A DNA stretch of 64,000 nt from Anolis carolinensis (lineage: Eukaryota): the NCBI RefSeq assembly GCF_035594765.1, contig NC_085844.1, forward strand, positions 193,828,107-193,892,106, read 5' to 3'. The stretch's first letter is position 1. Each line of letters begins with the position of its first letter. The position numbers were made by a program, and so were the translations under genes. A model generated the notes under the pieces. That model was not told the DNA's origin and ran no database searches. It saw only the letters and a program-made list of their open reading frames with translations. Shown piece by piece: positions 1 to 64,000 of this stretch.

Positions 1-1489
1 AAGAGAAAATGATTAGTTAGAAAGAGAACTGCAGATTTAATTTCACATCTTGGCTATACACTGACAAAGAAGTAGTCACCAAATATAGCAACTAGATCTT
101 GTCCAAAGCCAGGGAGTAACTAATGCCCCTCCCCAAATCTTCCCCAGACCCACCCCCTCCCCATAGCCCTCTCCACAGTCTCCCAACTAGACAATACTGT
201 TGGCAAATCAAGACAGCATGAAACATACAATAGAAACAAAAATGTGACATGTGCCAATGCATCAGGTTAACGATCCCGCTAAATGACAGGGTTCTCCATA
301 ACAGCATTTCTGTTTTGGAGCCAATTGTACCTTTGCCACTGAGCAATAACATCTATCATTCTGAGCATGCTTTGCAGTACATTTACAAGTGCTTCAATGC
401 CAGAGACAAAGAGAAGAGATTGGACACCTGATGTCTTCCCCTGGGACTTCTTTTCAGGAGCACAGTGTGACTGCCTCTTGGTGCAGTGACACTCAAAGGT
501 ACACCCAACACTTTAGCACAAATTAAAACATCCAGTTCAGTATGGTGTAAGGCATGTGGACAAGAAGAGATATCAGCAGTATACAGCAGGAAGGAAATGA
601 ATACCACACCAGAAGAAAGCATTGGTGCTCGATGCTCCAGTTCACCTGTTTTTAAACTCATTTTGAATCCCTGATTCCTATATAGAGAGATTGGAATTCA
701 ACTATTTTCTGAGGCCATATGCCATTGGTGAAAGGTAACCAATTCCTTGTGCTTCTGTCCATTTTCGGTGATGGCATATTGGCCGAAACTGTAGAAAGAA
801 TGAAGCAACAGGATGTCTTGAAAGGTGATTGTTGCTTGGCCTCCTCCAAGTGTCACAGTACTAAATTTGGATCAAGGAGTGGGGTACAAGGAGTCAAACT
901 GGCCCAGCCACTAGCACTGTCACAAAAAACCTTTAAAAAACAAGGCAAAGATTATGAAGCTCTTCTTTATAAGAAGCAGCTTAAATTTTAAAATAAATCC
1001 TCCAAAATCAAAGTGTTAGGTTTCTCCACCTAAAAAAGATTACACACATGCGCTGAGAAAGTGGCCACCACACAGATCTCAACAGCAACTTACTGTACAA
1101 AATCTAAGACTTAAAAGATCTGCTCTCACGTTTGTAGCCTTCTCAAACTGAAAAGATAAAAATCTGGCTATGGCTGGAACAACACAGAGAGGAACATTTC
1201 AGAAGAGTGAAGCTAGCAGCCTTGCTCTTCAAGCTATCAAAATGTTGTTAAACGGGGAAGGAACACTTCATGCACAAGATTTGGGTTACAAAATACATAT
1301 CCAAGTAAAAGCAAGAAAACCCCACTTTGCACTAGAATGCAACACTCAAACATTGCTCTGCCAAAGGCTGCTGGACATGTCTTGTTTGACAGAGGATGCA
1401 TGTGAAAGTGGCAAGAAGAGAGAGAGGAAGGGAAATCCAGGTTTCAGTCTACTTTTCCACATCTATTTCTCTTATATGGATATCTTCAA
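1..1489 (-). other. NUDT3: NUDT3 3'UTR (probably continues beyond the window start)
   Basis: Sequence without obvious repeats downstream of the stop codon; no clear poly(A) site identified. Confidence 0.6.
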
Positions 1490-1662
1490 TCATCTGATGT
1501 CAGAGAGTTCACTATCTTTTGAGAATGATGTGGTCACAACAGGAGTGCCGTTGTTAGCCAAATAGCCTTGCCTCAAGGTTTCAAAATATGAGGCCTGCAC
1601 AGGTTTGTGGTACTGCAGAACTTTTATGGCATCATCTATCTTAAACCATTCCCTTTTTCTTC
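1490..1662 (-). CDS. NUDT3: NUDT3 (DIPP1) coding exon 5 (last)
   Basis: Acceptor tttacctgcag at 1663-1673; reads (G)RKREWFKIDDAIKVLQYHKPVQASYFETLRQGYLANNGTPVVTTSFSKDSELSDIR*, stop TGA at 1492-1490; completes the codon split at the end of exon 4. Confidence 0.96.
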
Positions 1663-3194
1663 CTGCAGGTAAACAGAAAGGAGGAAAGTTAGCAATGCAG
1701 CAAAAATAACTGGAGAATTACAATCTTTTCTATAGAGAATTTCAGCTGACAAACTGCATGCATTTCACTAATGTAATATGCTGGCAAAAATCAAACAGCA
1801 ATACCTGCCATGTAATGATACCTTTATTGAAAGTCCACTCTTTAAAAAGGTAAATCTCTACTAGATTAATACTCTCCAGATTTCAAAAACCTACTGTCGT
1901 ATCTGATAATTTTCACATAGAGCAAGTAGACAGGAAAGAACACATTTTGTAAGGAAGACCCTTAAATAAATAGTATGGAACAAGTCAATAGTAAAGAAAG
2001 AATGGATTGCTGAAAAACATGTACAGAGCATTCCAAAAAGTCCCCAAGTTACGAACAGGATAGGTTCTGTAGGTTTGTTCTTAAGCTGAATTTGTATGTA
2101 AGTTGGAATAGGTACACTTCTAAAGTGTAACTCCAGCCAGAAGGAAAATCAGCTAACAAATAAGAATGGGATGAAAGGGGGAAATGCCTAAAAGTATACC
2201 AGAAATTCTATGGTGAGAGTTACCATTATAACAATTATGAAATTGTTTTTCAAATAAACACAAAATATGAAGCAACTAAGGCCTTTAAAAATCCTCATCC
2301 TCCAAAAATGTGGACATGTTCAAGTTAAGATTCCAACCTTCACTTGCACACCTCTTAAAGCAATAGAAGATACTGCACAGCTTTATACATTTTGCTCACT
2401 TTTAATGTAAGTATCATGCATCCACATTTTACCAGATCTCAGTCTCAATCCCTTCCACTGCAGGCTAGTAGGAACACTAAAGGTGAGAAGAGACTAATAA
2501 CTTCATCACACAGTAAAAGCAGTGTTTCTACATGTTTAAGAAATGGTAACCCTTCACACAACACAGGCTCCAACTGTGGGAGTGAGACATTCTGCCGTTT
2601 CTAAAGTGTTGGTTTTTCTTACTATTTCTAAACTGGTTGGCAATCAAATTATTTTTAAATTCCCTGCATAGAGAAGGCAAATATTGCCAATTTCCCCATG
2701 TGATGTTAATCCCTGTTGCCCGCTTTTATTGGCCTCTTGTAAATAAAACCATGATGCTGTGTGTGGGAGAAGCCAAAATGCCCATTTCTCCAGATTGCCA
2801 ATGCAGAGGCTTGGGGAAAGGGTTAATTTAAAACCACTTCCGATGATCATCAATGCAAAAGTTCTGGGAAAGATTAGGGTTAACTTTAAACCACTGCCTA
2901 CAATCCGGGGTGATTTTTTTTTTTAAAAAAAAAGATAAATACTCTAAATCCTGGAGGGACAATGGGAGGAAATCTCAGTGCAAACAACCCCAGGGAAAGT
3001 GCCAGCTTAAGAAAGGTGCTTCTGTTTCAGTAAAAGAGTCTTGAGTGCAAATGACACCATGAAAAGTGCCGCCTTAAGAAAGGCGCTTAATTCTGCTGCA
3101 GTGGAAGGCAGTGCTGCCTTAAAGGATGCCTATTTTAAAAAGTGTGTTGGTATACTTGAAATGGGAGGAGCCTGCCCATGTGATGCAAATTAAC

Positions 3195-4345
3195 TTGCTT
3201 ATGCGTTCCCTCATAGTTCGAGGATGATTGTCTTCCACCTTGGGGGTGTGTCCGTAGATGGCTGAAGAGACCTATTCTTGATCTGCATGTTCTCCCGCAG
3301 TGAGGACATCGGTTTCCAGGTGGAAGGCGGTCCCGATCAGGGTTGGCTTGCGCTCCTTCCTCTTGGCACGTTTCTCCCTTAAGCCCTCCATTCGTGCCTC
3401 TTCGAACTCCGCAGCACTGCTGGTCACAGCTGACCTCCAATTAGAGCACTCAAGGGTCAGGGCTTCCCAGTTCTCAGTGTCTATGCCACAGTTTTTAAGG
3501 TTGGCTTTAAGTCCATCTTTAAATCTCTTTTCCTGCCCACCAACATTATGTTTCCCGTTCTTGAGTTCGGAGTAGAGTAGCTGCTTTGGGAGACGGTGAT
3601 CGGGCATTCGGACAACGTGGCCAATCCAGCGGAGTTGATGGCGTAGGAGCATCGTTTCAATGCTGGTGGTCTTTGCTTCTTCCAGCATGCTGACATTTGT
3701 CCGCCTGTCTTCTCAAGAGATTTGCAGGATTTTTCTGAGGCAACGCTGATGGAAACGCTCCAGGAGTTGAGTGTGATGTCTGTAGACCGTCCACGTTTCG
3801 CAGGCGTAGAGCAGGGTTGGGAGGACAATGGCTTTATAAACAAGCACTTTAGTATCTCTACGGATGTCCCAATCATCAAACACTCTCTGCTTCATTCTGA
3901 AAAATGCTGCGCTTGCAGAGCTCAGGCGGTGTTGTATTTCAATGTCAATGTTGACTTTTGTAGAGAGGTGGCTGCCAAGGTAGCGGAAATGCTCAATATT
4001 TTCTAATGTTACACCATTAAGGTGTATTCCTGGCATTGCAGAGGGATTAGCTGGTGCCTATTGGAAGAGCACTTTAGTTTTCTCAATGTTCAATGAGAGG
4101 CTGAGCTTCTCGTATGCTTCTGTGAAGGTGTTTAGAGTGGCTTGTAGATCTACTTTTGAGTGCGCACAGACTACGTTGTCATCGGCATATTGGAGTTCTA
4201 TAACAGATGTTGTGGTGACCTTGGTTTTGGCTCTTAGTCTGCTGAGATTAAATAGCTTGCCATCTGTCCGATAGATGATTTCCACACCAGTGGGAAGCTT
4301 CCCATCAACAAGGTGAAGTATCATAGCGATGAAGATAGAAAATTA
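3195..4345 (-). mobile_element. RTE-clade LINE, 5'-truncated (RT C-terminal half), disrupted
   Basis: ORFs 4058..4324 (ELQYADD), 3713..4036 (FRYLGS, LLYACETW), 3272..3688 (QLRWIGHVVRM...PKQLLYSEL) and a CPHCGRTC zinc-finger tail; in NUDT3 intron 4. Confidence 0.92.
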
Positions 4346-4488
4346 AGCAGATGGTTGAGACAGAAGCTGGAGGAGGTGATCTAAGTGTGATGGGAGTGAG
4401 TAAATTCTTCCTCTTCAGAATCCCATGAAACTCCACCCTTTCCACCACTTTCTCTCGTTTTCTGTAACTCCTTGTGATGAAGTCCCAT

Positions 4489-4634
4489 GGCTGGATCTAC
4501 ACTGCCATAGATGCCAGGATTTGACACATTTTCTGCTTTATATTAGATTATATGAGTCTACACTGCCATACATTCTGGGATAAGCAGATAATCTGGGTTC
4601 AGATCCTGGGGTATAGGGCAGTGTGGAAGGGGCC
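4489..4634. mobile_element. Palindromic non-autonomous DNA transposon (PIF/Harbinger-like MITE)
   Basis: ggatctacactgccat...ggcagtgtggaaggggcc inverted ends; related to 62768-62917 and 52194-52566. Confidence 0.6.
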
Positions 4635-4684
4635 TAGGAGCTGCAAATTCAATTCTGGCTTTCCCTACCTGCTTTGAGATAGAT

Positions 4685-5370
4685 TATTATATTATTATGT
4701 TTATAACCCTGCTTTTTCTCTTCACAAGGAGACTCAAAGCAACTTACATTGAAAGCATTTCAATACAATTTAAAATATATAAATATACAAACATTAAAAC
4801 AGAATAAAACATCAATAGTGTATTTAAAAATTCACAGCTTAAATCCATAAAAACATATTCAAAACAGAAAAACCACAGTACCCCTGATTTTAAAAACCTT
4901 CTTTTTAAAAGCCTGCCTAAATAAAAAGGTTTTATCCTGCTGATGAAAGGACAGCATTCTGGCTTCCCTGGGCAGGAAGTTCCAGAGTTAAGGGGTGGGA
5001 GAAGGGCCTCTCCTGGGCCCAGGCAGGTCCATACAAGATGGTGCGATCAGCCAAAGCCTGGACCTGAGCCGTCTAAGGCTTAAAAAGATATAACCAGCAC
5101 TTTAAATTGTGCCTAGATACAAACTGGCAGCTACTGGAGCTGCTGCAACACGGGGGTTGTCCACTTCCTATAGCCAGCCCCATTGAGCAAACTACAGCTC
5201 TTTGGGCCAGCTGAAGATTCCAAACACGCTTCAATGGCAATCCCATGTAGACTGTGTTACAGTAATCCAGAAGGGATGTTACTAAGGCATTGACCACCGT
5301 AGCCACAGATCTGGATTCTCAAGGACCAGTGCAGTTGGCAAACAAGTTTTAACTGTGCAAAGACCCCCCA
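4685..5370 (-). mobile_element. L2-clade LINE 3' fragment
   Basis: ORF 5073..5306 TVVNALVTSLLDYCNTVYMGLPLK, a typical L2 RT C-terminus, followed by 3'UTR-like sequence. Confidence 0.8.
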
Positions 5371-6149
5371 CAAGGCAACCAGAATTAGCTTGATTGCTGA
5401 ACTAGCATAGCAGAAGACTAGGATATGAATTATCATTCTGCCACAAAAACCTAGTGGGTGACCTTGGGCAAATCACATTCTCTTAGCTGCAGAGGAAGGC
5501 AATGACAAGCCTCCTAGCAACAAATCTTTAACAAAACTCTGTAACACTGTAACACTGTTGCTACAAGTTAAAATTGACTGAAATGCACACCACAACAAAT
5601 TTCCCACATGGATTACTATAATATAGCATATACTGAAGTTGTCCTTAAACAACACTTTTAAGCTGTGGCTGCCAAATGTAGTGGCCAATAATAGCTGTGG
5701 TACACCTTCAAAGAAGTTATATCACACCAATCTTCTAAAAGCTGTATTGGCTGCTTAGAGTTCAATTCAAGGCTTACCTATAAAACCATAAATGGCTTGG
5801 GAGAGTGCTGCCTCAAGAGGCTGCCCATTTTTAAAATATTCAGGGAACACATTTCTCAAATAACAAGTATATAACAAAAACATGAAAACCTTCTGTGTTT
5901 TGGCATTCCACTACGAAAATTTCCCAATAATCTAACAATTTTTCAAAGTCACACAAGAATATTGATGGTTGTAGTAAACAGCCAAAATGTTACTCTTTGC
6001 TTTAAAAAATAAATAAATACAACCTCTGTTTGATATTCATTTTATTTTTTAAAAGCCATTGGTGTAAATCTAAAGCCAAAATAGAAAAGAGGATTCAGCT
6101 GTTATTGTCCTACAGAGAATCAACGGAATAGATGATGTATATGTCTTAC

Positions 6150-6234
6150 CAATATTCACAGAGTCCTCCCAATCTTCTAATACTTCTGTGACAATGAGTA
6201 CGTAAACATATGTTCTGTGTTTCCTGTCTGGATT
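6150..6234 (-). CDS. NUDT3: NUDT3 coding exon 4
   Basis: tttcag|AAT...ATT G|gtaag; NPDRKHRTYVYVLIVTEVLEDWEDSVNIG, 85 nt (inside ORF 6070..6303). Confidence 0.97.
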
Positions 6235-6504
6235 CTGAAAGGAGAAAGACAAGATTAAGACACAAAACCCCCAATACCTGCAAAAACACACACACACACA
6301 CAATAGGGTGAGTAAAGTGTTCTTAAAAATGTTTCCTGAAATAAATGCCTTGCCAAAATTAACTGACCGACTAGGACTTACATTTGAACAACTTATGGAA
6401 GATCACAGTTCCCTGTCCCTGCTTTAAAAGTGCTCACATTTTAAACCTGTAATATATATATCGTAATGATAAACGTGTTTTTGTCTCTATCAATTTCTAC
6501 TTAC

Positions 6505-6549
6505 CTCAAAAATTCCTACTAATCTTCCTAATGTCCCTTTCACTCCAGC
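6505..6549 (-). CDS. NUDT3: NUDT3 coding exon 3
   Basis: catag|GCT...GAG|gtaag; AGVKGTLGRLVGIFE, 45 nt, completes the Nudix box. Confidence 0.96.
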
Positions 6550-9500
6550 CTATGAAAAGTTCAGAGAAAGAAAAATATGTAATTGTAATTCTTGCTTACA
6601 GCTCAACTATTTATTTCAATATAATCCATAATACGTATGATGTGGGAGATTTAGGATCAAGTCCTCTCAACACCTTTTTCAAAGCCGAAGAAGGAACTTT
6701 GTGGAGGGGGGGGGGGGGGGAGAGAGTTGCAATATAATCCTGGTCTGCAATAGCAACATTTTATAATTAAAATAACACCCTTCCTCATAGCTGCTTTAAG
6801 TCTTGCCAGGAAAAATACAAGATGCAGTCAGCACCTGAATCATTACTGTATTCTCTAGTTTCAGGGAACTAATAGCTCCTGGGGGGCCAGAGTATCAAAT
6901 ATAAAAATCAGGGGGAAAGCTTGAACACCCACTAGTCCAATATCACTGCTCTAGCACGTGTTGGCTGCTTTTAGGCTTTAAAGAGAAAGACACTAAGACC
7001 CAAACACAAATCTCCCATGTCATATGTAGCTTGGCCTTTTGACTAACAGGTTTATAAATAAAGGGGAGAGAGAATACTGGAAGTGTCAATTCATGTAAAA
7101 TAATATGAGTAAAGGGACTGACATTAACTCAGCATATTCATAAACTATGTTAAGCATTTCCATCACTTGATACCTTAATTTTAAAACAGAACAGATTTTA
7201 TCAATCAAGTCCTTATGGAATAAAAGAGAAAGCAATCTCATAGATCAGTGTCACATTCCAGCATTAAAACAATCTTTCAATCTTCATACCCAAGTTATTT
7301 TGCTTACTTAATTTTTTAAATAAATTCCAAATGAAATACACACATGATAATCCACATGGGATTCAATCTGTTGAGAAAATCATCCTCACCAAGCCTTGTT
7401 AAAATGAATGCAAACTGAGAAAATCACATTAGGGCACCTGTGTAGGTTCAATTTATTTTAGCACAACTGCAGAGATGGACCTACTAATGAATTGCAAGCC
7501 CTGGTTCAGATCTGCTTCCCTTGAAAGTACCGAAGATTCACTAGAAAGAGATGCACCCCACTTTGCCCTACTGATGACCTCTATTTTGTTGTACGTTATG
7601 AACCTCCATATAGAATAAATACAGTAAATACTGAATAATAAAAAAACAAGCAAACATACTGTGTATATATTCGTATCTACAGCTGAATCATTTTTTTCTG
7701 ATTAGATGCATCTTACTAAATTGTTCGTTACTATAAAATAATTAGCCCAGTTTGCAACCAGGCCAAGTTCAACATATTGTTGTTACTGCATAAAGGACAC
7801 AATTATGTGAAATCAGGATATCTCCCTCATCAAGGTGTCTGGTTCATGTAGGTCTGAGGTTTATTGGGGACCAGTAGAAGCAGAACTTTTGAGGTGCTGT
7901 TTCCCAGGTGATGTCATATATGCCCCTGCTTTGATTCTAGCATATGCTTCAGACATTTTCCACAATAAGACTGAAATATATATCTCCAGAAAGAAATATG
8001 CACCAAGGAGGAAAATGTTATCATATTTTATCTGATGTGGTATTAAACCTACTTTTTATTTCTCCCTAACTATATTAAAAAGTCTCGCAATTCTTATAAA
8101 CTATAGTGAAAAGAGAATACTTTGTTGCCATCACCACATCAGCAATATGCCATCTGGTTGAATTTTTTCTAAGAGGTTCAGCTTAGAATACAGCTGGATA
8201 ATCATCAATACAAGACCAATATACCCCTCAATCTTCTAAACCTGGCCAAAACTGTTCCCAATCTAGCAGTTCGCTGCGTTGGGCTGAGAGAAAAGCTGTA
8301 TGTAAGACTTTAGTGTTATGACTTAATATTCTCAAACAACATTCCCTCTCATTTACAGCCAACTCAGGTCACAGAGAAAGTGTTAAACCCTGGCTCCTGC
8401 TGAGCAAAGAAGGATCCAATCCTAGATTGATACCTTGCCCTATTAAACATGCCAACTTGTAAGTGAGCTTAATATACAAGATTGCTACACAGGATCTTTA
8501 CTGATTGTTGCTAACCAGGAATGAAAACTTGAAAATTCTACATGTGTGAAGTGGAAGGGAGAATGCTCAAAATGGAGGTTTATGTCAGTTTCTTCGTATA
8601 CTGTGTATTATGTCAAAATAATTCCAGCAATCCAGCCACATCCATAGGCTGTCTTGGGTTACTGGTAAGTGACAATACTTCTATAAACAAATGCAGCTGT
8701 TTCTTATATTTTCAATAGTTCGGCAGTTCAAACAAACAACCAGCCAATTCTGAATGGCATGCACATGTTTTTTTTTTCAAAATTACTAGCCTCAACAAAA
8801 GTATATGTTTCTTTCCTATGAAACTCTTTGTAATTTTGCCCAGAGAACACTCCAACTATTGCCCAAGATCCTGCAGCAAAAGACATACTTGTTTCATACA
8901 GCTACATCTGATTATACTACCCTGTCTCCTAGGCCCTTTGTAAGCCTGTCATTCACCATAATATGATCATTCCTTGGCTGCCAAAGCAGAAAAATCAGCA
9001 ATAACACACACAGCGATGATTCTTTTGCTGGATGCATGCAACAGGTACATGCAGGGACCTCCAAGTCCATAGGCTCTGGAGGCAATCTTGCAGATTATAT
9101 TCCTGCTGCCTGTTCCTATAAAGGAAATTATTAAGTTGCTCCTAATTGCCCCCTCCATTGGACTCTAATAACCTTAAAATGGCTGTGGTGGGGGACTGTG
9201 TAGCTTACAAGGTGGGTAGAAGAGAATTGGTCATTGTGTTTGGAATAGAATGCCAACCTGTGAAATGGCCAAAAAGTGGGTTATGATAATGTAAGATGAA
9301 TTTACATCACTCTAAATTACTAATAGGAAATTAACAATTGTTTGCATAATCATGAATCTTGACAAAATCAACAAAGGGTTGAACTAGATGGCACACATAC
9401 AGTACATATTGCATTTTTCAGACAGTTACTGTATTTATTGCAATAAAATTAACAGAAAATTTTGTAATGGTATGGGATTTTTCTGAACTATACTCCATCA

Positions 9501-9799
9501 GATCTATGAAATGTTAAGTTTGCAAATATAATAAATTAGTTTACTGATCAATTACAATATTTATATCCTGTTGTGTGTCACAAGATCCCATAGTGACATA
9601 TCAATAAAATCAAATTTCAACCATTTAAAGCCATTTAAGTATTAAAATAGGAATAATTTAAATAAGCAAATGGGTATTATAAATTTAGAAATGTTTAAGC
9701 ATTTCTCCAAGATACACAGCCTGAAAATAACCACCGAACAATGAGAATAAATTAATACATATCACTGGCAGCTAACACAAACGTATTTTGGAAACGTAC

Positions 9800-9910
9800 C
9801 TCTTCGCAAACTTCCCGTACAGCAGCCACGCTAGGCTCTTCTTCAGGCTCCATACCACCTCCTGGAACGATCCATCTATCTGGATGACGACTACTGCTCA
9901 CTAACAACAC
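9800..9910 (-). CDS. NUDT3: NUDT3 coding exon 2 (most of the Nudix box)
   Basis: ggtag|GTG...GAG|gtacgt; VLLVSSSRHPDRWIVPGGGMEPEEEPSVAAVREVCEE, 111 nt; with exon 3 gives GGMEPEEEPSVAAVREVCEEAGV, matching GX5EX7REUXEEXGU. Confidence 0.97.
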
Positions 9911-11580
9911 CTACCAATAAGAACATAGTTTATGATTACAGTGTATACATTTTCATTATATAATTGGTACAACCTTATAATATAAAATTGCAGATAATGA
10001 TAGGTTGGCTAGTTTCCAAAATCTGCTGGCGCAAGCAAAAGCTTGGTCTCAAAATATGGACTACTTCTACATTTGCCAAATGAAGATAAATGAGCTCCGG
10101 AAAGGCCAGACAATCCTGGAAAGTGATGCAAGCTTGACAAGAAGACTAAGCAGGAGAGAATTGTCTCCTATTTCATAGGTCCTGACTGAAAATATAAATG
10201 CAATGAAATCCAAACATATTCTTTTATTACTGAGTTCTGACTGGATAAAAGACATATCTCAGCTAATAAATCCTTTGACAAAGATGTTCTATTAGGAAAA
10301 GATGACAGCAACCCTGACTTTGCCAAAAGATTGCAATATAATTGATTCAGTATTCTTATTCCATAGTAGGTAAGAGTAGGTCCATATATGAAGATAATAC
10401 TACATTTTTTAAAAAAAAGCAAAACAAAATCTTCCATACTCGTCATACCTCAAAGTTTATGAGAGTTAAACCAGAATTTTATATATTATTCAAACTAGGC
10501 CTTTTTTGTAAAAAGTTATTACACCCTAAAGGTATTTGTTACTATACATCACATTTTCTCTCTAGCTGCCTTTATTTCAGAACAACTTCAATATTACTTA
10601 TTCTTCCAGAGAAAAAGAGAGAGAAAACCAAAGAAAGAGAAGGTGAGAGAGATGTCTTACTGACAAGTTTGTAATCTGTACCCTCCGGTGAATTGCTGGT
10701 TCTGCAAATGGGCCCTCCTTTGCCGACAGTTGGCAAACTTTTTGCTATCAACAGTTACTTTACACCAGCGCAATAAAACATCCCTCGTCTCTAAAGAAAA
10801 TGATCAGACCACAGAATTCTGAACTGAAAGCTGAAAGGATAGAGGCCTTTCATTTAGGTCACAGTTTGCAAATTAGAACTTGAATCTGAATTGGGATGTT
10901 TCAAAGGAAAGTGAGTAGAAAGGAAGCATGTGCTATGTTTAGTTTAAAAGTACACCGACACAAAAAGGGCATCAGATGCCTTTGTTTATGCTTACTTGAC
11001 ACCAATCCTCAAATTTAACAATCTGCTTTAATATGCAGGTTTATGTATAAAAAATTTACAGACACTGTAAAACCAACAAACAAAGGTTCTCATTTAAATA
11101 TCAGTCTTTTTGTAAAAGTGATTATTTAGTGTCCAAAAATGGATATCTAAATCATAATTTTTACCTAATTATAAAATGTTGTTTGTTTTTATGACACTTG
11201 AAAATGAACAACTATACAAAGAAAGGGGGATTAACTTTAAGCAAAAGCAGAGCGCTATACTTTAAATCCCTCTGAATCATTATCTAAAAACATCTATCTT
11301 GCTAAATATAGCTCAGCTGGGAGTGTGAACACTGTTCAGGTGAGAGCGGGCACATCATTGGCTACCTTTATGCTAAAATTCATAGGGTCTGATCTAGACT
11401 AAGCTGAGGTACCACCACTTCTAAGTAAGTAAGTAAGTAACTTTATTTTTCTACCCAGCCACCATCTCCCAGCAGGGACTCGGGGCGGCTACACGGGACA
11501 CAGGCCCAAAGATACAGAACAAGTAGATCAGTTAAAACATCTAACTGGAAGTATGTTCCACTAAATTTATTTAGATTCAG

Positions 11581-11758
11581 GACCTCATCACACTAGAGCT
11601 TGGATCTACTTTAAATCTACTTTAAATCCACTTTAAGGAGGGGGGCTTTAAACAGCTCAGCCAAACAGGTCCTGGGTCTCACCAAACTACAAACCCCAGA
11701 ATTCTGCAGGAGGTAGAAACCAGATTTAAAGTGTATTCATGCTCTAGTGTGATGAGGC
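11581..11758. mobile_element. Palindromic MITE
   Basis: TIRs cctcatcacactagagc / gctctagtgtgatgagg. Confidence 0.75.
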
Positions 11759-14304
11759 TACTAATCTAGTCTGAATAGGGCACATACTCCAGAACCAGAC
11801 AGATGTTTTTCCTTTACTTTAAAATAGGTGTACATACATTTAACAAAAAAGAAGAAAGTCAAACCCAGCAAAGTAAGACACCCTAAAAGATATTTCTTTG
11901 GATGTTTGGTTTGAAAACAATTACAACACAGACTATTCTGAACTAAATCTTCAAAATGTGTGGAATATCTGAAGTTCAAACAGACTTGGAAAATCCTTAG
12001 TACCAATCACCTGAAATTGGCATTGGGAAATCTGAATTATTTTCAAGTCTGAGCAGAAGAACAACACACACACAAAATTTTAAGACAGAATGTTGTTTTC
12101 TATTTATTACATTGTAAAGTGTGAAGCAAATATTTCTCATAATATTTCTAAATCATCTTTTGACAAAAACTGGGCACTAAATGCAATTTCAAACTAAATT
12201 AAGAGCACAACATCCTTAATACAGGCATGCCTCAGTCAACAAAGCATCTGACAAAGAAACTCCTTTTTACAGTCTTTTTATGCACATCCAACTGCCTTCC
12301 TATTTTGAGGTTAGGAATTTTAAGTGACATTTAAAAAGTTCTAAATGTTTTCATTTACTCATGGGCTTATCTAACCTGGTAGTTTCATTTTACATTATAC
12401 TGTTAGTTTAAGATAAAAAAATATATTTGTTGAATCATGTTGAACTTTGTTCTGGTCCAGGAATGTATGCGTAGTCTTTCCATGAGATCCCTGCCTTTGG
12501 TACCAAATTTTCTATTAAACAAGTAAAACCTAGGAACACATGTACTTAATTACCGGAGGCATACCTGTACCAGACTGTGAACAGTAAACAAAACCACAGT
12601 GCTGTATCAAATAATTTAAAATCACTCTATTGCATTAATTAGCTATCATGTATACTCTAATTTTCCATGTTTCTGACACTTAAAATACATTAAATGAACT
12701 ATTTCTAAATTAAGCCTTTGTACAGTATCTCTAAACCGAACAATGAATGTGGCCAGAAGTCCTCAACCTATGTTCCCATTAACCTAGTCCTTAATGGTGG
12801 CAGAACATGTAGAAGGGCACTGACTATGAAGATTTGTTTTCTCTAATGGCAACATTCAAGTGGGCATTCTTGTCAAATAATTGAGATCAGTTTACATCAA
12901 TTTTGCTGAAAAGAGGCAAAATCACATGCTCATCTCTAACAAAATAAAACACTTGATGCATTGGTTGACATCACATAAAAATAACTTCATTATTAAAAAG
13001 CTTTAACAAGTGAGACCTTTTTCTGTTTGTAAATGCAAGTGCTATAATGATCTTCTTCCCAGTGACTAAGATATTGCGCAAATTTGAGGGGGGAAATCCC
13101 AGAATAAGACCAAACCTGATACTAGAATACTCCTATGTCAGGATGACTTCTATGCTATTACTATGTGACAATGTGCAACTTAATTTTATGTATTCACACA
13201 AGAATTCTAGTTTTTAAAAAAGAATTCGGGTTCTTACATACTACATAAAATATGAGTCTTCCATAAGATTCATGGCTTACACATATTTTTCTGTTACTGC
13301 TATGAAAGAGCTGGCCATCTCTTTCTTTTTCCCAGACAACCATGTAAAAACAGCCTTGAAAACCTTGGCCACTTTATATTCATTCGTAAATTCAACCATA
13401 ATTGACCAAAAAAAAAACAAACCACTTCTTCCAACACTGCTAATCTAAAAAGCCCTTTTAAAGAGTTCAGCCATTTCCAAGTGACATGATGAAGGCTTCA
13501 CATCAAATGGGTGGTATTAAAAGAAACAAAAGAACTAACTCTTCACACTGATTTCTTCTCAGGACCAGTATTGTTAACGAAGTAAATGAGTAGCACTGAA
13601 GAATGTTTAATTGTTGTGCTGCAGTTCCGGCTGTACTTTGGAGCTAAATGAGAATGCCACCCTAAGAGTGAAAGCTATACTAATCTGGAACTATTTACTA
13701 TTACATGAATAATTCACAGCAGAATAAGAGAAAGCAAACTAAGACTGTGCAGTTTATATTCTACATTAATTTGGGAGGGGGGCCTTACTTCTGGCTTCAA
13801 TGGGAAAGTTCTTACTGTACAAATGAAAACCACCATCCCAGAGCACAGCAAAGAAAGAATACAAAACCACTCTGCACCCATTCAGCACAATGCTTCACTG
13901 ATAACTACAGATATCTAACAGATAGCTCTTCTATGGGATGATCCCCCTGCCCAAAAAAACACCAAACTACATTTGGGCAGATCTAATGACCTTTCATTTT
14001 TTACACACAGAGCTAAAACAAGCAGCTTTGGAAGATAACACATTTATTTTCCTGTTCTGTATGTTAATTTGCTTAAGTAACAAGTCATGTAGCATCTCTT
14101 CCCAGCTCAACTGCCTTGTTTTAAGTTACCCATTAATAAAACTACTAGTACCACTTCTTCCCTCTACTCTCCCATTCTGCTTCTTCACAATTTATATGTG
14201 TCAGGAAGACTGAATTAGCTTCTGTAGTAAACTGTAACCATTCTTCCTGCAGTGCTCACTAGCCCACATTAACAATGGCTTGAACACTGTGTATACGTCT
14301 AGGC

Positions 14305-14990
14305 CAGACATGGGCAAACTAAGGCTCGGGGGCCGGATGCGGCCCCCTGGGCGCTTACCTCGGGCCCTCCTCATTTTCCCTGTCCTCTTGTCATAAGGAC
14401 ACAGTGTCCTGCCACATCCTAATGCCAAAAAGATGGGGGAGGAGAGCCCTCTGGAGTTCTCTCAGCTACCGTGTGTCTCACCCTCCTCCCAGCATACGGA
14501 TGGTACGAGTGACCCCATCTTTATGCCGGGAGGATGGCTTGAGGAAGGCACATAGCAGCTTAGAGCCCTCTGAAGCGTTCTCAGCCACCATGTGTCTCTC
14601 CCTCCTCCCGGCATAAGGATGGTATGAGCAACCCCATTCTTATGCCAGGAGGACGGTTTGAGGAAGGCACGCGGCAGCTGACAGCCCTCCAGAGCACACT
14701 CAGCCACCGCCTGTCTCACTCTTCTCTCAGCATAATGCAAGAGGACAGCCCAAGGATCAGTGGAGGAGGATGGGAAGGTGGATTGGGGCAGTCGCTGCGT
14801 GTCCTGCCTTCCTCCCAACGTAAGGATGGGGCAAGCAGCCCCAGCCCTGCCCTGCCCCCTCCTGGCCCCATCCTTTCCTGGGCCCTCCCCACCCAGTGTG
14901 AGCCTGGCTCCTCTTCCTCCTGGCTCTGCCCTTCTGGCCAGGCCCACAATGCAGCCCCATGCCTACTCTAGGCCAACATGTGTTTGAGAC
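14305..14990 (+). mobile_element. hAT-type non-autonomous element with internal ~119-bp tandem repeats
   Basis: Left end cagacatgggcaaact...ggccggatgcggccc (hAT/Charlie-like); GC-rich repeat units start near 14462, 14581 and 14700; right end not resolved. Confidence 0.65.
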
Positions 14991-17138
14991 CTTTGCTTTC
15001 CCACTTCTTGTTTCTGATCAATTAGGGAAAACAGCCATTTCACAGAATTGTAGGGTTGAGACTACAAAGGCCATCTAGTCAGAAAGAAGATATGCTTGAT
15101 GCTTGGTAAGAAAATGTCCAACTTTATAAGAATTGCAATTGCGTATGTGCATGGATATGCACATGTGTAAATACATGTATAACCCCCAGCATATCTCATA
15201 TGCAATTTCTAGAGCTCAATATATTATCCACCCATCCAAGAATTTAAGCTAGTCAAACTGTCACATCACTTTCAAAACATTTTACAAAGATCTCAGAGAT
15301 CTTTGCAAACTCTTTGAGGGCAGACTGCTTACTTGTAATTGGTGTCACCTGTACATTCACACACATTGGTTGCACCATCAGGAGGAAAGCAGGTCAGCTG
15401 TCAAAACACTCAGTTTTCCCAAAGACTTCAAGGATGATCGGAACAGGTGCAGAGCCATGAAAGTGAAGCACTGAGACCATAAAAACTTTAAAAATCTGGA
15501 GATCTTAGGCAATTCTGTAGTATCTAACAGAATATCAGTATTTATGGTAAAATTCACTACAACACCACAACTATTACAAGAAACATACTTGGCACAGGGT
15601 ATTTTATTGCTATTTTAACAGCTGAAACACAATTGTTAGTTTTTACAATAAAAGTCCTACATCAAAACACTTTTGATGCTTTTCTATTCAGCATCAACTG
15701 CACTTGCTCCATGGCCCTTTCTAAATATATTAGCAGCCCAATTTCATTGGAGGGAAGGAAAACTTCTTTCAACATTATTTTTCAATAGAAGAGTACTTCC
15801 TTGGAGACAGCTACTGTTTAAAGCACTCTTCTGATTACATTCTAAGGAAACCTGCTGGAACAAGAAGCCTCCTTCATTTTCTTGGCTAGGAAAGAATGAA
15901 AGTCTATTATACACCTGTCTTGGCCAAAAAGAAATAAAAATGTGATAGGCTTAAATGCTTTAGGACTGTGTGCTCCAACACCACCCTACAATCTAATCAA
16001 TCAAGTTTGGATACACAAGGAAAATCCTCCAGTAGTTCCTCAATGGAGAATCAAAGAGCAGTTAAGAAAGGACAAAAGGTACAAAAAAGATTTATCAGAT
16101 ATGATTTTTCTCAGCAATAAAAGGATGAGAAGACTGTTTTAAGCAGTTATTCAGTAAAAGTCAAAGCAATTATCTAATCAGTTAAACATCAGACACATTT
16201 GATTTCAAATGGCGTGAGGTAACTACATGCTTAACACATTTATTTAATTTATTATTTAAATAACACAACTCATGCCTGAAAGGGCTGTGCGAAACTTCAA
16301 TGTCCCACTGAACAAAACTTCCGGCATAACATCTCCACATATTCTAGGACAGACTTTCAACTTTACATACAAACATATTGGATTTCTCAACTCACTGTAA
16401 GGACACAACCAGGAATTGGAGCCTAATACTCACTTCACTCCCATGACCTGTCAGCAAAGTGATCAAATGGCAGAGAGAATGAAGGAGGGAGAGGAACCTC
16501 TAGAATAACTCAATAGTAAATGATATAAGTACAGGAAAAATAAGAGAACTAGTAGTTCTGAGGCCATAATTGAATTTATGAAATGGGAAAGGATACCTTA
16601 CCCTTCAAAATTAGAAAGAAAAATCTGTGGAATATTGTAGAGAAATGAACTGGCTAAACCACCTCAATAGTAATTTTTGCCTAATAAAACCCTACAAAAT
16701 CTATGGGATCACTATAAATTGACAAGCAACCTGAAGGCATATGCATGCATACCCACCCCCCTAATAGTATTTCTTAAAAGAGTGAGAAAGAATTTGGAAT
16801 CCAATTTATTCAAGAAGCTTTCCAATTAACATTTTACACATGACCAACTTTACCACTGCTGTTTCCTTTTAGCTAAATTCACTGCCAATGCTAAATGGCT
16901 GCTATTCTGGCAAAAAAAAAACTGCTAAGAATAACAGTACTAGAAAAAAAAAACCAGGGCAATGTGCTTATATCCCTAGGAAGCTTCATTGCACACACAC
17001 AAACACCGAGAGAACAGAGGTGCTTTCCTTATTTTTGAAGAGCAATCAACTTGCAGCATGATGTTCCATCTGAATGAAGAAAATGCTGATAGATCTGTTG
17101 TTCCCTTGTTCTTAAAAGCCATATAGTATCCAATAAGA

Positions 17139-17267
17139 CAGGCATGGACAAACTTTGGCCCTCCAGGTGTTTAAAGCTTCAACTCCCACAATTCCTAACA
17201 GCCTACTGACTGTTATTGTGAGAGTTGAAATCAAAACACCTGGAGGGCCAAAGTTTGCCCATGCTTG
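17139..17267. mobile_element. hAT MITE
   Basis: TIRs caggcatggacaaact / agtttgcccatgcttg; 8-bp TSD caataaga/caacaaga. Confidence 0.88.
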
Positions 17268-19142
17268 CAACAAGAACATATAATTCTTTGGAAAAGCACC
17301 AAGACCCACCTAATGATTTCAAGGGTCTTAACGTCTGACAGAACATTTTAGGCACGGTATTTCTTATACAACATTTTTCCAACCCTATAAATGTTGACAG
17401 CTAAAAAATGAAATATTTCTCTAATATCAACACTTTTTCATTTTTGTCCCTGAGACACATACATCTAAATCAAGATGAAGAGAAATAGCTCAGACCAGTA
17501 ATCATGTAACCAGTCACTAACATTTGTGAACTTATTTACAAACAATGATCCTAGTTTGCTTGATGTGGGATTATGGTTTGTCCTCAGTGAAAGATATCCA
17601 GTGTTACATCATTATCCCTTGAGCTTTCACTGTTTCTTTTTCAAAAAAGGCACCACTTGTAATGAGTGACAATTAACCATATTAATGACAATACAAAACA
17701 CAATCTTCCAAAATTATTTTATTGTCAAAACTGAGAAGCTGGCTAAAAAAGTGAAAGCATCTCTCATGACTTTTTGAAACACTCTTGATGACCCACCGGG
17801 AAATAATAAGAACATATATTGAAAACCCCAAAACAGGGTTGCCTTAGGATTCCATAAGCCAGAAAGAACTTGAAAGCACACTTTTTTTTTTCATTAGTAA
17901 GAGAGCTATGTCAACCCTGGAGATCATAATTATACTTTCAAATATTTCTACATACATAAATCTACCATAAAGTACCACCAACACCAAATCTATCACAAAA
18001 CACAATACCCCAGGGCATGAAGAGAAATAGTGTTTAGCATTAACCCCAAGAGGATTTGGGATTGGCTCCATCAAGCACAAAGGCACTCCTCTAATTTGGA
18101 AGCCTCTGCAAAAAGCAAACCATTTGCAATTTTCCTCCAGCATCCATCTCAATAATTATTTTGTATGAACAGAGAGTAGACCTGCAAAAACACAGCAATT
18201 CAGAAGATGACTATGAATTCTGATTGAGATTTTTTTTAAAGTGGGGAGTTAAAACTACTTATATGTTCACGAGGTAATGCAGCATAGCATTACCTTTTGA
18301 GCAAATGCATAGCTGCATTTGCTCAAAAGGAACTTCGAATTCTTCTAGTCTGTTACTGCATGATGACAATAGTGCATGATCAAGGAATGGCATTTCTAAG
18401 AACAGGATGATGATCATTATGAGACTGAGGGAAAAACTGTTAAACATCATGAACTAAGTGTCGAGCATGCAGTTCTGGCAATGACTGAAAAAGAATAAAG
18501 AGGGATTCTTTTTGCTTTTAACACATGCCCACAACAAAATAATTCCAAGACCAGTGGTATGGGTTGGAAAGCTCCCCAGATCTGTATAATTTCCAAAATG
18601 TTATTTTGCAAAGGCCTTTATCCGAAATACTCAGTGACCACAAAAAAGCTGATAAAAAACAACTGGCTACTAATCCTTTCATCTTATTTATTTGGATGTT
18701 CTAATGTGTATTAAAGCTCTTTCAAAACAGCAAAAACCACAACCCTATGGTGAGCACAGAATACCAATTTAGAAACTGAGATCCTGCATGGTGCATGTGG
18801 AACGTAACATGCACCAGTCTGTGCCTCCCTACATACTGGCCAAGCCATGCGGCTCTGTTCTTACAGTTGTAGAGATGGGAAGAGAGAAGGAGTGAGAGAG
18901 TATAGGAAGGACCTCTCATCTCAGCGCAAGGGATAGAGAACAGCTCTTTCTGCTATACACATATACAGGCATAGTGTATTCCATAGCAGTAAGCCATGGA
19001 AATTCAAAAGGTATCAAACTACATTTATTTTACAATGCAGATGGATCCGTAGTCACCATAAGGTCTACTACTATAAGGGTCAGTCAAGATTTTTAAAAGT
19101 GTACCATCTCATCATAAAGATCCTGCTACTCTAAAACATACT

Positions 19143-19277
19143 GAGTGGTTCTCAACCTGGAGTCCCCAGATGATTTTGGCCTTCGACTCCCAGAAATCCT
19201 AACAGCTGGAAAACTGGCTGGGATTTCTGAGAGTTGTAGGCCAAAAACATCTGGGGAAACTAGGTTGAGAACCACTG
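19143..19277. mobile_element. SPIN-like hAT MITE
   Basis: gtggttctcaacct...aggttgagaaccactg; same family as the copies at 24062, 24313, 26012 and 41269. Confidence 0.85.
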
Positions 19278-19846
19278 ATCTACAGGGAGCTGTGTGAAGG
19301 ACAGAAAATCACACCCTCCCTATTCTCCAGAGAAAAGTGCACCCCTCGGTGGAATGACACTGTATGATACTAGACTTGTTCAGAAAACCTTAAATTTAAG
19401 CTCCTTTTCAATATACATCTCTAAAAGAACAGATGGTAAAGCATTATGCACAATTATTTCTCATCTGCAACCCAGTGAATTATGTCAGAAAAAAGTCTTA
19501 TTTGGAAAAATAGAGGCATCCAGGACACTCACTGACAACACAGTATATTTTTCCTCCTGTGACAAAAGACCCAGGAATCACCACAAAGGTTTTGCTGACC
19601 TTTTAGTTGTAATATCAGCTTCCCATTTCTAATATGAAAGAGTAAACATTTTGATCACCCTGTCCAACTGTTCTAGTTAAGACTATGGTCGCTTTGAAAA
19701 CTGGACACAAGCACTAGTCTGAAATATGTTTTGTTCCCCTCACATATTTATTTATTTATAACATTTACTAGCTGTGCCCGGCCATGCGTTGCTGTGGTGA
19801 AGTATGGTGGTATGGGAAATAAAGCATTGAGGAATTAGTGGTAGTT

Positions 19847-20172
19847 AAGGTAAAGGGTAATGGTTTTCCCCGGACGTTAAATCCAGTCGTGTCTGACTCT
19901 GGGGGTTGGTGCTTATCTCCATTTCTAAGCCGAAGAGCCAGCGTTGTCTGTAGACTCCTCCAAGGTTATGTGGCATGACTGCATGGAGCACCGTTACCTT
20001 CCCGCCGGAGCAATACCTATTCATCTACTCTCATCTGCATGTTTTTGAACTTTAGGGTTGGTAGAAGCTGGGGCTAACAGTGGGGGCTCTCTCCGCTCCC
20101 CCAATTCAAACCTGCGACCTTTCAGTCCAGAAGTTCAGCAGCTCAGTGCTTTAATATGCTGCGCCATCAGGG
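19847..20172 (-). mobile_element. Sauria SINE
   Basis: (ACCTTT)n tail and body similar to 25477-25808. Confidence 0.85.
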
Positions 20173-20684
20173 GATATTATTTCCTAAAGCTTGTGAATAT
20201 ACAATATTTCTGATTGTTGTTTTTTTGTCTGTTGGAGGCAAGTATGAATGCTGAAATTAGGCAAAATGATTAGCATGTAATGGCCTTGCAGCTTTAAAGC
20301 CTGGCTGTTTCCTCCCTGAGTGAATTTTATGTTGGGAGATGTTAGCTGGCCCTGATTGTTTCCTGTCTGGAATTCCCTTGTTTTCAAAGTGGTGTACTTT
20401 GTGATATTTTATGTGCTTCTACTGTCTGTGGCCCTCAGAAAACAGAGGATTTGTCAGACTTTGGTGATGGGAATAGTTTGTTGGGAAGTGTTAGCTGGCC
20501 CTGATTGTTTCCTGTGTGGAATTCCCCTGTTTTCAGAGTGTTGTTCTTTATTTAGTGTTCTGATTTAAGAGATTGTATTGTTCTGTTTTATTATACCACA
20601 GTAATTTTTATATATTCTGATTTTAGTGTTTTTGAATACTTGGAGGCAGACTATATTCATTTTCACGGTTCACAGCAACATTAT

Positions 20685-20712
20685 AATGATGATGATGATG
20701 ATGATGATGATA
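20685..20712. repeat. (GAT)n microsatellite
   Basis: Direct reading. Confidence 0.85.
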
Positions 20713-20922
20713 ACGACGACTTTGTAATACACACTGCTTCACTCTCTTCTCAGCTTCCTTTCTGGAAGAATCCTTTCTTGGGAGGTGTTAGCTGGCCCTG
20801 ATTGTTTCCTTTCTGGAATTCCCAATTTCCCTGCTTTCAGAGTGTTGTTCTTTATTTACTGTCCTGGTTTTTAGAGATTATATTGTTCTGTATTATTCTA
20901 CCACAGTAATTATTTCATATTA

Positions 20923-21246
20923 CAGTAGAATCTCACTTATCCAACACTCGCTTATCCAATGTTCTGGATTATCCAACGCATTTTTGTAGTCAATGTTTTC
21001 AATATATCATGATATTTTGGTGCTAAATTCGTAAATACAGTAATTACTACATAGTATTACTGCGCATTGAACTACTTTTTCGGTAAAATTTGTTGTATAA
21101 CATGATGTTTGGGTGCTTAATTTGTAAAATCATAACCTAAATTTGATGTTTAATAGGTGTTTCCTTAATCTCTCCTTATTATCCAACATATTCGCTTATC
21201 CAACGTTCTGCCGGCCCGTTTATGTTGGATAAGTGAGACTCTACTG
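20923..21246. mobile_element. Tc1/mariner (Tigger/pogo-like) MITE
   Basis: TA|cagtagaatctcacttatccaac...gttggataagtgagactctactg|TA. Confidence 0.9.
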
Positions 21247-24061
21247 TATTCCTTTCTCTGATTAGAGTGGCAAAAGCTTAGTCTGCCTCAAGAGAATCTG
21301 AAGGATGCACCAAATTATTTCACTCTCTATTGCTGGCATCACTTCTTGACTTTTGAATGCCTGATACCGCAGCCTGGGGCAACTCACCCTAAAACTGTAT
21401 TGGTGATTTTCCCCTTTCTGCAGAATGACCACTGACTAATCTACAGATCGTATCAAAATGCAAAACAAGGTCAACTTATACACAAGTATATATAGTACTT
21501 CTAAATTGCCTTTAATCTTACCAATAGTTTGATTATATTTTTACTTCTTCATGTTTTAACTTCTGTAAGCTGCTTTGACTCCCAGATCTTGGGAAAAGAG
21601 GTTATAAAATGAAATACTGTATGTTTCGTACCCACTGAGAGTATCTAGCTGTAAGCTCCAGCAATCTTACTTCCTATATCACCAAGATGGTTTGCAGGGA
21701 GAAAGAGGGAACAACAGTCTTTGGGTCTCTGCTGTTCTGCAGCTCTATCATGCAGATCGTCCAGCAGGTGTACTGCAAACTTCAGTCTAGCATGATGAGG
21801 TAACTGTGGAAGCCAGCAAAACATTTATCTGGCAATATACAGCTTGTAACAACTCAGTTTCAACTGCTCTGGATTGCTAGGAGATTGGCCTGAACCAACT
21901 GAAATGTCTGTATAGATGACCCCATAATGGAAGACATTTACTTTGATGTTCAAGTAAATTGTGCAGTGTAATACTAAGAAAGTGTACTACTGCATTATTT
22001 ACTTAGGACTCCTGGGAAGTTTTTAATTCTAATCTCAGCTCAACTATGAAGTCATTATGTAGCCAAAGGTAAGCTGCTCTTTTTTAGCCTCAGCTTCCAA
22101 GGTGCAGTATGGGGATAAAAAAACTTGACCTACTTTAGATATTTATTGTAAGGATTAACAAAACAGTGTTCAAAAGTGTTTTGAATACACCAGTCTATTA
22201 TAAAATATTTGAATGAAACAAGATCTCATTGGAATCACATTCTTTTATCAGAAATATAATCTAATTTGGCATAAAATACAGTATTCTAAATATGTTCTGC
22301 CTTAAGAAAGAACAATTTAAATTCATATTCCTTTCAGTTTATGTATATTTATATAATTGGTCCATATGACCCAGTCTAAATCAAAACCACTTTCAAGCTA
22401 CTTTAATGGCAATTTTTGGTAAATAGTTCATCCCTTTTCTCCCAGTTTTTTTTAATAAATCCAAAATCAGATTTCTTTCTGCCATGTCATATGATGTGCT
22501 TGGTTAAGCATGCCAAAACTAGACCTTAGCCAAATCCCATACCATAGCATGCCACACCAGTTCATATCAGAATCCATTATTTTAAATCTTTCATTTGGCA
22601 TGCTTTCTTTATTTGGGAGAAGAGAGGTTCTTTCCCATCACCATGTTGAGCTCTCTTATTTTCTTAATTACTCTTTTAGAATAAACTTCTCCTACATTGA
22701 ACTGAGTCATTTATGCAGCTCTAGAAACTGAGACAATTTTATGTTCTCTATTACTCTCACATGACCTTATAAACTAACAGTCTATTTACATCTTGAATAG
22801 CATTCTATGTATGGAGCCACTGTAACTTCTGTTTTAGCAATAACAGCTAATAAAACAAACAGACAATTCCCATTGCTCTTTTCAAAAACTCTGGTGACTG
22901 CCACTTCATTGGTATCACTCTCCTTTAGGCTGCAATCCTAAATGTGCATGCATTTGCCCATATTTACTTGAACATAAACTCCAACAGAAAATTGCAGAGC
23001 TCACTGCAGAATGTCTGTGCACAGAATTACATTGCACACTTTCTATATGTACAAACCAAAGGTAAGATGATCAAGTCCTGGTGAATCACTTCCTTTTCAT
23101 ATATAAGAGTAAGTTATTGGTTCACCTGTCCTTACTTCCCTTGAGTATTTAATCACAGTATCAAAAAGTTAGAAGGTGTCCCAAGAGCTATTCAATCCAA
23201 TCACCTACAAGTACAAAAAAGCACAACTAAACTATTCCTGGTATTTCCAAAAAATGTCAAGTAGTTTGGCACTTCCAAAAGCTTCAGGTCCTGCACATCT
23301 AGAAGACTAGACCATTTTAAACCAACATTTACCTTTATTTCCACATTAACTAGTCCTAGGAGATGAATACTTTCTCTAGGAAAGCAGCCTTCAAGATGTA
23401 AAAATCCTTTAAGCTAGTCACACCTTAGATAAAATTACTGCAGATTATTTGTAGGCAGGCTTGACTTCATCTTTAATTGAAAGTGATTTCTGGCAGTGAG
23501 CCTCCTTACTTCTAATAAGGTTCATCTCCTTTCCTACCTTAAGAAAGTCTGGATTGCTCTTATTAAAATTTTATATAATGAAAACTTGTCCATCTGAAAA
23601 AAGAGAGGAAAAACAACCCAGATTTTTTTTTCTTGTGTTAGTCAGTAACCAATAAACACTATATACATTGCATAGCTCCAGGACAGGCAGAGAAACAGCG
23701 CTTACACAGTGCTTCGGACAAAGTTCTCTTCCTCAAAAGATGTTGTGATCACCAGAGCAAATCATGTACACAGGAAGCTACCAAATAGGTGTGTGGCATT
23801 CATATACACTTCTTGCCTAGAAACAGACTCCTGTTTTCATATTTTTAACCAGAAAACACCTGTTACACTCTTACAAACTGCATCATATAACTAAAACTAA
23901 CCAGCTATATAGCCATTACATCTTACAAATCTAAAACAAACACACTAAGCTAACCCATACCTACACTAACATATGCATACTAAACATACAACTACAGAAA
24001 CAATTCTATGAACCTCACTCACTGTTGATTTTTACCCCTTATTGTTTTACTCCCTTTAGAC

Positions 24062-24197
24062 CAGTGGTTCTCAACATGGGGGTCCCCAGACGTTTTTGGC
24101 CTTCAACTCCCAAAAAGCCTAACAGCTGGTAAACTGGCTGAGATTTCTGGGAGTTGTAGGCCAAAAACATCTGGGGACCCCACATTGAGAACCACTG
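24062..24197. mobile_element. SPIN-like hAT MITE
   Basis: cagtggttctcaa...ttgagaaccactg; degenerate TSD ctttagac/ttttagat. Confidence 0.88.
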
Positions 24198-24312
24198 TTT
24201 TAGATGTACTGTATAACCACATTTCTACTTTTTAAAAAATCCTCTGATTCATCAATCAAAGAATTGACATTTGACCCATCAATAATTCAAGAAGGATATT
24301 GACAGGCTAGAA

Positions 24313-24447
24313 CAGTGGTTCTCAACCTGTGAGTCCCCAGATGTTTTGGTCTTCAACTCTCAGAAATCCTAAGAGCTGGTAAACTGGCTAGGATTTCTGA
24401 GAGTTGTAAGCCAAAACACCTGGGGACCCACAGGTTGAGAACCACTG
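24313..24447. mobile_element. SPIN-like hAT MITE
   Basis: TIRs cagtggttctcaacctgtg / cacaggttgagaaccactg; perfect TSD ggctagaa. Confidence 0.92.
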
Positions 24448-25114
24448 GGCTAGAACATAATTCAAGAAGGATATTACAGGCTAGAATATGTCCAGAGAAG
24501 AGTGACCAAAATGATCGAAAGTTTGTTGTATAGCTGCTGCTGTTTGAAGCTAGCTCGGAACTGCACTAAATGGTCAATGTAGATGGGACCTCAGATTTAA
24601 TATGAAGTGCTCACTTCTACCAGATTGTAGTTCCAAGTCAGTCCTGCTGGTTTGATAGATGTCCATGCCACTCTTAGCTGGGACAATAAGACTGGAGATT
24701 AACTAGAACCCAATAGTGCTTGATCACAGAATCATAAGATTGGAAGAGACCAGAAGAGCCATTCATACAGAACAAAGCACCCCACCAGATGGCATTCAAG
24801 CCTCTGTTTAAAAACCTCCAGAGAAGGAGATTCTACTACCTTGCGAGGCAGTATATTCCACTGCCGAACAGCTCTTACCATTAGGAAGTTCTTCCTCAAA
24901 TATAGGTAGAATCTCTTTTTCTGGAATTGGAATCCACTGCACTATGTCCTAGTCTCCAAAGCAGCAGAAAACAAGCTTCCCACCTCTTCTATGTACCCAG
25001 TTCCCCTCAGCAGTTTCTCACAGGGCTTGGCTTCCAAAACTTCAATCGTTGTGGTCACCCTTCTCTGGAAACATTTCATCTATGTCCTTCATGAACTGTG
25101 GTGGCCAGAACTGA

Positions 25115-25305
25115 ACCACAACTGGGCAACTTGGAAGCCCCTGAACAGACTCAGAAGTGGAGCTGGCAGATCAAAAGACAATCTGGCAAAATGGCACTAC
25201 CTAGAAGAAACCTTCACCTTGTGCAACTGTAACGCAGAACACCTGGAGGGCCCAGATACTCAGCATCTGTATGCTAGCCCACAATGCCCAGCCTCATGCC
25301 CAGAG
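25115..25305 (+). mobile_element. Vingi/Ingi-like LINE 3' fragment
   Basis: WATWKPLNRLRSGAGRSKDNLAKWHYL...CNC...QHLYASPQCPASC in ORF 24991..25317. Confidence 0.65.
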
Positions 25306-25476
25306 TACTCCAGATGACCAAAGCAGAATAGAATGGAACAATGACTTCCCTAGATCTTGACACTACACAACCTAAAATCACTGTGGCTTTTTAGTTGCCG
25401 CAGCACATTGTTCACTCAGGTTCCGTTTGTGGTCTACTAAGACTCCTAGATCTCTTTCACATGCTGTCACCCACCC

Positions 25477-25808
25477 AAGGTAAAGGTAAAGGTTTCCCCT
25501 GACGTTAAGTCCAGTTACGTCTGACTCTGAGGGTTGGTGCTCATTTCCATTTCTAAGCTGAAGAGCCGGCGTTGTCTGTAGACCCCTCCAAGATCATGTG
25601 GCCGGCATGACTGCATGGAGCGCTGTTAACTTCCCGCCGGAGCGGTGCCTATTGATCTACTCACATTGGCATGTTTTCGAACTGCTAGGTTGGCAGAAGC
25701 TGGAGCTAACAGCGGGCGCTCACTCCGCTCCCGGGATTTGAACCTGGGACCTTTCGATCGGCAAGTTCAACAGCTCAGCGCTTTAACACACTTCGCCACC
25801 GGGGCTAC
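25477..25808 (-). mobile_element. Sauria SINE, full length
   Basis: tRNA-like head with B-box GGTTCAAATCC, (ACCTTT)n tail, 11-bp TSD gtcacccaccc (25466-25476 and 25809-25819). Confidence 0.92.
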
Positions 25809-26011
25809 GTCACCCACCCTACATCTGAGAATTTCATTTCTATTGCTTACATGTAGTAGCAAACATTTCTGTTGAAATTCATTTTGTTAGTTTTGGCCCA
25901 GTGGTCTAATTATCTGAATTCTGATTCTGTCCTTGGGAGTATTAGGTATCCCTCCCAATTTGGTGTCATCTACAAATTACAGAAGTATACTCTCTAAACT
26001 TTCATCTAAGT

Positions 26012-26146
26012 CAGTGGTTCTCAGCCTGTGGGTCCCCAGGTGTTTTGGCCTACAACTCTCAGAAATCCCAGCCAGTTTACCAGCTGTCAGGATTTCTGGG
26101 GGTTGAAGGCCAAAACATCTGGGGACTCACAAGTTGAGGACCACTG
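26012..26146. mobile_element. SPIN-like hAT MITE inserted in CR1
   Basis: TIRs plus perfect TSD atctaagt. Confidence 0.92.
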
Positions 26147-26655
26147 ATCTAAGTCATTAATAAAGATGTTGAACAGCACTGAGCCCACAACAAAACCCTG
26201 TGGCACCCCACTAGTCACTTCTCTCCAGGATGAAGAGGAACCATTGGTGAGCACCCTTTGGCTTCGGCCAGTCAACCAATTCCCAATCCACGTAACAGAA
26301 GCATTGCCTAGCCCACATTTTACTATCTTTGTGAGAATAACACGCAGGGATCTTGTCGAAGGCCTCACTGAAATCAAGATATGGTACATCCACAGCATTC
26401 CTTTTATCTACAAAGCTTGCAACTCTATAAAAAGAGGTAAGATTTTATGTTTGTATTTTATATTTTGGGATTCAGGATCAGGGATGCTCAAGCTGTACAA
26501 ATACCCCCAGGCAGGGTCACTTTGAGGCCCTTTCGACACTGCCATATAATGCAGCTTAAGTGCATTGAATTGGATATGTGTCTATTATTATTATATTTAC
26601 TTATACCCCACTTTATCTCCCCAAAAGGGACTCAAAGTGGCTACACTGCCATGTA

Positions 26656-27699
26656 CAGGCAGTTCCCAAGTTACGAACAAAATATGTTCTGTAGGTTTGT
26701 TCTTAAATTGAATATGTATGTTCAAGTCAGAAAAGGTACATTTTTAAAGTGTAGCTCCATCCAAAATGTATATATTGTAGATTCTGATTATATAAGGAAG
26801 GGGTATGGTTTGGGCCCTGCATATTTTCATGGCCGCATCCCCTCATGTACCTGCTTGAGTGTTATGATCTGCCAGGAGGGCCCTCCTCTCGGTCCCACCA
26901 CTGTCACAAGCGCAGTTGGTGGGGATGAGGGACAGGGCCTTCTTGGTGGTGGCCTCCCGGATTTGGACCGCCCTCCCCATGGAGATTAGGCAGGCCCCCA
27001 CACTGTCCTCCTTCCGTAAGGATTTGAAGACCTGGATGTTTAAACAAGTCTTTGAGAACATCTAGCCCGAATGGTCTACAATCAATGGGAGAGCACTGCA
27101 CTTTCATCCCATGCCCTGTTCCTTAGCAACATATTGCATTATCCCACTTCCTTGTCCTGCTTACAGTTTGGCCGTGTCTTACGGTAGTTCTCGGTCAGTC
27201 AGCCACCTTTATTTCAGTCAATAAACCATTGGTAGTTGTCACCATAGGTCATTGGGCGTTCTGAGTTTTAAATTGTTGTCTTTATACACTATTGTTATAT
27301 TTTATCATATTGTACTGTGTGTTTATTTTATTCTTTGACTTGGGGTACTTTACCTCCACCCCCCCAGGCCCAGCCGAGTCCCTTTGGGGAGATGGAGTCA
27401 GTGTATAAGAATAAAAGTTTTTATTAACACCCCTGTGGGGTTTGTTAGGCGGCCTGTGCCCCTGTTCGGAAGAATTCACCTCACTTTCTGTCCCGGTGAG
27501 AATGGGATTGGGGGGGGGGGGGGGGGAGGCTTGTTGTGGAAACCAGGATCGGTGATAAAAGTTTCAGTGGAAGCACCTTTTCCCCATGATAACTCTTTCA
27601 GGAGTTGATGTCCCCTTCCTAGGGGTAGATTTCTCTCACTTCCCGTTGTCTCACGCCTGTCCTTAACCAGAAGCCGCTTTATACCTCGGGGACTGCCTG
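26656..27699. mobile_element. Tc1/mariner (Tigger-like) non-autonomous element interrupted by an L2 3' fragment (~26800-27425, +)
   Basis: TA|caggcagttcccaag...ctcggggactgcctg|TA; same family as 47613-48072 and the fragment at ~2040-2140. Confidence 0.75.
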
Positions 27700-27706
27700 T
27701 AACTCA

Positions 27707-38759: not shown

Positions 38760-39960
38760 ATAAAACTAATCATAGTATCAAGACAATTCAGAATTATGCT
38801 TAATGAAATTAATACACCTTTAGCCTACTCTTTCAAAACCGTCTGATTTAAAAGTGCCAAGATAAAAAGGATTTTCCCAGTCAATGGAAAGACAAGGAGA
38901 GTATCATTCTTGCTTTTCTCTGAAGGATTTCTTTATCTAGGGGCAGCCACTGGGAAGTCCCTATCTTGCATTCCACCAACTGTGATGAATGGTAATAAAA
39001 TGGAGAGAAGGCTCTCACTTGATAGCTTAGAGCCCAGATAGGCACATACAGGGAGATACAGACTTCCAGATAGCCTAGACATGAGCCATATAGCGGTTCA
39101 TATATCACATCCAGGACTTTTAGTTTTGCTCAGGAAGAAACTGGCACCAGTGGAACTATTTAACAGGGAAATAGTATGGTAATTTTAATTTGCTCTGGTT
39201 AACATTCTGGTTGCAGCCCTTTCTACTAGTTAATTTTGAAAACGTTCTTCGAAAGCTTGTTACAGTATTTCAAACAGGATGTATCGTAACTAAGGTATCG
39301 CCAGATCCTGTGTCTCAAGGAACGGGGACAGTTGGTGCATAAGATGTGCAAAAACACTATTGGCTTCCAGGTTCAAAGCTGCGTCCAGGAGTATTCACAA
39401 ATGTTCAAGCTTTAAGGGGGCCTGTAACCCACATCTAACACAAGCTATTGCCTGATCTGCCTTTTGACTGATTAGGGTCACCTTTGTCATGTTTGGATTA
39501 AGTTTCAATATGGTTGTCCTCATCCAGTCCATTACTTGCCGACAACAGGCTGCTTTAGAATTGAGAAAGCTTCTTTAAATTGAGGTGGAAAAGAGTAATG
39601 AAGCTGAGTGTCATCCACATATTGATGGCTTCTCAATCCAAGTGGATGACCTGTGTCAGCAATTTTGTTATCTGTGTGTGTTAAATGGATTGGGTGGGAA
39701 AAAAAGAGTCCTGAGGGACCCCACATGCCAAAGGCTAGGACATTAAACAGAAGTCCTCATCCATCACCTTTTGGATTGCTCTCCCTTGGAAGGAAAAGAG
39801 CCACCATAAAACTATGCCTCTAGGTCCCATCCAATGAGGCAGTGCAGAAGGGTATTGTAGTTGATATTCTCAAAAGTTTTTGAAAAATCCAGCAGAACTA
39901 AGATACATTCTTGTCCAATTCTCAGCATAGGCCATCCTCCATGGTGATTTAAGTGGTCCC
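38760..39960 (-). mobile_element. Degenerate L2 LINE
   Basis: ORF 39532..39726 HQYVDDTQL; GVPQ-like and DLSKTF-like remnants. Confidence 0.75.
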
Positions 39961-41268
39961 TGGGCACATTTACACTGTATAATTAATGCAGTTTGACACC
40001 ATTTTAAATGCTTCAGCACAATGGAATTATGAGACTAGCCAAAGAATGCTAGATCACCCTAGGTTCTATAACCAGATTGAAACGGTATCAAAATTATATG
40101 CTTTCTTTTTGCATAGTAACTCCTCTAAATCAAAAGAACCAATTTTCAGATTCAAGTGTTGATCTGGACCTTTCTCGCCATTGTGCTTCAAGATCTGCCA
40201 TCACTAGCATATTGTGCTTTGTCAATATTGATTCAGTAGACACATTCCCTGAAGACACAAAAGAACCTCAGCTGTGGAATCTTGTGAGCATCCAGCCTCC
40301 TTTTGGTCTTAGCAAGTGCAAGACTGTTGTTGATGTCAGAACAAAAAATAATGCCCTCAAGACATCCATCTGATTAGCTGGTGCTGCAAACATGCTGGTC
40401 AAATTTAAGAACATATTTCCAAATTTAAGAAGCCCGAAAAGCAGTTACAGATAAATTTCTATTTCAGCTAAGTTATAAACCTAATGAACAGACTGTGTAC
40501 AAAATGCAGACAAATGTCAGCATTACATCATGCTTGGCAACTGATATGTTTGCATTTCTTGCTACTATCTGTTAATCTAAATTTGAATGGCAATTCAATA
40601 GTTACATTAGAAAACATTAACAGGATGCATTAGCACAGTTTTATAGTCACCAGTTACAAATACGTTATTTCAAACATGGCCTGGTAGAATACCAAAATCC
40701 TGTTCACTCACTAAAAATTATAACCTGGCTTTGACAGGCTAAGAAATGTGCTATATTTTTCCTCTTAAAAGTCAAGTCATGAGTTCAGCACAATGATTTC
40801 TGTACCAAATACTCAATGCACCAGCAATGCATTTCTTTTCCATAATACCTCCCATCTGAGTCACAACCATATGGGCTAAAATAGTATTCACCTATTTAAT
40901 ACCAAGAAAACCTCTAATCTTCAAAAAGCATTGTGTAACAATTATTTTTTGTAATGTATCAGTTTCATGTACAAAAAAACAACACTTGTCTCCATATCAA
41001 TTAGCACAGGCCTCTCTCAAAATGTATGTGATAGGCTGTGATTAATTGACGAAAAGGGGATTTGTTATAAAGAACTGTTGCAATCCTTGTGAGAGCTACT
41101 AGTGCCAGAATTTGAAAAAAAATGCTCAAGAACTTTTCATTTAAGGGCTATCTTAATAGAATATGGTTGTTGTACTTGCAGAAAAATTAACCAGCCATTT
41201 TTTTTGTATGATGAAAGCAAAAATGAAATAGGATTACTTTGCAGAAACCCAGCACAGATTCTCTAAAG

Positions 41269-41397
41269 CAGTGGTTCTCAACTTGGGCTCCCCAGATGTT
41301 TTTGGCCTTCCAGAAAGCCTAACAGCTGGTAAACTGGCTGAGACTTCTGGGAGTTGTAGGCCCAAAACATCTGGGGACCCCAGGTTGAGAACCACTG
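41269..41397. mobile_element. SPIN-like hAT MITE
   Basis: TIRs plus perfect TSD ctctaaag. Confidence 0.92.
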
Positions 41398-42599
41398 CTC
41401 TAAAGAAACTACTTTAGAGAAAGAAAAGTGAAAATATGTCTCCCTGGAAAATGTGTATCAGCATAGTTCCACTGTGTCTAGGTTTTTTGAAATACAGTAC
41501 TGCAATCCAGCCTTGCAAAGGCTTTTTATAGCATCTTCACATCATGCAACATCTAGTGGCCAAATTATATATTGCATCTAAGCTGTATTACAGTACCGAT
41601 TTCAGTCTTCAATTTCTTAAAAAGGAGGAAGAGAGATGGGGAAAAGAATGTGGCAGCACCTTTAAGACTTACTGGTTTTTACTTTAGCCTAAGCTTTGTG
41701 GATATAAATTCACTTTCTTAAATTCACTTTCTTGTATGGGTTTTATCCCAAAATACAACCACTGACAATTTACAAGCATATTGGTTAGCAGCAAAGACTT
41801 CGTTAACCAGGTCCTTTTTATCTCTCTTAGTTTAGCTCTCTCGGGAACAGAATGAAAATTGTGGTCCATGACACAGTTTTTGTAAAGCTTAAACGATGGG
41901 ACTGAAAAACTTATAAATCGAAGACTGATGTCCCAAACCATTACTTCAGTCTACCAAGTTAATAAGTAGCTGTTAACTTTTGTAAGACAGAAAACTCAAC
42001 AATTATTAGGTGTACTGCTTCTTCAGCCTCTAAAACTATGAACCAATGAAACTCAACATTTGAGATAAGATTCTCCCACACACATCCCCCTGGCATGTTA
42101 ATCTACTTCCAGAACCCAGATTCACACAGAGGATGCATGTGTATAATATGGGGACTGGTGTTGAAGATCAGCAGGATTTTGGGAGAATGACTATAGGAGA
42201 GAAATCTTTCCCAATCCCCATCCAGTCAATAGCTTTGTCTGCAGCCCAAACTGTTGGAAATCTTTCAAATGTATAGGGAAGATTGGCCTTGCTATGTGGC
42301 TTCCAAGTTATTTCTGAAATATGCGACTATCACTAGATTTGTTTAGAGTTTGCCATTGCTTTCTTCTGAAGCAGAGTATGCAACGTCCAAGGTTTTTCAG
42401 TGGGTTTCCGCAATCCAGTGGGGATTCAAACACTGCTGTCCCAGAGTCCCAGTCCACCACTCAAACCACTATACCATGATGGCTGATTTAGGAATCCCTA
42501 TGGAGTCGTTTTCGTCTTGGGTTTACAGCCTACTTGGGTTTCTTGGGTTTACAGCCTACATTTGAAAGTAAGGCACAGAAGCCAGAAACTAACAGATGC

Positions 42600-42800
42600 T
42601 TTGTATTGTCAAAGGCTTTCATGGCTGGAATCGGGGGGGGGGGGGGGGGATGGTTTCCAGGCCATGTGGCCATATTCTAGCAGCAATTTCTCCTGATGTT
42701 TCACCTGCATTTGTGGCTAGCATCTTCATAGATGCAGGCTAAAGTCAGGAGAAAATGCTGCTAGAACATGGCCATACAGCCCAGAAACCACATAATACCC
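42600..42800. mobile_element. Penelope terminal fragments in inverted arrangement
   Basis: tggccatattctagcagc...gctgctagaacatggcca palindrome, ~80 bp downstream of the RPS10 poly(A) signal. Confidence 0.7.
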
Positions 42801-42874
42801 CGACAGATGTTTTGTTATTTCAGAATGGTACATTAAATAATTCAAAGATACAAACAGTGATTTTTTTTCACCTT

Positions 42875-42880
42875 TTTATT
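42875..42880 (-). terminator. RPS10 polyadenylation signal AATAAA
   Basis: tttatt on + strand 33 nt after the stop codon, fitting the short 3'UTR typical of ribosomal protein genes. Confidence 0.85.
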
Positions 42881-42913
42881 ATACACAAGATGCAACCAAA
42901 CAGCAACAGGATT

Positions 42914-42955
42914 CTACTGAGGTGGCTGTCCACGTCCACGCCCAAATCCACCTCT
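42914..42955 (-). CDS. RPS10: RPS10 (eS10) last coding exon (exon 6)
   Basis: tttgcag|AGA GGT GGA TTT...; RGGFGRGRGQPPQ* with TAG at 42916-42914. Confidence 0.97.
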   Translation of the reverse strand, partial: RGGFGRGRGQPPQ

Positions 42956-44050
42956 CTGCAAAAAAATAAAAAAAATAAAAAATCACAATATATGTGTCAT
43001 TGCCTCCAAAATGATGACAACTTTATACTCTCTAAGACTAGATGACTTAATATTGATGGGCAGCTAAGGGGACAACTAAGCAAAACTTTGACTATATGGA
43101 TAACACTCTGCTTTAGAAAGCAAACCTGCAGCTCAAAACATTTGTAAGCAGACTTTCCGATCATACTGTATCTCCTTCTGGCTAATAACAAACTCTTTAA
43201 AATGTATTTATTGAACTGCTCAAGCAAGTACACTATTGAACCTTATAGCAGTTCATTTGAAAATGCTCAACAATACTAGCGTTTTTCAGCCATATCACAT
43301 AGGGACGGATTTGCCATAAATGAAAGAAACCCTCCAGAAATCATGAAGTAGCCTTTAAATTGTTAAAAGTAAACACATTGCAAAAAATATATATAGGAAA
43401 AAGTACTTCAAGTATAAAATAGATGATCTATGCTAGCAAAGTCTCCTTTAAAATAGGTTCGTATCCTTGTTTCTCATTAGCAAAGAACTATGCACTTCTT
43501 GTCTGATGATATGACTGCACTCTTCTACCTGTATTGGTAATTCTCAACTAAACACTCTTTAGTTATCTTTGACAGCAAAAGAAATGTGCATTTGGGACCA
43601 GTAGCTATTATGCATGACAAATTGCCTGTAACTACACCTTGCCCGAAGTCTATATTATCCAATTTGGTCAAGGTGCTACAACGGATTTCTGTGGCCAAGG
43701 GGGGATTTGAACCTTGGGCACCCAGAGATCTTTTCCAGCACTCAGATTAGCATTACATCATAGCAAATAGGGTTTCTTGGTAAGATTTGTTCAGTAAAGG
43801 CTTGCTGTTGTCTTCCTCTGAGATAAGAGTCTGACTTGGGTTTCACATCCGAGCGGAGATCAAGCCCTTGTCTCAATCCTATGCTCAAACTACTACTCCA
43901 TGCTGGCTCCTATAATAAATTATTACCAGGTTCTGTAAATGGAATGCCTATAGTTGCTCCTACAGTAAGAACAGTATCTAAACAGGAAGGGTATATATGC
44001 CATGCTTCCAAACTATCTTGTTTAAGTGACATGTTCCACATGATACTCAC

Positions 44051-44106
44051 AAACTGGAATTCAGTAGCTGCCCCAGCACCAGCTTCTGCCTTCTTGTCAG
44101 CACCAG
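44051..44106 (-). CDS. RPS10: RPS10 exon 5
   Basis: cacag|CT GGT GCT GAC AAG AAG...TTT|gtgagt; (S)GADKKAEAGAGAATEFQF; includes K138/K139; ends in phase 0. Confidence 0.97.
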
Positions 44107-44479
44107 CTGTGAAGGAAAAAGACTAAAGTTACTCAGGATAATGAAACAGCCATATATAAAGTTCTGTCATCCTCAGAAAAACTAATTGTATTATTCTCAG
44201 AGCCCAAAGATGATTATCATTTTAACACATGCATTCTTGAACTTGGAGCTCACCACAACTTCAAAGACTATCTCTACCTCACCCATCTCAAACCTGAAGG
44301 TTAGAACTGGAGCATCTCTGTCTTGCATTATACTTTCAAAAACATCTTACCAGGGCCAAGCAAGACTTGCAGTGTTCCCCCCAATCTTCAATACTGAGGG
44401 TTGCAATCCATAAAGTTAAGCTGCAATAAAACAGGAGAAAACTGTATTTGGATAGCCTCTTCTTTTGACCTTGCAGTTA

Positions 44480-44605
<126 letters not shown>

Positions 44606-46970
44606 TCACTACACTCCCCAAGTTGGCACGTTATGCTTCAACATTAATAAATCAATCACTTTCTTTCTTTCTTGAAGACAGTATAGCCAAAACTGAATTA
44701 CTTCATAATGACAGTTGACTTTGTTCAAAGTCCAAACTAACTTCACAACAGTTGAATGCAAGTCTCCTTATACCTGCATGCATCACACCACAATCCAATC
44801 TAACACACTGGAATGTAGGCCAAACTACCATTATTTTCCTTAGACAGCATACATTTTATGTTGCCTCTAAGCTTCTTTCTCAACGTTAAACTCACCCTTT
44901 TCGGGGTAGAGAAAAGTGGGGTATAAATAGGGTACATAAATAAATAAAATAGATGAAAAAAATATACGATTGCTTATCAACAGAGAACTGATTTCCCATG
45001 ATGTAGATGAATGAGAAATGTTAAGTATAATTAGCAGAAATGTATTAAGTTATATACGCATTCTGAGGGATGCAAACCAAGGCTAATAAAATTACTAGTG
45101 CACAGCTGAGTTGTTTTAGAAAGGTCCACAATTTCTATAAAATCCAGTGCTTCTCTGTGTGCTATTAAAGTTAATGATTTCAAATACAGAAAACATGAGA
45201 AGCATCACTTACATTTTAGGACATGAATTGAAAGCTATCAACCAAAATCACGTAGACTCACATTATCTTAAAGTTTTTCTTAAACAAAGATAAGGAATGT
45301 GTCCTTTAATTAAGAGAAACCTATCCTTCAGACTGCCAAGACCCACTCGATGTCTTTGAGCAACTCATCATTTGGCAGTCAAACCAACTATTTTAATACC
45401 AGCTGTGGATAAAAGATGCAGCAGGAACAAGGTTGGTAAATTTCCTCATAAAGAGTGAGGAAAAATCCACCCATCAAAGAATTATATGGGACCTAAACAA
45501 CAGTCACCTTACAGGCCTGATGTCCTACCAGGACAAACTCCACAGTGAGGACCATTTTGCAAGGCAACTTGACATTGACAAGATGGCTTTGACATGAGCT
45601 ACAACAGTTTCAAAACTCTGTACAACAGTTGTATCCTGAGAACATGTCTCCCTTCCCCTGTAAGTCTGAAAGCAGACTGGATGTTAAATTATCAGGAATG
45701 GTTTATGTTGAAGAAAACTTTTTCTTTTTTAGATACACCGCCGGAAGGTCTGGAGACAAATTCAATAGAGAACTCTTGAGACAATGCTACAAAAATTCTT
45801 AGCTACATTCCACATTTATTATTTATGAAACAAAAATTCTATTTGTAACATAATAAAAGCTTTTCTTAAACTTTAAAGTATCACTTAACCTACATCATTA
45901 GATAGGAGACATGTGTACAAGCACGTGTACACATCACTGTGTACAAATTTAGGTAGTACAATTCAAATCATTTATGATCCTGTTGTAAGTATACCAAATC
46001 CATTGTTTCTAATAATGTTAGCAGTCTGGGCAGCACCAAGACATTTATGGTAATTTACAAGACCAAAGATCTTTTAGGACTGCTGGTTCTGAGTAAGGTA
46101 GGTAAGTAAAATTAGAAATACTTTAAATTTTCATTTAAAAAGTTCTTAGCAACTGCTGAGGTTTTGTTCCAGCACCTCCCAATGATACCAAAGTCCATGG
46201 ACGCTTAAGTCTCATGGTATACAATGTAGTAAAATGACATCCCTTATACAAAATGGCAAAACCAAGATTTGTTATTTGAAATTTATTGTTGGAAATTTTC
46301 AAACTGTGGATTGTTGAATACAGAGGGCCAACTGTACTACTTTATAGGTTCAGTGTAATAAAGCTGCCCTGAATCTTGAAAATGTAAATCTCATGAAAAC
46401 TTATGGCATTTTGCAGAAATGCTGTTAATTTATTTGCTAAATACAGTAGAGGAAAAATATTAGTTGACCAAGTTGGCTCAGAGCACAGACATATTCCAAA
46501 AACAAGGGCCTAATAGGAAGATTTTAACACACCCGTAGTATACTGTACTTAGCTGTACATAGAATTTAACGTATTTGCATACAAATTATCAGGAAAATGG
46601 GGAAAACTGACCTTCCAGATGATTATGGATATGAGTATCCATCAGCACCATCGAGCATGGCCAATGGTCATGGATAACGCAAATTTTAGTTAAAAAAACA
46701 AACTATGGTGTTCACAGGTTCTCCACCCATTTTAGAGTTTGATCCTCTCTTTGTTAATCAGATTACATCGTAGCACCATGCTAGTCTTAACTACTATTTT
46801 ACGCTGTTCGTATCTTATCTCTGAGCTGCTTGAGGCCCTTCTGAGCGAGGGAATTTTAAATAGAAAAAATTAAATGAATTCTTGATTTATATTTTGTTTT
46901 GTCAAGAAAACAAATTATATTATTTTATTTGTAGATTAATGTCAAAGTCAAATGTGGTTTCTTCAAGTCA

Positions 46971-47150
<180 letters not shown>

Positions 47151-47197
47151 CTAGAAACAGACCAGTTAATCCATATACAGAAATATTAGTAAGATTA

Positions 47198-47512
47198 CAC
47201 TACGTAACACGGTTTTTGTTCCTGGGTTATAAATGTAATTTCCTAATTGGTTTTATCATGAAAACATGGAAAAAGTTTATTAAACTACAAAAACTTTGTT
47301 TTTGCAGGACATCCTGCAACACCTTTTGATGTAGTTTTTCAATGAATATCTCAGTCTAAACCAATTCAACATAGTTTGTGGCAGACACAAAAACAAAGTT
47401 TCTGGAGTACAGTATAACAACTACTTTCAAAGTAAGTACAGTATAGCAGAATTTAACAGGAAATAACATTTCAAACCGGAAATAGCTTTTTTCCAAATTT
47501 TGTTACATAGTG
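47198..47512. mobile_element. Non-autonomous DNA transposon with CACT termini (Chapaev3-like)
   Basis: TIRs cactacgtaaca / tgttacatagtg, flanked by tta / ata. Confidence 0.6.
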
Positions 47513-47612
47513 ATATTTAAAATACTCTAATAGAAGTAATGTTAGATCCTGAAGGAAACAGGGAGAGAAAGCAGAAGATTATGATCTGTTTTGAAATGAC
47601 TACTGTGGATTA

Positions 47613-48072
47613 CAGGCAGTCCCCGAGTTACAAATATCTAATTTACAAACAACCCATAGTTAAGAATGGAAGTGAGATAACTGCAAGTGAGTGAAATGTT
47701 TCCAAGGGAAATTCATTTCTGAAAGTTATCATAGAGAAAGGGGGTCTCTACTAAAGCTATATCTCAGATCCTTGTTTCTACAACAAACCAAATTTTTCAA
47801 AATCCAATTATCACAGGGACAGAAAGTGAGGTGAAATCTTCTGAACATGGGCACAGACAGCAAAACAAACTCCACAGGGGTGTTAGGCCTTCCCTATACT
47901 ATCCAAACCAGGTGTGTGTACACACACACACATATATATACATACACACACACCCCTACATCCGTATATTTGGCTGGAGTTATACTTAAAAATGTAAATT
48001 CCGACTTGTATAAAATTTAGCTTAAGAACAAACCTACAGAACCTATCTTGTTCATACCTTAGCGACTGCCTG
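47613..48072. mobile_element. Tc1/mariner (Tigger-like) non-autonomous element
   Basis: TA|caggcagtcc...gactgcctg|TA. Confidence 0.85.
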
Positions 48073-48637
48073 TATATATAAGTGTTTAGAGGAACCTGCA
48101 AAACAGCAATTAGCTGGCATGGTTGCAATCTCTCCTGCCTCTATGCTGACAGCCTAAAATTACTAAATCATATCCAAGGCTTCTGAACAAAGATCCTGTC
48201 TTAATGCCAACGTATACGAGATCCAATTTAGAATTATTGCTTCATATACCTTTTATTTCATTCATAAAACAGGGTTAGGTATCTCATGACCCTACAGACA
48301 TAGCTAAACTGCACTTCCTACCACCTGAACATTAACTATGATATGAAGTTGCAATTCAACAATACCTGTGAATTACCCATTCATGCAGATAAAAGCTACA
48401 TGGCAAACAAAGGTTTATGCATCTTAATACAGAGGGCAGAATTTAATTGGGCATTATCCATTTTCGAAGAAAAAGTTGCCACTCCTAAAGCAATTTCGAC
48501 CACACCACTATTAGGAGGGCAGATGCCATATCCTACTTTGCTTCTGTTTTTTCTCTCTTCCTGCCCACCTCAACTTCTTTGGCATTAAAGTCAACAAAAA
48601 GCAAATAGTGACAATTTCCCACAACTGATGCAACTCA

Positions 48638-48841
<204 letters not shown>

Positions 48842-49068
48842 TCAACAGCAGCCACTTCTCTAATACAAAGGAACATAAACTCCAAGCTTTGTCTATATGA
48901 GCCACACAGGCTAACTAAACACTGTATGCGGCAAGTGGCACATATATGGCCCATACTTAAATCCTGGACTGCTGCACTATAAAAAAAAAGGTAAACAGGT
49001 CCCACTGTAAGAAGTTCCTTCTTTCAAGATGAAATCATGATTACTCTATGACTAGAGTGTGCACACAC

Positions 49069-49442
49069 CAGAGATCCTCAAACTAAGACCTGCAGGCCAG
49101 ATGCAGTCCTCCAAGTCCATTTACCCGACCCTCACCATAAACTTTAGACTCAGGGGCACCCTAAGTCTGAAACAACTTGAAGGCACACAACAATCATCCT
49201 AATTAACTTGACTATCTCATCAGTCAAAAGCAGGCCCACACTTCCCATTGAAATACTGGTAAGTTTATGTTGGTTAAAATTGTTCTTCGTTTTAAATATT
49301 GCATTTTTTTCATTTTTAAATGCTACAAATAGGATATGTGCAGTATGTGTAGGAATTCACTCACTTTTTTCAAATTATAGTCTGGCCCAGCAACAGTCTG
49401 AGGGACTGTGACCCTCTGCTTTAAATGTTTTGAGGACCCTTG
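49069..49442. mobile_element. hAT (Charlie/OC1-like) non-autonomous element
   Basis: cagagatcctcaaact...tttgaggacccttg. Confidence 0.7.
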
Positions 49443-49814
49443 GTGTATACTAGAATTTGTGTAGTTTTGACTCCAGTTTAACAGCCATGGATCAATGCTA
49501 TGAATGCTATGAAACCCTTGGAATTGTAGTTGAGTCAGACACCTGCATTTTTGGCACAGAAGGTTAAAGATTTTGTGAAACTATAACTCCAATGATCCCA
49601 TAGCTTTAAACCATGGCAGTTAAATGGTGCCAAACTGCAGTGCAGATGCACCCTGTGTCTCTTAAAACAGCCTGTTTCCAATAAGTTCCACTGAATTCTT
49701 TTAAATGGAAATGAAAAGAAATCTAAAGCTGGGATATTGGGAAACTAAACTAAGGGAACTCCCCCTGGTATTATAATTGCGTACCAAGTACAAAACAAAT
49801 CCCATTAAAGAACA

Positions 49815-50295
49815 AGGTGTTTCGAAGGCTTCCATGGCTGGAATCACTAAGTTGCTGTGAGTTTTCTAGGCTGTATGGCCATGTTCCAGAAGCATTCTCT
49901 CTTGACATTTCACCCACATCTATGACAGACATCCTCAAAGGTTGTAACATGGTCTGTTGGAAAATAGGCAAACGGGGTTTACATATCTGTGGAATATCCA
50001 GAGTGGGAGAAACAACTGTCTGCCTGAAGCAAGTGTGAATGTTGCAATTAACTTGATTAGCATTAAATAGCCTTGCAGCTTCAAAGCCTGGCTACTTCCT
50101 GCCTGGGGGATTCTTTGTTGGGAGGTGTTAGCTGACCCTGATTGTTTCTTGTCTTCCACATATTTATAATCCCCACTTGCCTAGTTTCCAACAGACTTTA
50201 CAACCTCTGAGGATGCCTGCCATAGATGTGGGCAAAATGTCAGGAGAGAATGTTGCTGGAACATGGCCATATAGCCCAGAAATCTCACAGCAACA
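49815..50295. mobile_element. Penelope 3'/terminal fragments, inverted pair, in RPS10 intron 1
   Basis: Terminal sequence on - (49815-50150) and on + (50155-50295), each with a mutated hammerhead core. Confidence 0.85.
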
Positions 50296-50949
50296 TAAAG
50301 AACAAGGTGTTCAATTCAGCATTTGCTGCAACAAAACATCACACACGGTGACAAAGGAAACTCCATGTGTATTTACTTGGAAGTAAGCCTCATTAAACAT
50401 TGTGGAGCTTGCTACCAATCCAGCATGCACAAAATGGGGACATTGTTTCAGGATCACAATATAGGTTTCATCAGTGGAATGCTCTTTGTTGCCATTGGTC
50501 GCATTTGGCCTTTGTTTTAAAACCATGAAATGACTCTGGCTACCATTCAATCTCTGGGTGGATCTACAGTGCAGTATTAATGCAATTTGACACTACTTTT
50601 AATTGCCTCGACCCAATGCTATCGAATCCTAGAAGTTGTAGTTTGGTGAGGTACCAGCACTCTTTGGCAGAGGCTAAGGACTTACAACTTCCAGGACTCC
50701 ATAGCACTGAGCTAAGCGGCTGATGGGGAAAAGGAAGGGGCCTGAGGCTATTAGGAATGATGGGAGTTGAAATCCAAAACACCTGGACGGCCCAAGTTCG
50801 CCCATGCCTGATATAGATGCATCCCGATTACTTTTAAGTAAGCTTATAATGTCCAGTCCATGCTGCTTCCCAGGAGAATTTCCATCCGGGCATTTAGACC
50901 CGCATCTAATTCTACTATGTTTTCCGTAGCCACGGTCTGGATTTAAAGA

Positions 50950-51290
50950 ATTGCCGCCTTCCGCCCGGTCGCCCAATTCTCCCGGTTTCCATCTCCCTTC
51001 TCCCCCTCCGGCCAAAACGAGACCCGCAGAACGGAAGGAGACCGTGTCCGGAACTGAAAGGGAGGGCAGCCGGATCGGCCACCGGCAGGATGCCGGCGAT
51101 GTAAGAGAGATACAATGGCCAGAGCTAGGCCTTACCGTGGCGGCAGCGGCGGGCTCGATCGCTGGAAAGGACGGAGCATGCGCAGTGAGATCTCTTCCTG
51201 CTTTGGAAGGACCCCGGCCCTTAGCGAGAGCGGCTATCCCAATGCCTGAGAGCTTGTAGTCTATCTTCGCCTGTAAGCTTGGAGGGGTAT
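50950..51290 (-). promoter_or_regulatory. RPS10 CpG-island promoter
   Basis: CpG-dense; NRF1-like TGCGCATGCT at ~51176-51185, ETS/GABP-like CAGGAAG at ~51194-51200, YY1-like AATGGCC at the start of intron 1 (~51114-51120). This architecture is typical of ribosomal protein promoters. Confidence 0.8.
51136..51170 (-). other. RPS10: RPS10 non-coding exon 1 with 5'TOP start
   Basis: Pyrimidine start CCTTTCCAG at 51170, GC-rich body, donor CACG|gtaag at 51135; the exact TSS is inferred. Confidence 0.85.
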
Positions 51291-51324
51291 AGGTGGCTGT
51301 GAAAAACGCCTGATCAGAGTTACC

Positions 51325-51450
51325 CTGAATTGAGTTGCTGTGAGATTTCCGGGCTGTATGGCCATGTTCCAGAAGCATTCTCTCCTGACGTTTTGCCCAC
51401 ATCTATGGCAGGCATCCTCAGAGGTAGTGAGGTATATTGGAAACTAGGTC
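51325..51450 (-). mobile_element. Penelope terminal fragment
   Basis: Close match to 36815-36935. Confidence 0.85.
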
Positions 51451-51454
51451 ATTG

Positions 51455-51882
51455 AGGTTCCCTGTAATAACTTATGGATGCGAGAGCTGGACCATAAGGC
51501 TGGCTGAGCGAAGGAAGATAGACGCTTTTGAACTGTGGTGTTGGAAGCAAATTCTGAGAGTTCCTTGGACTGCAAAAAAGATCAAACCAGCCCATACTCC
51601 AGGAAATAATGCCCAACTACTCACTGGAGGGAAGAATATTAGAGGCAAAGATGAAGTACTTTGGCCACGTAATGAGAAGACAGGAAAGCTTGGAGAAGAT
51701 AATGATGCTGAGGAAAATGGAAGGAAAAAGGAAGAGAGGCCGACCAAGGGCAAGATGGTATCCTTGAAGTGACTGGCTTGACCTTGAAGGAGCTGGGCGT
51801 GGCGACAGCTGGCAGGGAGTTCCATTGTGGGCTGGTCCATGAGGTCACAAAGAGTCGGAAGGGACTGAACAAATAAACAACA
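51455..51882 (+). mobile_element. RTE-BovB LINE 3' fragment
   Basis: FPVITYGCESWTIRLAERRKIDAFELWCWKQILRVPWTA in ORF 51437..51772; (aac)-type tail. Confidence 0.92.
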
Positions 51883-52193
51883 AAGTGACTACAAGATGAA
51901 ACTATCACTGGCCAGATTTGTTCAGAGGGGGTTTGTCCTTGCCTTCTTCTGAGACTGAAAGAGCATGACTGGTCTAAGGCTAACTACTGGGTTTGAACCC
52001 AGGTCTATCAAATGTCCTAGTCCAACAGTCAAATCACTACATTACACTGGCTGTTCCTTTCTACTATATTTTACTTCATAAATAACAAGATGTAAGATAT
52101 ACAGAAAAGGTTTTGAATCAGGCCGAACTGGACCTGATCTAGATGTCCAGGCTGCACCAAAGCTGCAGGATACGCTAACTTTAAAGACACTTT

Positions 52194-52566
52194 GGCCCCA
52201 TCTACATTTCCATATAACGCAATTTGGAACTGCATTCTATGGGCAGTGTAAACTCATATAATGCAGTAGCTGCTTAAACCGCGTTATACGAGTCTGCACC
52301 AGGCATGGGTAAACTTCAGCCCTCTGAGTGTTTTGTTGGACTTCAACTCCCACAATTCCTGACAGCCTCAGACCCTTTCCTTTCCCCTTCAGCCACTCAG
52401 CTTAAGTGACAGGGGGGGGGGGGGGGGAGGAAAAGGCCTGAGGTTGTTAGGAATTGTGGGAGTTGGAGTTCAAAACTCCTGGAGGGACAAAGTTTGCCCA
52501 TGCCTGGTCTATACTGACCATAGGCTACAGTTCCAAACTTCATTATATGTCAGTGAAGATGGGGCC
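52194..52566. mobile_element. Harbinger-like MITE with nested hAT MITE (52300-52506)
   Basis: Outer TIR ggccccatctaca/tgaagatggggcc; inner TIR caggcatggg.aaactt with TSD gtctgcac/gtctatac. Confidence 0.8.
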
Positions 52567-54089
52567 TGAGTTACAAAGATCAGTTTGAAACTCCATGGGC
52601 TTTTTCATCAGTCAAAATATACACATATTAAAACCATATAAGAGAAGAAAAATAATATTACAAGCTTATGTTTTTTATCAGATGTTTCTGTTGTACTGTA
52701 CAGTAATTCTGTTATTCTGGATTAAGGATCTCAACACAGGCAGAGGCCATTCCCCTTCTTATCCATGTAGGAAAGTGGATGTTATTTATGTAGGCCATTT
52801 CTGCCACTTTGATGCAGACTCTCAAGAACAACAAAAACTGCTAATTACTGAACTTTTTTCAGCAGTTCACCAGGGAAAGGAGGTTTCTCATATAGCAGAA
52901 TGCTTACTTGTGATCAGCTAAGCAAGTTTGCCTTGGTGCCAAGGGTTTGTGTGGTTAGAAAACAAGAAATGGCTACAAAGCTTGGCTTTTGTCTCATGTG
53001 TTGAACTGTCACATGCATTTCTTTTCAGATGATTGGTAGTTCTATGTTGTATTGTTGTGTGATTTCAGCTCCACTAAAACTGTAGGTTCGGTGCCCAGTG
53101 TCAAGCTTCCAGAAGGCCAGATGAGACACAGATGGGTTGAAGTCAACATCAGAGGCTTTTTTCTTAATGACCAGAGAGGATGTCAATGGTGAAAGCACTC
53201 CAAAGAACTAATATATCTGCAACTGGGAACACATGGGTTTCTTTATAGAACAATTAGAAATTGCCACGGTGGTGTCTCATTGGTTTTGGAGGGTGCTGGG
53301 TAGGATTCATAGCCCCATTGGAGGAGGAGCGAGTCTCTGAGCTAATCAGAGGTGAGGTGGGATAGTTAATAAATGATCATTGGTGAATTTGAAGTCTTGT
53401 GTCTGTTTGTAAGTCACTCTGGAAAACTGGTGCATCTGGGTGGAATGCAGTTTGATGGGTGGTTGAGGGTCCTGTTAGTCCAATGCCAGCTAAACAAAGA
53501 AGGTGCTGGCCGATAGACAAAAGGTGATTAAAGTATAGTTACATAAAATGAAGAATTCACAGAAGAGGTCCGGATAAGTACTATAGATGAGGGAACATTA
53601 CCAAGATAAAGTTTTAGATAAAATTAGATAAAGGTGGAAAACTTTGTGTGTCTTCATGAGAAAACCCATTATGTGTCCTGGGACTTGTTCCAGGGTATTG
53701 TGAGAGGTTTTTGATCATTATGAAGCCATTCCCCAAGGTCACATAATAATTCAAGCTATTATTTGATAACACTTCCTGTTACGAGGTTTAACCTAGGCTC
53801 TTTTGCATCCCCTTGCATGAACCTGCATGGGCCCTGAGATCTTCAGGAAAGGACCTTCTCTTGGTCCCACCTCCATTTCAAGCTCGGTTGGTGGGAACGA
53901 GAGAGTGAGCCTTCTTGATGGAACTCCCTGCCCAGGGAAGCCAGAACGGCCCCCTCCCTGCTGTCCTTCTGGTGGCAGGCTAAAACCTTTTTATTCAGAT
54001 AGGCCTTTAAAGATGAAGGTTTTAAAGATCAATTTGGGGGAGCTTTTAATTATGAATTTGTTTTAATGGTTTTTAACTGGGATTTTTTA

Positions 54090-54995
54090 ATCAATCAATC
54101 AAAATAGTTTATTGTACGGGTCCAAGGCCATGACAAAATGAACGCATGTACACAATAGTACCCTAGGAGCAATAGATTCCAAAGATACTGAGCAGAAGCC
54201 ATAATTATGCTCCCGCAAGGAGCTAAAACAATGCCAGTTAACAGTAATTAAAAAAAAACATATTGCAAAAGAGTTCACATACAAATGCATATTGTAAGTG
54301 AGTCCACTTAATCCTTTGAGTCTCCTCGGCAGTTGATGGCAATTTTATCTAATTCTATCTTTCTGATCTTTTTTGCATATAGAGCAAACAGGGCTACTTT
54401 GCGAGTTACATATTTGTGTAACTCAGCAGAAAATGCATAGTTTCTGCTAAGCAGTTCCCTTTACCTTGAGTCAGCAAGGGTTCCAGGTGTCTTTCTCTTG
54501 GGGCACTATACAATGGACAAACTAACAGGTAATGCACAATGTCTTCTACCTGACATTGACTGCAGATACATAATCTGTTTTCCCATGGCACATTATGATA
54601 GCGACCATCTAAAACTGCGGTGGGCATTACTTGGAATCGCAGCTCAGTAAAGGTAATTCTTAAGGATGGTGGCTTGAGCTTAATCAGATATCTGGCTCTA
54701 AAATGTTCGGTTTTTAAAAAGGGGAACCACGAGGAAAATTTTGATTTCCTGGTTGATTGCAAAGTCTTTCTTGAATCAATCCAAAATAGCCAGTCTCTTA
54801 GTTGCCTCTTATCCATGTCCAGGGCAGACTTCAATTCAGGAAGATTGCAGTTGAATAGGAGGTTTTCTAGGCCAAATTTCTAGTGTTGCCGGTTCCTTAT
54901 TTCCTCGAAGCACAATGATGGGAGACGGTCGTTATGAAGAGTAGCAATTCGCTTGAGGTATCTTAACTGGGCACAATCTACTTTTGCTTTTACTG
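54090..54995 (-). mobile_element. Non-LTR retrotransposon 3' end with CCHC knuckle (RTE-X-like)
   Basis: ORF 54406..54834 ...RLCICSQCQVEDIVHYLLVCPLYSAPR; AATAAA then a (TTGA)n tail at ~54090-54112. Confidence 0.75.
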
Positions 54996-55299
54996 TCTAG
55001 TAGGGTTAAACCAGAGATCTGGTAGTAGATTCTGGGACAGAGCATCTTTAAATCTATATGTTGACTTCCACATTTATGAGTTTAACTTTTGTGGATTTGA
55101 TTGTTCACATATTTGATTAATATGCTTCTCCAATGGAAGTTGGCCATACAGTTGCAGTAAATGACCTATAGTGGTGCTCTCTCAGGTTAAAAATATAGTC
55201 TTCTTTGTTTGCTGTTTTCCCACTATTGTGGAGGGTTCTGCACTCCTAATGTCAAGAAATGTGCAGGGCTGACTGTATCCCTATAATGATCATCACTCA

Positions 55300-55642
55300 T
55301 AATGACCTCTTCACATGGGCAGCCAGAATTGCCATGCGCCGTTGGGTGGCATGGAGAGCCTGTCGCCCCATACTGTGCATCGCCCAGCTTGGCAGGAAGC
55401 TGATCCTATGGGGGGCGGGGGGTGCATTGGTCACGCGGCTTCTCCCCATTGCTTCCTGTGCAACATGGGAAGCCTCCTGTGTTGCTGCTGAGGTGACATA
55501 CATCAGTTCCACTCTAGATGACCCACGGAGCACCAACAGAAGTACACATGCATTATGAGACTGGAGCTGGCAGACTCCGTGGGTCATCTAGGGCTGAACT
55601 GGTTTATGCCATCAAAAACAGTCCCATCTGATAAGGTCATTA
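55300..55642. mobile_element. Old MITE with an internal hairpin
   Basis: TIRs taatgacctcttcacatggg / cccatctgataaggtcatta. Confidence 0.55.
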
Positions 55643-56394
55643 GTGCACTTACATTGATAATTTCCCTTCTCTTTCAAAAGGCCTATGAATAAATGTTTTA
55701 TATCTATTGGTAATCAAGCTCCTTGCTGTCTACTTAAAGTCCATTTAGTATGGTTCTGAAATCTGTGTCTCTATGATGAGCCTCAATTTTATATTCAGCA
55801 AATTGATGTCACTGTTATTAGCGAAACAACAGCTAGCTGTCTTGGACAGCAGTCAGCCTGACAAAGGAATCATTTCAAAACATGATTGCAGGGTTTGAAA
55901 GTAATTGGTTACAAATAAGAAAACATCCAAAGCCCTGTTAAGTGAATACAGCCACAGGCAGCACATTTCTATATGAGGAAACGCTACAGAAATACACTCA
56001 AAAGAAAATGTAAAATACTTATGTAAAGTGAACTTTAGTTGTAGAGAATCACCTGATGTCAAATCTAGATTTAGGGGTGAGTAGTTTGGTGATTAAAATA
56101 TTTTTAAAGTGAGAACTAAACTAGATGAATAACAAACAGATCTCTACAAACTGAGATCTGAAATGAACATCTAGTATCTAAACAATATAAGTTCAAAAGT
56201 ATTTTTATGTTGCACGAGATTGACATCACTTTGAAAACTACTACAAGAATAAAATATAAAATAGTGCATACTGGGGCAAAATTGTACATATACACAGATG
56301 AGATCTGAACTGGTAGTGACAAAGAAAGGGATCTCATAGCTGTGTAGACTGCTCCATGTCAACCCAGTCTTACTTACTGAGTTTACTTAGGCAA

Positions 56395-56720
56395 TCTCTT
56401 ATTGTCCGAGTATGATTGTCATCCAGGTTTGGCATCCTGGTGGTGGATACATACATGACTGTGGAGCCCTATTCTTGATCCGCATGTTCTTTCACAGTAA
56501 GGACATCGGTTTCCAGGTGGAAGGCAGTCCCGATCAGGGTTGGCTTGATGTGCCTTTCTCTTGGCACGTTTCTCCCTTTCACCCTCCATTTGTGCCTCTT
56601 CGAATTCCACAGCACTGCTGGTCACAGCTGACCTCCATCTAGAGTGTTCAGGGGCCAGGGCTTCCCAGTTCTCGGTGCCTATGCCACAGTGTTTAAGGTT
56701 AGCTTTAAGCCCATCAACCC
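56395..56720 (-). mobile_element. RTE LINE 3' end, same family as 3195-4345
   Basis: DGLKANLKHCGIGTENWEALA...CPYCERTCGSRIGLHSH. Confidence 0.9.
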
Positions 56721-57123
56721 AGCACATGGCTATTGCAAAACAAACACGCCCAACAATAAATTTCCATGTTTGTTTTTGGGCATGATTAGAGCATTTTAAG
56801 ACATGCTTTTTCTGAGGAACCATACTAAATGTGCCAAACAACTAATAGGCAGTAGTAGTTGTGGAGGGTGACACTGGCAGAGGATCTCTCAAAGACAGCA
56901 GCAGTGGTATCATAGCTAACAATCATTAGTAGCATAAAAGAAGACATTGTAAACTACTTTTGAATGTGTTTTACTATGAAAACCCCATGAAATCCATAAT
57001 GAACCTTGGAGTAGTGCTAGAAGATGAAACTCACACGTTGCATGGCATTCAAGGACCTACTGGGATAATAGCAGAGGACAACTACTAGCACTATATTGGC
57101 TAATGACAGGACTCAAGGAGAAA

Positions 57124-57990
57124 TGTGATGACTTATGGGCCATGTAGTCCCGTTCCTAGTACTGTTGTGACAGATGAAGAGGAAAACTTGGGTTTCCCAC
57201 CGTTTTTGCCAGATTTGGAGCCCTTGCAGCTGCAGGATGTTTGCCCACAAGAAGTCACACAAACAAGCCTTGAGGAGAAATCTCCCCCATTTTCTCGCCG
57301 CCTTTATTATAATCAAGATAGACACGCGCGGGAGGCGACTCGCCGAAGCGCCCGGATAGCTGCCAGACAATTAGATGATTAAGTCTGATTCCCTTGGGAA
57401 AGTTTAAGGAGTCCTGCATCTGGACAGTTTAGGTTTCGGTTCTTGTTCCCCAGAGAAAGTCTGCTTTGGTGGGAAAACAAGATCCTATATAGATGCTTGG
57501 CCACAAGGATTCCTTGCGGAGTCAATTCGTCAGCTTCGGGAGTAGATTGTGTGTGGACTACGCAACTCCAGTTTCCAGGACCTTGCTCTCGTTCCAGCCC
57601 TGCCTTGTTCCCCGGACCTCGCCACGGATTTTGCCACGGACCCTGTTCTTGCTCCTCGCTTCTTGTTGCCTTGAATCAAGCCTTGTTTGCCAAGAATCTA
57701 GTTTGCTTCCTAGCCTTGCATTAAGCTCCATGGACTAAAGGACCTTGTCATCTCCCCTCACTTTGCTTGGCAAAGTGAGTGTTTCGGTTATTGGATTACA
57801 ACTTTGGACCTTAATATTTCATATTGGACATTGGTTTCTTGGACTAATTTTGACCTTTCCTGAAAGGTCTACTTCTGAACTATTTCCTACACTTGCTTTT
57901 ATTAACTTTATATATTTCCTCAATAAAGATATTAGATAGATTCTGGCCTCTGTGTATGGTTATTGGTGCTCTGCAGCCTGGGTCCTGACA
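57124..57990 (+). mobile_element. Solo LTR (867 bp), probably Gypsy-type
   Basis: tgtgatg...ctgaca ends, 5-bp TSD agaaa (57119-57123 and 57991-57995), TATA-like ctatata at 57485, AATAAA at 57922. Confidence 0.9.
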
Positions 57991-57995
57991 AGAAA

Positions 57996-58740
57996 GGACA
58001 TTCAACTGTTGATGGGCTCAGATGTGAAAGAAAATCTGAAGCTGTACAACATATATTATAGGAACATAGAGTGAGAAAGACATGAATCAGGAGAAGCTAG
58101 AGCTATTAAAGCAAGAAATGAAATGCAGAAACATTGTAATGTGAATGAGCCAAGGTGGGAAGGAATGGGGCATTTTGAGTCAGATAATTATACAGTGTTT
58201 TACTCTGGAAATGAAAATCTAAAAAGAAATGGGTGGCAGCAAAAACAGTCAAAATATATCATGTAAAATTTTATTGAATCATATCAATAATATTTCTGTA
58301 AAAAACTATCAATATTATCATTATCAATGCTTATGCTCAACTACAGAGGCAAAAGTAAGAACAATTGAAAAGTTCTCTGCTGGAGTCCAAGATGAAATTG
58401 TTCATATATCAAAATGAGAGTTCTTGTTAAACATAGGTGATTGGAATGCAAATGTAAGAAACATTTGACCTAGGATAAATAAAGCAGGAGGGTAAAATAC
58501 TGAATTTTCTGAAGCCAACAGGATGTTCATTGCAAACACATTCTTCAAGCAATTGTATATATGAACATCACCTGAAGACCAACAGAGAAATCAAAAATCA
58601 TAATTCAAAGCAGATGATGGAGAAGCTCCATTCTGTCTGCAAAAACTAGACCAGGAGCATATTGTGGCACAAAACATGAACTACTAAGAAAAAATCAAGT
58701 AAAGCTAATGGAATCGAAAGATACTATAAAAAGGAGATTT
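57996..58740 (+). mobile_element. Degenerate BovB-type APE endonuclease region; its 5' part (~56880-57118) is separated by the LTR
   Basis: IIGT.., MNQ.KLE, GMGHFESDNYTVFYSGNE, IGDWNA and FIANTFFKQ remnants. Confidence 0.75.
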
Positions 58741-58789
58741 ATACAATTAAGCATACCTGATTGAAGCAAGGAACATGTTTTTTAAAAAA

Positions 58790-60560
58790 TAAATTTTATT
58801 GCAAACATTTATAGACAATGCGGTTTACAATGAGATGACAAAGATTTGAGAGTGACGATAAGTAAATACATAAAAACAAAACCGTACAGCTCACCCAACC
58901 AACCAATTACAGGACCTGAGCAGAGAGAGGGGAAGTAATAGAAGGAAAGAGAGAGAGGGAGAGAGAGGGAGAGAGAGAGAGAAGAAAAGAAAAAAAATCT
59001 ATACTAGAAATAAACATGAATCGAATCCAACAAACAACTTTACATAGTTACACATCTTTCAAATCGACTTCCATCTATTATGTGGTGTTTCTTATAATAT
59101 TCCCTTGGTACTCCCAGTACCCATATCTCCTATCTTGTGTCTGCATCTGTTCTTTATTCTGAGACAATTCTATTGCCCTTCTTACTCATCTGATATTTCT
59201 TTATATTACAACTTTGCATTTCTCATTTTTTAAATAATTTTTATTAATTCCCAATCTGTTTGCTTTTTTGGTTTGCCCTGAGTGTTTGATAATAAGTATG
59301 TTAATTTATCCATATTCATAATTTCCAGACTTTTATTAAACCAAGAATTTATGTCAGATCTGTTTTTCGTCCTCCATTCTTTTGCGTATGTCATTCTCGC
59401 CGCCGTCGTTAGATAATTAAACAAAATTTCTTTGTTCCAATCTTCTAAGCTAGCATCCCTAAGAGGAAGAATTTGGGGTCTAGGTTAATCTTAATTGACT
59501 TTTTTTTGTGTTCTTTGTTGTATTTCTTTCCAACATTCTTTGACTCTCTCACAGGTCCACCAGCAATAGAAGTAGGTGCCTTCATGCTCCCCACACTTCC
59601 AACATTTGTTGGAGGTTTTTTTTTTTGTAGAATTTAGATAGTTTTGGGGGAGTTAAGTACCATCTATGGAAAGTTTTTATCCAATTTTCTTTAAGATCTG
59701 CCGAATACGTGTATTTTAGTCTTTGATTCCAACATTTCTCCCACTCCTCTATTCTGATTGGTTTCCCTATATTTTTTGCCCATTTGACCATACACTCTTT
59801 GATGAAATCTTGTTCTGTTGCCCACTCTAATAATTTTTTGTAAACTTTAGTTATGATTTTAGATTCTGATTGTGTTACTTTGTCCCAAAAGGTTTCTTTG
59901 TCTTCAAATCCTATTTTCTTGTCTTTATTAAAATGATCCTTAATCTGTGCATACTGAAACCACCCTATGTTTTTAAATTCTTGATTTATCTTTTCCTGTG
60001 TTTTTAGTTTGTAATTTCCCTTCTCCTTAATTAGAATATCTTTGTATTTTGGCCACATTGTCCCTCCCATTTCTCTTCTTTGACAGGCCTCTAGGGGGGA
60101 TATCCATAGAGGAGTTTTTGTGAATAAATTTCCCATGTGTTTTTCCCATATTTTTTATTAGGGATGAATAAATGAAATGATCTCCAAAATTTTTGTCTAT
60201 TCTCCTTTTCTCATACCACAAGTAGGCATGCCAGCCAACTCGTAAGTCTACCCCCTCTAATGTCAATCCACATTAAGCAGCAGGCCTCATGGTATAATTG
60301 TAATTTTGGTAGAGCTAGTCCGCCTCTTTTTTTTTTTTCATCGATCATAGAAGTTCTTTTATCGGTTTTTTGTTTGACCAAATAAATTTGTTTATATCTT
60401 TATTCCATTTTTTTAATCTTTGTGTGTTTCTAATTATCGGAATACATTGGAAAAGGAAAAGCATCTTGGGTAAGATTGTCATTTTGACTGCTGCCACTCT
60501 CCCCAATAGTGATAATTTAAGTTCGTTCCAATTTTCTAGATCTTTCTGAATATCTTTCCA
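58790..60560 (-). mobile_element. L1-clade LINE ORF2 3' portion and 3'UTR
   Basis: [26 protein letters not shown] near 60440-60520, ORFs 60027..60266, 59582..60136 and 59230..59424 (TAARMTYAKEW), AATAAA near 58795. Confidence 0.88.
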
Positions 60561-62767
60561 CTGGCAAACTTTAAGAAAACTTAACTAAAAACTAACAAAT
60601 GCACCTAACATTTTGTGTTTCTGAAATATTTTGCAAAACATGACCAAACTTGCTTTTCCATCAGTACCATAATATCCTGCTTTTTATATACTTTAAATAG
60701 GCTCAGTCAAATTTTAGTCATATATTCAGGGTTGACTGAAACAGTTTAGTGACTTAGGCAAGCTAAGCTAACACATAGTCAAAGGGTATAATTCCTAAGG
60801 CCGGCCATATTATTTTGGCACATGATACAGAAAATCCCATGAGTCCCAATGCCTGGCAGTAAAATAAGAACAACAAAATAAATAATAACAATTTGCTGCT
60901 CCTTTACTGCCACCAACATCTATGAGACAACCATCTAATTTGCTAATAGTAAAGTTGGCCTTTCATGTATCTATTAGATGTACAAAGCATCCATGTAAAT
61001 GTCGTACTTAAAATGAAACAGGAACTATTATATTTGTCTCTTGTGCCGAAGATCTGAACAGAGAGAGGGAAGGAACTCCTCAACTGTGTAGCTGTGTTAA
61101 GGTATCACATTGCCTCCTGGAGAGGCTAGTTCTGTCTTTCCTGCTAAGAACTGTGTATAGGAAGATGAATAATACAGGAGAGAGGAAGCAGTCAGATTTG
61201 CCTGAGTAAGCAGAGAGAGAGAACTTTCCCAAGAGGTGATCAGCACAGTTCCAGATCAAATAACTATGCTCTTTTTTCTGGGGCATACACATCATATGCC
61301 AGCCAACACAGTCATTCTCTAGAAGTAAAGCCTGAAGGAAAAGAGATCTTTAGAGCTGACTGTAAATTGGAGAACATGCCTTCCTTGTGAGATCCATAGC
61401 AATTTATCGTGAACTTATTAATAATCTTTGTTATTGAGAGATTAAGTGTCCTTGTTACATAAGAAATTCTTTTGACTGCTGTTATAGCAGCATGCATCTG
61501 AAAAAAAAATACTGGCCTGTCAAAGCAGACATTTAAGTTTATTCTTGACTGACTGTTGAGAAAAAAGAAAATTGTAGGAAACCCTATTGATTCAAGTAGC
61601 AGGGGGTGGGAATTCTATATGATAGTAGTATCTTACTCCTTTTTATCAGGCCCATGGGTAATAATTGTAAAGCAGCACTGTTTGGTGATGGGTTTTTGTT
61701 GTATTCGTTGTGTTAGTATGGCTTTTGTCAAGAAGGGGATTTGCTGTATTAAGTATTGCAAATTACCACAAGAGGGCACACATGTGGCCTGATTCTCTCA
61801 CAGTAGGTTTTCGTCAACAGAAGCCAGTTTCTTTTGTTCAGAGCTATGAGGCTGTTTACTGTGAAACCTGTCTTTGCATGTATGCTGTCACTCAGATCAT
61901 CACTACAGGCCAGGCAGCTCAAGGATGGCTTTTTGTGCTCTGAATTATTCATAAAAACTCCAACCATTTATCTATGACAACTTTACATTTTCAGAACATA
62001 TTTACAGCATTTGCAGGGTCAACTCAAGACATTTTGGTGCCTCGGGGCAAACAATACATGGTGCCTCATGCTCACCCAAATGTACCTGCCAATATTTCAT
62101 GGATGGAAAACAGGACACAGGCAGCCAAGCAATTTCAGATTATGATCAAGGTGGCAAAAAAGAAGAACACACTAGACAAGAGAAGCTACAGCAGTTTATC
62201 TTTGCCTAAATCTACAGGGAAATGCAAAATTCTGCCCCCTCCTCTGCTCCCCCTGCTAAGTTAATTAAGTGTAAACTACTTTTGCAGTTTGAATCCAGTT
62301 TTCAGCAACAGAATTAGCTTAAAGATAATGGGAGCAGGAGGAAAGGGAAAGAAACTGTGACAATTTAAAAGTTGCTGAAAAAGTGGGAGTGTGCCTGCCA
62401 AATCAGGACAGTTGGGGCGTATCTGCAAATAGTGCAAAGCATCAAAAGCCAGCTAAGTCATTCTGGTCCATGAGTCAGGAAAACTCCTGTGTGCCCTGTT
62501 ATAACTCCCCAGATCTGTTACCTGAGGCAACTGCTTCAATCTGCTTAAAAATAGGACTGACCCTGTAGCTAATCTGGGATATTTGAAAGGATGCAGTATA
62601 GAGATACGCAAAGGAAAAGTGGCTCACTCATGATGGTTGCTATAAGAGTCTGTGTCAGAACACACACCAGACTCATTTTTAATGCTATCTACCCCTTTGA
62701 AAAGAATCCCAAATGTGGGACTCATTTTTTAGTTTGGTGCTTTTTGAAAACAAACTCCACAAATGTA

Positions 62768-62917
62768 GGGCCCTTCTACACAGCCATATAACCCAGAATG
62801 TCAAGGCAGAAAATCCCACAATATCTGCTTTGAACTAGGTTATCTCAGTCCACACTGCCATATATTCCAGTTCAAAGCCGAAAATGTGGGATTTTATACA
62901 GCTGTCTGGAAGGGGCC
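62768..62917. mobile_element. Palindromic Harbinger-like MITE
   Basis: gggcccttctacacagc...gctgtctggaaggggcc, with inner atcccaca/tgtgggat and tttgaact/agttcaaa pairs. Confidence 0.8.
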
Positions 62918-64000
62918 ATGGTCAACAAGTAAGAAAGGAACAATAAGTCTAGAACCCACAGGGCAAACTATATGTGATGGTATTTACATAATGTTTATAT
63001 CCTTACCACTTGTGTGGCTGATGACAAAAACCCCAATCCATCCACCCGCCATGATAAATGCAATGTTACATTGGGCCCAAGGTATGGAGGAAGATGCATT
63101 TTAATTCTTTGTTACTGCTGAGGTCCTAATCCAGAAAGGGCTTCTGAATATGCTATTTATTTCTTTAAGGTAACCACATGAGAACAAAAGGCTTGAACAT
63201 CTGATCCATGCAGCTGCCAAAGTATCATGGCTCTGAGAATCTGATGTAAACACTGATGATAGAATGAGGAAAGGGATGAGGATGGAAAAATAGGGCAGGA
63301 TGGGGGAAGGAAAAGAGGAGGACATACTGAAGCCAACATGTAAACAGAGAAGGAGGGGGAGGATGGGGAAGGAGACAATGGCATGTGTGTGGAAGAAGGG
63401 AAGTACAAGAAGTTGGGAGGTGATGGGTGGGGGATCCAAGGAAAGGGAGAACACAAACAGCCCCCAGCTTATGTTCTGCTTTCTCTGCATAATGTGTTCA
63501 CCTTGTGCTGTCAGCGAGTCATTACTCAGAGCCTGGCTAGCTATTGGCTGGCTAAAAATGCCTCTCTAATCTCTGGGCTGATCTTTACCCCCCTCCTCCC
63601 CATCTGCTGTGACCTTCCTTCCAACGTGCACAGGCTGAGAAAGAAAGAGAAGACTCCAGTAGAGTTCCTTGCCAGGCAGTTGGCATCCAAACCAAACGTG
63701 AGACTACAGTGTTACTTGGCTGGGACCCAGCTTTTCTGGCCAGGATCCGATGGTTTCTACAACCAATCCAGAAAGGTATGTTGTGGGCAATTTCTTTTAT
63801 CCCTTAAGATCATACTGAGTCCTCTCCTCCGCAGATTATATTCACATTTCTATAGGCTGCTCCATCAGCCAGGCGGTCCATGGCATTATACTACATTTGG
63901 GATACAGCCAGTCTTCATAGGGATGTGTATGTGTTTTTATAAACCACCGGCCCATCTGCTATGCTGATCTTAAGGTGTGGGTGTTTGGCCTGTTCCCATG

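What the first reader, a model, noticed from the sequence alone, without database searches (positions are those of the whole stretch)
57128..57382. Second LTR copy of the U3 ORF (MTYGP...EEENLGFPP...RRSARIAARQLDD)
Seen: an 84-aa ORF from the ATG at LTR base 5. RRSARIAA matches the HMGN core RRSARLSA at 6 of 8 positions. This is an independent insertion (TSD agaaa, inside a BovB-like remnant). Its 3' block aataaagatattagat...ggcctc.gtgt matches the 33657-33690 block of the other LTR, linking the two as one lineage. Inference: protein-level similarity with little visible DNA similarity in U3 suggests coding constraint.
Basis: partly seen in the sequence, partly recalled or inferred. Interest (0 to 1): 0.7.

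Follow-up and report, generated by a model that had tools for sequence, protein, structure and literature searches.

The report
Integrase tail hidden in lizard LTR
The short reading frame is not a gene of its own but the end of a lizard retrotransposon's integrase, which runs on into the terminal repeat and ends in a motif almost identical to ones that other proteins use to grip nucleosomes, a possible and untested targeting hook.

Summary
In detail: an 84-aa ORF starts at base 5 of a solo LTR (57124-57990, TSD AGAAA) and is homologous to the 91-aa ORF of the LTR at 32835-33727 (score 86; 0 of 5000 shuffles). It is not a stand-alone U3 gene. In 34 of 36 complete homologues, from Anolis carolinensis protein clusters, it is the last 84-96 residues of a Ty3/Gypsy chromovirus integrase, after the chromodomain and a PPT-like GDSV junction. 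Pol therefore reads into the 3' LTR, as in plant CRM elements, and a solo LTR keeps the orphaned tail. Contigs of two studies show the empty site, so this copy is probably young, not domesticated. The tail varies fast (identity 0.68 vs 0.96 for the integrase core), but RRSxR[I/L] is kept in 30 of 34 distinct tails and in both LTRs, where all five shared residues use different codons. RRSARIAA matches yeast Dot5 RRSARIAT at 7 of 8, a motif reported to bind the nucleosome acidic patch. Best reading: an LTR-encoded integrase tail under protein-level selection (about 0.9) that probably tethers integrase to nucleosomes (about 0.4, untested). New variant of a known kind.

The parts
57124..57990 (+). 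Solo LTR (867 bp, TG...CA) of a high-copy Ty3/Gypsy chromovirus family
   Evidence: Termini and flanks; no internal pol match in the window beyond the tail; summed contig depth jumps by 3-5 orders of magnitude at both ends in the runs that cover the flanks
57119..57123 (+). Left target-site duplication AGAAA
   Evidence: empty-site joint 57118 to 57991 skips 872 = 867 + 5 bases with 5 ambiguous letters
57991..57995 (+). Right target-site duplication AGAAA
57128..57382 (+). 84-codon frame = orphaned C-terminal tail of the integrase (Pol read-through into the 3' LTR)
   Evidence: 64-65% identical over its whole length to the last ~90 aa of P0002/P0003; 71 of 84 to P0018; P0041 carries RT-RNaseH-IN-chromodomain and the tail in one chain
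57173..57196 (+). Conserved acidic-aromatic block DEEENLGF (residues 16-23); resembles but does not match the FxGF motif
   Evidence: mean pairwise identity 0.90 among Anolis tails; E, L, G, F shared with the other LTR
57341..57364 (+). RRSARIAA (residues 72-79), HMGN/Dsup/Dot5-like candidate acidic-patch anchor
   Evidence: identity 0.89 against 0.45 and 0.44 on either side; all 5 residues shared with the other LTR use different codons; PMC13347269, PMC12487698
57779..57961 (+). Non-coding 3' block shared by the two LTRs, with AATAAA at 57922-57927 (likely polyadenylation signal, inferred)
   Evidence: 72% over 193 bp to 33513-33696
32835..33727 (+). Second, divergent solo LTR (893 bp, TSD GAAAT at 32830-32834 and 33728-33732)
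32839..33114 (+). 91-codon homologous frame from LTR base 5, ending RRSVRLAE (33073-33096); fusion to an integrase inferred, not seen
   Evidence: best 30 identical residues to Anolis tails; no integrase of this subfamily retrieved
57996..58750 (+). Decayed LINE-like target sequence (RTE/BovB-like by recall), continuing left of the TSD
   Evidence: translation by eye; no fitting Pfam hit

Best explanation
The ORF is the last 84 residues of the Pol polyprotein of an anole Ty3/Gypsy chromovirus. SHOWN at protein level: in family members the chain runs RT - RNase H - integrase - SH3 - chromodomain - short linker - GLEEGDSV - this peptide. INFERRED: GLEEGD is the translated polypurine tract and S-V-M is the LTR start T|GTG|ATG, so Pol is translated through the PPT about 85-95 codons into U3 of the 3' LTR; reverse transcription copies U3 to both LTRs, and LTR-LTR recombination leaves a solo LTR with a frame that only looks like a gene. 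SHOWN: the tail is under protein-level selection across the family, concentrated on short motifs in an otherwise fast-changing, probably disordered chain. INFERRED (about 0.4): the terminal RRSxR[I/L]A is an HMGN-like arginine anchor that tethers the integrase or pre-integration complex to the H2A-H2B acidic patch, beside the chromodomain. This copy is a young, probably polymorphic insertion and most likely makes no protein itself. The confidence given is for the integrase-tail identity under selection; the tethering step is about 0.4.
For: 34 of 36 complete tails follow GDSV in integrase models; domain order in P0041/P0006; tblastn places the P0006 junction at window 57122-57130. Between the two LTRs pS 0.78 (saturated) vs pN 0.50, bootstrap interval of the difference 0.09-0.47; 16 of 26 identical residues use different codons, including R72, R73, S74, R76, A78. 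Tail lengths differ in frame (84/86/90/91/93/96). RRS.R[ILV] arises in 113 and 86 of 200000 shuffles of the two peptides, and 2 of its 3 hits in 127996 six-frame residues of the window are these ORFs. Dot5 RRSARIAT needs R6, R7, R10 to bind the acidic patch (PMC13347269, passages); HMGN2 RRSAR and Dsup RRSSR are the residues seen on the patch (PMC12487698, parts 1-2 of 5). An unrelated metagenomic chromovirus shows the same geometry in DNA, PPT then TGTCAC, with RRSSRL in a 21-aa read-through (L005). Plant CRM group A precedent (PMC3059260, passages). Empty-site contigs in 2 of 4 runs, filled junctions in 1.
Against: No full-length element DNA of this family was seen, so the PPT/LTR overlap is inferred from protein models. 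The other LTR's frame was not found fused to an integrase. The motif is not the most conserved stretch: residues 1-8 (0.945) and 16-23 (0.90) rank above it (0.89). The closest non-anole relatives, 3 Podarcis models and P0074, have long acidic extensions but no RRS.R; only 1 of 140 chromodomain-bearing representatives has it after the chromodomain. Position 4 is L in 15 of 34 tails and V in the other LTR, residues not among the tested binders (A, S). A single-sequence model makes residues 54-83 a helix, which I recall is not how such anchors usually bind. Codon-position asymmetry is mild (32/39/30 of 77) and a protein-guided alignment favours low pN. Copies are related by descent, so the counts are not independent.
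Confidence: 0.88

Rival explanations
1. Same integrase tail, but the basic motif is a nuclear-import signal, a DNA/RNA-binding patch or a kinase site, and the HMGN likeness is convergence on a common arginine-rich pattern.
For: Short basic ends after the chromodomain are common among the 140 representatives. The predicted helix over 54-83 holds 8 K/R in 30 residues. Yeast Ty integrases carry C-terminal import signals (recalled).
Against: The exact spacing R-R-S-x-R-[I/L] is kept across synonymous saturation while neighbouring basic residues change freely; an import signal or DNA patch would tolerate K/R exchange, and none of the 34 tails has K at these positions.
Confidence: 0.4
2. A stand-alone accessory gene in U3 (as Nef or MMTV sag overlap the 3' LTR; recalled), translated from its own ATG on a subgenomic RNA or released from Pol by the protease.
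For: The M at LTR base 5 is present in all tails counted (partly by how they were selected). Two Anolis gene models (P0001, P0030) carry the tail without integrase.
Against: The ATG is part of the terminal TGTGATG shared by both LTRs and also typical of plant CRM LTR ends (TGATG), so it needs no start-codon role. No stop separates it from integrase in 34 of 36 models. The two exceptions join it to unrelated host or LINE text.
Confidence: 0.07
3. Neutral read-through: Pol lost its stop, and the apparent conservation reflects cis-acting DNA (att site, promoter elements) in U3.
For: Short read-through past a PPT-like GG.V occurs in 14 of 140 representatives. The first residues overlap the LTR end. 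The lack of common indels in the ORF (0 in 255 bp vs 6 in 608 bp) is not significant, P about 0.12.
Against: All five shared motif residues use different codons in the two LTRs; pS exceeds pN; the ORF is the least DNA-conserved part of the LTR pair (62% vs 64-74%) yet the only frame pair with protein similarity. Two open frames of 83 and 90 codons have a joint chance of about 0.0003.
Confidence: 0.08
4. This solo LTR has been domesticated by the lizard as a small HMGN-like host gene.
For: The frame is intact, lies about 8 kb upstream of an RPS10 exon, and predicted exonisation exists elsewhere (P0001).
Against: The site is empty in contigs of two studies; the family is high-copy and the frame is intact in many copies; the ATG lies 4 bases from the LTR start, upstream of where an LTR promoter would start transcription (established LTR layout).
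Confidence: 0.03

Closest known systems
[quoted passage not shown]
   Same: Ty3/Gypsy domain order, integrase with chromodomain, anole host. V-clade and Amn-ichi are named in PMC2774666 and PMC6317226 (passages).
   Different: An 84-96-aa LTR-encoded tail with a conserved motif; most relatives stop within 30 residues of the chromodomain (102 of 140). Whether this family is Amn-ichi itself, and whether Piskurek et al. noted the overlap, is unknown: the paper is not held.
Plant CRM group A centromeric retrotransposons (CR motif / CHDCR) and beet Bingo elements
   Same: [quoted passage not shown]
   Different: CRM group A has the CR motif in place of a chromodomain; here the chromodomain is kept and the tail is added after it. 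Animal host. Similarity to the CR motif itself was not tested.
HMGN nucleosome-binding core RRSARLSA; Dsup RRSSRLTS; yeast Dot5 RRSARIAT
   Same: RRSxR core with the three arginines shown necessary in Dot5; 6 of 8 with HMGN, 7 of 8 with Dot5.
   Different: No homology outside the motif (no Pfam or PDB hit); it sits at the end of an integrase; binding untested.
Retroviral acidic-patch tethers: foamy virus Gag CBS and MLV p12
   Same: A short arginine motif tethering the pre-integration complex to H2A-H2B (PMC9040877, PMC11054761, passages).
   Different: Those are Gag-derived; here the candidate anchor is on integrase and is encoded in the LTR.

Membership tests
Ty3/Gypsy chromovirus | LTR with TG...CA ends and short TSD | tested here: met
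   both LTRs, 5-bp TSDs; empty-site joint
Ty3/Gypsy chromovirus | pol order PR-RT-RNaseH-IN | tested here: met
   in family proteins P0006 and P0041 (protease hits below Pfam cut-off); the window holds only solo LTRs
Ty3/Gypsy chromovirus | chromodomain at the integrase C-terminus | tested here: met
   PF00385 above cut-off in P0002, P0003, P0006, P0041; aromatic F, W, F at the cage positions by eye (type I-like)
V-clade / Amn-ichi | RT phylogeny with named V-clade elements | tested here: inconclusive
   integrase tree (151 of 153 rows) groups the anole proteins with Rhineura, Podarcis and one unnamed protein at support 0.97, and weakly (0.49) with amphibian and fish elements; no named reference element was available
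CRM group A | [quoted passage not shown] | tested here: met
   by protein models and the S-V-M / TGTGATG register; not seen in DNA of a full-length anole element
CRM group A | CR motif replaces the chromodomain | tested here: not met
   chromodomain retained; so works like, but is not, a CRM element
HMGN protein family | invariant RRSARLSA and family-wide homology | tested here: not met
   6 of 8; no Pfam family at E up to 1; no PDB sequence hit at E up to 10
HMGN-like motif (Dsup, Dot5) | R-R-S-x-R core with arginines at positions 1, 2 and 5 | tested here: met
   both window ORFs and 30 of 34 distinct tails; definition
HMGN-like motif (Dsup, Dot5) | acidic-patch-dependent nucleosome binding | not testable with these tools
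   needs a binding assay or structure
LEDGF IBD-binding FxGF motif | F-x-G-F in acidic context (10.1101/624023, passages) | tested here: not met
   anole tails have N-[LMF]-G-F; canonical FxGF is present in Podarcis and P0074 extensions
Stand-alone U3 accessory gene | frame separate from pol | tested here: not met
   continuous with integrase in 34 of 36 models

The most novel reading that the evidence does not exclude
A vertebrate chromovirus lineage evolved, inside U3 of its 3' LTR, a motif-bearing integrase tail with an HMGN-type arginine anchor (and possibly a degenerate FxGF-type motif), giving a bivalent chromatin reader: chromodomain for a methylated tail plus acidic-patch anchor. LTR read-through would then be a recurring cradle for new targeting modules (plant CR motif, RRSSRL in L005, FxGF in Podarcis), and very many solo LTRs would carry an exonisable nucleosome-binding peptide.
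Probability: 0.4. Interest if true: 0.7.

Novelty: new variant of a known kind. Interest (0 to 1): 0.47.

Why it matters
How LTR retrotransposons choose integration sites is known for few elements, and the acidic-patch tethers I found described are Gag-derived or non-retroviral. An integrase-borne HMGN-like anchor would be a new solution, testable with a short peptide. It would also show an animal parallel to the plant CR motif, with coding and promoter information overlapping in U3. If the motif does nothing special, the result still explains an annotation trap: solo LTRs of this family carry an intact ORF that looks like a small gene.

Tried and rejected
Whole-genome search: no genome is held for this window, so no full-length element DNA and no family-wide dN/dS. 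Pfam on both ORFs and on the 81-aa ORF at 57493: nothing. PDB by sequence: nothing. ESM Atlas: no usable hit. Viral contigs with P0018: 11 pattern matches, none confirmed. Metagenome scan for the LTR start: 0. Profile of the two ORFs against longer proteins: the same 3 anole hits, none for the other LTR's subfamily. Expression: no RNA holder listed; two runs guessed as RNA were laid but contigs cannot show transcription. Complex prediction of residues 51-84 with a stand-in H2A/H2B-like pair from contig L001: no answer, score 0.02; PMC12487698 reports that AlphaFold 3 also fails on HMGN2 with the nucleosome. Indel depletion in the ORF: not significant. The bacterial promoter scan and tRNA scan were uninformative. 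Earlier findings of this scan: three look-ups returned nothing. Literature: searches for HMGN-like/RRSARLSA/acidic patch with retrotransposon or integrase, for vertebrate or anole chromoviruses listed no paper on this tail; subscription papers (Piskurek 2009, Gao 2008, Gorinsek 2004), Repbase/Dfam entries and supplements were not seen and may describe the overlap. Rejected: HMGN membership, CRM membership, canonical FxGF, cis-DNA explanation of the motif, domestication of this copy.

Full report
1. The observation. The window holds an ATG-initiated frame of 84 codons at 57128-57382. It starts at base 5 of an 867-bp element, 57124-57990, that begins TGTGATG, ends TGACA and is flanked by AGAAA on both sides. 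A second element, 32835-33727 (893 bp, TSD GAAAT), has a 91-codon frame from the same base. Neither has a PPT or internal sequence beside it, and family Pol proteins match the window only at the tail: both are solo LTRs. Their 3' parts align at 72% over 193 bp (E 1e-19). The peptides align with score 86, reached by 0 of 5000 shuffles (maximum 56); the other 17 frame pairs score 16-39. The BovB-like label of the flank rests on my recall of RTE endonucleases; Pfam did not confirm it.

2. What it is. A search among longer proteins gave 3 hits of 50 candidates, all Anolis carolinensis, 64-65% identical over the whole peptide. Two are Gypsy integrases in which the match is the last ~90 residues, after zinc finger, rve core, SH3 and chromodomain. 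I gathered 54 proteins from these and related anole clusters (two clusters were listed only in part, 15 of 33 and 15 of 17). Forty had the tail start by my pattern, 36 of them complete and 4 cut short; two more (P0038, P0061) end in the same motif but were missed by the pattern. In 34 of the 36 the tail follows GDSV of an integrase; in 2 it follows unrelated text. P0041 carries RT, RNase H, integrase, chromodomain and tail in one chain. The LTR's first seven bases read T|GTG|ATG, the end of S, then V, then M, which is the junction seen in these proteins; GLEEGD before it is what a polypurine tract encodes. So Pol is translated into the 3' LTR, and the 'start codon' is part of the LTR terminus. 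This overlap is inferred from protein models, since no genome was available. The closest tail is P0018, 71 of 84 identical. The window is therefore from A. carolinensis or a near relative (inferred).

3. Age of this copy. Contigs of four public runs were laid on 57060-58060. Summed depth rises by orders of magnitude exactly within the LTR, so the family is high-copy (no copy number can be read from it). Runs X1 and X9, of two studies, have a contig joining 57118 to 57991, skipping 872 bases (LTR plus one TSD); X2 has both filled junctions with no differences; X15 does not cover the left flank. The simplest reading is a polymorphic, recent insertion, though the flank is an old repeat and a paralogous empty form is not fully excluded. 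An intact frame here needs no selection by the host.

4. Constraint. Among 31 copies with integrase and tail, mean pairwise identity is 0.96 (core), 0.98 (SH3), 0.96 (chromodomain), 0.80 (linker) and 0.68 (tail). Within the tail three blocks stand out: residues 1-8 (0.945; overlapping the LTR end), 16-23 DEEENLGF (0.90) and 72-79 (0.89, against 0.45 and 0.44 on either side). Of 34 distinct tails, 16 have RRSARIAA, 12 RRSLRIAA, 2 RRSARITA, and 4 have one change each at R, R, S or R. Between the two window LTRs, 16 of 26 identical residues use different codons, including all five shared motif residues; pS is 0.78 (saturated) and pN 0.50, bootstrap interval of the difference 0.09-0.47. Against over-reading: identity by codon position is only mildly skewed (32, 39, 30 of 77), a protein-guided alignment lowers pN, 8 of the 12 listed family variants in the ORF are non-synonymous when taken singly, indel depletion is not significant (P about 0.12), and copies are related. 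The picture is a fast-changing, low-complexity chain that keeps its frame and a few short motifs. A single-sequence AlphaFold2 model gives no structure for 1-53 and a helix for 54-83, mean pLDDT 64.5.

5. Breadth. Of the best 150 representatives at 50% identity, 140 have a chromodomain; 102 end within 30 residues of it, 14 show a PPT-like junction, and none has a tail alignable with the anole one. An integrase tree (151 of 153 rows) groups the anole proteins with Rhineura, Podarcis and one unnamed protein (support 0.96-0.97). Podarcis and P0074 also have long acidic extensions passing a GG.DV/EG.DV junction, with FxGF but no RRS.R. One distant, unnamed element has RRSSRL in a 21-residue read-through, and its DNA shows a PPT followed by TGTCAC in the same frame (L005; in that of 77 loci were examined, and only L005 and possibly L015 run past such a site). 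The tail sequence is thus anole-specific so far, while the architecture is wider.

6. How it most likely works. Shown: the peptide is the integrase C-terminus in family gene models and is under protein-level selection. Inferred: in full-length elements it is made as part of Pol; U3 is copied to both LTRs, and recombination leaves solo LTRs with the orphan frame. Inferred at about 0.4: RRSxR[I/L]A anchors integrase on the H2A-H2B acidic patch. HMGN2 RRSAR and Dsup RRSSR are the residues seen on the patch by cryo-EM (PMC12487698, parts 1-2 of 5 read). Yeast Dot5 RRSARIAT, 7 of 8 identical to the window motif, loses nucleosome binding when R6, R7 or R10 is changed (PMC13347269, passages). Foamy virus Gag and MLV p12 tether pre-integration complexes in this way (PMC9040877, PMC11054761, PMC5072296, passages). 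The pattern RRS.R[ILV] occurs in about 5 of 10000 shuffles of either peptide, and 2 of its 3 six-frame hits in the window are these frames. The main rival, of about equal weight, is an import signal, nucleic-acid patch or kinase site. A separate accessory gene, neutral read-through and domestication are each unlikely for the reasons given under rivals.

7. Comparison with what is known. The element meets the tested chromovirus features; V-clade or Amn-ichi membership is likely but was not testable, and the Anolis paper by Piskurek and colleagues was seen only as a reference. Extension of gag-pol into the 3' LTR with a targeting domain is described for plant CRM group A and for beet Beetle and Bingo elements (PMC3059260, PMC3605345, PMC6317226, passages); there the CR motif replaces the chromodomain, here the tail is added to it. 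It is not an HMGN protein. Eight searches listed no paper on an HMGN-like motif in a retrotransposon integrase or on this tail; the library lacks most subscription papers and repeat databases, and no supplements were read.

8. Verdict. Observation confirmed; interpretation partly supported. The identity is fairly ordinary: the tail of a chromovirus integrase left in a young solo LTR. The conserved Dot5/HMGN-like motif at the end of an LTR-encoded integrase tail appears undescribed in what I could search and is cheap to test. New variant of a known kind; interest 0.47, rising to about 0.7 if patch binding is shown.

Noticed in passing
window 48668-48817 (-), 44107 (-), 28081-28182 (-): Host context: an RPS10 exon (Pfam S10_plectin) and a NUDT3-like first exon (recalled; no Pfam hit). 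The LTR at 32835 lies between the two genes and the LTR at 57124 about 8 kb upstream of the RPS10 start codon; both are on the strand opposite to the genes.
   Followed up: partly
proteins P0107, P0218, P0219 (Podarcis muralis) and P0074: The nearest relatives have long acidic extensions after the chromodomain with a canonical FxGF motif (3 of 3 Podarcis models; P0074), the consensus of LEDGF IBD partners: a possible LEDGF-type targeting motif in squamate chromovirus integrases.
   Followed up: partly
L005:1623-1709: Unnamed metagenomic chromovirus whose pol frame crosses a PPT and a TGTCAC LTR-like start and encodes RRSSRL, as in Dsup, in a 21-aa read-through. One element; its second LTR was not seen.
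   Followed up: partly
proteins P0001 and P0030: Anolis gene models in which the tail is joined to unrelated sequence, i.e. solo LTRs exonised or mis-annotated. P0012 (a whole integrase named calmodulin-lysine N-methyltransferase) and P0075 (integrase joined to TM9SF2 in Rhineura) look like similar artefacts or chimeras.
   Followed up: no
window 57118-57991: Empty-site contigs in runs X1 and X9, filled junctions in X2: probable presence/absence polymorphism. The right flank is itself repeated, so a paralogous origin of the empty form is not fully excluded.
   Followed up: partly
window 57128-57382: CpG observed/expected is 0.77 in the ORF and 0.39 in the rest of the LTR; two of the four motif-breaking variants in other copies (R to C, R to Q) look like CpG decay.
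   Followed up: no
L001:1359-2559: A 911-kb IMG/VR contig encodes an adjacent H2A-like and H2B-like pair that by eye keeps the acidic-patch residues.
   Followed up: no
window 3272-4324 (-), 29083-29370 (-), 31358-31990 (+), 37027-38193, 59582-60136 (-): Fragments of other retroelements (RTE-, CR1-, Penelope- and L1/Tx1-like by recall), an ordinary squamate repeat landscape.
   Followed up: no
protein P0031 (Xenopus tropicalis): 53-59 basic residues follow a PPT-like RGGTV junction, another possible read-through into the LTR, without the RRS.R motif.
   Followed up: no
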